Positions 1 to 64,000 of a stretch of DNA of 64,000 nt are shown here, one piece after another. The position numbers and the translations under genes were made by a program. This stretch comes from Styela clava (lineage: Eukaryota). The notes below the pieces were generated by a model. It ran no database searches, had not been told where the DNA came from, and saw only the letters and a program-made list of their open reading frames with translations. Position 1 is the stretch's first letter, and each line of letters starts with the position of its first letter. Location of the stretch: the NCBI RefSeq assembly GCF_964204865.1, contig NC_135252.1, forward strand, positions 10,478,001 to 10,542,000, written 5' to 3'.

Positions 1-802
1 TGCTGTTAATGATTTGTTAAACAGGCACAAGTGTAAAAACAGATAATATGAAATGACTCAGTATAATGGAATGAAGTATATAAACAAAAGTAAGGAGACA
101 AAAACTAGTATATATATCGTAATGTTCCATCTTAAATGTTCGAGGCAAAAGTTTGAGTAAATTAAGATTTTATTTGGAAAAGGGCTAATAATTGTGACGA
201 GGATTGTGAGTCAACACAGCCTCAGTTGTAAAAAATTATCTCTTATACAGATATATATTTAATAAAAAAATAATGTACAGATTGTTCAAGTGATTTTATT
301 CCACTCTCATTTAACAATCTTAAATCAAATGTCAACTGAAATATGTAAATAGAAAACTTTATTTTGAAGAGTCAAATCATGAGAGAAATCAAGAATCAAT
401 AATGTTGACATCTTATTAGAAGTGTAAAGCCAACGAGGCGGTTCAATCATATCCACGACGAGATCAGGATCTTATATGAAATTGGGCATATATGTTTCAT
501 TCTTTAAATATCCACCACCTAAGTGTGTGCCCATGACTTCCTATATATAGTTTATATTCCTAAACTAAAAAAATCACACACAAGTCGTAAGCAGACAAAT
601 TAAATTAATGCAAGGAATTTAAGTAACGTTAATCGTTTTTTACAGTGTTTGATGTCTTCTCCTAAATATCTACAATAAGATGAGCTACTGAATTAAATTT
701 AGCAAAATGATATTTGTTCAATTTCATTGCTTCTCCGATAAGAAGTAATATTTCTCTCCAGCTCCAGTTTCAGTTTGTCTAGACCAGAGTCTCTAGCTAG
801 AC

Positions 803-1116
803 CACCGGTTCTCAACCAGTGGGTCATGGCTCACTGCTGGCCACAGAAACATTTTCAAGTCGGCCACAAACCTATTGAAAATTGGAAGAGTCATTGATAA
901 AGTTTGTGTGGTTGTAGTTAAATTTTGCTTGCAGTAGCAAGAAATGCTACTGCTGGTTTTGTTGCAGAGTGGTCATTTTCATTCAAATTATAAAAGTGAA
1001 AGTGTCTATATTGCGGGTAGAATTATTTGTTTTTCTTGTAGTTTTACTCTGGCATGAAAATGAAATTTTTGTGCAATAGAAATAGGCCACCGCGGAAAAA
1101 AGATTGAAAACCACTG
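803..1116. mobile_element. hAT (Charlie-like) non-autonomous MITE
   Basis: Imperfect TIRs CACCGGTTCTCAACC (803) and GATTGAAAACCACTG (ends 1116), flanked by near-identical 8-mers AGCTAGAC/GTCTAGAC that resemble the NTCTAGAN Charlie target preference; no coding capacity. Confidence 0.7.
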
Positions 1117-2965
1117 GTCTAGACTCCGGAGTTCTCTGGTCCCTTATATTTTGTCTCATGATTGCCCACTAACGACTACTAAAGTTCCATTAATTGCAAC
1201 GCCAAATTGTATAAGTTGGATGCGTTATAGATTTTCCAGTCCATTTCGGTTAGCTTTAAATGTCAGGATTTTATTTTGCTCGCTGCTACCGTCGAACTTG
1301 AATAACAAAAGAATTTCGTTGAATATAATGTTGATTGTAGTCCGCGCCATTGTTTGTTGGAAAATGCGAGGTAAATAAATATTTTCTTTTCTGTGTTGAC
1401 ATCGATTCATATTAGGGAGGGAGAAGAATTTCGTTTTGTTTGTATTGAGCTTCTTTATTTACTCAATGACAATAGCAGATGATGGATAGCGAATACATTC
1501 CAAAACTTAAAATTCCTAAATAACCATTGGTTTCTCATTTACCACAAATGAAAGGGATTATGAATATATATAAATATTTGTTTTTTGTGATTCTGCTCTT
1601 TGATCATTTCGGCCGGGGCGTCGAATTTAAGCACTTATTGTATATTACAATTATTATGATCAAGAACGAATAAAATAGTCAGAACGAAAAAAAACTTAGC
1701 ATTTGATAGATTGCGTAGACGAAAATTTCGTCTTGTACTAGCTACTGGCAGAAGGCGTTGGCGCTCTCAGTTTAATTTGTAAACAAAAACCAAATACCGT
1801 TGACGATTCAACGATGTGATGTAATTTATGTGAATAAATGTATCCAGTATTAATTTGAGGCTATAAATTCATAAATTGTGTTTGAAGAGAATATTTACAG
1901 CCAGTAACAACACAATGTATATATATATATTTGTAATCTAGTTGATATTTGCACAATGTAAATCTGCGTTTCGTGGACGTTGAATTTAGATAACGGCATA
2001 TTAAAATTTATATTTTTCCGTTAGGTGAAGAGCTTAACAGAGAATATGACAGAGCTTAATAGAATAAATTACACAATATTTTACTCAACGCAAGACTATA
2101 TGAATAAGCTCATGCAGAGGGAAGAATACATCAGAGAGTTCTGAAGAATTGAAATATTTTTCGTTAGATTAGTTTCTCAATTCCGTATTTAGACATTTGG
2201 TGAAGTGATTGGGCTAGTAACAGATCAAAAATTAACCTAAAATCAACAATCTTGTCTATAGTCGATATGTTAACCATAAAGTTCAAAACATCGCCCCTGA
2301 ACGTCGCATTGTCCAGTGATTTATACCAAGCGGCATAGCACAACCTCAATGGATATCAGACATTCGAATCTTAGTCGATTGTGTATACCTTTCGCTTCTT
2401 ACCAACTGTAAATTTACTTAATATTATTCGAAAACAAGTGTGGTATTTAGTGCACGTCAAAAACCATTGGCGACAGGCTTTAAAAACCGTCCGCTAAAAA
2501 AGTAGTTGATGCATATCGAATCTTCATATATTCCATAGATATAAAGTAGTGCTTCTAAACTACGCTTACGTGAGTTTCTCTATATAGACTTTGGAACTAT
2601 TTATGTGCTGTTCTATTTTCTATTTCGACTTTTTATAAATTCATTTTCATAATCAATTCCCACGAAATACCAATAATGTTTGTTAGCTCTCGTATCACTT
2701 TGATGCTATCTCATTCAAGTATTATTGTGGGAGCGCCACATACGAATCTGAAGTAGAAATAGATAAAGCCCCAGCAGTTCAATACACTATATCCAGTATT
2801 TCAGTATTCCAGTATTTCAAATTCCTGTCACTGTTACTGTTACGTCATAATTGTAATTAAATTTTGATTTTTTGACTAAATTCACTTTTTCGAAAGATAA
2901 TGCGGTATATTTTTTGTTTCAGCTATAGCCTGGATATATATATGTATTAATGGCATTACTTGCAG

Positions 2966-5900
2966 GGAAGCGAAATGGGAAAATCTCATTCAAAAATCTT
3001 GTAAGATCAATTATCAGAGCCAGTCGATGGAAGATATCAATAGTTGGCGCAAAAGATGGAACAAGTTCTGAAGATTTGGCCAACAAAACATGGTTTGAAC
3101 TTTATATGGTATACTTTACGGCAGTTCTGCTTTATTTGCTAAAGCAAGCAAAATATAATTTGGATGACTATTACGTTTCTAGTTTTCTTTCATCAAAAGA
3201 AGGCTTTATAAAAAAATTCATATTCGCCTTTTTCGTTCAAGGTACGAAGACAAAGACACATTGCATTTTAACGTGAACGCTTTCAAAGCAGGAAATTCTA
3301 GTAACGCTGGATTATCAAAAAGAGCAAAATTTATTCTGATGAAAAATGCGTGGGAAAGAACAGAAGAAGAACTCGAACTCATTCATACAGTCGTCGACCA
3401 AATGAAGGTTAGTCAAATTTAGTTTGATTTATGGCGTTGTAAGGTTTTAATGTTTCAAACGTCAAAAACAGGTTTATATTTCAAATTTGGGTGCTCCCGA
3501 AGTATTCGTACCAAGATGGCGCACAACCTGAACATAGTATGTGTACCAGCTTAGGGTTTTCAGGTTGTGCGTCATCTGTATAATTTGAATTATTAATTCT
3601 CGATGATTGCCAGATGTTTCCCTCTTTTCGCTTTTTGCAATGCTTTCCACACACGATATATGAGTAAAATGGTTTCCTTAGCATTAAGGTTCGAAGTTAA
3701 AGTTACTTTATAGACATAATCAGACCTGATGAATTGAAAAGTTTTATGTTCAATATCTACTTTCATCTTGACCAAAGTTCTAATGTATTAAAAAGCAATT
3801 GCAGAGGAATAAGTAAACAAATTTTTCCACATTTGATTGGTACTAAGAAATAAAAATGTTCGTTGCTTTCTCATAGAACTAGTTTGTATTTTCTTCTTTC
3901 AGTGTTTTGAAAAATATCCTCCTATGGTACGGCGAGAGCTTACACGCGTGATGCATTTTGAAACATTTGAAGACGGCCGCGTGATGCTGCAAGAGGGTCA
4001 TCAAGGATTTTCGATGTATTTTATTGTTGCTGGAAGTGTCATTGTTCAGGTAGTACCAAGCTTTTCTGAGCTTTTCTGGGACGAGTTTGATTTGAGAACA
4101 GGCCAGGTTTGAAATTTTGCTTAAATTGGCAACAAGAATGACCTTATCAATGGTCTTTTATTAGAGAAAATCAAATAGGCTGAAAATACATCGTAATCCG
4201 TTTCATTGTTTGGGTTATTCCATTATTCAGTAAATGAATAATTTTGGGGTTTAGGCTTGTATTTTCAAGTCGAGTTGAGTTTCTTAAGCCACTTCTATTT
4301 TGGTGTACATTTGCCACGGTTTCTATTCTTAAATTTTACAAAATTCTTCCAAATCGGAAATTCTAATAAAAAAATTAAGGTGAGCCAAGAAGATGGTCGA
4401 ACACACGAAAAGAGGACGCAGACGGTTGGTGAAATTTCAGCAGGATCTTCATTTGGAGAATTGGCTCTGATTCAAGATTGCACCAGAACAGCAACTATTG
4501 TATGTAAAGGTGAATATATTTTTAATATGGGCATGCCATCAAGCATTTTAAACATCCTCGCTAACACTGAATAATGCTTGTGGAATTGCAATTTTGAATG
4601 TTACATTGGAGAGAACACGGTCATTACTGAAGTGGATCATCACCTTACATAGTTCACATACCATCTGGGTGGTAGCAGCTAAATTCATAGCCATGCATCT
4701 GGGTTTTAAATAAGTAACGTAAATATAGGTTTTTGAATCTTACCAACGAATATTCAAAAAAAAAAACTGTAATCGTACTTGTAATGTGTAATCCTTTCAT
4801 TCAGGAACGTCTCAGTTTCTGAGAGTTGATAAACCTGATTTCGACATGGTTTTAAGACGAAGTTACGAGAAGGAATGGGATGACCGCCTGCAAGTTCTAT
4901 TATCAATTCCATTCTTCAAGTAAATAAATTACTGTTAACTTTCTATTCTAATATCCCATAAATAATTTTACCAGAAAAAAGTTGTATCTTGTATCCGAAT
5001 TCTAACCCTTGGACAATTGAGGATTTTCAACAAATTTCCACTCAGTAACTTCACTAATTTGCAATATTAGCACATTTACAGCCTACATTGATTCTTATTT
5101 TCATTTGCTCAAAATAAATAATAAAATGTGGTTATCGTGTCCTAGATTTTCCTAGCAATCGCCACGTCTCATCCACCCTTTTAAGTTTTATAAAAATGTT
5201 TTTCTCGATAAATCTCGAATTAAGTAAAACAAATTATTTACCAGGCAATGGAACGATTTCGATATGAGAAATTTGAACTTGAACTGTAGAATTGAAGAAT
5301 TTTCGTCAGGTTCTGTTATTGTTGGAAATACGAGTGAAGTTTCAGAAAACGTATACTTCGTCGTGTTTGGAGTTTGCAAATTGATCAGAGTTAGTATATG
5401 ATTCATTATATCATAAGTTAACGATATAGTTTTCAATCTGTTGTGAAACAAAATTTGGCCGTAGCATAAGCTCTCTTACGTCTGAATGCATGCTTATTAC
5501 TAGCGTCGATTGCGGTAAATGTATAAAATAAGCAATTATTGATATCGGTCGAAATAGTATAAAAACATGATATATGTATATATGATTCAAACACTAATGC
5601 ATTTGTAATGGGCATGAAATATTTCATAAATGATTTCGATTGAGTCTGTTGTAAAAGCAGTTAATCTAATAATAAATGTAGCGCACTTACCAATTTATTT
5701 CTAGCAACTGCCTTTATGATCTCGTGAAGATAAAATACCTCGCCATTGGGTTTTTCCAGAAATTATCTTCCGCATCTCTATATTTAAAACCAGTTATGCT
5801 TTATGGCTTCGGGACTCTAATGCGGTTCTTGAAACTCAATATATTTTGATATAATACCAACCTACTGCTAAAAATTAAAATACAAGCTACTTCCACAATT

Positions 5901-8900
5901 GCTCTTCAATGTTTATTATGAAACTAGGTTTTGAGCGGAATAACGGGATAAGGTTTTACATTCTTTGCTTTTCTTAGCTTACTGAACTCATAAACCTATT
6001 ATTTTGTATATTCTTATAATATGACGTTGTAAACATCTCTACCTGATAAAAATAGCATGAAGGAATATTTAGTAATGAATAGAACAATTTTCATGTTTAT
6101 TATTTTGTACATTACTTTTTGTGTCAATTTCGTGATGTACATATAAATTGTTGCTGACTGTAAAGCAGCGGACTGTAAAGTACATTCATTCGAGATATAA
6201 TTGTAAATCCTAGGTAAATTAAATGATAACTTCTTCACAGTATCTTGCTGTTAACGAACGGTAATGAAACTTTGTTTTACTTAATCCTCCATATACATTC
6301 TTTTCCAACCAAAATTTCATGATCCAGCAATTTTTTTGGTAATAACAAGTAATTGGACGAGTCAAAAAGGGTTCGCAATCGATATAATCAGCAGCATTTT
6401 AGCAGAAAGTAATATATGTTTGGTTAAGTTTTTATTTTGACCAGTCTCATAGAACCAGTTAACGGTTTCAACTTTTGATTTATTACCACGCGATTTGCTT
6501 AAAAAAGAAATCTTATATCTACCGCATGCTAGATAAGTGGAAACTAAATTGAGTGGCGCGGTTTTTCGATTTCAAAATAAACGATATAAAGAATTATAGG
6601 ACAATTTTTCTCTCGTTTTCACGATAGCTTTAAAATTGGCGCCAAAGTTAAATCAAATTCATTATTGGTAAAAATGACCTCGTCGCGATCATGCGGTTTT
6701 GTAAACATCAAATTTATTTTATTCAAAACTTTACTTTTTCGGAGGTAAAAAATTGGTTAAACACTAAACTGTATAGTAAGGATTGGTATAAGTAATTAGC
6801 AAATTAAAACAATGGCAAGAGGCAAATATATAACGGACGTAATCTCACTCAGAGTATTTGTGTGTCTGCCATTATAATTCACTACATATAGTTTCTTTGT
6901 ATCTTTTGTACAAATCCTCGGCTAATAATGGAAACTTGTGAGATTTGAGAAAAACACCCCCACCACGTTAAAATAAGAATTAGTAATTATCCAGTTAGGG
7001 TTAAAATTGATACGAAAATTTTAATTTCATTTCGAACCATAACGGGAAAATTACTAATTTCCTTATTCTGAGCGTTGAGGGGGGTGGGTGGGTCTACAAA
7101 AGATCCATTTCTTAGGTCTATGTAACAAAATAATATTCATGTCTCGAACTCTAGTATCTGCTATCCTTTGCAGATATTTACAATTATACCGTATACATAT
7201 GCAATTGGCAGATTACAGCACCAAAATCTGCTTTAAATCAATCTTGCCTGTAGACTTCTTTTTTAATAGGACAAACTTTTGAAGCATGGAGTTCAAATGG
7301 AGCATAGATTTTATATCAATTCTAACTTTCGGACACACATAAACTATTATATTTTTCGCTTAAAGTGACGGCGCTGATATCGCTAATAAATACTTACTTG
7401 AAACAGCTTCGTGATCCGTATATGTAAATCAAAATTGCTTCTATCGTCATAATGAGCATCATATATTTCATCTTAATGTATATTTGGTCAAGATTTTATT
7501 TTCATCAATCTGATAGAAAATTGCTTAATGTTGTTAGATCTTTATTTAGTACGACAAAATTTTCCCCAAAACTATATCTATTGCATAGTCAATAATTGGG
7601 AACCAAATTTAGTGTCACGGTTTTTCTATTTCAAAATAAACTCTAAACTGAATTTTGGGACGAAATATCTCTCGTTTTAAAATTGGCGCCAACGTGAAAT
7701 CAAGTTCAAAATTGGTTAAAGCGAAAAGTTATTTTTGTACGCTTTTACCAAAACATGGTAGTCGAATTGAACATTAGCTAAGCTTATCGCTATACGATAA
7801 CAATCTAACTGTGTCTCAAGTTAATCCTAAACTTAGTAAATCGCGAGTGATAATCAAATAAAATCGGTCATGTTTTATGTTGCGGTGACAAAATGACAAC
7901 AAATTTTAACACGAGATACTGTGACGTCAAACTAGCGAGATCGGGTAGGTTGATAATGTAGTTGTTTCGGGGACTATAAAAAATTATGAATACCAGCAGA
8001 ATGATGCTATAATATGTTTATTTTTGGAAAAAAGTTCACCACGTGTTTACAAATTTAACGCAATATTATCGTGGTAACCATCTCGAGATGCCTTAATTAT
8101 CTCAAGATATATCATTATTTTAAAGAAATTAATTAAAAATTGTCATACTTGAATTAATCATATTCCGAAAAGATATTCTGATGACCATCCGCGGTGGGTA
8201 AAAATACGATGTATGATTTAGAATTTAGATATTAACGTATTACAGCCTTATTAACTTTTTAATGAGTCACGTATTTTCGTGTATAAGAAAACGATCATAA
8301 CACCTATGCATGCATTCAAATATTCACTATATAATAATAATAGGCATCGTCGTCACTTTCATATATAATACGTCCTGTGACTCTGACGAATATTTGCTTC
8401 CTGTTGCCTGTTAAAAGAATTTTACCTATATTCAATAGAAAGCACTTACAGGCTATAACTCTGCTTTCATTGTTTCCTTATTCGGAGCTTTACCATCGTA
8501 AAAGTAGTACATTGTGATAAAATTATTGATTTCCTGTACAATATATTCAATATAAACTCAACTTGAAACTGCATCAGTATTTGAATAAACACTGATATGA
8601 TTAAATGTAAAAAGTATTAACTTTTTCCAAAATGACACATTGCTAATCAAAATTTCAAATTGATTAGGGATCATACGTACACGAAGTATTTAGGGTAAGC
8701 AAAAAATTGAATCTAAAATATATAACTTAATTTTACAGCAAGTCAAAGTACTTCTAACATTTCACGATGGTAAAACTATCATCACATTACCAAACAAATC
8801 TTCCAGACTCAGCAGCAATAATACCAAAGCAAGCTATGAAACCACGAAAATACAAACTAGATTCTTAGAAATAGGTAAGTATGAGAAAATAATATAAAAT

Positions 8901-10344
8901 GTACACTGTACTGTTATACATATCACTACTTGCTATTGCCAATCGGATTTTAAAAACAATTTGTCATAATTTATATGAAGTCTGCAAATAAAAATTGCTA
9001 CTGCTCTTCTACTAATCTGCTACTACCTCTTTTTACTAACTGAAATCACTTATTAGACACGTATGCCCGAGAGGAATAAACTTGCCTAAAAAATACGGAA
9101 TGCTTTACTTTTCAGAACATGAAGTATTCATATGCGTTTCGTTTGGTCAGCCTTTTTTTTGACTTGAATTATAGACATTATTTGCTTATTGGAAGCGTCA
9201 GTGCTAAGCCATATCCGAAGGGTATCGAATTTTGTGACGTAACAATAGCAGTTCAATATAATAAAGAATCTCTAAAATCTTTCATAAATTATAAAAAAAA
9301 AATGAATAAGCCAACATAATATACCCTTTCTTATTATATATAGCTATAAATAAATTTTGTGCATTGATTACTTTACAAGTGTGCCATTTCTACCTACAGG
9401 TCTCATTGAACATGGCGATTATTTTGGTGTTGGAGAAAACATGTCTGGTGCTTATGTAATTGCATCAGGAAGAGTTGAATGCCTTGTGATTCCAAGGCAT
9501 GTTATTTTATCTCTGGAACGCCTAGGTAAATGAATTAAAAAATCACCAATGTATTTGAATTGACCTCATTGTTTTACAAGCTGTTATATATTCTATATTT
9601 AAAGATACTACGAGTGAGAAAGTAATTAGAAAAGTAGGAGCAGTGAAAGAAATGCTCAAACACACTAAGTCAAGAATGCTGTCTGAAGAAGAAGCTTATG
9701 ACAAATGGATGGTAAACTTAGGATGGAAAAATTACAAGAAAAAGGTGGGTGATAGTTCAAATCAAAATTGCATTTTTTCAATTTTGGATCTCAACTCGCT
9801 AGATACTTTACCGTTGAATAATTTAACTGGAAATATATGTATGCTTGAAATGTTGTGCATCAACATCAAATATATTGCAAAAAGTTTTCAAAATATAAAA
9901 GTCAGATGCAAATAGCAATCAATCGAACATGCAAACAAAATCAGTACTATGTTTTGATGGCTTTTATAAGTTACTAAAATAATAAATGTACCTATACATT
10001 TTCACAAATTTATTGAATAATTCTTTTGATGTCTATCACAGCCTTCTTCTGACGACAGAGACCACGACGCGAATGCAGAACATACTTGTTCTAACGTTCA
10101 ATTTATCAATAGCTATCGCCCATACACGTAATCGGCTAACAATGTTATTTTTCTGTATTTATAGATTGCCTCTGAAATATTGTCTTTGCGTGGAATTGAG
10201 TATAAGCGACAAACAGGAAAGCCATCGGGACTTCCGAAATTGCAAGAAAGAAAGAAAATCGAGCCAAACCTTCATCATAAGAGAAATATCGTCTTGAATA
10301 CACAAAAAAAGAAAATGGCTTCAAGCCTTGACGAATTACGGTAG
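2966..10344 (+). CDS. CNBD2: Cyclic nucleotide-binding domain-containing protein 2-like (two cNMP-binding domains); 5' end not resolved
   Basis: Frame-consistent GT-AG exons: 2966-3092, 3242-3407, 3903-4049, 4380-4509, 4805-4919, 5245-5389, 8739-8874, 9400-9525, 9605-9744, 10165-10344 (TAG). The spliced product reads ...ILMKNAWERTEEELELI...CFEKYPPMVRRELTRVMHFETFEDGRVMLQEGHQGFSMYFIVAGSV...GSSFGELALIQDCTRTATIVCK...FLRVDKPDF, a textbook cNMP-binding domain, followed by a second degenerate domain (VYFVVFGVCKL...GDYFGVGE) and a W-x2-Y-K-K-K tail. AATAAA at 10460. CNBD2 orthology is from remembered architecture, not a search. Confidence 0.85.
6420..7720. repeat. Two diverged direct copies (~6420-6672 and ~7483-7720) of a dispersed repeat in the large CNBD2 intron
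   Basis: Shared blocks, e.g. GGTTTTTCGATTTCAAAATAAAC vs GGTTTTTCTATTTCAAAATAAAC and TTTAAAATTGGCGCCAAAGTTAAATCAAATTC vs TTTAAAATTGGCGCCAACGTGAAATCAAGTTC; an inverted partial match lies near 7830-7867. Confidence 0.65.
6955..7086. mobile_element. Short foldback (palindromic) MITE
   Basis: Left arm CACCCCCACCACGTTAAAATAAGAATTAGTAATTATCCAGTTAGGGTT matches the reverse complement of the right arm (CACCCCCCTCAACGCTCAGAATAAGGAAATTAGTAATTTTCCCGTTATGGTT); almost the whole element is one hairpin. Confidence 0.65.
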
Positions 10345-11302
10345 TTCAATACAGCACGAAGTTTACTTAAAGAATTCTTTGTTTTATGTGGTAGTTATTG
10401 TATATATTTATATATACGCCAGTGTTCCATCCCTTTTCCTATGTTTTGAATGTAATATTAATAAAAGTTAATATTTTGCTTTAAATGGTGTAGTTTGTGA
10501 CACCATGCAGATGAAGTCATCGTAATTGCTCATATCTCGAGTGATTTTGAAAAGTGTACTAAGATGTATTATAAATTTTAAACAAGCGTTTGGTTCGGGA
10601 TTGGTCAAAACGTTGTCACAAGTCTTCACTGGAAAACAGAACGATTACTAATAACAAACTTACAAGCAGTCTAGAAATCGGGGTTACATGAGTATTATTC
10701 TCATGGAGTAACATTCCAAAAAAAAAATTAGTGCAACATAGCAAAAATTGAGTGACAAAACTCGTATATATCATAAAGAATTGTTTATAAGCGAAAATTT
10801 GAATTGAAATAGGCTGAAACTACGCTGGAATTTGGATTGCCCCAAAGCCCCTCCTGGGATAACGAAGATAAAATGTTATGTAATACGCCTGGCATATATT
10901 TCATTAATTGAAACATTCTTTTTGAAATATAAAAATGGGTGTCGTAACTATAAGATCCGTTTGTTTTTTGTTTGTAATGCCGTCAACTATGTTGGCTTCT
11001 ATTCTGCAGAATTTCAAGTGGGACTTTATAAATTTTACTATATGCTAAATCTAACGAGGCGCTATATTGAAGGTGTCATACCAATGTTCTAGTGACTGAG
11101 CTTTTTTATCAATCCAAAGAGTTTCTAAGTATACGATAAACGCCCGCTTATGTAAATATATGTTTCGAAGAATGGATGAGGTTATGTTATCTCTCGTGAA
11201 ATCGACAAATCTTTTTGACTAACAAGACAATCTCTCTCTTATGCTTCGATAATCGTTGAAAATACTAACAACGAAAGATTGCCTCAGGGTAATCTATCGC
11301 TT

Positions 11303-11549
11303 TGACGTCATAGCGGCTGCAACGTCATGACAAAAGATAATAAAATATCCAAAGAAGTGCTATTTTTAGACGCGGCGGAATCTATTTTGAGCGTCCAGCC
11401 AAATTTAGATCGCGTTGAATCTAATTTTGTTCACCTCATATCACGTGTCGATCAACATCAATGTCATTTGCCATGTTTTTATTATGAAAATGCGATTATA
11501 AAATGTAAAATGTTGTCTTCTCTCGACCTTAGTAAGAAGTATATAAAAG
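11303..11549 (+). promoter_or_regulatory. Candidate promoter of the Ser-rich gene: full CRE, half CRE, E-box, TATA box
   Basis: TGACGTCA 11303-11310, ACGTCA 11322-11327, CACGTG 11442-11447, TATATAAAAG 11540-11549, ~140 bp upstream of the first in-frame ATG (11683). Motif match only. Confidence 0.5.
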
Positions 11550-11682
11550 TCCCACTCTTGTTGAAACGGGCTTTATTTGCGACAACCCCTTGCGATATTG
11601 GTATCTGTATTCTTTCTAAAGTTGAAGTACATATGTGTATGCTTCTATATTTGAATCAAGGAGTGAAACTTCTCTGGATAGA

Positions 11683-14600
11683 ATGTTATCAAGTTTGGAA
11701 GCATCGAGCAACAATATTTCGTCGATTCCCATGAACTATACTGGGTCTATGAGTGCACTACTTTTCGATGACTCGATGGAGAAAATGGACGTCGACAAAA
11801 CGTCCTCAGATGTAACGAGGTATCTAGAAGAATACATTGAGTCCAGTTTTAATTTTGCAGAAACGACTTCTTCCTTTTCAGCAAGCCCCTGTTCAGATCA
11901 CACTTCTGTATCAAGAACGTCGTCAGATGAAGGTAGTTCAAATAAAATGACGCCAAGTTATACAGTATCAACATGTTCGGATGTTTTTTCGCCAACTGAT
12001 TCTAAAGACTGTAATTTCCAGCTGAACAACATGATTAACACTAGTACAGATGAGTTCCCGTATGAGGACGTTCTCTCATTAGAAAATGCGCTCGAGGAAG
12101 CCGTTGGAGATTCGTTGGAAAATGTTGGTAGCGTGAAAAGTGAATCGAACATGATTCAAAATTTATCGTCTCATACATCAATAAGCGGGCAAAATTTTAC
12201 GATGCCACAACCACCTAACTCAAACCCGCCTATAAGTAATGCGTTTCCAAAAGTATCTCACCGAGTAGTAATCAGTCCGACTACAACATTAGTTCTGTCC
12301 GATGACGTTATGCGTAAGAAACATCGCCCTCTTTCAACTAACAGCAAATCGACCTCTAAAATAGTGACATCAACCAGCAATCAACTACATCCTTCCATGG
12401 TGCAAAACAGGCCAATTTCATCGAGTTCTGGAAAAATCTCACCCGTAGCAATCAATGTAGGAAGTAACGATCATGCAATAACTTCACTTCATTCGATGAC
12501 GGCAAGCAACCAGAGCCCTCAGTCTGTGGAAACTTCTGACCATTTGGTAAGATGAATACATATAAGATATTGTGATCTTCCACCAACCAGTGTTGAACTT
12601 AATTAGATAGAGTAGTGAGTGTCAATTTTGTTTAGATCTGAACACGTTCAGGCAACAATAACATCTATTCAAACATACCATATTGCAGTTAGCAGAACAA
12701 GACGATCAGCAGAATGACGAGAATGTTGAGTGGTCTACCCCAAGGAAAAGCATCCAAGCAATACAAAAGAATCCACTTCCACCTGAAGGTTATAAGATAA
12801 CAAGATATCCATTGAAAAGTCAGACGGATAATAGAGAAGAAAACGTATGTTCAGCAATATTTCACCTTCGATATAATAAAGCTTGTATTATTGAAAAATC
12901 CATCCAAATATAATCAATGGTGATCTATTATTGTACTATTATGAGATAATTATTTTAAATCTTGACAAATTGCATTTGATTCGATTAGGTATATAAGGTT
13001 TGTGTTACCAAATAGTACTTGGAAGTATTAATATGATTATATTTATTTAGACCTGAGTACGAATTATATAACAGTTCTCCCCCTTTCGAAACCGGTTTTA
13101 TTCGCGACACTACCTTGCTATACTGATATCTGTATAATTAATTACCAATGTTGAATTACATGCTTCTATATTTGATTCAAGAAGTCCCGAAAGAATGTTC
13201 TTAAGTTTGGAAGCATCGAGTAGCAATATTCTGTCGATTTCCCTCAACTATAATGGTTGTATGAATGCACTATACTTCTCGAAGTCTTGTCCAAACATTT
13301 GAAATTAATTACATCTGCAACATGCTATGGACATTTGTATGAAATAGTATTACATTTAGAAAATACAAGATGAAACGACTGATATCATAAATGAACTACG
13401 ACATCAGCTTCAAAGGGCCAGGATGGAGGTTGATCATCGTCTGAAAGAAGTTGAAGAATGGAGATTATCTGCTCAACAAATATTTGATGCAGCAAGAAAA
13501 ATTCGGGCTCAAATGGAATTAGAAAAGGTATTGGAAATTTGTCCCAGCCTTGGCATAACGAATTTTTGCATTTGGTAATTGGCCAAATATAAATTTCTAT
13601 TTGGAAGCGTTGTTCAAAAAGATTGCTATTGTGAGATTTATATAAATTATCTGTCCACCATTGTAAAAATCACAAGCATTTTTCCCGGCACAAAAACTGA
13701 TAATTTAGATATGAGGGACGAAAAAAAGCAAACAACAAGTATAATGACAAAAATATTCTTGCAATCATTTTAACGTTTTAAAAATATTTTCTAAATCAAT
13801 TATGCAAGCATTTGTCCCATAACTCAACATTTTGCAAAGTGCATACAATAAATTGCATTTTATATATTTTAATGTTGCGCAAAAGTATTTACAAATAAAA
13901 CAAATTAATTTCAAAGTATAAAACTTTGTGTGCAATTTAAATTTTCAAGATATCCGCCATTTTGTTTTTCCCAGTGAAGTCTATAAAAATAGCAACAATC
14001 TAAAAATAAAATCAAGTTTAAAATTAGATTAATCCGAAAGGTATCGCAAACTTGATGAACTCTATTGCTTCATCGTAAAAATGGTTGTGAAATACCGCGT
14101 GTCGTTAATCATCGAGCTCAGATGTAAAATACCCTGGAGCATATTTTCGTTCGTCGTCACAAAAACTAGAGAATGTTTGAGCAAAACTTTCTGATGACGA
14201 TTGTTTTTTATGAAAATGTTGACGAAATACAAACTCTTAGCTAAGTTCAAAATTTTAGCGACAAACACAAATTAAAAATGATATACGGTATATGAAACAT
14301 TATGCGGATGGCGCAGTAAGAAATTCACGAATCTCACCCCGGCGTTTAAATCAATCAAAGCAGGAAAAAGTAATGTATTAATAAGGGGGTGAAATTGGAT
14401 CAAGATTTCCATACAATGTCACGTTGTAAAAATGTCTAATCTACTTAAATTTACAATTTATGCAGTCTCGAGCTGATCGTGCAGAATCGAAGATTGCCCA
14501 ACTCACTGCACACTTCAGATCAAAAGCTGCAGCAAAAGCGAGAGCAAAGTCCATCGGATCTGAGAAATCTGGAACATCCGGCAATGTAAATCAATCTTCA

Positions 14601-15845
14601 AAATCCCCAAATACTGCAGACGCGTCTGGATCAAAAACATCCGGGTCCCCAGATCCGATTATATTAAGTAAGTGTGTCATTGTCTGGACGTGAGAAAGTG
14701 AAAAATAATTAAAAGTGGTAATTCTTGTAAGTAACCACACTACCTTGGCCTAACGTTATCTTCTTCCTGGAAGTCGGAATTACTGTTGAGCACAAATCAT
14801 TGCTTCGTGGTCAATTCACATAACTTATTCAAAACCTAAATGTCAATTGCTACTGGCTTAAAAGGTCCAACCAAACAGATTCTCCATCCATGCCTGTTTG
14901 TAGTAACATGGGGCCTTGTATAGTTTAGTACCACATCCACTTCTAGTTGGCCTGGCTCAACAATTTTTGCATATGTCAATCCTTATCGGCGGCGCAGATG
15001 CCATTTCGGGCGATGGTAATTATACTTTGGCAATCCCTATGACGTGATGGTGACGTCGTAGTGACGTAATTTTTGGATTTTTGGCATAGTCAGGTGAGGG
15101 TTAGGAATACCATATACAAAAATCGTTATGCTACGCCCACTGGAAGTACTTGTGGTACTAAACTATACTAGACCCGTAACACCTTCATTTTCTTTACTTG
15201 CTAAAGAGCAATTTTTGATTTGTTCTTTGAATAACCAACATAATTGGAATAATGTGGTGGGCTCAAAACTGGAGCGTAATAATAGGGAACGATATAAATT
15301 GCATCAAATATATATATATATATGAACTAAACAACATAACGTGACTTTTAGGTCGAAAAAGACGACGAACAGTTCCCGAACTCGATGATGTTACAAAATC
15401 ACTAGCTTCTTGGTTGATGTCGCAACCATCAGACACAAAAAAGAAACCGGCCACGTCTGCACATCCCAGATCAGTTTCAGAAAGCGTATTTGGCTTTCAA
15501 AAACCAAAAGATGAGTTAGTGTATTCACCACAAATCAACAGCGGTGTGAGGCTAGCCTTGAGGGCAAAGGTGTGTTCTGCAAGAGCGGATACACTGAACA
15601 CAGCTCAGGATCTTATAAAACAGACAAAACTGCTTTTGGTCGATCTCCCAACAATACCTGAAAGTTCTTCTAGCGCAAGTATCCCGGGATTATTTGAAAG
15701 CAGAATAACGATGAGAAATAGGTGGAGTAGTGTTGACAGCGTTCACTCGGCAACGACATGTTCGACAACGCCATCGAGCGGAAGCGCAAGAGTGCCAATG
15801 TCTCATTCTTTGTCAGAGTCATCACTACAAATTAAGAAATCATAA
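11683..15845 (+). CDS. Uncharacterised Ser/Thr-rich, largely disordered protein with central coiled coil and basic NLS
   Basis: Frame-consistent exons 11683-12546, 12689-12844, 13360-13527, 14466-14667, 15352-15845 (TAA), all GT-AG. The ORF-track start at 11635 is GTG just downstream of an in-frame TGA, so the first ATG is 11683. Coiled coil DIINELRHQLQRARMEVDHRLKEVEEWRLSAQQIFDAARKIRAQMELEKSRADRAESKIAQL spans exons 3-4; SRKRRR forms at the exon 4/5 junction. AATAAA at 16061. Confidence 0.8.
13050..13272 (+). repeat. Degenerate intronic duplicate of the same gene's TATA region, 5'UTR and first codons (copy of ~11526-11760)
   Basis: Colinear similarity, e.g. TGCTTCTATATTTGATTCAAGAAGT vs TGCTTCTATATTTGAATCAAGGAGT; AAGTTTGGAAGCATCGAGTAGCAATATT vs AAGTTTGGAAGCATCGAGCAACAATATT; GACCTGAGTACGAATTATATAACAGT vs GACCTTAGTAAGAAGTATATAAAAGT. 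Confidence 0.85.
14911..15175. mobile_element. MITE with long (~65 bp) terminal inverted repeats, in intron 4 of the Ser-rich gene
   Basis: Left GGGCCTTGTATAGTTTAGTACCACATCCACTTCTAGTTGGC... vs reverse complement of the right end GGGTCTAGTATAGTTTAGTACCACAAGTACTTCCAGTGGGC...; no clear TSD. Confidence 0.7.
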
Positions 15846-18159
15846 TACAATAACGATAATGGAGTGATAAAATTATATTTTTCTTTATTTCATTTATATT
15901 GAATATTATAAATATTGTTTATTGGTACTATTATTATATTTAATTTTAACTTTCATTACCAATATAATGAAAATGTTTACAAAATGGTGATAACCAATTG
16001 AAAAGCATCTGTGGAATGCTTCATATGTCGATAAAAATTCATTTTTTTCTTAATGCAAAAAATAAATTATTTTTATTAAACTCAAATATGTTTATTCCAA
16101 TAGTGTTCTGCGTAATGTAGTATAATATCTTTAGCTCATCGCCTATTGTTCCAGTGGTTACAGTCAAATTTACCCTCAAATCCACATACTTAATCTTATT
16201 TATCTAGACGTTTTCCTGTTTATTACATCTCTATGGTATGTATTCTAACATGTATACGATACCACACTACTAATTGTTGTGGCCACAGATTCTATTTTTC
16301 TGTTCTGGAATGTGGTTGCCAATAAATTTCACTTTCATCGTTTTTGTTTGTTAGATCACATGTACTGCATGTCACGTTTTTCTGGTTAGAACTACAGCAA
16401 GTTCTGTCATTACATTAAAGCCAATCGCCCAAATATAGATGCCATACATCATGGAATTTCTTTATCCACCGTCAAAGTGGATCAAATTCTCTATTTTGTG
16501 CCATGATACATTTCAAAATAAATTGAATGATCTAATTTTTATGTCCCTACTATTGTGTTTTACCCCCTCCATTTGAAATAATGTGCATACCGCAGAGGTC
16601 TGTGTTTTAATGTAGTCTTAAAAAAAACGTCCTTGAAGATGATGAGATAAGGTGAGCGGTCCAAAATTAAAAAAAAAAGTATAATAAGAGAGCAATGCTC
16701 AAACGTATGGACACAAAAGCCAAAACAAAGTAGTATGGAATCTTTTACAGTGCCGGTAGTCCTCCTCATGAGAAAACTCCAGACTTCGTTCGACAACCAT
16801 ATCGCTGAAATACGATTTCGGAACCGCCACACAGTGCGCAATTTTTAATTTTGATGACGTCACAAAAGTAAAACAAATCCCATAGTACCCATACTACCCA
16901 CAGAAGTTTTTGAAATACATAAAAAAGAAATAATCTTCTAGCGACAAAAACAATTTTTAATAAACGACTGAAAATTTCGAAGTAATTAGTCCAGTAGTTA
17001 AAGAGAAGATTGCGAACAACAACAGGAATGCCAACAACAACATTGTGATAACAAACACATTAACACAACACAGGAATTTCATGATACCATGATCACAAGA
17101 GAGTTTTTCAAGACTGTTAGCGTACTACTTATTTCAAATTAGCGCCACTGTTTAGCTTGTAGGCAACGCGAAATAAAAATTTCGAAATACATTTTTACTC
17201 AACCCTGTGCGATTGTCGCTGATCGTTTATCAATGTAATTTTATTGTAATTTAATTTATCAATGCAATTGATTTTCCGTTAAAATAGCATCAAAACCCTT
17301 TTCTGTAATTCACATTGATTTTCTGATCAGCGTTGTTTTATTGTAATTTATCTTGAAGAGTTGACATGCTAACGAGCAAAGCAAATACCAGCCATCCGTT
17401 TTCAGCCGAAGTATAAATTTTTTACAATAAAATTTTTTTGAAATTGTCCGACATCGGAAATACGAAATAATAATTTCATTGTATAATTTGAGACGTTCGG
17501 TAAATCTTAAAATGCTGGTAGTTTTTGGGGTTATCACCTCACAAACAAAAAACTATTCGTTGATATTATTCCTGACATGATGAATCGCTCAGGGAACGTG
17601 CTGTGATAAATCACATCAAAGCTTTAAATATTTGCAAAAGCTAAATATTTAATGCGTTCGATGTGTTAGCTACAAAAATAACAGCAGAAAATTAAATTTT
17701 CTTTCGTGCTTGCATAGTCGAAATTGAATTTATTTAATTTTCGGTCCCCTAACGCAATTTAGGCATGGCTTTTAAACGATTAAATTATTGCATATTTTCC
17801 AAGTAAAATATGCATTGTAGTATGTAGTAACTTGAATTATACTGTAAAATAATCATCAATCAGAAACGTTCACTAAAATTCAATACAACTAAAAAGCCGA
17901 ACATCATTTGATGTAAACTCGATGAAAGATCCGATCAATGTTGTGTTCCATATATGTTATTTCTTATACGGCCCGTAACACAAGTTCAAGCTGAGTATCT
18001 GCCGATTCGAAAAATCAAATCAAATATGTGAACCTTTTGTTAGACGTTTCTCAGCCGATGAACAAACAGAACTTAAACATATTCATACTGATACCATAAA
18101 TAGACATTCAAAGCGATATTTTTATAAGACTAAAATATAGTACTTTTTGATAAATCCGG

Positions 18160-18561
18160 CTCCGGCCCGCGGAGCAATAGAATCTGGCCGGCGACGCTTC
18201 GCTGAATTAGAGTAACAAAGCAGCTGTTTTGACGATTATATTCTTTACGAAACAGAATTTATTGTGAGACACGTGTAGACTTAATTATATTATAACCTAA
18301 CAAGTATAATATTCACAATCACTCGTTTAATGAGCCTATAATGTAATAATTATGATCAGACAAATGGCAACAATACGAGGAAAAGATGATGCTATGTACA
18401 AATGGTTTAACGGCGCAGTAAAGATTCAAATGGTTAATCTTCGCGCGCTGAGAAATAGGTGCCACCCGTTCGGTTTTTAACTTTCTAAAAACATGTGCGG
18501 CCCGCCAATGACTGCAACCTTACAGTTTGACCCGCGAGTGACGAAAGGTTGCCGACCCCTG
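18160..18561 (-). mobile_element. Diverged, one-end-truncated copy of the hAT MITE at 28633-29058
   Basis: Ends in AGGTTGCCGACCCCTG (18546-18561); the interior (CCGGCCCGCGG..., GTGCGGCCCGCCAATG) is the reverse complement of the 28633-29058 element; the other TIR is missing. Confidence 0.8.
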
Positions 18562-19880
18562 CTGTAGAGTAATCTGGTGTCGAGGGTTTCATTTTGTGAT
18601 GATCAATAGACCATGTTGTAGAACATTTTTGAGAATTGGAAATAATATTATCCGTTAATCAAGGTTTACATTTGACGCCAAGGATCTTCGGTTTATCGCA
18701 ATATCACAAAATAAACATTCAATTAACAGCGTATTGCTGGCATATACTGTACATATTGAATTGGTCATTATTACTGCAATAGCTTAGGTGTTTCAAAAAT
18801 ATAACAGCCCGGAAGTTTCTATACATTCGAGTATCTTTTGTTTATTTCTGGTCCAAGCCTCGTTTTAACTAAGTTCGTGTTTTTTGTAGTTTACTTTTGT
18901 GTGTGTGTGCTGGAGCGGGCATATGATATTTCATATGTTTTAAACTTTTTTAAAGGTTTTGCTCACCCTCCAGAATTCTCCATTTTGAATTTGAGTATCC
19001 GAATAAACTATCTATCTATCTTAGTATACAGTTACATTTGAATTTCATTGCATTTGACAACAATTTTTACATCCTATTATACCGTCGCTAAATATGTTTG
19101 TCAGAATGATCAATAACTTCATCTCCCGTTGGGAGCAGTTATAATTCATTCCCAGTTTTGCTACGGACTGAAATCGAGTTAGTGGACCGAACTGTCAAAA
19201 CACGTTCAGAAGTTGGATTTAAATTTGATGACGCAATTCAAGACTGAGAAATATCCTTATCAGCGTAATGAGAACATGAATAATTAAATTGAGCAATTGA
19301 TATCAATCAATCAATGAATGTTTGCTGAATTTGAATTGAACGAAAGTGTAGAATCAAATAGATCACGTGTTTTGATGTTTTTCTAACTAAATAGTGAATA
19401 TTAATACTGTTATTGCAACCTAATGCGAAAAAGTCAGCTTGCCAGTTTAATTTCTGTTATGTAGTTGTTTTTGTATGACAATTCGGGTCAGTTGTAGAAA
19501 GAAAACATAGGTTTCGCTTGAAACTATCCAACTGGACGAACATTTTGCATCGTTACGCTGATTGATAATTTCGGTATATTTGTTCAAAACTGGCAAGGTG
19601 TCAGATATCCTACGGTTCTGACAAACGACGACCTTTTTCTGAAACAAGAAACTTATCGTTTAGTGACTACTAGTACACAGTCTTGCTTGGGGCAAAAGAG
19701 CTATTACTTCATAAAAACAAAAGCTTCGGTATATAACCAGTGCCGCAGTTAAACAAAATGCTACCGGATTCCAACCGAAATGGGGTTTCTTGAGTATAGT
19801 CAAAATCAATAGAACCACATCTGTGCCCTTTTTAGTCTCTGGCGATTGTCACATAAAATTTCTTTGTTTCCGGTCACTTA

Positions 19881-19999
19881 TTTTGAAACATTGATATAGG
19901 TCGCAAATTTTTACAAACACTTCATTTGGAACATTACGAACATTTTGAAACACTGATATAGGTCGCAAATTTTTACAAACACTCCATTTGGAACATTAC
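19881..19999. repeat. Tandem duplication, 62-bp period, two copies
   Basis: TTTTGAAACA(T/C)TGATATAGGTCGCAAATTTTTACAAACACT(T/C)CATTTGGAACATTAC at 19881 and 19943. Confidence 0.9.
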
Positions 20000-22456
20000 A
20001 AAGTCTGAGTGAAAACAAGTCGAAAGACTAAAACGTCTTAAATTTGAAAACTAATAATTTTCAACAAAGCGAATCAGAAATGAAGACAATGCAGAATCGC
20101 CAAATAACAATCAATTCCCATGCCTTTGTGGTTTGAAAATTGGCCTTGCAATTTTATTGTACGTTGTTACAGTCGGCATGTAATCCAGTTAGGTTAAGGT
20201 GTATAATTTGCTTTTAATACAGACGAAATCACATCCACACCATGCGAACAAATGTATGGCTTTCAGCTTTTCGAGATTTCAGCGGGGTTGAAATATACCG
20301 TCACCTCAATTGACTATTAATTGGTCCAGCCGGAAATTGAAGATTCATACTCGGAGGTTAGCCGTATTGTTTGAAATATGACAAAAAATTACCACATACA
20401 TTACCTTATACAATGCAAATAAAATAAATTTAACGTAGTTGGAATGATTGAGTTGTTCCAACTCTGAATTATTTGAAAAAATTGATAACCATATTAGCAG
20501 CACCGACCATGCTGGAAGGGATTAGTTGATTTGTATCGGCGATATGTCACGGTCCTATCGCTGTTGTGACGCATCTTGCGCGGTCTTCTGATTGATTTTT
20601 GAAGGAGAATATACGCAAACTCAACATTTTTTTAAGCTCAAGCGGATCCAATTTATTATATAAGTGCTTCCAGTGGGGGTAATAACATCAGCCGAGGAGA
20701 AGCCTCCGTACTACGCACTTGGAAAAAAAATTGTAGATATATTATATATACATGTATTGTCTGTATTGCCTGGGTTGCAGTATTGCGATATGTTTTCTAA
20801 TTTTTTAATGGAAAGGGAGTCCTTGAAGGTTTTGTATAGAAAGCTTATGCTCTAATTAAAATTTAAAACAGTAAAAATTCCCGTACAATAAAAAAGTGAG
20901 ATTGTGTTCGCCAAGAGATTAGATTTGTATTTTAGTCACAGTTTTAAAGAATGTACTAAGGAGCGATCTCATAATTAGTGAGTGCCTATTATTTTCATTC
21001 CGCACCTGCATATTCGAATATTACAACTTTTTCCAGTACGGCTGGACTCTTTAATTATTGTTTTATTTTTACATGTAAATACATTTATTCATAAGGGGGT
21101 TTGAAAATAGGAAATTTGATTAGAATGCATTTCATTCATATATGTTATTACACGCATTAAGCAGATTTTACTTTTGGGAATATAATCCTGAAACCGACAT
21201 ATTGAAATCGAACTTTAATGAAATGAGGAAATGTTAATCGCTATTAAATACTGGAGTAGAGAACAAAGCCACGGGCACTGTCATTAAATATATATATATA
21301 TATGGTTGCAATTTCTGGACTTCCATATTGGAATGTTGCTCTTCCAATATAAAGCGACGTTCAAATTCTAGTCAAACTTGAGTTAAAGATATTCGGGAGT
21401 GCGCAAATCAGGTTTTTTAAAAGTGCTTGCTATCGTGCTGAACATTTGCTTTGCTAATACCAGCAGGGTTTTTAAACTTGAAGGTGGAACTGACACCAGT
21501 TTTCACTATAGGCAAGACAGAGTAGTTTTGCATTTTCGGTTACAAATAAATATTTATTTGGCCGTTTTCAATCTTTTTTTCGGTCATCGCGATTTAGTTG
21601 GAAATACTGAATCCTAAAGTTGCTATTGCATGTGCTTCCATACATTTGTCTCTGACAGTGCACAAGACATTAGAATGTCACAAAACATGGTAGTATCGAA
21701 ATCATTCGCCGGATGCAAAAGTACGAGATAAATTGATCCGTTTTTTTAATTAGCAATTCGGACATTTATATAATTATATCTAAAATTAACTTGAACCGAT
21801 CGCATACATTTTCGTAGATATAAATAAATAAGCTTTCGCAGTTCTCATGCTGATGTGCAAGCTTGGTGTATGCAATTTTTATTATTAACTTATGCTTATT
21901 CCAATATGTTATCGGAAATCGTTGATTACAAAAGCAGGGAGTAAAGCACGCATTCATTCTAACACCAGTTTCATAAAATATTTTGTTTGATCGATTCTTA
22001 ACATATCTCGATTGTGTGCTATAATTTTATAACATACGATAATGCAGCCGTAATTTGTAGTTGAGGTGAGTATATTTAGCATAATATAGAGCGCTGTATT
22101 TAAAGTCAATATATATATTCTCTCGCAGCTGCGAATAATGTGCCTTTAGTTGTAGTAAATCTCCCTGTATTTGCGAATTATTCATACACCTGTTAAACAT
22201 TATGTAAATATATTGAGAACAAACCCCGCGCGAACGCATAAGCTGGCACTTAACACAGGTTGTAACATAATTATCCGACAACAGTGATTGGTAGACAATA
22301 TGATGTGGTGGTATATTCGACATTGCTGAAACTGATTTTAGACAAACGTTTTTATTAAAATCTTTCTGGTAAAAACGGTTTGGAGATTTACATTCGTTTT
22401 ACACATACTTGTTATTGTTATTTTCAGATTTTTAATAGATCAGTATTGTACAGTTT

Positions 22457-23529
22457 ATGAGAAACAGAAATATGACAAAAACACTGTTATTGTTTTTGGT
22501 TTTGTTTGGACTGGAATATTTCGTTGATTCGAAAAGTATTGTGAGTGATGATGAAGCAGCTGCAGAGAGCGACATCGAAAAAAGGCAGCATTGGTCATAT
22601 GGGTTTGCGCCAGGCGGTAAAAGAAGCTTTCCCCAAATCGCTGAACGTCAACACTGGTCATATGGATTTGCTCCGGGTGGTAAACGAGAAGAAATACCCA
22701 CAGACGTAGAAAAGAGGCAACATTGGTCGTATGGATTTGCACCAGGAGGAAAAAGAGAATTCAAGGACATGCCTAATATGCCTGAACTTAGTGAATTTGA
22801 AAAAAGACAACACTGGTCTTACGGTTTTGCTCCTGGTGGAAAGAGAGAATTTAACGATCAGAAAAGAACAGCTTGGCCCGTAGATATCCCGTTAAATGCT
22901 GAAGAAAAACGAAGTGTCTGGAATTATGGATGGGCTCCAAACGCAGAAAGAGAAATTGACCCAGGATATTTTATTCGACAATTGCTAATCGCGGTAAGTT
23001 CAGACACAAAAATAATCAGAAAGAAATTTAGAAGTCTATCAGAGATTTTCGATTGGGCTATTTTATCTCTACTCGGGCAAAAACAGATAGCCCTTCACCC
23101 CACCACGGTCATTTTAATCCTTTCCTACGCGTTAATTCTCCGAATCGAAATTTAGTATCAGACACAATCCCATTGTTAACCATATTGTAAAGATAAATTT
23201 GCAAAGTTTCGAAAAATCATTTCTCAACTACTACTGAAATGATGTTTATTACTTCCATTAGAGAGAGTGAGAGATTTTTTACTTCGTCAACCAAAAGAAA
23301 TTAACAGTCATCGTAATAATAAAAATAATAGCAATAAATTAATTTGATATAAACAGGAAGGAGTGATACGACCGGGCGGTCATCAAAGCCAACTCCCTCC
23401 TTTTCAGGTTAAGACTCACAATTTCAGATGACTAAATATAAAGGTAGAACATTCTATAGTTTAAAATTATAATGATCAATTTTTTGTCTGCAGAGGAATG
23501 TCAAAAGTAAAACTTACTCATACTTATAA
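22457..23529 (+). CDS. GNRH: Gonadotropin-releasing hormone polyprotein precursor (tunicate-type, 4 x QHWSYGFAPG-amide)
   Basis: Signal peptide MTKTLLLFLVLFGLEYFVDS (ATG 22457 or 22472); decapeptides at 22586-22615, 22649-22678, 22718-22747 and 22808-22837, each followed by G-K-R (amide donor plus dibasic site) and matching the GnRH signature QHWSxxxxPG. The main coding exon ends at the strong donor GCG|GTAAGT (22993); the last coding exon 23494-23529 (RNVKSKTYSYL*) after TTTTTTGTCTGCAG is inferred and less certain. An acceptor at 22427 implies a non-coding first exon upstream. Confidence 0.96.
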
Positions 23530-24963
23530 TTATATTACAAACAACGCAGAATCGACGGCAAAACACTGACCTTTGCCATTCAATGACATGTGAAGCAATA
23601 GATCATTAGATTTATCGAGAAATTTAAGCGGTTTAAAAATTGTACATTCGGGTGCGAAAAGTTTTACATTGTGACAAGAACATGTTGGCAAGTACAGAAT
23701 TGTACTGGCAAGTACAGAATTGGCATATAACGAATCGTTTGAAATCAAGAACGGTAAATTATTTATTATATTATCAAAATTAAGGAAGATAGTAGTTACA
23801 AAAGTTGCGTCAAACTTCTTTTCACTAAAACTCAGATTACAACAGCATTTGATAAATGGTATGGTAACCAGTAAATTATCCAAAGTTCTGTCATGAACTC
23901 AAATGTAACTTTGGGACTTTGCTTCGCGTTTGTCCTCATTTAGTACGCATGGACGAATTATATGTCATACCGTTAAGTATTAATTGAGATTACGGACCGA
24001 TATGAAAAACTTAAAATATATTCTCAAACAACTCGGTTATTTGACCGGAAAAGAATCCTATACGTTGATATCGCCTAGGGATAGGCGATAGGATAATACA
24101 TTAATAGAATATATGAGATTCGGGGACATTTTGATATTTTTGTATATATTCCCTTGTGTAACAAAGTTAGTTTAACGGGTATAAAAAGTATACTAAGGGC
24201 GAAATATTATATATATATTTCGTGACGACGCGGTATATTAAATACCATGTTACATGAAAATTATAGTCAAGTACCAGACATGATATCGCTCCCATTTCAA
24301 CTTTCCGTTTCGGAGTACTCCGACAATAAATGCTTTGCAAATCACCTCATCCGTATTTACGATTAATCAATACCTGAACTTGATCCCTATGTTCAATGAG
24401 CGTAAGTATTGATTAAAAACTCGGTCATTTATTATTAAAATGAACATTTTGTAAAATGATTTCGGTGATTCAAAAGACGTATTTGTATTAGTTCCACTTA
24501 CATTTTACCAGAGGTTCAATGTAATATAGGTATTTTAATTTGATATCAACTAAACTTTCTTTTGTACAAAAAAACGACATTTTAATGCCATTTTAGTCAT
24601 ATGCAGCTAATTAGATAATGTTGCGATCATCAATTTATATCATTCATTTACATGCGGGTGCACTGTAGTTCATTTAGTATTCATATTGACAATTCTCTAT
24701 AGGCATTCTGGCTTGAATTTAGCAGATGCTAGAAATGTATTGGGCAAACTCAACTACGGCTCGCCGTGGCATTTCGTGCGACCCCGTAAACTTAGAAAAA
24801 GTTGCGACAATTCTTTACAAGAACCAATTTGCGTCAGTTCATGATTTTACTTTGTTATCTAATATATTTCTTGAAAAATTCTTTAATTTGGGATATTTTA
24901 CATGTTATATTTTAACTGAAGGTAACTATATAATATGATCTTTTGAAGAAATAAAGTTTTTTT

Positions 24964-25095
24964 TCAATATTGTTGCTCTTTGCAAAACAAAAAAGATTTT
25001 CTGAATGCGGCCTTTGCAAAATAACTTTCTCAATATTGTTGCCCTTTGCAAAACAAAAAAGATTTTCTGAATGCGGCCTTTGCAAAATAACTTTC
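24964..25095. repeat. Tandem duplication, 66-bp unit, two near-identical copies
   Basis: TCAATATTGTTGC(T/C)CTTTGCAAAACAAAAAAGATTTTCTGAATGCGGCCTTTGCAAAATAACTTTC at 24964 and 25030. Confidence 0.92.
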
Positions 25096-26097
25096 ACCGC
25101 CCCTGGATTAGAATATATAAAATTGTTGGATTTAATAGCCATAGACCACATAATCATCACAAGCAATAATAAAATCTCTAAACTTATTTGAATCTAGAAA
25201 TCCATGATGGAATAAGAAGAACAAGGAAACAAAGAAAAATCGAAGAATAATATAAACGCTGAATTAAACTCGTATAAAAAGTAACCAAGATGAAGTCATT
25301 TATGGCGTAGTTGTGTATAGCCGAGGACATTTGTGATGCGACCTGAACAGCAATATATAACGTCTGATTTTTTGTGTTTAAAATTGTATTATTTTTCAAT
25401 AACCACTCGATTGCAGTTTCTGTTTGTTTTTTATAATGTAAGTTGGGACGCCGAGTTAATGACTTCTCACTGCAACAGCGCCTCGATGTATCATCTTCAG
25501 AAAAATCTCTCCTGTTAGTTAACGGTTGCAATTAAGATTTTAATACTTGTACTCCCATCAGCATGTCAGGCTATCAGACAATAAAAGCGAGTACGACCCC
25601 AAAATGAAAAATGGTGATATGTTCCGTATAAAAGAGCTACATTTCATAAATCATTATTCATGTTGTCCCAACGATGCGAGCATTTTTTTTTATATGTCCT
25701 GAATAATCTGAGTACATAACCTTGCAACCCGTTATACAATAGTGAGGTTGGGATTATAAACTAGGAAGGATAGAAACAGAATGACACATAGAAAAAATTA
25801 TTACCGCAATTGAGAGTTAAAATTTTAACATAGTTCAGTGATAAATCGGCATAAAAGTAGTTTTCGTTTTGAAGTCGATTGAAAGCGTATGAAATCAAAT
25901 ATATACAGCTAATAAACCTAAACTAAAAGTTTTCTCGAGATCAAGCGGTTTGTGAGCAGGTGCAATAACCAGCGTATGGGTAAATAAAAAAAAATGTAGG
26001 TCAGTGCTCTCCACCCAATCTTTTTTCTTGTGTGGCCTATAATCAGTTTGGGTAAAAGCGGTATGGCCCACTACTATCTTGTTAGAATTGGCTACAC

Positions 26098-26417
26098 CCG
26101 TGGTTCTCAAACTTTCATAATCAGTGGCCCGATTCCAAAGACTCTTAACACTTGCGGTCCCTGCTCCTCTATGAAAACACCTAGTTTAAATTTTAACGCG
26201 TTTCTATTAGTAATTTTATGCTCCACAATAAATAGCGAACAAACAAAAGCAAATAAAGAAGTGAATTACAGTAAAAAAATAACAAAAACGCAGTCAATTT
26301 ACTCCAAATTAATGTGGTTATGGCGAATGGTACGTCGCGCAGGTCTATGCTCGTGAACCCACAGAACCGTCTCGTGCCCCAATTCGGAGGGCCGATGGCC
26401 CAGTTTAAGGAACCCTG
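26098..26417. mobile_element. Probable decayed hAT-type MITE
   Basis: Begins CCGTGGTTCTCAAACT and ends AGTTTAAGGAACCCTG (imperfect TIR pair of the CAG-type hAT family); no clean TSD. Confidence 0.5.
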
Positions 26418-28632
26418 AGCTTTCCATTGTCCCTCTCTTCTCAACCACCAAGAATTTATCTAAATCTCAATTTAGAGTATACTTCATCAAATTTGCTTTT
26501 TGACATTTTCTAGCAGTCACAAATGAAGCTTTCCGCGCGAATTGTTGCCTAATTGCCTAATACTTCTGTACAGCTGCTGTGAAACTGATTTCTGCCCAGC
26601 AGTACTGTTGTACATGAAGACAACAATCAGAAACATCATTGTTGTGGAACAATGCTAATGAATAATGCTTGCTCAGTGTGCGTGCTGCACAAGCAAGTAG
26701 TTGATTTCGGTAATAACGGTCAGGAAAGATAATTGTTGATACAAATAGTAGTCATTTTCACGGGTCATTATTTTGATTTTTTCCAAACGCAGTTGAAGTT
26801 ATCTTGCTGATTAGACCACGGTACGAAAATGAACAAGTAAATCGATGCTGGGAGAAACGTTGAAATTGCCCACTCGGAGACGACTACATGGCCCAAGGAT
26901 ACACATGTGTTGATGGTGGATTGTCAGTCGACAAAACTTAGCGTGGCAACTAGTGCTCGTCAATTTTTGCCCAGGGATGGTTGCTTATGAATACAGGTGC
27001 CGGTGGTAGCAGCTCAAAAAGCATGCCAAAGTGAAGGAAAGTTATTCTATTTACTTTTGCGAATGTTAGAAGGTAAGATCGGTTAGAGCTGTGATCATTG
27101 ATAATGGAAGACTTATGTTGTAAAAGTATATCACATTTTTTCAGATGTTCACGATTTGAATACCGATAATTACAGAACAACCCCTCCATGCTCGAGCTCA
27201 TACAACAGTCATCATACTTGCTGTATAATTGTGCATGAATCATTTGGTTGAAATACAAACCACCTTGCTTAAGAGGACTTGTATCTAAATGATGGGAACT
27301 TCTCATTCCTGTTTAGAGGAAGTTACGGACAGAAGTTTTATTTGATTGAAATAGCAAGCACATCACTAATGAACGCCACAAGCGGAAGATCTGTATCTGA
27401 TTTCTGTGAACCTCTCAGTCCCAATTATAAAAAATCACAATCGGCAGTTTGTGGTCAAATATAGACTTTTGCTATGCTATCCTTGATCTAAGTATACCCA
27501 AGCAAAGATAGAGGACATTGCTTCACTCAATTATAGATTACGCCAATGCCCAGTGATTCTTTTTCTAAGGTGCAAGTAACAAAATCACTGTACTATCTCA
27601 ATTTCTTATAACTGTAGGAAATGTTTACATGCATTTTATGGAACCTTTAGGTCCTTCACTTTAAGCACCGTTAAGTTAGTCACTCTTTATGATTTTACAT
27701 TGCCCATCTTTACTGTGACGTTATAAGTAACTTCTTTCCCCGCGCTTTACGGCCTTCCAGAATTTTCCTTGCCACGAGGTAGACGCTCAATGCGCTTTGC
27801 TTATTAGGGAGGATTCTGTGCGATTAAAATATTTTATTAATGATAGGTTTTCCTGATGTTTGTGTGGTTAGCCTTATGGTATACGTTAGTTACATAATGG
27901 TTATCAGGTGGATATTTTGATACTTATAATATTTTTTAATTTCTTCATATATTAGCCGAATAGCCTTTGAAGGGTTGCTGTAATTATTTGCATCGTTATA
28001 TCTTTACGGTTATATTGATCATTGTATTAATTTGTATTCTAGCACACTAATGGCTGTTCTTTGAGTCCTTGTCGAAAACAGTCAATTTATCACTAACACC
28101 GACACTACACTAATACTGTAATAGACTGTTATCACTGACGTCAACATCAGACGTGTTTAAACAAGATAATAAAGTTTCTTTCAACACAAGTCTACGGGAT
28201 TGTTTGTGCACAGGTTGCAGTGTGTGTTGGTCAGTTGGTGCATAGATTGAAGACATTATTTGGGGACCCAAGGGACAGGACGCGTCTCAAGTTACCCTGG
28301 ATATTGGAGTCGCCGTGGGACACATTAGGTACCGTACCCTACGCGTACTTATCCCACAATAACAATTCAGCATTCTACACCCTTGGGGATAGTAATTGTT
28401 CTTGTTATGGGTGCCATTCCCAGCTAAGAATACTCAATGGAATTTCAACTTGTGTGTGAAATATAATTTGTTGAAAATATGCATAAATACAATAACACAA
28501 TAGTAGTAGTTTTTCCTCTGTTGGCGTTATTCTCAGTTCCCGAAGCTTGATTTTTCTGCTTAGTGAACCAGTAGTCTGGTAGTGTTATTACTTGTGAACA
28601 ATAATGAAAACTCCTCGAATCTTACCTTATAA

Positions 28633-29058
28633 CAGGGGTCGGCAACCTTTTGTCGTTTACGGGCCAAAATAAAGGTTGCAAGACATTGGCGGGCCGCACA
28701 TATTTCTAGAAAGTTGAAAACCGAACGAATGATACTTTTTATAATAAAAATTAAGCAATGATACATCTCTCGAATAGAATAAAGATTCATTTCCTCATTC
28801 GAACCATTTGCATTTGACAATAACTTTTCTGCGTTTTGTTGCCATTTGTCGAATTATAATTAAATTATGGGCTCAATAAACGAGTACTTGTGAATTTTAT
28901 ACTTGTTAGATTATAATATAATCTACACTTGTCTTATAATAAACTCTGTTACGTACAGAATATATTCTTCAAAACACCTGTTTTGTTACTATAATTCAGT
29001 GAGTCGTCGCGGGCCGGATTATAGTACCGGCCCGCGGGCCGTAGGTTGCCGACCCCTG
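28633..29058 (+). mobile_element. Intact hAT-superfamily MITE with perfect TIRs and 8-bp TSD
   Basis: 16-bp TIRs CAGGGGTCGGCAACCT / AGGTTGCCGACCCCTG; identical TSD CCTTATAA at 28625-28632 and 29059-29066; 426 bp, non-coding. Confidence 0.95.
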
Positions 29059-29434
29059 CCTTATAACTTAATAAACGAATACTCTTCTCGTATCATCTTT
29101 TATGAGCTACCTGTATCAATAGTATCCAAGTTATTGATCTCATGACGTCCCGTTCAGGTATTCACATATGACTGTATGGATGCCTACGGTACATCGTACA
29201 CGTTATTTTTTCTAAAATACTACAACGCATCTGAAAACAGTATTTCTATGAATCCAGCAACGAAACACCATTACATTGCGTTTTATTCACAAGAAACATT
29301 GTAAGTCAGGCCTAGACGCGTTAACGTTCAGAGCAAGAAATCGCAGACGTGTCAAAGGTCATGACTGTCCCTAAGCAAGTTTATGTGTATGGGATTAGCT
29401 AGCCAGTTATTTGTTCCAAATGCATGGAATAGAA

Positions 29435-29840
29435 CAGAGGTTTCTCAACTTTTTTCATGTTAAGTACCCCCGGGTCATGAAAATAACCCGAACCCCCAAT
29501 AATCAGACACAAAACAAATTTGTAGTATACAGTATTGAGTAACAATTTTTAATCTGTGATTTAAAGCAGTGGTTCCCAACCGCTGCTCCGCGGACCGGCA
29601 TCGAACGCTTTTTTTCGGTCCGCGAGAAATTTTGTTGGTTTTCAGCCGCCTCAATCGCTTTTGCTTTACCGAACCCGGAATGACGACGTTGCGTTTGTTT
29701 ATTACGCAATTTCTCTTTCGCCGGCGTAATGCTGTTTGCGGAATTAATGACCCGACGACGCCGTGGCGCCAAGTAATCACACTTTTCGGTTCCGATTAAG
29801 CGCTAAATCGTCCGTCAAATCTCGCGAGATTCAGAAACCC
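29435..29840. mobile_element. Adjacent or nested hAT transposon left ends (remnants)
   Basis: hAT-like termini CAGAGGTTTCTCAACT at 29435 and CAGTGGTTCCCAACC at 29567, the latter followed by a GC-rich subterminal region (CCGCGGACCGG...GGTCCGCGAGA); matching right ends not found, so the right boundary is approximate. Confidence 0.5.
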
Positions 29841-30694
29841 GAAGATCGGCATCAGTGTTTTTCTGTTCTGCATGCTTTTCCTGCTTAATATGAACTATTT
29901 CTTTGTTTAAACCAGAAAATAGTCATGGACAGTATATTATTCCGGTACTTCGCCTTGACATTCAGTAAAATATAATCTTGTTGCAACCCTGCAGGTCACG
30001 AGACGCACAACAGAAGCATGAGCCGCAGAGATCTTTTCCAAGTGATGCACAGCAGGATGGTGAACCTAGTGCCAAGTTACCGACGACTTTGTCATATTAA
30101 TGCAAATTCATTTTGTTTGATGCGTCGATTTACTGCAGAAGGATTAATATGAGATCAGTTGACCAACAAAGCATTTTGATATTTTTTAACAGGAATTTAC
30201 GATCGTTCCCAGATAGCACAACTACGTTGGAGGAGAATAGGTCTTCTTCGGGACCAAGTTTGATCGACTCGTTTCAATTTTTGGCCGGCGCATTATTTGT
30301 TTTTATTCATGCGAATTGTTTTCAAGTGTTCCCTCTTTATCTAGAAGCATAAGTTGTCCACAGTCGTTTGTCGCAATAAATAGTCGTGCTGTCCAAACTT
30401 ATCGAATTAGAATTAGGCCTACTGTGTTTCCGCTTTGACAGCTGAATTTTTTAGTCTACTTGGTAGAATAATTTTTACCTCTCAATCTTATTCATTCAAT
30501 CTCCAACGACCAAGCATCATGTCAATACAGGATACCAGGGCAACACCGCAGCACGTCTTCAAACGTGAATATATATATATTTCGTGAACCTCACATATCA
30601 TGAGTGGTTCCTATGTCATGAATATTGTTTTGCGAATGTCTACCCAAACGCGGTACGACACACAAAAACTGAGGCGCAGTTCTTACCACTTCAT

Positions 30695-31095
30695 GGCAGT
30701 TCCTGCCACGAACGAACCGCGGCAGCTCTTGCCATGGTTTTATAGCGCTCTTCAGTAATCAGTATTAACGGTATATTCACAAATTAATGTACCAGATTTT
30801 AATTGATCATGTGGAATTATATCTACTTAAACCATAACCCCAAATCCATCAAAACTGTATCCATAAGAAAAACGTTCCAACTTACCCTGTATTTGTCACC
30901 ATAAAGGACAGTCCTATCTTTACGGCTCACCTGCCGCGGTTACGGCAGCAAAATTATACCTGCCATTGGTTTTCAATTTGCTGCCGCGGTAACGGCAGCT
31001 CGACATTGGTTTGTAGCAGCTAAAAAGTCAGTCGCCATAGGTTTGGACGGAGCGGCCATGGTATGGAAATACCGCCATGGTTTTGCGGCAGCTAC
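30695..31095. repeat. Cluster of GC-rich short hairpin motifs CTGCC...GGCAG (probable repeat-element interior)
   Basis: CTGCCGCGGTTACGGCAG (30931), CTGCCGCGGTAACGGCAG (30981), variants at ~30703 and ~31072, plus repeated GCCATGGT. Confidence 0.55.
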
Positions 31096-32098
31096 AGACG
31101 CCACAGAATACTTAAAACTGCACTTGCAAAAACTAGCCACCTTCCATTTCCGGTTATCATGGTTGTCGCGCCTGGAGTCGTTTTCTCTCGTCACCACGAG
31201 CGATACTGGAAACACCAAGTCGCTTAAATTTAGTTAATAGTCGGCTCCTGTTAGTAAATATTGTTCGGCTTTTTTTTTTATCTTAGTATATATGATTCAA
31301 TGTTAAACTCTCTCACAGGTGATTCTCTGCTAAATAATAATTACTTGTTTATTGCGTCTCCCTTCAACCTGAAATACACTTTTATTTTATTTTACATCAC
31401 TGTTTGTGCACTTTGTATTTTCGGTAAGTGAAAAAAATAAACTATTGAATGACTGAATAAATTGTCTAACTCAAAGGACTTGTTCAATTTTATACAATTT
31501 AGATCATCAGCATTTATCTTATTGATCCTGGATCCACATTCCAACAAAATTAATCTATATTTTCCCCATTGGCGGACAAATCGATCTATTTTTATGGGAT
31601 ATCATTGATGACTGAGATTTTCAGAAGACTGAGACAGACTTTAAATCACTCGACTCATGAAATATACTAGGCGTTTTTCATTTCACTGAAATTACAGTGG
31701 AAAATAGAAAATATGTAAAAATAAAAAGTAACAAAAAGAAAGAATATAATAAAAAGCACGTCTAATTCCGTACTTATTTGGCTTGCGATAGTCAAATACC
31801 CATCTAAAGTCAAGTTGTAAAAGACGTCATTCTTGAACTTTTGTGACTGTTTGTTGGTCAAACAATTTTGCAGAAAAACTCAATTTAAAACTAAGTTGAC
31901 ACAGAGGCGTTATCAAACTTAATGCATAAAGGCAGAAATGAAAGACATATTCTAACTTATGACTGGAACTCATTCGTTGAACGCATTATAAATTGCCGAC
32001 CATGGCATGAAAAAATCAGACGCTTGAAGCACGAATATGGCATGACCAGACCACTCTTGTTCATCGAGTATATGAAATTAATTCTAACTAATCTTGTG

Positions 32099-35000
32099 TT
32101 AAGATGAAATCAAATTATCAATGTCGGATATTATTTTCTGTGTTTCTTCAAGTGAAACTTCGCCATTAAAAGATTTCGATTTTGCTTCTGGATTGTGAAA
32201 GCTACTATTTTTGACATCGCGAAGTAAAGCTGTTTCTTCTGCTCTAGAGTCAGACACGTCTTCAGTCATGCTACTATTCAGAAAGCGGGTGTGGATAACA
32301 TGATCTCGAAGTGAATTCCTGCGCACTGGGGCTTGAGAAAATCGCTTGACTTTTTCCATAACGCTACCGGTCGAAGCATCTCCATTATTTTCACATACAG
32401 ACAGGGGTCGAGCAGGCGCAACTCGGTACATTTCGGGCATTTCGCAAGGTACACAGGAACTGCTTGAAATGGATGATGACGAACCGTTGTTGGAATGATG
32501 GGATCTAGGTAAATTGTTAGAGGGCGGAAGGTAAGGGCGTGATAAGACGGGTCTTGTTTGTGATTGAGTTGTAGGGATGTCATTTGTAGTTTGTTGTTGT
32601 GAACGATACATATCGCGCCAGTCACCTTCTTCCGGAAAGTAATGCTTCTGTGAGTTCTGACTTTGATAATATGAGGGAGAATACATTTGTTGTTTCGAGT
32701 ATTGTGCTGTTGGATAAGACTGTCCATATGTTGGATATTCATGTTGATTGTAAGATTCGCAAGAATACATGGATGATTGATCCCCTGTGTCCAAAACTAT
32801 ACGAAGTGGCTGAGTTTCACTAATGGTCTCTAAACCACAATTGTCGAAATTACCAGCCCCGTATCTTCCAGGCAACGAATTTGTAGTTGGAACGAATTGC
32901 TGTTGATCTGCATAATTGTGGTTTGAGAGTGCAGTATTATCGCTAGTTTCGCTTCCGGCATCACTGTATATGAAACTGTCATGTTCCCCATGGATATCTG
33001 CGAAGAAAAGGGAAATTTAGGATCAAATACCTCATGAGATAAGTTTATTGGTTAGTTGTGATATATCAATCGGGGGTAATTATTATTATATGTAAATAAA
33101 CTATACGCGTGTATAACCTAATTCATATACGACAATATTTTTCAAATACACTGGGCTGAAATACATCTAGCTTAACTACTTAAGAGTAATGTGAAGTGAC
33201 GTGGTACTATATCATATTATGAATGTTTTTTTTCTAAATACCAACTGCCGTTACTTACCACAATGTGCTACAACAGGCATCCAACATTCATCTGAATGAC
33301 CATATTTTCTACACGAAATGGTACATCTTGGTCCCAATTCATTCAGATACCCACTGCAGTATTGTAAGTTACTTTCAGATGGAGTTTGTGTTCCTTGAAT
33401 ATCTGGAAGTGAATCAGTTTGTATCAGAATAGACGAAGATGGATGAGACACGTATGACTTGAAGTATGTAAATGAAATGATGGATATCCATTTTATAATT
33501 GCTTACCCTTTTCTCCACCGTAACTATCGCTGTCTTTATCACTTTCCCCCTTTCCGCTGTCTCTATCGGTGTGTGTTGTTGTAACAGGTTGGAGTTGATT
33601 TACGCCGTTCTAAAGCAAATAATAGAATTATGACAGCAATGTTGGATGCCTACGAATAAGAATAATTGAAAAAAAAATGTGAATACTCGTAAAGAAAATA
33701 AATCATTTGTCTCTTTGTAGATTTATGTATCGCATCGGAGCTCTTCAATATTTAGTTCTTTTTTTTGATTACCTATAAAATTATTACCTTTTTAGAATAT
33801 GAAAATGTACTGAATGTTGGTCCTCCTCTTTCAGTTGTTGCGTATTTTGTATTCGTGGAAGTATTTTTCTCCAATTTTCCATTTGCAAGTGTCATAGATC
33901 TGCATAAAAACACAATATTTTCATACGCTATAGACAACGGGCAATTCAGTTACCGTATATCAGAAAAAAGGTCTACGAATATTCGGTTGTTAAAGCAACG
34001 TCTCGAACTCAAAGTGCAAGAATTGTATGATTTTTTGACATGTACCTGCTTCGGTTGATTTCCATTGCTCGGCCGAAGTGAATGTCTTTTGTTGTGGTCA
34101 CTCCTGGGGTTGACACTACCACTACCTCATCAACACTGCCAATTTGTGACATGCTACTTTTGCTTGCACAGTTAACAGCGCGTCCGGACTTTGTTTCAGC
34201 AGCACGGCAGTTATAAGTACGAATTTCCTGAATAGAATAACATTGTATTTTCACTATAAATATGTTTTTTTAGTTTCAAGCCTATGCCCAAATTACGAGA
34301 TATGAAATGATTTTTATGTAAGTTAACCGATACATATATTCATTATTCTTATAGCTTTTAAAATAAATAGACCATAATTATATTCCCAATTTTAATCGTC
34401 TGGATGGTGAAAACTATAGCATTTTGCGTTACCTTATTTTCTTTTCTGCATTTGATGACAATACAAGCCAAAACAAGAAGAAGTATGACGGTGGCTGATG
34501 CCAAAGTCGCAAGAACGATTACGGTAATTTTACTCGACTCTCTCGCTTCGTCTGAATCAGCATAGTTAGGTATGATAGATGCAAGAGGAACATCAGTAAC
34601 TTTTATAATCAATCGTGTCTGCGCTTCTTGTGGAGGATTTCCCTTGTCTCGTGCCTGCAATTTTTAACATATTAGTATTATTACCAAATCATGAAAATTC
34701 AAATGTCAAAATGTAATGAAACATGAAATAGGCAACAATGTGCCTATAACCTAAGATCTCAGCTAATTTTCAGGAGTGTATGGGTTTTTATAGAACAGAA
34801 ATTAGCCTTGAACTGTAATTATAGTTTTAGAGTCAACTGACCTTAATTACAAGAGTATGTTCTCCTAGAAGTTCTGTAAGCTTATTGCTTGAGTTCAACC
34901 TTAAACTCCCTGTCACCGGATCGATCAAAAATTTAAATGGCGGTTTGGCGCCATCTTCTAATGCAATAGAATACCAAACTTTGGCGTTATTCCCAGCGTC

Positions 35001-38000
35001 GCGGTCGATAGTCTGAAACAAATAAGAGTCAATCACTATAAGTTCCTTAAAGGTGAAGTTAAAATATTATTTGTGTATAAGTTGCAAATATACAAACGTT
35101 GAAACGTATTGATATATAATTGAAAATTATTTCAAGTTTTTGTCATATGACAAACATCTGCACGTAATGCAATTTAATACCTTGATCCTTATGATAGGGT
35201 GATCCTCCAAAATTGTTGCATATGCTGTCATGTTTTCAACTCCTGGGTTTGTAAATTCAGGTTTATGGTCGTTGACATCAGTCACTTTCACAAGGAGAGT
35301 AAGGTTGGTCTTGTGTGGCGGTTCGCCCATGTCTTGAGCGGTCACAATGAGCTGTTAGTATAATATAATAACGATTAGTTATATAGTATTGTCGATATAT
35401 GATTAGTGATACATATATGGTCCGATTTATGTTCTACTTTGAAGTAGGCTCACAAATAGGGCAATGTAAAAGAGGGTTCGTGTATAACGTATTCAACCAA
35501 CTAATGCAGAACAGTATTCAGTATTTACCCTCCAAAGTCTCTTCATTTCGTAGTCAAGCCTTCCAACTAAGGTCAGTTTCCCAGATTTTGAGTCGATGGC
35601 AAAAACTGCTCCGCCTCCAGTAAGAGAATAGCGAACTTGGCCATTTCTGGAATCGGCGAACTTTCCATCCTGAAAAATATTTATAATTCTTAGAATTCAA
35701 AGTATTGATCGTGTTGTTGGCACTTGAAGATTTACGGTAACCGTTTACTTTAGATGCTATAAATAGCGGTTATGGCGCATATTATCATACCACATACACA
35801 TGAAAAACACATTGGACAAATTGGCTAATCTAACATTAATAGAAACCGTACAGTACAAACCTTGGTTTTTATCAGAGCTGGTGTATTTAATGAGTCTTCG
35901 TCGTATGCAGTCACTGTGGTGATATAACTTCCAATTTGAGTATTTTCAGAGAGGGTGAAGGATTTCTGACTTGATCTGAACTGCGGCTTGTGATCGTTTG
36001 CATCCAATATAACAACAGACACGTTTTTCTCTGAGCATCTGTAGAAGATTGTCAAAGTTATTCAATATTTTTTAATATGTTGAAATTTCAGGTTACTTAA
36101 TATATATATATATATAATTAGGTAACTTTAGATGACTTGAAAACTTACTTTTTTGAATTTCCGTTGTCACAAGCTGTAATTCTAATGGTGTATCGATCCT
36201 GTGTCTCTCTATCCATCCTCGCATTCGTTGCGATTAAGTTGCCCGACTTCAGAATAAAGTTGTCGCTAACAAAAGATCCTGGTGGTTTTCGAGATATTTG
36301 GCGGGAACCAGCGGCTTGTAATCCGGCTAAGCCAGAATGGGTAGACCGATCAATTTCTGTTGTTAACTTCAAGGTTACTCGTCCGCTTTCTCCACTGTCA
36401 GCGTCGGTTGCACTAACATGTGCTACATATGTCCCAAGTTGTGCATCTTCTGGTACATAAGCTGTTTATAAGTTACATTTAGGAGATTAATTCAACAAGT
36501 TCACTATTACACGTTAGATGTAAGTAAGAAGTGTATGTCAGACTCTAGTGCTAAAACACGGTGATTGATTGATTTCATATTTTAAAACTTGGATTTTATC
36601 TGAACGTGGGGGTTATATATTTTTACATAATCAAATCTACCTGCTTTGTCTTCTCCTTTTAAAATGATGTTAACGTGAATTCTTGGTGGATTATCATTAA
36701 CATCCACTATTTGAATCATCAAAACAGTTTTTCCAGTTTTGCTTCCTCCGTCTTCTTTTGCCGCCTGATCTCTTGCACCAATCACAATTCGAAGGCTGTT
36801 AATTGTAAATAGCATTATTGTTGGGTAAACGGAGAAACTAGGAATCGGAATTAAGATTATAAAGATTAATAACATACTTTTTTCTAACTTCTCTGTCTAA
36901 TGGTTCAAGCAATTTTACTGCTCCTGTTTCTGGTTCCACTGTGATGAGATTTTGTACAGTAACAGAATTTCCTGCTTTAGGGATGAAGTAGCGAACTTTT
37001 CCAAAACGACCAGAATCAGCATCGCGAGCAACGACTGTGGTTATAACGTGACCAGCTGGAAGGTTCTCCCTAAGCTCCAAGTTATAGACCTAAAATGAAA
37101 AAAAATGGATTCGATGTTAGAATGATAATTGTCAAATATGTATTATTTCGCATATACGAGCATGCAAGAGCAACTGAGATATTTGTGGGACTGGTATATT
37201 ACCGGTTTGTATGAAAACTATTGATTTACTCACCCTACTGGTTGAGCTGGTTGGTACGGAATTTAAATGTAATACTTTTAAATACGTATATTTCACAACA
37301 CAATTTCTCACCGATTCGTCAAACTTCGGGTAATTATCATTTGCATCAAGTACGTTGATTCGAAGAAAAACTTGACTCGATCTTGGAGCAGGAGATCCCC
37401 TATCTTTTGCTGTCAAAGTCAAGTCGAAGGTGGTCGTGTCTTCATAATCTACAAAGGTTATTAATTTGAGCGTCTTATTATAAAGAACACGAGTAAATCG
37501 GCATACCAGAAAGGTTTTCTTAAAGCAAGAATTCTATTCCTGAAGTTACTTTTGTTTGACACACGATTGAGTGTTTTGAAAACGTCTTATTTACGCACCA
37601 CATTCGATCAAAACAAAATTTGTGCTATAGGGGACATGAACTTCTCATCGTCAAATTCACGCTCATGAAAGTCGCCATATAACCATTTTCATATTTGGGA
37701 CTTTCAATTATGCATGAGGTAAATGGCAGACTCCATGCGAATATTATGACGAAGGTTGATTCAACTAACGGTAATAGACACAAATGACAAATTGAGTGAG
37801 CTAAGCCGATTTTCTCTGACTAACACAACCAGCTAATCTCAACTATCAAAAGAATGCCATACACCCGTGAAGACCTATGCTATCTGTGATCTATTTTCTT
37901 TGAAACGTCTTCTACAGTACGTTTATACATTGTGGCTTTTGTATTTAATTAAGTTATTTGTCCATACCTAGACTCGATACGATGACCAGTTCCAAGTGAG

Positions 38001-38957
38001 CTGCTCCAGTATCGTCCTTGTATTGATTCAGTCCAAAATGATCGTTTCGTGATATAGAATAATGTATCATCGCATTTTCATCTATATAAAAAAGCAAAAT
38101 ATTATATTTCTGTACTGACATAGTAATAATGCATAATATTTGGAACAAATCATACTTATATCTTCGTCGCTCGCCAAATATTGATCCAAGCTGATTTTAG
38201 TTAGTTCAGGTGTATCTTCGCTTATGTTGAGAGAGAAAATGCGATCGCCCCCAGTTTTTGGAAATTTAGGGGCGTGGTCATTGACGTCAGTTACAACCAG
38301 CTCAAAATCCTGCAGCCGAAAGTGGGCTTGGGGCATCATTGCAGTCTGTAAAGAATATATAAAACTATATTTCCTCTGTGTATTGCTCAGATAAATTCCA
38401 ACAAGCACATGGGTTACATAAAGGTATCCCGTGGCTGTGTATCTCCAGCGTTGGAAGAGTTTCAATTTAATATGGGAGATTTTGAAATTCGAGAATGATG
38501 AAATACAGTTAAATTAATTGTTTCACTGGCTAGAACGCCAATATTGTACACGTAGATATTAAGATAGTTTCTACAAGATTAATACCTGAAGCAATATGAC
38601 GCATTCTAGTTCTGGGTCATTTCCACATTCAGTTTCTCGATCTACTGGTTGATTAACAGTTATAACTCCCGTTTGTCGGTTGATTTTCAGCCATTTTCCT
38701 TCGGATGCAATTTCTTTATGTCCGGCTATCATTCTTTGTCCAAGTATTTCAAAAGTTCTTCCAGTTAGTTCTGCTGCTCTGACACTGAACAGTTCAGCTA
38801 ATTTTGCTACCACCGTTCCAGGCTCTTGCTCTTCTGGAAAGTCTATTCTGTATTTTCCACTTCCAGGTTGAGAGGCACAAAGTCTTGGAATGCACACAAC
38901 TAAAACTAAAGCATAAGCTAGAACGCTCCTACATCTCGTCAGGCCAAATGACCTCAT
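32099..38957 (-). CDS. PCDH: delta-2 (non-clustered) protocadherin, PCDH17/18/19-like
   Basis: 17 frame-consistent GT-AG coding exons (minus strand): 38957-38586, 38345-38156, 38081-37968, 37448-37312, 37089-36878, 36795-36641, 36461-36149, 36038-35861, 35669-35529, 35351-35181, 35012-34842, 34654-34433, 34227-34046, 33899-33788, 33609-33507, 33402-33259, 32997-32099. Signal peptide; six EC repeats (linkers DVNDHAP, DANDNYP, DVNDNPP, DANDHKP, DVNDHKP); EC1 Cys pair (DRETEC...EC); TM ITVIVLATLASATVILLLVLACIVI; juxtamembrane CRKENKEIRTYNCRAAE; CM1 RDSGKGESDKDSD; CM2 CTISCRKYGHSDECWMP; no CM3 RRVTF. An acceptor just before 38966 implies an upstream non-coding exon. Confidence 0.95.
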
Positions 38958-41900
38958 ACTTTCCACCTAAAAATAAAAGTGAAAGATCTTCCTTGTTACT
39001 CAAGAACTTGACTTGATTACTTGAGAATTATAATCGCACGAGGCGAAGAAATCTATTGTGTAAGTCTATACCCAATTTATTCGCGTAAAAGTACTTTGCT
39101 AATGTCACAGCGGGAGTCGATTTATTCGATTATTCCGGTTCGTTAAATGTATTCAAGCGCGAGAGCAATATCAAAGTTTTGAACCAATACCGTGTCACAT
39201 TTTTATAATCTCTTTAAGGCGGATAATTGGTGCGATAGTATCGGCCAGCGGGATAGAAATGTTAGGAGCCGTAACTAGCGGGAAGCAGACACGGGACGCA
39301 GACATAAGTTTCACTTTTTACACAATGATACATTCCACAAAACGATGGAATGTATGATCAATTCGAAAAACGTACGATACTGAAAATCACTCTATTTATT
39401 ATACACGATAACAACCCTAATTTGTCGTCCGTAGTCCTGTTTTGGGATGCAATTCATAAAAAAAAAACGACTGGAAACGTGTAGCCATTGCCTATTATAC
39501 TATTCTGAACTATTCTCGTTTTCTTATACACTCCTTCTATTAAAACGAAGGAGGACAAATTATACCCGAATCAACATTGCCAGACCACATGAGATAAATA
39601 ATGCATAAAAACTATGTCGCTACTTCGTGCTATCACAGGACTTGTCTTGGCAATCTGGCATCCATACTCAATCGATGCGATGTACTGGTGAGAAAACCAA
39701 TTAATTAAGGCTGAATTAAAACAATGAGGAGGCATCGATCACCCACTCTATTGTAATATTGAAACTTTACTGTTGAAAACGTGATGTGAAATTTGCGAAA
39801 GTTGTATGTTAACAACATGCCTGAACATTTTGCATCACAATTTATTTCTTTGCGATATTTTAAGATAATTCGAACGAAAAAATGGAGATCTTAGTTCGAT
39901 ATGGAATTACTCCAAGACCATGCCTGACAACAAATCGATTGATCCCGAAGTCAAGTTTTCGTGTTCATTACAGACTTTTCGACAAATGATATTAAACCAT
40001 CGATTTTTAAGAAAACGTATAGTTGATCGAGTTCAAAAATTCGGATTAAGCTCTTGTACCCTTTAACTTTGCATACAGGCAGACTGAAAATGACTAAAAA
40101 TCTCGAACTGTCTTTTCCACATTTTTCATAGTTCGTTATCTGTCTTTATAATCATATAAATTAATAAAATTATTCCTGACTTGCCCTGCATTACTGACCA
40201 ACTTCAAGTGAAGAAACGATGGTTTAGTAAATGAAATATTATAAACTAATTGGTAAGAAGGCGGTTTGCAAACGAACACCTCCAACACGCGCAAGTATAT
40301 TAATATTGTGTGAATTCAAATTGCCACCTTGCTCAAAAACAAACACAAAAGAACTAATTATTTAATTACTCTGCTAATTTATTATTGAGATTATGAAACG
40401 CGCCAATTTAAAACTGACACGCGCCGCTTAGCACGTTAACTTGAAGGCGTCTGTTCGCCCACCTTTTATTGCATTGTTAGTTTGCTGGTAATTATATTAA
40501 TTGCTATATTGTCCCTGCTTTTATTCAAGTTCAATATGACGATAAATTGTTCCAGCCCAATAAAATTAGCATGCGGCATACCGCTTTTGCAATGTATTAA
40601 TATTAGAATGAGCACAAAAAGTCAGTTATCTACAACAAGTAATATTGCTGTATAACGAACGAATAATTTTTTCGTTTTTACAATTTTGTAGGTACCATCA
40701 AACTGTCTTATGCTATTGGGTTGTTTCAACAAAGGTAGAAAACGTAGGAATATATCGTATTTTCATTTCAGATCTCTTTTAATTGTTTCGTTTTATATTC
40801 TCAGATTCAGAATCTTTTTGCATTTCTATCCATTGCTGGAACATAAGAATTTACCGCATATCCCAATACTGTTCTGATGTTTAATTATAAACTGAAGTAT
40901 ACATTATGCAAAATGAAGTTTCGGAATTGCTCCAGAATTAATTCCGTTTTCGCTTAAAGGCAATTTGTAACTTTTAAAACTTTTACACGTGCCATGGAGG
41001 TCAACAGTGAGTCCCGCATTACGTCAATTTATGGGTTTATAACGCTAACTCGTTAGATCACACTTAATTGGAAACGAAAATAATCAAATAATTTTTCAAA
41101 ATTATTCCGAATATTTATTTTATGTTTGAGTATGATATGACATGTAATCACGATGACGTGACATTCAGTAGCCAATGCGATCGATGCGTAAGATTCTGCG
41201 TTCAATATTACAATGTACTCTATATATTCTAGGCCCTTGTTCTTTGTATAACTTATAAAAGAAAGTTGTTCCTGTTTTAATAGGCTTGAAAGGACGCATT
41301 GGGTTTCAGATAAAAATGTTCGATCTACGGCCTGACCCCTGCGGTGCTTTAAAACATTGTACAAGTATGAATTTTTGCTAGAACAAGTTGCAAAGGAGCA
41401 GTGTTTGGCCAGATATGTAATTAAAATCCTGTATCGCCTTTATCGTCGTTTCACGACATGTCACTCACAAAACCTCCCGGGACAAAAATCTGTGACATAT
41501 CGCAGAAGTGTACGTCACCCGACCTTATTTTATTAGATTATAACTCAATATCAGAAGTCTGCTTGATATCGAATATAGAAATTAGGACACGTACTGAATT
41601 AGTTTCCACGAAATTTCCCTTTAACTAAGTCTTCAATCTCAAATTTAATTATAGCGCCAGTATGTAAGATGAATATCAGTCCCTCAGCAGTTCGGCTGTC
41701 AATTATTTAAGTAACTATACTCTTTGCCTAGAAATAGCTGTAACCGAATAATTCTAAATTTCACAATTTTTTTGCGCTCAATTTCGACTAATATAATTTG
41801 AACAACTTTAAATGTAAAATGTCATTCAATACGTATCAGCAAGTATTTTATGTTTGATATGAACCAAAATATTTGTACATTGTTAGTTATAGTAATTTCA

Positions 41901-44900
41901 TTAAAATTCTATTAATTAAAATACACATAGCCTATGTTTTGTACAATTGACATCCTTTAAATACTTCAACTCATTGACACGACAATCCAAATTATCTTAG
42001 TATGGCATACTTCCCTACTTATTACCACGAAATCGTTTTCTTAACAGCATCATGAGTAACTTATTCCTTTTTACTGTCTTATTAATTACATTTTTCAAGT
42101 GATCTCGTCGAGGGGCTTTTGAGTATCGTTCGAAAAACTAAATTAAAAACGTTATGTACGCGACAGCTCTTGAAATTGTTAAGCATGTCTTACGCAAACA
42201 GAACAGATATATTACGTGTTGTCTCACGGGGTTGCATACTTGTTGATTTGGCGATTTTCCACAATATACCAGGTAAGATTCCAAATGACATTATTCTGAA
42301 TGAACGTTTACGTAGTTATTTGAATTTCTCCCTTCAATTAGGTATACATCGAGCAATAATGCACAAAACACTATGAAATGACTCTGAAGTCTAAACACTA
42401 AGTGTAAAAAAACAATACAATTATATGCCTAAACTGTAGTCTTTAAACGCAGAAAAGAAATATAAACTCATTTTATTTCTATTTATATATCTAACTCTCC
42501 ATCACTGATACACTGTAACTTTGAATAGCTTGTAAACTTAAGCATCCTGTTTTAATACAACTACTGTTTCAACGAAAAAGATTACAGTAGATTGAAAGTG
42601 TTACAAATATCTTGATTACGTTTGAAGGGTCTTTCTTCTTTTTTTTCAACTTATCGCTCTTCTTCCTTTAATGCTTTCCATAATCCGCGTTTAAAGATAT
42701 AATGCAACATTAGCGCATCAATAATGTCGGATTTTATCAGGCATAGATAAGAGGTTTAATCGGATCAAGGGCGGACTCCCGCGAACAAGACGAAAGATTC
42801 ACCATTGTCTTGGTTTTAATGATAGATTGATAGCGGGATTTGCTATTCAAGTTCTCATCCGATACTTCGCTCCAATTTATTCTGCTGCAAGAATAATAGC
42901 CCACAGCTGTATAGTACAGAAAGTGGGAGTGAATTAAAATAATCGCAGAGACACACTTTTGCTTAATATTTTAATTGTTATTGTTATACGCTGTGCTAAT
43001 TTGTTAATGTTGAATATATCAAAAGATGTGGAGCGTAAGTAATATCTAGGATGTGAAGTTTTGATTGTCTTTGTGATGCAATGAAAAAAATTCATAATAC
43101 TACATTATCTAAGAATTGCTAGGTCAACTACGTGCATGCCCTGAATAAATGAAATACCACATACTAAGATTTTATAATTTTTATCCCAGATTAGTATATA
43201 TATTATTATCAAAATATATCGAATATTTTCCACAAATTGGTAGTTGCTACATACATTCTCAATTCAGATTCATACGCATGGAATGTACGGATTAGTATTG
43301 CGATACTTGAAGGAAGTGGTTTGGATCATCCCTTCGAGTAGGGAGAACGCCCTTATGCCGGTCAGCAAATGTATGGTAATAGTAAGCAAAACAGATGTGT
43401 GGGTAATCCAGTAATTGATATATTTTCCAATAGCCATATAATATGATTTAGTACTTCCTTCATTATCAAATTGGTTCCCAAGATTGCACGGTTGCAAATC
43501 TGAGAGTCAATTTCAAATATAGTTTCTTAGTGCGTGTTGCCAATATTGCCGAATCGATAGCTAAGAAGCAAATCTTGTCATTGCTTTAAATCGGTTTATT
43601 TATTTTCAAAATATAGTAACCAATGTTGAAAAGCATAATATACGGAATGAACGGTGACAGAACGGTGGTATTCAAGATTAGAAAATAGACATATCTTGTT
43701 GATGATTACCAACTAATTGAATTGACTAAACATACTATGCAAATATGAAGATTAAACTCGGAAGTTGTGTACTTTGACCGAGTAATGCGGTATGATCATT
43801 TCAAATTTTGGAAAGAGATATTGACGGAAAATTAACCTCTTTTCAAATATAGTTAAATTTATGTAAAAGGTTGATCTCTAAGTATAACATTGAGTACACA
43901 ACCTCAATTTCACGGACATTTAGATTATACGCACGTTCCGTGAACAATTACTCATTTGTAATGCTCCAATTGCGTGAACATGCGTGTAATGATGCATCTC
44001 TGCAGCATTACAGCATTAAGAAGGAAATGGAAACGATTTGGAATCAATTTTATACAAATTAACCTTGTTCCTATGAAATTATTCTACACCAATGCTTTGA
44101 AAATATATGGAAGAACTCATATTTTCTTGCTTTTAGTTCTTTCGAACAAACATATCACGACACGTAATATCATACATTACACCAGGCAAAGTACAATTGA
44201 AGATTAAAAAATTATCGGACGCATAAGTTGGAGCAACTGTTAAAAATTTCGTTTATATTTTGCCACTTTCCACGATTTATCCCTCTTGTTCTTTTACTTG
44301 ATCGCACTAAATATTGTTGACATAAATATTAAATTCATCATTTGAAAATGGAGGTATTAGTCGATCGATGGCTGAAACGCACTCATATTTTGTACCGAGG
44401 GACGGCATGCCATTTGTTCATTGAAATAAATGAGACAGCTAATTACTTATGCCATAACTGGACGATGCATGCTTATAAAAAACGTCATAGTGATGACAAT
44501 AACTGGGGTAGCTTCTTTCTTTTATACCCACAACGCACGTACTAACACCAAGTTCCCATCCAATATTTTTTTTCTTGTGATTATTTGTAAATTATCTCAG
44601 TACCAACATGTAACCAAAACGCGCGATTATTATGTCTTGAAAACTTTTTTTGTACAACGAAATATCATTAAATTAAATATATTATCTGATAGCAAAGTGG
44701 GAATGAATATACCTCAGAATCTGCGTTTTATTCTTCCAACACGGTGGTCGATATAAACGTCAAGGCCTAAAACCCCCATTAAAGACCTCAAAATACAAAT
44801 AGCTGACCCGAAATACAAAAACATCAATATTTTCGAAACTTCACAAATTCGCGTGATAAAATTGGTAAAATCCCGGCGCCGATGAGGAGTAAAATATCAA

Positions 44901-47900
44901 ATTTCAACGCGTACTTGATATTCTACGGATTATTGAACCCAAAAGTATTGACACCCGGCAATATTTGAAGCGCATTATTTACTGTTTTTTATACGTCAAA
45001 CTGGGACCTGTTATATCATGCCCGCGGTTGCATTGACAGAAATTTATTCCATTTATTGACGATTTTGCTATTGACAGAAAGTAATTATAGATATTATTCA
45101 AATCGTACTAATATATAATAATGCAATAGGAACACTTACCTATACAACGCCTAAATAAAACCAAAGTTTACTATAGTCTATTTGAGAACTTAGAATTATT
45201 AGTGTAGAAGATGAAAAAGTATCTGTTATTCCAATGAAGTATGAAATTAATTAGTGTTACATACCAGTGTCTTCTAAGAAGTGTTTCTTCAAATTCTTCA
45301 AAATATACTAGGTAATAGTTTCTTGTTCCTTTCAAAATCAGGCAAAGAACTTCAAAAAAAATCTCGCGAACGTGCAATTATATTTTTTAAATCTACTGAT
45401 CTGTAAGTATTGACAAGAAACAGGTTGGGGACATGTGGATTTAAACGTTAAAATGCACTCAGCCACAAGACCGAAAATTTAAAAGTAAACAATTTTAAAA
45501 TATGTTTGGTCGTATTCATTTCACGTTTGCAATTCGGTGTCGAATTCTGAGTTTAATAGTAGATCAAACAAGATCAAGATATACCACAATGATAAATATT
45601 GAATATTGATATCACAAGATTTGTTTCCGCGAAACAGGGAAGTAACTAGTTGCCCCAGATGCCCAATTCAAGTGAATGCACGCGGCAACTAGGAACGATT
45701 TCAATATGTGAATGGAACCAAGTATGTGCCAAACATAGCACATAACGTAGCATATATCTGTGTTAACGGCGCTTGACAACCATCTATTTAAAGTGTCGAA
45801 TTCATAAGCAGAATTAACGTGTTCTTTTCATATGGATAGACTACAGTGAATTGTTTTCATAGTAGTGCTCGCACCATGAGCTAGTTTTCAATCGGTTTTA
45901 GTTCTATATTAACTCTGTAAATAGAAATTTGATTCTCGTATGTTTTTGTTGAAAAGCCACAACACCGTTGGTTCACGTTACATGTTAAATATTGTCTCTT
46001 TTGCCCACAATCAAAATTAATTTGTGCGTGGTAGGCAGTCAAGCGTCAGCCACGGATGGAACTCGTTTGCCGAATCGCCATTCATCCGTTAATCATGCTT
46101 GACAAAGAGTAATTTCTTGACCGTAGATAGGTATCGGAATTTTTTGTTGTGAAAAATCGTCATAGTTTACAGTGTGCGAGAAAATGAAAATTTATGTCAA
46201 TAAAATGAGTAAAAATATCCTAGTTTTAAATAAATGAACGATAAAATGACGATTTTGATCGTCATGGTAGATTGGATATTTTTTTCCAACACAAATTATT
46301 GAGGGTGTTACTATTGCCATATTACGAGGATTCGTGCAATCAATCACCTTAGGTGTCATTTTATGAAATTTCAGGGATTTTTTTTATCCAAAGCAAACAT
46401 TCCAATCGTCTGCGCGTCACGCCATCCGCGCAGATACATTTTGTAGGGCGATTTTCATCACAAAATATCATTCTATTATATGCGATATAAAACTTAAAAG
46501 ACATTTCGTATAAACAAAACCAGGTTTAATCTATATATATATATGTTTTTTTTGCTGTCCTTCGCAAATCCCACAACTCTCAAAAATACTCATGTAAAAT
46601 TACATCGACTCTCAGTAAATGGAATCACATTAACTGAAAACCATGACCAATTACTTCACATTTATTGAATTTCCTTAATTCAAACTTTGGCATAGACTAC
46701 CTCCGATGTTTAATGTTTACCGGTACCTCATAAACTTGCCTCACTTACAAGCCAACTATATTTTCTACACTTCTGTATCTACCTTTGAGGTTTTTAATTC
46801 CTTCCCCGATAAGCCTGCTAATCCCAGTGAAACATATGCTAAACTAAAGTCCACCTTTGAACCTCTGAAACTACCTTGTGGGCGGGCGAGTCGATCAATA
46901 TATATTTAACTTTGCAAATTGGATATCGCTACTGGTAATCAACCAACTGAAATCCAATAAAATGGACCATATTTGATTTACGCCCGAGTATCCTATGTTT
47001 TCAAAGGAATAATAAATTCTTTATACCTAAACCCAATAATGTTTTTTGTTGTGATTTTTCGGAATAAAAAGTTACCCAATGACAAAAATGCCAGAGCAAA
47101 AAATATACCGGTGCCTCGATAATCGCCAGCTAATATCAAAGACAAATATTTTGAAATTGAAATAAAGAAGTCTTACACTCTAGTAAAGTACCAGCAAGTT
47201 AATCCCGGACAATTCAAGAACTTAGTCGTTGTAAAATTGGCATTCACTACTGTTGATTATTGTTTTTATTCGCGTCGTAAGTCGGAAATCGTAGCACTGA
47301 ACGAGAGCAGGTAATCTATTATAATAATACGAAAAATACAAAAGTCCGGATTAATTACAGACCCCAATTGTTGTTCTAAAATCAAATTATCGTTAACAAA
47401 ATATCCTGAGGTTCTGTTGTACTTTTGTATCAATTATTTCAAAATTCTAAGTGCATCCCAGCAATGTATCAATGCCATGTTCTAATGAAGCATAGATCCG
47501 TCTACATCTCATTCTCGAGAAATAAATTTTCTGAAGTATTTGTCAGTAATGTGTGTCTCTTTCTGCCTTTCGTTCCGAAGATTGTAGTCGCTTTCTTACA
47601 CTTCTGACCAACCATCTGTGTGTGTCTCAGCTAAAAAATTATAACAATTTGAGTTAAATTGAAATTTATTCAATATCTACTTTGCTAAACTTAGATACTT
47701 TTTCATAGGAAGACAACTTTATCTCTGACGCCTCGACTCGGTAGGTGGCCAGACAACTTACGAACAACAGACGTTCTATGAATGCGAAATAGATATCGTA
47801 TCGTTGTCCAACTTTCCATCAATTTTCTGTCTATTGTCAAAACTTTGACAAATCCTGATCTTCCTCCGTGGATTTAAGAAAATCTATGTCATTCTTTGGT

Positions 47901-50900
47901 TTTAAAAGCAGGAAGGTCGTTTAAATTCAAATTTGTTCACTTTTGCTTTCGCAAATAAATAATCAAATTATAAATTATCGTAATTAAAGCTCAAAAATTG
48001 TCCATTTTCGTATATTCTCAATAAAGAATGTTTGACAAAATGATTCGCCATATGCTCTCACTTTTCCCTCTTATTACTAGAAACTATACTTCACTGGCGG
48101 TTAAAATATAATTTTAGGTGTGGCTTCTCTTTCAACGTTGCCCACAACGTCAAAGACTTATCTGATTATTTCTTCTCTGCCTGAAACAACATGATTGACT
48201 GCATCCCATACTTTCTAATTAATTGTATTTCCGAATGGACTATTCCGATAACCTAAAATAATTTAACAAAGTAACCTAACCTATATTACCTATATTGATC
48301 TTACAATTTTCAACCACTCAACCCCATCCGAACAAAGTCAATTTCAATTAAACGAATTAAATCGATGTCCCTCCATTTACATTCATGATCTAGAAATGCA
48401 CGCTGGGAATACACACAGCGGGCGCCTACAAAACTTTCGCCGGCACTCGCACGCCGTTCGAAGGTGATAACAAATGTCAAAATAACGTATCGGCACAACA
48501 ATGCTGTCTAGAATAGATAGTAGTAACACCACAGCCGATACACTGTCGCACTTCTGTTCATATTCTGCGTGATATCTCTCGCCGACATTTTTCGCAATAA
48601 TACCTTACTTAATATTGGCAAAATTTCAAATAATTCTTCCACTCTTTATTCTTTCGGTAATAAATGAATTGAAAGATAAGTAATTAGAATATAAACAGCC
48701 CACGGAATACAAAAGTCCAGCGGTGCGATGGAATTAGAGTCAGTGCCAGAATTTTGCATTCGAATACAAAATTGGAGTTTCGGTTTTGGAGAGTGCTTGA
48801 ATTGCCATATACATACAACCGAAGGGCAATCTAAAATTTTAAATAATTGCGAATATAGATAAACATGCCGCAATAAATCTTAGTGATTGTCCCGGTAATT
48901 TCGAATAATCGCGCTTCTGTTGGAATTATAAACATCCATCGCAATAATAAAAATATTGGGGTTTCCGGGATCTAAATATCACAATAACCTATTCAGGTTT
49001 ATTGTAGCCTGTACTGATACAAACAACCGACCATTACACGAAGTCCGACAACGCAGAACTATAGAAATAAGTAAAGTAAGACCCAGTTTTCATCGTGAAA
49101 GAAGGTTAATAACACGAAGTACACAACACAATGCAAGAGATTTTCTTTGTATAATGCCGAACAATACAACGAGGGATTACTCCACCTGATATATTTTTGG
49201 CATAGATTTAGCTATATCAAGTTTGCTACATGCATGATAGGTGTAATCTACTCACTACGTAAGGAAAAGTTGAAAATAAATTAGTAGTTTTGGTCATTCT
49301 ACCGTTAAAACCAATCATACGCCGGTTCAACTTATTAAACTTTATTCATTCACGATAATTCAATCAGTATGTATTTTCTGCTCGTTTGATTTTCAAAAAA
49401 AAAAGAACAGAATAAATTCAATTAGCTTAAAGTTATCAATTCTGGTTGAATGTTGCCGCATTCCTTATAAACTTGACCCATAAAACGATGCATTATAATA
49501 CTCTCGCCGATTTGTATATATATTAACCGAAATTGCAATTATTTGGTATATTATCAATTACAGGCAACATAGTTAAAATCTAGCTAACAGATATATTTCT
49601 AGAGTTGCATTGTTTTTCTAATCACCCAAAACGTATTATAAGACGCAATATGAAGTAAACCCATCAAAAAGTAGTTCATTTTCCATAATTTTAGAATGGT
49701 CGAAACGATGCAACAATATTCCGAAAAATGCATGATGTATAGCTGTCGCATATACAAATACTAAGATTTGTTTTAGGACATATTCAAAGATTCTGTTCAC
49801 ATTGAGGCATTTATTGAACCTATACCGAGTATACACAATCTTGCGTGAAATAAAGGTTGTTACAGATATTTTTTTATCAGACGATACGTTGGTCGATTGT
49901 GACCATGCATATAGGCTAGCGCTCAATGACTGAATTTTGAAAAACACAATTCACTTTAATACTACATACATCAGACATCTACAAAATTACTCCAAGTTGG
50001 GTGGAAATTAACAAAAACGTATTGCTTCTATTTCAGTCGCGTTATTCATTATATTCACCATAAGTTGCCTCACGAAAATTGACGTCTCAACTCCCAGAAT
50101 ACTAGCAAATCAGCATTCATTGAACCAAACATTAATTGATATTTCAAATTGGTTCATAAACCTCATGCATATTCATCAACATGCCTCAGACAAATTACTA
50201 TCATTTAGCATTCAACACCCTTTTTATTTATTTATGAAACGTGCAGTAAATGCTGATATTAGACCACCATTACCATATATGATCATTCCTGAAATTATTT
50301 GCAGTTAAGTAAGCAATGGGCACGAGGGTATAGGGAATAAAAGGATGGCGGAAACTGAATTCCTACTATTAGTCATCTCATTTTGTATTTACAATTGATA
50401 GAAACTGACGTTTCTAAGAATTTTTTGCATCGCAATGGCCAAAGTTAGTAATGATAAGTTCACAATGCTTCGAAACAATAATTGAAGGTAATAACAGGTT
50501 CTGCATAATTTCAAGTATGGACTATTTTCCCGCCTACTCCGTCTCCGTTGTCGAAAATTCAAATAAGTAAACTGATTTTTCGAGCATAAATAGGAAACAG
50601 AACATTGGAATTTTACTTTATTGATGGATGAAAAAAATCGGTGAATATCTCTACATCAGTGACTAGTTCGGGATACTAATAATATATGGTAATCAAGCGA
50701 TGTTTTTAATGCCAAACCGTTCTGACCGATGTATTTCGATAATTTGCACAAACAAAGAGGATATCAATAAAAACAACTAAAAAACTAATTGATAGTAATT
50801 ACAGACAAATAGTTTAGACCTTTTCATTTGTACTCGCATGTTTTGTTTCAAGTTGATTGATCGAGGCAGTTCTGGAGCTAGTTATGCATCTAAATCAATA

Positions 50901-52525
50901 AACGTCGTAAATTGGAGTAAACAGAAAATATCTCTTTACATTGTTGGTGTACGTACAATTGGAGTCTATGTGTTTTTCGTGTACAGCCACAAGGTATGTG
51001 CTTTATTACAACTGCACGTCATAACTTCGTGTATCTCATCTTCAGGGTTAAATATATGACTTTACAAGATAAGATATAATCTTTCAAATGCACTTATTTC
51101 TGATACTTTCCACTATCACGATTTTGTTTTCATTCTTTATAATATTCCCTAAATTACTCTCGCTTCGTCTTTGACTAATTTCTCTACATTTTATATAGTT
51201 TAGCACTTCTAGCTTGATTTTTCTTTACTAAATAATATTCGATTTTATATTTCCACAATTATTCTTGCCATTTTTCTTTCTTCCTTTCTTCATTTCTTCA
51301 TTATTATGCTTATATAGTACACACTGCTATCTTCTCTGTAAACTATGATTTGTATATGGCAAACGAATATATATACGAAATATATCAAAATATCCTGCAC
51401 ATAAGCAGGACCGTCTACTATGGACGTATGCAAAGCATCTAATGATATCTGATAATATTTTGACGTAGGTAAAAGCGTGTACGCATAAACGTATTCCCGA
51501 TAAGTACTGAGGTAAAAGATATTCTGACTTGTCTGCGTGCTTTTTTGAATAAAGATAGCAATTGAGAAGCTAGATTTATTATTTATGCCACTGCCATTTT
51601 TTCGTTAACGTTTATAATCACAAGCCTATAACTAAAATGCTGTACGAGTGAGAATTTTTCCGCCTTTTAAAATCAAAATCGCCGTTTTCACACCTATTAA
51701 TAACTTTTATCTCAAAAGATCCGTTTTGGGTCGCACTTTTGATACGGTAATCGCACATCAATAGGAGATAGCAATGTTGCGTTAGTTCAGGCAAGGTGTT
51801 ATGCGTGGTGCATGTAATAAGCGACTAATTGGCAGCTAATTCGGGTTGAATTTGAAACCTTATCAGATTTACCAGTAACAAGATGAAAGCAAATTGTGAT
51901 GCGACAAATTGGTGAAACACTGTAGACTACTTTGAACCAAAGACCAAAATTTTATTATATTGCTACCCGGAGTTGGTTCCCAACATCTATAATATAATTA
52001 TACAAATAAACCTAATATAGAATCTTATCGTTAAAACCACGTTTCCGGTTAGTTACCAGATCAAGGGAAAACCTGGGAATAAACAACATTTGTCAAATTC
52101 TCGCCGAAAGCTACCTCAAAAAATATACAGCTAAAATAGCGTATATTGAAAAAAAAATTTCATTAATGAATTCCACTGCCTAACTGCCTTATACAGCATA
52201 TATCATCGATTAATAATAAGAATATATATAAAACTTCCATGCCTAACAAATGCATATTATTTCGCGTTTGTAATAATTTTATTCAGTAATTGAATACATT
52301 TTAGACCACATTATTGAATAGTACTAAATAATTTTTTTTTTCTGTATTTTCTTTTTACATAATCGACAATAACAGACACCTTAAACCTCACCAAACAGCT
52401 TATATTCCTATATCAGTTGATTTTGTCCGATGTCAAGTTATCGAGAACCTGGACTCCTGAGTATACAATACAACGTCTGATAAAGTTCGATATGCCTTGA
52501 ACTGTTTCCTGAGGAAGATTTCCTC

Positions 52526-52607
52526 GACGTAACAAATTATATAAAGCAATTGAGGTAACAAAATTATATAAAACAACTGACGTAACAAAATTATATAAAA
52601 CAGTTGA
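52526..52607. repeat. Minisatellite, ~27-bp unit x3
   Basis: GA(C/G)GTAACAAA(A)TTATATAAA(G/A)CA..T repeated three times. Confidence 0.85.
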
Positions 52608-55600
52608 TACAATTAGCGAGCTCAGTACATGTACATATTAACACCGTACCCATACTTGAAAAGCACCATAAACCCAGTGGCCATACGTGGCCAAAAGCTA
52701 TTTTTTATTTTATATTTTGTTTTTTAATATACATTTCCTGATTTTGTAATCTGACGCCGTGATATCAACCAACCGTTCAGTCAGAATTTGGCAAGGAAGG
52801 TTTTTGTTGAGGACTTACGGAAACCTGAAATTAGTTGATGTTCCTTACTTATAAAGAACAACAAATTTTTTTTTTTTTTTCACATTTCGATGAAAAAATT
52901 GATTGATGATAAAACAAACACTATTTTAAATTGACCGAAACGAAAGATAAGTCTGTCAACGGCTAAATAAATTGAATCAGTTGTTTTTCGGCAGTCTGTG
53001 GAATTCAGAATTGACAATACGCAATATTATTTAATATTAATAAACGTTGAAACTAAAAATGAACGACCTCGTCTTGTTGAACGCTGACATACACAAACTC
53101 AAACTGCTATGACAAATATCGACCGCATATCAGCGGTTATCCTGAAGGTTTCACATAACATACGTGACATACTCTTATGATCCGTCAATTCTAAAAAAAC
53201 AAGAGACTCGTATCTGGGGTGATGGGGGTGACTGAACAGGGACGTAATCCGATACTCTCGATATGGTTAGATAATAACCTCAACTGCAATAATGCGGAGA
53301 GCTTTGTTTTCCCCAACGATTACACCCCATATGTCTTCATTCCGCTTCGGCCTGCCAACGACTCAGAACGATGTATCGTTGAATCAGTCATTTGTTGTAA
53401 AGTTTTTCTTTAGAGCATGCTCGATCGATGATAAATCAAAATTTAAGCATTTAACGTAATTCATATACGGCACATATTTGACTGAACATGTAAACAGCTA
53501 ATATTTGGTAGGTTACGGCATTGACGTTTCCAGTTGAGAAATATTCTACACCGATCATGATTTATAGATAGAATGCACAAATAAAGTTCGTATTAGACAG
53601 TTTATTTGTTTTAAACTGGAGTGTCTTTTTCACCAGAACCTCGAATATTGAGGATTTAATAAAATTTGTAACGTTAGGAGTTTTCGTATTACACATACTA
53701 AATTCAAAACGTAAGTCTAACCATCGTTTAATTGTAATTTAAACATATGAACTTGAGATTCATATCCAGTACATCCAACTCACAGACACTGTGTACAAAT
53801 CGGCTTAATTAATTGATTAAAAAAGTACGAGGTGAAATATGCCTATATGGGCCACGATACAAAGAAAATGACTATACGTTATTGTTTCACTGATAGATGC
53901 AAATATGTTTTTAAATAGGTATCTGACATATTTGATGTTGATATGAAGGCGAGTAAAAACTTAGTGGGTAGTTTTACTGTCAACGGAATATCTTTGGTTG
54001 TAATGTAAACTACAGATTTCAGATTATTGAATACAGTTTTGCTGTGAAAAACAAATATTCCTCTTTTATTGATTCAATGAACGATCTGAATATTTCTATA
54101 GCAAAAGATTTGTCAATATCTTTATGCAAGTTCAGAAGGCTTCAAAAACAGTGCATGATTGTAATATGATATGTTTCAAAAAGTATTTTTGAACAAAATG
54201 GGTTCATTCATTTACATTAATACAATTAACATGAAGCATCAATTATGCATAAAATTTTTATATCTTCAAATCGAGCACATGCATGATCATGGAAACATTA
54301 TTATATAATTATTAAATTTGTCACAGCATTAAACCAAAAAGTGATTGGTGCTGCGACATCCAAAATCAATAGTATGAGATTGCCAAGTTTTGCATCATCA
54401 TAATTTGATTTAACAAACACATTTAGGTCCATATACTTGTAATGAAAACGACAAGCTGTCTTTTATGAATGAATGCATTATAAAAATTGTTTAAGAAGAA
54501 AAATGAGATAACCGCGAGAGCGAATATTTCAAGTATATTTTGTATATTGGTTTTTTTATATCTTCAGTCGCCAAACAAAGAAACATTGTGTCAATCAATA
54601 ATTGCTGTGTGTTTGCAAACTTAGTGAAAATACCGCAAATTCAAAGAAAGTTTTGCCTGTCGATTTTGCAATGGTGAAAAGATTTTGTTTTCCCCGTTTG
54701 CGCAATATTTTCTACTGATATTTTTGGTACATGTGTGGGCCGACGGCGAATTTTACCGCTCCAAGCTTGTATGACTATAGCGTCTCCCTGTACTACGTCC
54801 AGCGGGTGGTGGGAACGAAGTTATTACAACACAAGTTACAATTCCTCTTTAGTAACGGGCGATGTTAATTGGGGATACCCGAGAACATGATTAGGGCGGG
54901 AACACAAGAAGTCTTTACCGTAAATATTGGATACAATATGAGTGAAAATAATAATAAATCGTCGTGTAAGGAAAGCAACACAATGGGCACTGGGTGTGTT
55001 TTCGCGAGTCACCCTTTGTGTCGCACTTTAGTTTGTTTAATATAAATCCCGCCTACCACAGATCGATTTACCCGAAAAGCGTGTTCGACTACTAAGATAC
55101 ATGTTGTATTGGGTTTCACTAAAAGTTACCGACAGATTTTCCGAACCTCATGATTTCAATGAATGTAAAGATGGTTATTGTTTTTACTATTATCACACAA
55201 AATGTTTTGCCTTGTGTTTCAACGGTTTTTTAGCTATGCGGAAAGTAAAATTTAGATTTGCATTGTGTTTACTGGCCTACTAAACTCAAACTAATCAAGT
55301 GTCTAACGTATTGTTATAAAGTTATTTTCCCAGCTTAGAGAGTCGATAAATTTTGGCTTCTACATATGTAGCACGATATAAAAACATGCTAATGAAGTTT
55401 GCATAGTTTGTATATATATATATGCGTGCCTTCGTTTTAAAATTGATATGCTCGTAACTTTGGATATAATTTTGTGTAATATTTTGAACAACTTTTTCAC
55501 AGGGCTGGCTATCACTCTCAGATAAACAAGTTAATATAAGACACAAAACAATCCCTCCCATCACCAAGACGACTAATTCCTTGAAGATTTTTTCAATCTT

Positions 55601-58600
55601 AACATAATCTTATATAACGAGCAATTTGATCTGGATATCAAAAATATACCGATAATCCACACTATGACCTCATTATCAAATCAAGGCTTATTTTTCTAAA
55701 TCTATCGCATTATCGCTAATCCAAATTGGCATAATTGCACACAAAATTGGAACGTCGAAAAGTTTTGCCGCTCAAATATCTTCAGGTCTTTTTATGAAGA
55801 TGAAAACGATAAACATTCGCTAACCAAATAGATATCAAAATGATTTTGAAGCATTCAACGGTTACTTATATCCAGTATAATATTTTTAACAAAGCTTGGC
55901 GCAGAGGTACGTTGAAGCGATTTTTGTAAATAAAGCACTGTTGTAGTTGAAAGAAAAGCGTTTTCGATGAATTTAGGGCATCAGCCTTTCGCTAAGCAAA
56001 TGACCAAATATATATATACAGCATGTTGCCCAAAGCAAAGTCCCCATTATTCATAATCACCAGCACGGTCAATTGCCTTCAAACAATATCTGGTATGAGA
56101 ATATTGCTCACATAGAAATTAGTTTCTGTGTTGAAAGACATTGGTTGACGTTCTTGTATCATGCCTTAAAATTTGTGTACTGGGAATTAAAATAGTACTG
56201 CCTGAAAATTACGAATACTAGCGAATATTTACCGCGATTCCGTTTATTCAAAAATTCCAAAAATGAGATGTTGTGACGCTTGAAAGGGTATTCTCGGAAA
56301 AAAAAAAATTTATTCTACACGCTGGTGATGTTATATCGCTGAGAATAGTTGTTTGTAATTTGTTTTTGCCGCTATTTGTTCATTTGACAAAATCGTTAAA
56401 CTATACTGACCGTTGGTACTGAACCAACTTTAGGTCACAAATTTGTATTCGATGGACACGTTCGCTGACTGTGTATAGAGGACTTAATACGGTTATACAA
56501 TAGTTAAACAGCTATTTAACAATATATCACAGTACTGTGTTATTGAGATGATAATACTACCTCTGGTCTGTCTAAACAAAAACTACAAGGTTGTGTTTTG
56601 TATGAAAATTAAACAAAACTATTGAAACAACGGCAAATGTATTTTAATATTCCGTAGACAAATTTTGAAGATTCCCCCAAAAATAATTTTCAGCAATCTA
56701 TGTGTAATAATGACTAAATTAATGTATTATTCATAAAACATTTAAAACACAGTATAGCCACACAATAGTGTATTTTTGTCATACGTGTTACAGAAAATTA
56801 TATTGCATATCGGTTATGTAATCAGTACATTTACATAAACTGATACAATAAGAATCATACCCTTCTCACATGTATTTGTCACAAATACCTCAAATTACCC
56901 TATTCCGATATAATACCAACACTTTGAGCATGAATTTTCTGAAAATTAACACTTATTAGTGCTTAATACAGAGAAAACTAATTAGAATTGATCAATCGCT
57001 TATCTTTTAGAATATTGCATGGACCACGAACAAAAATAATTAACTAACATTTAGACTGTAAAAAACCCAAACAGAAAATGTTCAAAAAGTGTATATTATC
57101 GTAAACCCATTCGACGAATAGACGTACCCTGTTTCAAGGTATGACAATATCCGCGGGTTTAATTGAACGAGGAAAAGTTTTATTCTGAATTGTTTTGTAC
57201 CCAATTGGAAATGTTGCAAATTATTAATTTCAGTAAACCCACAGTCATCAAAGTTGTGTGTTCGGGCTTCTGATCAAAACAGTAGTCTTCTATGTGTGAT
57301 TCTCATTTCATATTTTGGAGTACAGCAATCCGAATGTTCGTGTTATTTGAAACGAATATACTATATTTCCCAATTCAAGCATTCTTTATTATTTATCACC
57401 ATTAAATTGCAAAAAAAACAAAACGAGGGATGATCCTAGATTTTTTGCAAAATTTAGCAAGAAAATTTGAAGGTCGGTGTTACAAGTCTTTTGACGAAAC
57501 TTGGTATATGATTATTTAACTTTCTGTTAATGTCTCGTGTTTTTTAATGTCTAAAAATTGTTGAAAGTACGGACTTGTTTTTAATCTTCATTCAGCGCCA
57601 TGGCATGAACCTTTTATCGACATGAACACACGTGGTGTATGAATAAGTAATTGACTAAAAGGAAAACCGCGTCATTGATGAACTTATGGACAAAACGTTG
57701 ACAAATTATATATTATTATAATACATTAATCTGGTCGCCTATTAAATAAACAGCAGTTACACTCAAAAAGTTTCTGATTATTGTTTGAACATATCAATGG
57801 TGTTCATGAGCAATGAATCGAATAATTTACGGAAGTTATCGTAGGTCTAAGTCATTTTCAAAAGCAATCTCGTATTTTTTGGAAGAAATTTTAGTTATAT
57901 ATGAGAACAGATGATTACTATGGACAGGGAGGAAATACATATTCTGCTATGTCATAACTAGCAATTGTAATATAAAGGTTGGGCTTTTAGGCGAAGGTTC
58001 GAGCTCTGGTTCGGACTAAGACTTCAATTGATCAAACCAATATTTTGTTTTTGCATAGAAGACAGTCGCATGTTGCAAAAGTGATTATATCATTCAATTA
58101 ACCTCACGGCTTAAATTATGTAGTTCACTCTACCGTAAACAATTTCCAATGAACAATCTCTGAATTTTGAAGAAGATGGTCTTTGATTTCGCACGCACGA
58201 ATCTAATAACGGGCCTGTATGTCACAATATCATAGAATATTGACAAGAGACGAGGTGATGATGGGATTGCATTCAATATTTGTAAATCCATGAAAAAAAC
58301 TTGTTTTCAAATATTAATACAATATAATAAAGTAATTTGTGTCGAAAACATAATACCAACACTCAATCAAGTAAGATCTCTATCGGCACCCAGTGGCAAC
58401 CATTTATTATTTCACTGTTCGTCTTTTTCATATAACACTCACTGACATTGGTACTAAAAGGCTAGTGCAGTCCTTGTGAGCAGTGGCGTGATTGCATAAT
58501 TAGAGTTAAATCGAGTTTGTATTATTTGACATTATACTGTATTTCATTAAGACGTATCTCGAAACTATTCGGATTCGAACTTTTATATTTTCTGGAGTCG

Positions 58601-58752
58601 AAATTTTAGAAATATATACTCTTGTAAATTTATTTTTAGGAGTTTCTGAGAGTTAAAAAATGATTAATTATGACATCACAATTATATTAAATATTGTCTG
58701 TTTCGGATAAAAATAGATTGGTCGGTTTCCGACTAAATTGGAATGTCAAAAT

Positions 58753-61512
58753 ATGGCAGATATAAGTGTGTCAACAAAGAACGATGAATTGACTTGCGCC
58801 GTTTGTTTGAAGTTATTCGATTCACCAATAATCTTACCTTGTTCACATAGTATTTGTAAGAGGTTTGTATACAACAATATATTTTATCTATATTTATTTA
58901 TTCCACTAATAGAAAAATGATTAGAATAACCGAAAACGGTATAAATATATACCTAGTAAATAGTCCATACAATATTCGTATTAAGATAGCAGATAAACAA
59001 AATACTTGGAATTTTTTCCCTTTCAGTCACATAAGTGATCTTCAACTGAAAAATAATCGATGCGTTGTAAAATGTCCAATATGTCGTCAGGTATCAGTAA
59101 CGGCATGTGTAGTGGAAAACAGGGATCTAAAGAAAGCTTGCGAAATACTCAAGGTGAAATTTAGCTCAGCATACACTACGATCTACTTCATCTATATTTA
59201 CAAGATTGCATGTTGATTAATATGAGCTCATGTTTGTACTTATCTGCTGTTTTCATATAGCGCTTTAATTTTATATTTGGGGCCGTTTTCTAGTCATTTC
59301 AGAAAACTGTATTGTTCTAGCCTACAAACATGCAATTTCGAACAATTCGACAATAGCGTTTATTAAATAAGTGCATGAAAGTTTTTGGGATTCTTCTAGG
59401 ATCAGACAAAGTTCCCATTATTGCAAATTCAGAAATATCGTCCCCAACTGCCGGCACCTGGAGAAGTGCAACTTTGCCCCCTTCCACAAAAGTACAACTT
59501 CCCTTATAATTCAACTTTGCTTTAGAAAAGTAAAGTTCCAGATGATTCCAACAAAACTAGATCTGAAGATATTTGCCCCAATCACACAAAACAAGAGATG
59601 AGACTATCGATGTGGTGCATAGAGTGTGATAAAGGTGTCTGTGGATTATGTGTTATTGGTACACAAGTTCATGCAAATCATAAAATTATACCCTTCAATG
59701 AGGTTAGTCTCATCATTTTCTAGAGATGTTTGAACTTTTTTTCATTTCTATTTTTTTTTAACTCAAAATACATAACTGTCGCATGCGATTTGATGTTATG
59801 TTATTTTAGGTGGAACATCATGTGAAAAGTAGCCTGCAGTTCACGGCATCAGAAGTTCAGCTTGTCCAGACACTAAAATGTATAACATCAGATATTGGAG
59901 TATGTGATTTTCAAATAGTTCAGTTAAATGCATCTGAAAAAGAAGCGGCTGAATATTTCCGAAATGAATTTGATAACTGGATGCAGCAAATGCAAAAAGA
60001 CTTCGGCTCAGCTATAGAACGAGTGGGTATATGTTTGAAACTGCAACTGCAAAAAACGACAAAATATAATAAACTAAAATAATCTACAAACGGCAAAAAA
60101 GAAAATCGTGAGTAAAATCGATTTTAGTTAACATTATCGGACTTTTTCTATTATTTCCTGACCCTGATCGATAAGGCCCAAACCAATGTTTTCACTCCGT
60201 TGTTAAAAATATGGTATTAGCTGCGAAAAATCATTGACGTTTTATCGCCATTAATATTGGCAATGATAGACGCTTTCATTTTGGCTTAAATATGTTACTC
60301 AAAGAAAATTTTAAAATGCAAAACGATCTCGATTGCCTTCGAATCTTCTCTGTAGCAAGTTCGAACGAAACTGTAACACAATCATAAATATCACCCTCAA
60401 AGAACCCGTATGCATTCAAGCGGGACATGAATTACTAATGCTGTATATTAGTTTTATTCATCATAATTTGTATTTATGTAAATATAACTTTAACATTTCG
60501 CACGTTTCAGATTTCACAAATCTATAAAGGCAAAATCAACTCTGTAAGAGTAGACAAAGATCGTTTGCAGTGCATCAAGTCTTATGGTGAAGATCTGAAA
60601 GAAAAAGTAGAAAAATTACTTTCTACAGACTCTTCTGACAATATTCACAAATTTGCACAAGTCTCTACATCAGATTTTGCTGAAAAATTAAAAGGATTCT
60701 CGTCGTCAGCAAAGCAAGCTCGTTCAACTGGCATTTCAAAAATATTATATGACATGAAACCCAAACAAGTAACGGTTGCCCAAAGGACCTTCAAGGAGAG
60801 ACTTGCTGCAATTTCAAAAGCAAATACAAAAATGTTTCTATCTGATTTAAAAAGAATTTCGGTTATGACTCAGAAAGCAACATCAGAATTGCAAAGTGAG
60901 ATTGAAAAAGATTTAGAAAGTCTAACTCTGATTGAGACCGGCGACTTTACAAAACGAAAATCTGGCAACCCTATTGCATCATCGTCAGCACCTCCAACAG
61001 AAGAGTTTAAAAAATTGCTTACCTCTGATTTCAAAACCACAATCGATGCATCTGAAGGAAGCAGGTAGCTGTAAATTTAATTGCTTATGGATAACTAGAT
61101 GATCATTTATATTTGATAATAAATGTAAGCACAATAGAGAACATGATACAATGACAATGTGTTTTCAGCAACAAAGGAGACTATCCGAAAGCTGAAGAAA
61201 ATGGGTCAGAACAAAATAAGATAACGGTAATGAACTAATACATTAATATACTATTGTGTAACTATTTTGTAGGCTATAGTCACAGAGCAGAAACTGTCTC
61301 TTGCTCAGGTTCATTGTCAAATTGCGAAGACTAAAACAAAAGTAGTCAGAAGAATTAGGATGGGTAAGTATGAAACAACTGAGAGATTGCACTCCATGAT
61401 TTCGGATATGCTAATAAAACAGAGCAAATCAAAACCAGCAACTTCACAAAAACAGAATGAAAGACCTTCACTGAAAATAAAACACAGAGGAATGGTGATA
61501 CCGTCTGGGAAC
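58753..61512 (+). CDS. TRIM/RBCC family E3 ubiquitin ligase (RING, B-box2, coiled coil); 3' end unresolved
   Basis: Exons 58753-58862, 59027-59153, 59526-59702, 59810-60022, 60511-61064, 61169-61226, 61273-(61362 or 61512). RING: [27 protein letters not shown]...VKCPICRQ...VENRDLK; B-box2: CPNH...MWCIECDKGVCGLCVIGTQVHANHKIIP; then a helical coiled-coil region. No PRY-SPRY or other C-terminal domain recognised. An extra small exon near 59400-59465 cannot be excluded. Confidence 0.88.
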
Positions 61513-64000
61513 GTAAGTATGCATTATGTATCAAATTAAATTTGTAGTTTCGTGGAGACCTCTTTGGACAATGAGGAATGAAAGTTTCCCATATCCTTTG
61601 TATAGAAGGAAGACGTTTTGACATACACACCAAAAAATTATATTGATCATCCAATCGAATGGAAATGTATTTGTATCACATATTGATTTGCAGCGCTATC
61701 TCGGGGCGATGCTGTTCTCGCATTAAAGCGTGTGCGTTGCGGTCATTTTGTATCCTCAAATTTTATTCATACAGCTATTCAATGTAGCCGCTGACAAGTA
61801 GACCGAATAGTCATTTTGCGGCTATCCTGTCCATTCCGGGCAAAGGCATAAATATATAAAAATATTTCGTGATTTTTCTCGCTTTTATTGTATTGGACCT
61901 TTCCTGAATGGCTAATAGAAAATGATTTGATTTCCCAGATAGAAAATGATTTGATGAAAATCCCAGCATCAGTACAAGTTTGTCACGCAATATCGACTGT
62001 AACCACGCACATAGGAAATCACATGTTTGTCTGATAACGTGATGCCTATTTAGTCAGGCGAATGATCGACAATTTGTTATTATTATTAACTTGTCATAGT
62101 AGCAGTAAACACTATGTGTAACCCTATCTACAATAGTGATAACTTGAACATCAGTAAATGGAGAAGAAGCAGTAGCCTAACGCTTATAGTGGTGTCACTT
62201 TTATCTTTAGTGGGCAATTTGTGCGTATGGACTTGAAAACAATTCCATAATAAATGTCGGTTTGAAAAAGCTTCTCAATGCCTCAAAGACAAAAAAGATT
62301 TTTAATATTGCGAAGTGGAAGCGGAGGGAAAGTCAGACAAACCTGGATGAAAGCGACTGATTAAAATACATTAAACCACTGTTCTCGTTGTTTGTTTGTT
62401 CAATAAAATGTAACTTTATTGCACCTATGACTTCTACCCACAATACTGTAGTCAAATCCATTGTATTAAGATCAGCAGTATCTGATTTGGTGACTGAACA
62501 GCGACAGAAGTCGTGAGCAGAAATACTCTTTAGCTTGAACGTCAAATCGGTTGCGAAATAGTGGGCAGGGGCATTTCTCTTCAAATGTATTGACGTCGTT
62601 ATTGTGTTTTTCGACCGACCGTTTATATCCGACTTGTAACGGAGTTACTAAATTTAATTTGATCTACAACAAACAATAGCACATATTCCGTGATTTATAA
62701 GACTTTTGAACTTAAATTAAATTCATCAAAGCATGTTCGGAAGAAATCTAGAAGATTTATTACCTTTACTTTTTTGTCATACTATTTTATTTGATAGTCA
62801 AATCCTAATCTATGATGAACCGGTCGAAATTATATCTCACTGTCAACAAAATTCCATGTTCCAAATGTTATATGACATTGTGCCCGTGAATTATGAAAAC
62901 CAGCAAATATGGCACGAAATATCGGGATTTTATAAAAAACAATTAGAATAAAAATTGCCTTGTGGCAACTGGTTCAATTTGCAATTACTAAAAACTTGAA
63001 ATTGATTAGTCAATTTTTAATTTATTGTTGTCGAGTTATAGAGACCAAAAATATTTTAAAACGACGCAACAATACAAATAAATAGTGGTTTCTGGCACAT
63101 CACTGACTGCTGGGGACGTTGTAATTTCGATATTACAACTAATAACAGACCGCGTTCATTTGAACTCTCCAACTGGACAGCAGTAATAAAGTTAATAAAT
63201 TCACACTCAAAGTAAATCTGGGTCATTTTATTTCAAATAAAAATTGCATACGTTTTGATTTATTGGTTCAATTATATTTTTACTGAGATATTTTGTCGAA
63301 TTTTAAAAAAAGTGTAGCTTAATGAAAAAGATATGTACACGAATTTTTATTATTTTATATGCGTTTTGCAACCAATTGTTCAAATAAAAATATGATGTGA
63401 GCACAATTCGAATAGTTCACGAAAGGTATATTCGACGTTAATATGAAAACAATCAATATACAGTTACTTCACGCGGAGTATTAGCAGTGATGGGCACTGA
63501 TGGCTAAGGAATTGTATTTATTACATCAACTATTATGGCATACTAAGGAGTAAACAGCAAAGCATATAGTTTATCTTTAAAATTCAAATTCTGCATAATT
63601 ATAAACATCTTTGATATCTACATAATAATAACATATAGTTTGAATAAACCAATGAAAAAAAGAAGCATACAAATCTATAACATGGAAAATAACGACATAA
63701 GCCTGTTGCCCAGTAACGATATTGGTCTGAATTCTCGTTTACGAATAATATTCCAAACACTTCTATTTTCTGCATAAATAATAAAAATAAATTATAACAG
63801 AACAGAACAAGGCATTCTCGATCACTAGCAAAGCATGTTTGGAGATTTATTCTGACAAACTGTTATCGGATATGCAGACAGTGAAAAACTAAATTCTTAA
63901 AACATATTGATTCATTCATTTGTGTTAAGTACAAAATGCACAAATTAAATAGTAATAATTGCACTTGATAATTGAAGCCACTTCTATATTTTGATGTTGC

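What the first reader, a model, noticed from the sequence alone, without database searches (positions are those of the whole stretch)
22586..22846. GnRH precursor with four identical QHWSYGFAPG-amide copies
Seen: four cassettes in one exon. Established: vertebrate prepro-GnRHs carry one decapeptide right after the signal peptide; Ciona precursors carry several, mostly different, peptides. From memory, Halocynthia tGnRH-10/-11 are QHWSYGFSPG/QHWSYGFLPG; I do not recall the Ala8 form among tGnRH-1 to -11. It retains Tyr5-Gly6 as in vertebrate GnRH1/3. Inference: a possibly undescribed GnRH isoform amplified for dose rather than diversified.
Basis: partly seen in the sequence, partly recalled or inferred. 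Interest (0 to 1): 0.75.

Follow-up and report, generated by a model that had tools for sequence, protein, structure and literature searches.

The report
Sea-squirt GnRH gene, four identical copies
This is an expressed hormone-precursor gene of the sea squirt Styela clava that carries four identical copies of a reproductive-hormone-like peptide (QHWSYGFAPG), a form I could not find in the searchable literature; it is a new member of a known family, not a new kind of system.

Summary
Window 22586-22846 holds four QHWSYGFAPG-GKR cassettes in one exon of an ORF that starts with a signal-peptide-like segment. The window is Styela clava. The exon is identical to RefSeq XP_039266993.2, named only 'uncharacterized protein LOC120342289'. 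Pfam GnRH matches four times (56.8 bits, cutoff 18.5). The closest named relative is the Halocynthia roretzi prepro-GnRH. Contigs from three studies carry the spliced form with a 2204-nt GT..AG intron, so the gene is transcribed. The four 39-nt cassettes differ at 6-10 positions pairwise, needing at least 16 substitutions, all synonymous (naive P about 3e-11). The copies are therefore old and each is held by selection, not recently duplicated or homogenised. A fifth, decayed cassette follows. An unnamed relative carries seven identical copies of the same peptide, and two other precursor types carry one. No paper in the searchable library holds the peptide, and the published tGnRH-1 to -11 table lacks it. 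The mature amidated peptide, its receptor and the 'dose' idea remain inferred. Verdict: new member of a known kind, moderate interest.

The parts
22426..22427 (+). AG acceptor used for the 5' end of the mature mRNA, probably spliced-leader trans-splicing
   Evidence: X9 contig record 15 lies on 22426-22596 and has 20 further letters upstream. These are absent from the window and occur 619 times in the genome. In 6 of 6 inspected copies they are followed by AG and then unrelated sequence.
22428..22993 (+). Exon 1: 29-nt 5'UTR, start codon at 22457, residues 1-179
   Evidence: ORF. Identical to residues 1-179 of XP_039266993.2 = P0015. Contigs of X1, X2 and X9 end this exon at 22992/22993.
22457..22531 (+). 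Signal-peptide-like N-terminus (residues 1-25; cleavage site inferred, not predicted by a dedicated tool)
   Evidence: Kyte-Doolittle 11-residue mean peaks at 2.86 for residues 9-19. The pattern of a hydrophobic stretch followed by [KR][ST][IL]xS is shared with P0002 and Halocynthia P0005.
22586..22624 (+). Cassette 1: KR|QHWSYGFAPG|GKR
22649..22687 (+). Cassette 2: ER|QHWSYGFAPG|GKR (single Arg upstream)
   Evidence: The RefSeq version-1 allele has GRR instead of GKR (P0001).
22718..22756 (+). Cassette 3: KR|QHWSYGFAPG|GKR
22808..22846 (+). Cassette 4: KR|QHWSYGFAPG|GKR
22868..22906 (+). KR-flanked spacer peptide TAWPVDIPLNAEE, collinear with ENWPYEKFIP... of the Halocynthia precursor; function unknown
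Evidence: BLASTP third HSP, E 2e-14.
22913..22951 (+). Decayed fifth cassette SVWNYGWAPNAER (no Gln1, His2, Gly10 or amidation Gly)
   Evidence: 6 of 13 residues match the cassette; 8 of 20000 shuffles of the 132 non-cassette residues reach that. It aligns with cassette 7 of P0002 and with tGnRH-11 of Halocynthia. Pfam does not recognise it (protein 6: 0 families).
22994..25197 (+). Intron, 2204 nt, GT..AG
   Evidence: Joint 'skips 2204' in one contig each of X1, X2 and X9, from three studies.
25198..25215 (+). Exon 2 coding part: KSMME + TAA stop
   Evidence: matches the C-terminus of P0015.
25216..25713 (+). 3'UTR as far as contigs reach (true 3' end not determined)
   Evidence: X9 record 17 lies on 25197-25713.

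Best explanation
The locus is the Styela clava prepro-GnRH gene (RefSeq LOC120342289, unnamed there). It has two coding exons. Its mRNA probably receives a spliced leader 29 nt before the ATG. The 184-residue product has a signal peptide, a short acidic pro-region, four identical QHWSYGFAPG units each followed by Gly-Lys-Arg, one KR-flanked spacer peptide, one decayed fifth unit and a short C-terminal tail. Inferred processing follows the general neuropeptide pathway (established knowledge, not tested here). Prohormone convertases cut at KR, and at the single Arg before unit 2. A carboxypeptidase removes the basic residues. Peptidylglycine alpha-amidating mono-oxygenase uses the Gly to amidate Gly10. 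The N-terminal Gln cyclises. This would give up to four molecules of pQHWSYGFAPG-NH2 (calculated [M+H]+ 1131.50) per precursor. The peptide is expected to act on GnRH-receptor-type GPCRs, as the Ciona tGnRHs do. The four copies are old duplicates, each kept identical by purifying selection on the peptide and its processing sites. That fits a design that raises peptide yield per transcript instead of producing a cocktail of isoforms. Shown here: sequence, gene model, transcription and splicing, family membership, selection on the copies, and conservation in relatives. Inferred: processing, amidation, receptor, physiology and the dose rationale.
For: Sequence and ORF. Pfam GnRH matches 4 stretches, 56.8-57 bits against an 18.5 cutoff. 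Exon 1 is 100% identical to XP_039266993.2, Styela clava. The best named homologue is Halocynthia roretzi progonadoliberin J7M3X0 (database E 6.4e-15; pairwise E 3e-24). The spliced form is present in contigs of 3 of the 4 runs laid, from 3 different studies. The cassettes show 11 variable columns and at least 16 substitutions, all synonymous; about 22% of random single changes would be synonymous, giving a naive P of 2.6e-11. Spacers differ in length and sequence. P0002 has 7 identical copies of the same decapeptide at 53% overall identity. The two protein differences between RefSeq versions (R2K, K76R) and the one exon-1 SNP seen in contigs (22552 T>C, third position of Asp32 by my reading of the frame) leave the decapeptides untouched. 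A single Arg before QHW occurs in 8 of the 14 cluster representatives.
Against: No peptide-level evidence exists: pGlu, amidation and cleavage are not shown. Unit 2 has only a single Arg upstream (IAER|Q) with no basic residue at P4 or P6, so it may be released less efficiently or with an extension. No GnRH receptor was looked for in this genome. The runs are coded and their library type is 'not on record', so the tissue and stage of expression are unknown, and contigs give no expression level. The dose idea has no direct test. The selection P value assumes uniform mutation and independent substitutions.
Confidence: 0.86

Rival explanations
1. The gene is real, but the peptide or precursor is already described in literature I could not search (subscription journals, supplements, theses). 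Only the novelty claim would then fall.
For: The library holds open-access papers and bioRxiv only. Supplements were closed. The Halocynthia paper (Hasunuma and Terakado 2013) is itself not in the library and is known to me only from reference lists. The protein has been public in RefSeq since the first S. clava annotation.
Against: 0 papers hold QHWSYGFAPG, three overlapping sub-strings or the three-letter form. 0 papers hold tGnRH-12 or -13. The 2020 review table lists twelve ascidian GnRHs without it. The two of the 13 'Styela clava + GnRH' papers that carried a term in title and abstract, and one other that I opened, mention GnRH only for Ciona or in references. RefSeq and UniRef give no GnRH name.
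Confidence: 0.15
2. The four copies are identical because they are recent duplicates or are homogenised by gene conversion, or are an assembly artefact, not because each is under selection.
For: Identical amino-acid repeats are what recent tandem duplication gives.
Against: Pairwise, 6-10 of 39 nt differ, and 11 of 12 degenerate codons vary. TRF sees no DNA repeat. Spacers are unrelated in length. Independent transcript contigs reproduce the exon: X1 with 0 differences over 564 nt and X2 with 2 over 547 nt. A relative at 53% identity has the same peptide 7 times.
Confidence: 0.02
3. The multi-copy state is not a dose adaptation. It is simply the inherited multi-cassette layout of tunicate GnRH genes, in a lineage where a single receptor-ligand pair constrains all cassettes to one sequence. 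Under this view copy number (4 here plus 1 decayed, 7 in the relative) drifts.
For: All 14 homologue clusters have 2-7 cassettes. S. clava has lost one cassette by decay. Copy number differs between the two species with identical copies (4 against 7). The second S. clava gene keeps three different peptides.
Against: Drift in copy number does not explain why at least 16 substitutions spared every residue of four units. That shows each unit matters, which is also what a yield function predicts. The two readings differ only in the reason for retention, and sequence cannot separate them.
Confidence: 0.3
4. The precursor's important products include non-GnRH peptides (TAWPVDIPLNAEE, SVWNYGWAPNAE or the C-terminal tail), so it is a mixed precursor, not a pure four-fold GnRH source.
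For: Both stretches are bounded by KR or R sites (protein string). The WP...IP stretch is collinear with a similar stretch in Halocynthia.
Against: Neither has an amidation Gly. The second is best read as a decayed cassette. P0002 has an intact GnRH cassette at that place. Conservation of the WP stretch rests on one pairwise alignment that is driven mostly by the flanking cassettes.
Confidence: 0.15

Closest known systems
Halocynthia roretzi prepro-GnRH (J7M3X0_HALRO; tGnRH-10 QHWSYGFSPG and tGnRH-11 QHWSYGFLPG; Hasunuma and Terakado 2013, cited)
   Same: Both are from ascidians of the order Stolidobranchia; PMC6048306 lists Halocynthia's GnRHs under that order, and S. clava's placement in it is recalled. 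Both have a signal peptide followed by an acidic pro-region ending in KR. Both have the QHWSYGF-x-PG-GKR cassette and the 'GKREF' spacer start. The order cassette, WP-containing stretch, cassette is collinear. Identity is 42% over the aligned part.
   Different: Position 8 is Ala instead of Ser or Leu. There are four identical cassettes instead of two different ones. The unit that aligns with tGnRH-11 is decayed in S. clava. Length is 184 against 134 residues.
Ciona intestinalis / C. savignyi gnrh1 and gnrh2 triplet precursors (tGnRH-3 to -9; Adams et al. 2003, as summarised in PMC7697785)
   Same: Several GnRH decapeptides sit on one precursor, each with Gly plus basic residues. The QHWS...PG frame is the same. 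P0012 (C. savignyi) is a database hit (E 1.9e-6).
   Different: Ciona cassettes differ from one another and, in P0012, abut directly (GKR-QHW). The S. clava cassettes are identical and separated by 5-15 residue spacers.
Vertebrate GnRH1 (pQHWSYGLRPGa) and GnRH3 (QHWSYGWLPG) as quoted
   Same: 8 of 10 residues match each, including Tyr5-Gly6. The C-terminal Gly-Lys-Arg processing signal is the same.
   Different: In vertebrates there is one copy, directly after the signal peptide and followed by a long GnRH-associated peptide (established knowledge; single-copy statement). Here there are four copies behind a pro-region, with only a 19-residue tail after the last KR/R site.
Prepro-TRH-type polyproteins (iterated identical short amidated pGlu peptides)
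   Same: The architecture is analogous: repeated identical Gln-...-Gly-Lys-Arg units between divergent spacers. Pfam TRH gives a weak sub-threshold match that reflects this layout (13.8-21.2 bits, cutoff 27.8).
   Different: No homology is shown: the score is below the Pfam cutoff, and the peptide is a GnRH decapeptide, not pGlu-His-Pro-NH2.

Membership tests
GnRH (Pfam PF00446; tunicate tGnRH group) | Decapeptide frame Gln1-His2-Trp3-Ser4 ... Pro9-Gly10, as stated for all ascidian and vertebrate GnRHs in PMC7697785 | tested here: met
   4 of 4 cassettes read QHWSYGFAPG. The consensus is quoted.
GnRH (Pfam PF00446; tunicate tGnRH group) | Score above Pfam's gathering threshold | tested here: met
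   57 and 56.8 bits against 18.5, with 4 stretches.
GnRH (Pfam PF00446; tunicate tGnRH group) | Amidation/processing signal Gly + dibasic after the peptide, and a cleavage site before Gln1 | tested here: met
   GKR follows 4 of 4 cassettes. KR precedes 3 of 4 and a single Arg (ER) precedes 1 of 4.
GnRH (Pfam PF00446; tunicate tGnRH group) | Secretory precursor with N-terminal signal peptide | tested here: inconclusive
   A hydrophobic core at residues 9-19 (mean KD 2.86) is followed by a polar stretch. No dedicated signal-peptide predictor was available.
GnRH (Pfam PF00446; tunicate tGnRH group) | Sequence homology of the whole precursor to a characterised tunicate prepro-GnRH | tested here: met
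   Halocynthia roretzi J7M3X0: E 6.4e-15, pairwise 3e-24, with collinear layout.
GnRH (Pfam PF00446; tunicate tGnRH group) | Gene is transcribed | tested here: met
   Spliced contigs in X1, X2 and X9, from three studies.
GnRH (Pfam PF00446; tunicate tGnRH group) | Mature pGlu / C-terminally amidated peptide present in tissue | not testable with these tools
   Needs mass spectrometry; expected [M+H]+ 1131.5007.
GnRH (Pfam PF00446; tunicate tGnRH group) | Activates a GnRH-receptor-type GPCR | not tested
   No receptor query sequence was available from a tool, and no receptor search was made in G000.
TRH precursor (Pfam PF05438) | Score above Pfam's gathering threshold | tested here: not met
   13.8-14.2 bits against 27.8. 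This is a resemblance of layout only.

The most novel reading that the evidence does not exclude
Styelid sea squirts turned the chordate GnRH gene into a TRH-like polyprotein that delivers 4-7 identical peptides per transcript, each copy held unchanged since before the two species split. In this reading QHWSYGFAPG-amide is an old, widely shared tunicate GnRH: it is present in three different precursor layouts (4 of 14 clusters), and it sits closer to vertebrate GnRH1/GnRH3 (8 of 10 residues) than the Ciona peptides I compared by eye with the table. It would be the first GnRH gene known to me with iterated identical copies. It would also offer a natural test of copy number as a way to set hormone output.
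Probability: 0.3. Interest if true: 0.55.

Novelty: new member of a known kind. Interest (0 to 1): 0.4.

Why it matters
GnRH is the master reproductive peptide of vertebrates, and tunicates are their closest invertebrate relatives. In Ciona, GnRH is linked to metamorphosis (GABA-GnRH axis; passage in PMC11988888). Styela clava is a worldwide invasive fouling species and a growing laboratory model. A defined, single, easily synthesised GnRH isoform gives a direct handle on its spawning and settlement biology. For evolution, the gene shows that multi-copy tunicate GnRH precursors can go two ways. They can diversify, as in Ciona, Halocynthia and the second S. clava gene. Or they can stay strictly uniform, as in this gene and its 7-copy relative. 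The uniform state here is demonstrably kept by selection. The finding is incremental: it extends a known family and does not change how GnRH signalling is understood.

Tried and rejected
Tandem Repeats Finder on 22300-23100 gave 0 rows. The cassettes are not a DNA-level tandem array, so I compared them codon by codon instead.

tblastn of all 14 homologues against the window found only this one locus, so there is no second GnRH gene in the window. The paralogue lies 457 kb upstream.

Pfam on nine other long ORFs of the window gave only one cadherin-like hit above the cutoff, so no synteny argument was attempted.

I considered a second word search with P0002, or with a short piece, and the large representative search. 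I left both out. The first search already took every 98-313-residue protein sharing 5-residue words with the cassette as a candidate.

I considered structure prediction and rejected it as uninformative for a short, unstructured neuropeptide precursor.

I first took the 20 extra letters on the X9 contig for an upstream 5'UTR exon. That was rejected: they are absent from the window and present 619 times genome-wide, each time followed by AG in the 6 of 619 copies I inspected. I also considered an LTR origin, because many copies sit in same-strand pairs 5-7 kb apart. The differing sequences right after AG, and the earlier notes on leader genes hit by retrotransposons, fit a spliced leader better. 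This was only partly checked.

Literature searches that returned nothing relevant. I read listings and abstract starts only, except for the passages opened.

Exon 1 was searched alone. Exon 2 (five codons and a stop) is too short to search. The full-length database protein P0015 was used as the tools returned it.

Full report
OBSERVATION. The + strand between 22457 and 22993 is an open frame whose product begins MRNRNMTKTLLLFLVLFGLEYFVDS. It contains QHWSYGFAPGGKR four times, at nt 22586, 22649, 22718 and 22808, each 39 nt long. The finding's coordinates, 22586-22846, are exactly the first base of the first unit to the last base of the fourth. The window has no N and is AT-rich (GC 0.30-0.39 in 2-kb windows).

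WHOSE GENE. A word search with exon 1 alone (179 residues) gave 14 proteins among 1381 candidates. The top hit, at 99% identity, is 'uncharacterized protein LOC120342289 [Styela clava]' (XP_039266993.1). Version .2 of that record (P0015) is identical to the window over all 179 residues and ends with five more residues, KSMME. The window is G000:C3:10478001-10542000. Neither RefSeq nor UniRef gives the protein a GnRH name.

GENE MODEL AND EXPRESSION. KSMME plus a stop lies at 25198-25215 behind an AG. I laid contigs of four runs on 20600-26400. One contig each in X1, X2 and X9, which come from three different studies, skips 2204 nt with GT..AG ends and joins 22993 to 25198. The fourth run, X10, labelled as another organism, has only a 192-nt piece inside exon 1. 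The runs' library type is not on record, but a precisely intron-less form shows that they contain mRNA. So the gene is transcribed and spliced as RefSeq models it. Contigs say nothing about level, tissue or stage.

At the 5' end, the X9 contig carries 20 letters just before the AG at 22426-22427. These letters are absent from the window (0 matches with up to 2 mismatches) and occur 619 times in the genome (the reversed control gave 0). In 6 of 6 copies I inspected they are followed by AG and then by unrelated sequence. Earlier notes of this scan describe spliced-leader RNA genes in this genome with an AAG|GTA exon-intron junction that retrotransposons target (I did not re-test those notes beyond). 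I therefore read the mRNA as SL trans-spliced 29 nt before the ATG. This is probable, not proven. The 3' end is not determined; contigs reach 25713.

FAMILY. Pfam GnRH (PF00446) matches four stretches at 57 bits against a cutoff of 18.5. The nearest named relative is the Halocynthia roretzi progonadoliberin J7M3X0 (P0005; E 6.4e-15, pairwise 3e-24 and 42% identity), which carries QHWSYGFSPG and QHWSYGFLPG. The other hits are tunicate-type precursors with two or three different QHW...PG units, named ones being Clavelina lepadiformis and Ciona savignyi.

SELECTION ON THE COPIES. Pairwise, the four 39-nt units differ at 6-10 positions. Eleven columns vary, needing at least 16 substitutions, and every one is synonymous. 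Eleven of the 12 codons that can vary silently do vary. Only about 22% of random single changes in these units would be silent, so the naive probability of 16 silent changes out of 16 is 2.6e-11 (this assumes uniform mutation and independence). The spacers between units differ in length (7, 8 and 15 residues between units, then 5 before the next KR) and in sequence. TRF sees no DNA repeat. The copies are therefore old and are not being homogenised at the DNA level. Each is individually constrained at the level of the peptide and its Gly-Lys-Arg signal.

Variation between individuals points the same way. The two protein differences between the RefSeq versions are R2K and K76R (GKR to GRR, still dibasic). 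The one difference listed in exon 1 (table 3; table 8 counts two other letters in the X2 contig), 22552 T>C, falls on the third position of Asp32 by my reading of the frame. By contrast, the X9 contig shows 20 substitutions and 4 indel places in the 3'UTR.

A FIFTH, DECAYED UNIT. After unit 4 come EFNDQ-KR-TAWPVDIPLNAEE-KR-SVWNYGWAPNAER. The last 13 residues match the cassette at 6 of 13 positions (W3, Y5, G6, A8, P9, R13). Only 8 of 20000 shuffles of the 132 non-cassette residues give any 13-mer as good. In the three-way alignment this unit sits opposite the seventh intact unit of P0002. In the pairwise comparison it sits opposite tGnRH-11 of Halocynthia, with TAWPVD-IP opposite ENWPYEKFIP. 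I read it as a dead cassette. Pfam does not recognise it.

RELATIVES WITH THE SAME PEPTIDE. Of the 14 cluster representatives, four hold QHWSYGFAPG. These are the S. clava protein (4 copies), P0002 (260 residues, 53% identical, seven copies and nothing else), and P0006 and P0007 (one copy each, followed by GKKR, plus QHWSNSWQPG and QHWSFGYGPG). P0004 has the His5 variant QHWSHGFAPG. Only S. clava and P0002 repeat one peptide. P0002, P0004, P0006 and P0007 come from unnamed Logan, NCBI, ENA and JGI contigs.

THE REST OF THE GENOME. Searching G000 with P0015 and P0023 found two GnRH-type genes only: this one, and LOC120342299 at C3:10043322-10044847 on the same strand, 457 kb upstream. The search scores only the best candidates, so two is a lower bound. 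The second gene encodes three different Thr4 peptides (QHWTTGIGPG, QHWTSGLAPG, QHWTTGLSPG) and just reaches the Pfam cutoff (19.0 against 18.5). So S. clava has one uniform and one diversified GnRH gene.

IS IT IN PRINT? I found 0 papers for the decapeptide. I also found 0 for three overlapping sub-strings and the three-letter form, and 0 for tGnRH-12 or -13 (its 2 hits hold only the -11 terms). The string QHWSYGF occurs in one paper, PMC6048306, whose passages list only the Ser8 and Leu8 Halocynthia forms. Passages and Table 1 of PMC7697785 state that twelve ascidian GnRHs were known in 2020 and list tGnRH-1 to -11 and Ci-GnRH-X; none is the Ala8 form. Thirteen papers hold 'Styela clava' and 'GnRH'. 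I opened passages of three; they cite GnRH only for Ciona or in reference lists. For the others, and, I saw listings and abstract starts only. Subscription journals, the Halocynthia paper itself and all supplements were out of reach, so 'undescribed' holds only within those limits.

HOW IT MOST LIKELY WORKS. The following steps are inferred from the general neuropeptide pathway. The precursor is co-translationally secreted. Convertases cut at KR and at the single Arg before unit 2; a single Arg before QHW is seen in 8 of the 14 representatives. The basic residues are removed, Gly is used for amidation, and Gln1 cyclises. This gives up to four pQHWSYGFAPG-NH2 per precursor ([M+H]+ 1131.5007). 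By analogy with Ciona, where tGnRHs act on Ci-GnRHR1-4 through cAMP or Ca2+ (Table 1 of PMC7697785) and a GABA-GnRH axis regulates tail regression (passage in PMC11988888), the peptide should act on GnRHR-type receptors in metamorphosis. A role in gamete release is recalled and comes from no call here. The 'dose' rationale fits the data, namely identical units each kept by selection and seven in a relative, but it is untested. An alternative is that a single receptor constrains all inherited cassettes while copy number drifts.

VERDICT. This is a real, expressed prepro-GnRH gene with a peptide isoform that I could not find described. It is a new member of a known kind. The uniform multi-copy layout kept by selection is its one unusual feature.

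Noticed in passing
window 22426-22427, and L011-L016: The GnRH mRNA seems to receive a spliced leader. A 20-letter 5' extension on an RNA contig is absent from the window, has 619 genome copies, and is followed by AG and then unrelated sequence in the 6 copies inspected. Many copies sit in same-strand pairs 5-7 kb apart.
   Followed up: partly
G000:C3:10043322-10044847 (L004-L006): A second GnRH-type gene, LOC120342299, lies 457 kb upstream on the same strand. It has three coding pieces and three different Thr4 peptides, one followed by Gly-Arg only. The two RefSeq versions differ in length (209 against 247 residues).
   Followed up: partly
window 25216-25713: The 3'UTR is far more polymorphic between individuals than exon 1. 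The X9 contig has 20 substitutions and 4 indel places there, against 1 difference in its 490 nt of exon-1 pieces.
   Followed up: no
window 23271-23505 and 24859-25087 (inside the intron): Short low-identity contig pieces with loose ends on both sides lie here in X1, X2 and X9. This suggests fragments of dispersed, transcribed repeats in the intron.
   Followed up: no
window 22637-22828: Run X10, labelled as a different organism (B), holds a 192-nt contig of this exon with one mismatch at depth 2.9. It may be carry-over between samples or a very close relative.
   Followed up: no
window 38571-38966 (- strand): An ORF with a cadherin-like domain (Cadherin_2, E 1.2e-10, above the cutoff), probably an exon of a protocadherin-type gene about 13 kb downstream of the GnRH gene.
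   Followed up: no
window 11327-12555 (+ strand): Two overlapping long ORFs (135 and 306 residues) have no Pfam family above the cutoff. They lie near the 'orphan gene' that another first-stage note places at 13050-13302.
   Followed up: no
P0003, P0004, P0006, P0007 (unnamed sources): A second conserved precursor layout has three different units in fixed order: QHWS[HY]GF[AM]PG, then QHWSNSWQPG, then QHWS[YF]G[FY]GPG. It recurs in four clusters from ENA, JGI, Logan and NCBI contigs of unknown species.
   Followed up: no

What the first reader, a model, noticed from the sequence alone, without database searches (positions are those of the whole stretch)
22862..22951. Two cryptic peptides after the four canonical copies: KR-TAWPVDIPLNAEE and KR-SVWNYGWAPNAER
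Seen: both follow a KR site, have Trp at position 3 and Asn10 followed by Ala-Glu. SVWNYGWAPN matches the GnRH decapeptide at 5/10 positions (W3, Y5, G6, A8, P9) and has Trp7 as in vertebrate GnRH2/3, but lacks pGlu-His and the amidation Gly. Established: Ciona has a GnRH-related peptide (Ci-GnRH-X) reported to dampen GnRH receptor signalling. Inference: fifth and sixth cassettes diverged into co-released, non-amidated peptides that might modulate GnRH receptors or bind another GPCR. This is my best candidate for an undescribed system in the window; the GnRH origin of the TAWP peptide is weak.
Basis: partly seen in the sequence, partly recalled or inferred. Interest (0 to 1): 0.75.

Follow-up and report, generated by a model that had tools for sequence, protein, structure and literature searches.

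The report
Decayed GnRH copy and spacer peptide
In a sea squirt's GnRH hormone gene, one of the two "cryptic peptides" is a worn-down fifth copy of the hormone and the other is part of a spacer, and nothing found so far shows that either acts as a signal of its own.

Summary
The sequence is exactly as described. Window 22457..22993 is exon 1 of a transcribed, spliced GnRH precursor, 99% identical to Styela clava LOC120342289. It has four identical QHWSYGFAPGGKR cassettes, then KR-TAWPVDIPLNAEE-KR-SVWNYGWAPNAER.

SVWNYGWAPNAER is a real GnRH-derived cassette: 0 of 5000 shuffles reached its score, and a cassette profile gave p 0.004. It has lost Gln1, His2, Ser4, Gly10, the amidation Gly and the Lys of the KR site. 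It lies where Halocynthia roretzi has its last cassette, tGnRH-11.

TAWPVDIPLNAEE shows no detectable GnRH ancestry (5000 of 5000 shuffles, profile p 1.0). With EFNDQKR before it, it aligns with the single inter-cassette spacer of the H. roretzi precursor. That spacer also has an internal KR followed by xxWP..IP (19 of 5000 shuffles).

Between species the hormone cassettes are 92-100% identical. The two segments are 32-38% identical, like the pro-region and spacers (11-33%). A relative with seven canonical cassettes has neither segment. Protein and metagenome searches found no other copy.

Most likely these are by-products of birth-and-death evolution of a cassette array, released as acidic, unmodified spacer peptides. 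A signalling role is not excluded; only two other species could be compared. None of the seven paper searches (six run for this purpose) found this precursor or these peptides. The scan had already noted the four canonical copies on this window.

The parts
22457..22993 (+). Exon 1 of the GnRH precursor gene (179 codons, from ATG to ...QLLIA); Styela clava LOC120342289 type
   Evidence: ORF; 99% identity to P0001; Pfam GnRH PF00446 with 4 stretches; spliced contig with 0 differences
22586..22624 (+). Canonical cassette 1, QHWSYGFAPGGKR
   Evidence: differs from the other copies only at synonymous sites
22649..22687 (+). Canonical cassette 2, QHWSYGFAPGGKR, preceded by the single-Arg site IAER
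22718..22756 (+). Canonical cassette 3, QHWSYGFAPGGKR
22808..22846 (+). Canonical cassette 4, QHWSYGFAPGGKR
22847..22867 (+). First half of spacer 4, EFNDQ-KR (internal dibasic site)
   Evidence: begins like spacer 3 (GAATTC/T AAG/C GAC/T) and like the H. roretzi spacer (EF...KR)
22868..22912 (+). c5: TAWPVDIPLNAEE-KR. Read here as the second half of spacer 4, not as a GnRH cassette
   Evidence: no GnRH signal; EFNDQKR+c5 aligns with the H. roretzi spacer EFESNMAMTDDTEKR-ENWPYEKFIPAMQEIARELQKR, 11 identities, 19 of 5000 shuffles
22913..22951 (+). c6: SVWNYGWAPNAER, decayed fifth GnRH cassette, positional counterpart of H. roretzi tGnRH-11
   Evidence: collinear alignment with H. roretzi, 0 of 2000 shuffles
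22952..22993 (+). C-terminal tail EIDPGYFIRQLLIA, continued in exon 2
   Evidence: tails of P0002 and P0005 are not significantly alike
22994..25197 (+). Intron (GT..AG, 2204 bases). The 232-aa ORF listed to 23155 is read-through into this intron
   Evidence: joint in X5 and X16 contigs; ORF list
25198..25215 (+). Exon 2 coding part: KSMME and stop
   Evidence: pattern match; agrees with the end of P0001 and with the spliced contig

Best explanation
The gene is a Styela clava GnRH precursor built from five cassette units, not six. Units 1-4 each give the predicted decapeptide pQHWSYGFAPG-amide. In unit 5 the cassette has decayed to SVWNYGWAPNAER. It keeps the core W3, Y5, G6, A8, P9 but has lost the Gln that cyclises to pGlu, His2, Ser4, Gly10, the Gly that donates the amide and the Lys of the KR site. 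TAWPVDIPLNAEE is the second half of the spacer in front of that unit, cut off from the first half (EFNDQ) by an internal KR. The Halocynthia roretzi spacer has a similar layout. When prohormone convertases cut the precursor to free the four hormones, these stretches are expected to come out as short, acidic, unmodified by-products, as the other spacers do. c6 would come out either alone (SVWNYGWAPNAE) or still attached to the tail. Shown here: the sequence, transcription and splicing, the GnRH descent of c6, the lack of it for c5, the low conservation between species, and the absence from a relative. Inferred: the cleavage pattern and the lack of a signalling role.
For: Gene and transcript. 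The four canonical copies differ at 6-10 of 39 bases, all synonymous, so selection keeps the hormone, whereas c6 differs at 17-18 of 39 bases and 7 of 13 residues. c6 is GnRH-derived (0 of 5000; p 0.0037). c5 is not (5000 of 5000; p 1.0). Pfam GnRH matches 4 stretches in P0001 and nothing at E up to 10 in the 49 residues from 22847 to 22993. Spacer reading of c5: against the H. roretzi spacer 19 of 5000, against S. clava spacer 3 215 of 5000; DNA units start alike. Conservation between S. clava and H. roretzi: canonical 12 of 13; c5 7 of 22 aligned columns, KR included; c6 against tGnRH-11 5 of 13; pro-region 7 of 22; spacer 4 of 15. P0002 (260 aa, seven canonical cassettes) has nothing like either segment. 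A search with residues 131-184 of P0001 against 5.8 billion proteins found only P0001 itself (1 candidate). The 62-residue piece from copy 4 to the exon end found no candidate. The metagenome scan, which included the pattern WNYGWAPN, found no relative. Decayed cassettes occur elsewhere: clearly in 2 of 17 precursors (S. clava c6; Clavelina P0010 QIGSYGYRPGSKN) and at the border of significance in 2 more (P0022, P0003; p 0.054 and 0.058). Read directly from the sequence, c5 carries net charge -3 and c6 without its Arg -1, like the other spacers.
Against: c6 keeps a KR in front and ends in AER, the same three residues that precede canonical copy 2 (IAER|QHW), so it could well be cut out cleanly (layout). 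Its changes are clustered. Given 17-18 random base changes, keeping 6 or more of 13 residues has P 0.02-0.05, which hints at some constraint on the core. That test was chosen after seeing the data and rests on 13 codons. The internal KR followed by xxWP..IP is shared with a member of another family, Pyuridae (19 of 5000, one of 10 comparisons of that segment; c5 alone 341 of 5000). That could mean an old, retained spacer peptide. The reading frame stays open through both segments to exon 2. Comparative data are thin: two other species, one of them unnamed. No peptide data were available.
Confidence: 0.7

Rival explanations
1. One or both segments are co-released bioactive peptides, non-amidated GnRH derivatives that modulate GnRH receptors (as Ci-GnRH-X does in Ciona) or act on another GPCR.
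For: Flanking basic sites are kept, KR before both and AER after c6 as before canonical copy 2. The core W-Y-G-W-A-P of c6 is kept, with clustered changes (P 0.02-0.05). The segments are transcribed in frame. A precedent exists for a GnRH-related partial antagonist in an ascidian (passages in PMC7697785).
Against: All ascidian GnRHs and Ci-GnRH-X keep pGlu1-His2-Trp3-Ser4, Pro9-Gly10 and a C-terminal amide (passages). c6 keeps only Trp3 and Pro9, and c5 only Trp3. There is no counterpart in P0002 and low identity to H. roretzi. No other protein shares these stretches. From general knowledge, not tested here: free, unblocked, acidic termini usually mean weak receptor binding and short life.
Confidence: 0.1
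2. The KR-xxWP..IP.. stretch (c5 and its H. roretzi counterpart ENWPYEKFIP...) is an old spacer peptide kept in Stolidobranchia for a role in the precursor itself (folding, sorting to granules, pacing of cleavage) or as a second secreted product. c6 is merely decaying.
For: The collinear alignment of EFNDQKR+c5 with the H. roretzi spacer has 11 identities, among them the internal KR, WP and IP (19 of 5000 shuffles). The whole region after copy 4 against the H. roretzi region after tGnRH-10 gave 0 of 2000, though the cassette and the KR sites drive most of that score.
Against: c5 alone against the H. roretzi peptide gives 341 of 5000. The 19 of 5000 is one of 10 comparisons of that segment. P0002 has no such stretch in any of its six spacers. 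Identity of 32% is no higher than in the pro-region.
Confidence: 0.15
3. The resemblance of both segments to GnRH is chance.
For: For c5 the tests agree with chance.
Against: For c6: 0 of 5000 shuffles, p 0.0037, in register after a KR, at the position of a cassette in H. roretzi, and 21-22 of 39 bases identical to the canonical copies.
Confidence: 0.03

Closest known systems
Ascidian multi-copy GnRH precursors (Ci-gnrh-1 and -2 of Ciona; H. roretzi precursor with tGnRH-10 pQHWSYGFSPGa and tGnRH-11 pQHWSYGFLPGa)
   Same: Several QHWS....PGG(K/R)(K/R) cassettes in one precursor, separated by acidic spacers. The S. clava decapeptide differs from tGnRH-10 and -11 at position 8 only. There is a second GnRH gene in the same genome, as in Ciona.
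   Different: Four identical copies plus one decayed copy. The reviews read here (passages) list two peptides for H. roretzi and say nothing of decayed cassettes or of the KR-ENWP stretch. QHWSYGFAPG was found in no paper searched.
Ci-GnRH-X (Ciona, pQHWSNWWIPGAPGYNG-amide, partial antagonist at Ci-GnRHR-1 and -3)
   Same: A GnRH-derived sequence with changes after the core; aromatic residues at positions 6-7 there, W7 here.
   Different: Ci-GnRH-X keeps pGlu-His-Trp-Ser, Pro9-Gly10 and a C-terminal amide. c6 has Ser-Val-Trp-Asn, Pro9-Asn10, no amide donor and sits inside the GnRH precursor. That Ci-GnRH-X has its own gene: speaks of expression of 'the Ci-GnRH-X gene'; that this gene is separate from Ci-gnrh-1 and -2 is recalled.
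Spacer or precursor-related peptides of neuropeptide precursors (for example GnRH-associated peptide, AKH precursor-related peptide; named from memory)
   Same: Acidic stretches between or after the hormone copies, set free by the same cleavages, and poorly conserved compared with the hormone.
   Different: c6 is visibly a former hormone copy, so it documents cassette death within an array. Clavelina P0010 shows a parallel case without flanking basic pairs.

Membership tests
GnRH decapeptide (vertebrate/ascidian type, Pfam PF00446) | N-terminal Gln after the cleavage site (gives pGlu1), then His2-Trp3-Ser4 | tested here: not met
   c6 begins S-V-W-N and c5 T-A-W-P; only Trp3 is kept. The feature is as stated in the reviews (passages).
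GnRH decapeptide (vertebrate/ascidian type, Pfam PF00446) | Pro9-Gly10 followed by an amide-donor Gly and a basic pair | tested here: not met
   c6 has P9-N10-A11-E12-R13. c5 has P8-L9-N10-A11-E12-E13-KR.
GnRH decapeptide (vertebrate/ascidian type, Pfam PF00446) | Match to the family profile | tested here: not met
   PF00446 matches 4 stretches of P0001, best-scoring at residues 44-53 (first cassette); only that stretch's position was listed. It matches nothing in window 22847-22993 at E up to 10.
GnRH decapeptide (vertebrate/ascidian type, Pfam PF00446) | Descent from a GnRH cassette (homology, not function) | tested here: met
   Met for c6 only: 0 of 5000 shuffles, p 0.0037, 21-22 of 39 bases identical. 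Not met for c5: 5000 of 5000 shuffles and p 1.0.
Ci-GnRH-X-type GnRH-related antagonist | pQHWS start, Pro9-Gly10, extended C-terminus ending in Gly-amide | tested here: not met
   Features from the passages; none but Trp3 and Pro9 is present in c6.
Ci-GnRH-X-type GnRH-related antagonist | Partial inhibition of GnRH receptor signalling | not testable with these tools
   Needs receptor assays.
Precursor spacer / by-product peptide | Lies between or after hormone copies and is bounded by the same kind of basic sites | tested here: met
   Layout.
Precursor spacer / by-product peptide | Much less conserved between species than the hormone | tested here: met
   32-38% against 92-100%. Absent in P0002. 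Only two other species were available.
Precursor spacer / by-product peptide | No biological activity of its own | not testable with these tools
   Needs peptidomics and assays.

The most novel reading that the evidence does not exclude
The last unit of the stolidobranch GnRH precursor carries a second, non-GnRH product. This would be an old KR-xxWP..IP.. peptide shared by Styela and Halocynthia. In S. clava the neighbouring cassette would have been reshaped, not just lost, into SVWNYGWAPNAE, with its beta-turn core kept and both receptor-activating ends removed. Both would be released with the hormone in a fixed ratio (4:1:1) and would tune GnRH receptors or act on another receptor.
Probability: 0.08. 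Interest if true: 0.6.

Novelty: new member of a known kind. Interest (0 to 1): 0.27.

Why it matters
As read here, this is a clear snapshot of how tandem neuropeptide arrays turn over. Four copies are held identical by selection while their synonymous sites drift. One copy is dying, and a spacer has an internal cleavage site. That helps in annotating tunicate GnRH genes: the S. clava gene is still called 'uncharacterized' in the source record. It also warns against counting every KR-flanked stretch as a peptide. If the minority reading were true, it would give a second natural example, after Ci-GnRH-X, of a GnRH-derived modulator, this time made from the same precursor as the agonist.

Tried and rejected
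Other species.
- The whole-precursor word search gave 13 proteins, and the full HMMER scan of 1.84 billion representatives gave 17. Only P0002 and H. roretzi P0005 are close enough to compare spacers.
- The search with the tail region found only the query's own protein. The short-fragment search found nothing.
- Both metagenome scans found nothing: where 39 pattern matches yielded no confirmed relative, with 0 matches.

Runs of relatives.
- Organism B (X14) covers 22893-23065 with 6 differences, of which only the three in the intron were listed. Whether the coding part of c6 differs there is unknown.
- X15 and X16 are essentially identical to the window.

Other tests.
- Tails of the three precursors are not significantly alike (1464, 915 and 3521 of 5000). 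The idea of a shared GAP-like helix, which I had from reading the sequences, is not supported.
- c5 as a tandem duplicate of c6: the in-register test was weakly positive and the gapped test negative. Half of the shared residues fit the cleavage-site context. I rejected this in favour of the spacer reading.
- An open reading frame as a sign of constraint was rejected, because the frame also stays open for 54 codons into the intron by chance.

Papers.
- No paper held QHWSYGFAPG, QHWSYGFAP, SVWNYGWAPN, TAWPVDIPLN or ENWPYEKFIP.
- Searches for Styela with GnRH, neuropeptide or peptidomics terms gave nothing on this precursor. In PMC12922724 (passages read) Styela clava appears only as the source of a promoter.
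- Hasunuma and Terakado 2013 is not held, so what its authors said about the H. roretzi spacer was not seen.
- Supplements were closed and not asked for. Supplementary tables of S. clava genome or neuropeptide papers might list this precursor.

Structure prediction and the protein atlas were not used, since they would not bear on short unstructured peptides.

Full report
What is there. The window between 22457 and 22993 (+) holds an open frame that encodes the following, in order:
- a signal-like start and a short pro-region;
- four identical cassettes QHWSYGFAPGGKR, at 22586-22624, 22649-22687, 22718-22756 and 22808-22846;
- EFNDQ-KR at 22847-22867;
- TAWPVDIPLNAEE-KR at 22868-22912, here called c5;
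- SVWNYGWAPNAER at 22913-22951, here called c6;
- EIDPGYFIRQLLIA at 22952-22993.

The finding's coordinates and every residue-level statement in it are correct.

The gene. Exon 1 is 99% identical to a 184-residue protein that its source names 'uncharacterized protein LOC120342289' of Styela clava (P0001). P0001 ends ...QLLIA-KSMME. The five extra codons and the stop lie at 25198-25215, behind an AG. Contigs of public runs confirm the splice. In X5, one 686-base contig lies on 22429-22992 and 25197-25318 with no differences, skipping 2204 bases with GT..AG ends. A 154-base contig of X16 shows the same joint. The 232-residue ORF that runs on to 23155 is therefore read-through into the intron. 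The window's protein differs from P0001 at two residues (R2K, and K to R in the basic pair of cassette 2), neither in c5 or c6. Pfam's GnRH model matches four stretches, best-scoring at residues 44-53 (the first cassette), and nothing in the 49 residues after cassette 4. A second GnRH gene lies about 457 kb upstream on the same contig. Whole-protein steps used the database protein P0001.

Is c6 GnRH-derived? Yes.
- Local alignment with the canonical cassette gives WNYGWAPNAER over WSYGFAPGGKR, and no shuffle of 5000 reaches that score.
- I built a position profile from 51 canonical cassettes (34 distinct) of 17 tunicate precursors. In it c6 ranks second among all non-canonical 13-mers, per-protein p 0.0037. 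Only the Clavelina stretch QIGSYGYRPGSKN ranks higher.
- At the DNA level c6 shares 21-22 of 39 bases with the canonical copies.
- c6 has lost everything the reviews give as the ascidian GnRH consensus, pGlu1-His2-Trp3-Ser4 and Pro9-Gly10-amide, except Trp3 and Pro9 (passages read in PMC7697785, and PMC5592718).

Is c5 GnRH-derived? There is no sign of it.
- Against the canonical cassette, every one of 5000 shuffles does as well, and its profile score is far below the shuffled median (p 1.0).
Gapped alignment gives nothing (1856 of 5000).
- The shared A-E belongs to a context that recurs before the cleavage sites of this precursor: DIEKR, IAER, DVEKR, EFEKR, AEEKR, NAER (layout).

What c5 is instead. 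Taken together with EFNDQKR, the 22 residues between cassette 4 and c6 behave like a spacer.
- They start like S. clava spacer 3: EFKD... against EFND..., 9 identities, 215 of 5000 shuffles with the final KR held fixed. The DNA shows the same start.
- They align best with the single spacer of the Halocynthia roretzi precursor P0005: EF--------NDQKRTAWPVD--IPLNAE-----EKR over EFESNMAMTDDTEKRENWPYEKFIPAMQEIARELQKR. That is 11 identities and 19 of 5000 shuffles. It was one of 10 comparisons of this segment, so it is roughly 0.04 after correction.
- Both spacers have an internal KR followed by xxWP and then IP.
- In the same collinear alignment, c6 falls on tGnRH-11, the last H. roretzi cassette (0 of 2000; the cassette and the KR sites drive most of that score).

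So the array has five units, the fifth with a decayed cassette, and c5 is half a spacer.

Conservation.
- Between S. clava and H. roretzi the hormone cassette is 12 of 13 identical. Against P0002 it is 13 of 13.
- c5 against its H. roretzi counterpart has 7 identities in 22 aligned columns (32%, KR included).
- c6 against tGnRH-11 has 5 of 13 (38%).
- The pro-region has 7 of 22 (32%) and the spacer 4 of 15 (27%). Against the six P0002 spacers the range is 11-33%.
- P0002, a 260-residue precursor from an unnamed source, has seven canonical QHWSYGFAPGGKR cassettes and no stretch like c5 or c6.
- Searching residues 131-184 of P0001 in 5.8 billion proteins returned only P0001 itself. A 62-residue query for short fragments found no candidate. 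The metagenome scans found nothing.

The caveat is that only two other species could be compared.

Points in favour of some constraint.
- The four canonical copies differ from each other at 6-10 of 39 bases, all synonymous. The array is therefore not young, yet c6 still keeps six residues.
- If 17-18 base changes are thrown at random on a canonical copy (stop codons excluded), six or more residues survive in only 2-5% of trials. The changes are piled up in codons 1, 2, 4, 7 and 10-12.
- This could reflect selection on the core, or a late loss followed by fast change at the ends. With 13 codons and a test chosen after seeing the data, it is a hint only.
- c6 is preceded by KR and ends in AER, the same three residues that must be cut in front of canonical copy 2. 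Release as SVWNYGWAPNAE is therefore plausible. Otherwise it stays attached to the tail as a 32-residue C-terminal peptide.

How it most likely works. Convertases cut at the KR and single-R sites, and carboxypeptidase trims the basic residues. Four copies of the decapeptide are then cyclised and amidated (inferred from the family). What is left over is SFPQIAE, EEIPTDVE, EFKDMPNMPELSEFE, EFNDQ, TAWPVDIPLNAEE and SVWNYGWAPNAE with or without the tail. All of these are acidic and unmodified. Chance is excluded for c6.

Compared with what is known. Multi-copy GnRH precursors are the rule in ascidians. The predicted S. clava peptide differs from tGnRH-10 and -11 only at position 8. Ci-GnRH-X is the known GnRH-related partial antagonist, but it keeps both consensus ends and the amide, so c6 is not of that type. 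Decayed cassettes are seen clearly in 2 of 17 precursors examined and at the border of significance in 2 more. I found no paper that names these segments, this decapeptide or a Styela GnRH precursor. The original H. roretzi paper was not available and supplements were closed.

Verdict. c6 is a real, decayed fifth GnRH cassette. c5 is better read as part of a spacer. This is a new example of a known kind of thing, of modest interest, with a small chance of a co-released modulator that peptidomics and receptor assays could settle.

Noticed in passing
G000:C3:10043475-10043753 (L002 1204..1686), about 457 kb upstream of the window's gene: A second GnRH precursor gene (matches S. clava LOC120342299, P0009) with QHWTTGIGPGGKR, QHWTSGLAPGGR and QHWTTGLSPGGKR. 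These have Thr4 instead of Ser4, and the middle copy is followed by GR-A rather than a basic pair.
   Followed up: partly
window 23260-23440 and 24829-24907 (inside the intron): Stretches on which many unrelated contigs of X5 and X14 lie at 80-90% likeness, with loose ends on both sides and high summed depth. This looks like an interspersed repeat in the intron.
   Followed up: no
window 22637-22828 and 22883-22992 plus 25197-25240: Runs labelled as other organisms (X15 organism C, X16 organism D) hold this gene with 0-1 differences, X16 in spliced form. Either they are the same species under another label or material was carried over.
   Followed up: no
window 22893-23065: Organism B (X14) has an 11-base insertion behind 23005 and base differences in the intron. 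Intron stretches differ by about 5%, the 5' coding part by 2 of 151. This is a close relative or a divergent haplotype.
   Followed up: no
P0010 (Clavelina lepadiformis precursor) residues 82-94: QIGSYGYRPGSKN is a clearly decayed GnRH cassette (profile p below 0.0003) with no basic pair on either side. It is a parallel case of cassette death in another ascidian order.
   Followed up: partly
window 22457-22474: There are two in-frame ATGs (codons 1 and 6). The transcript contig starts at 22429, so either could be the start. The window has Arg2 where P0001 has Lys2.
   Followed up: no
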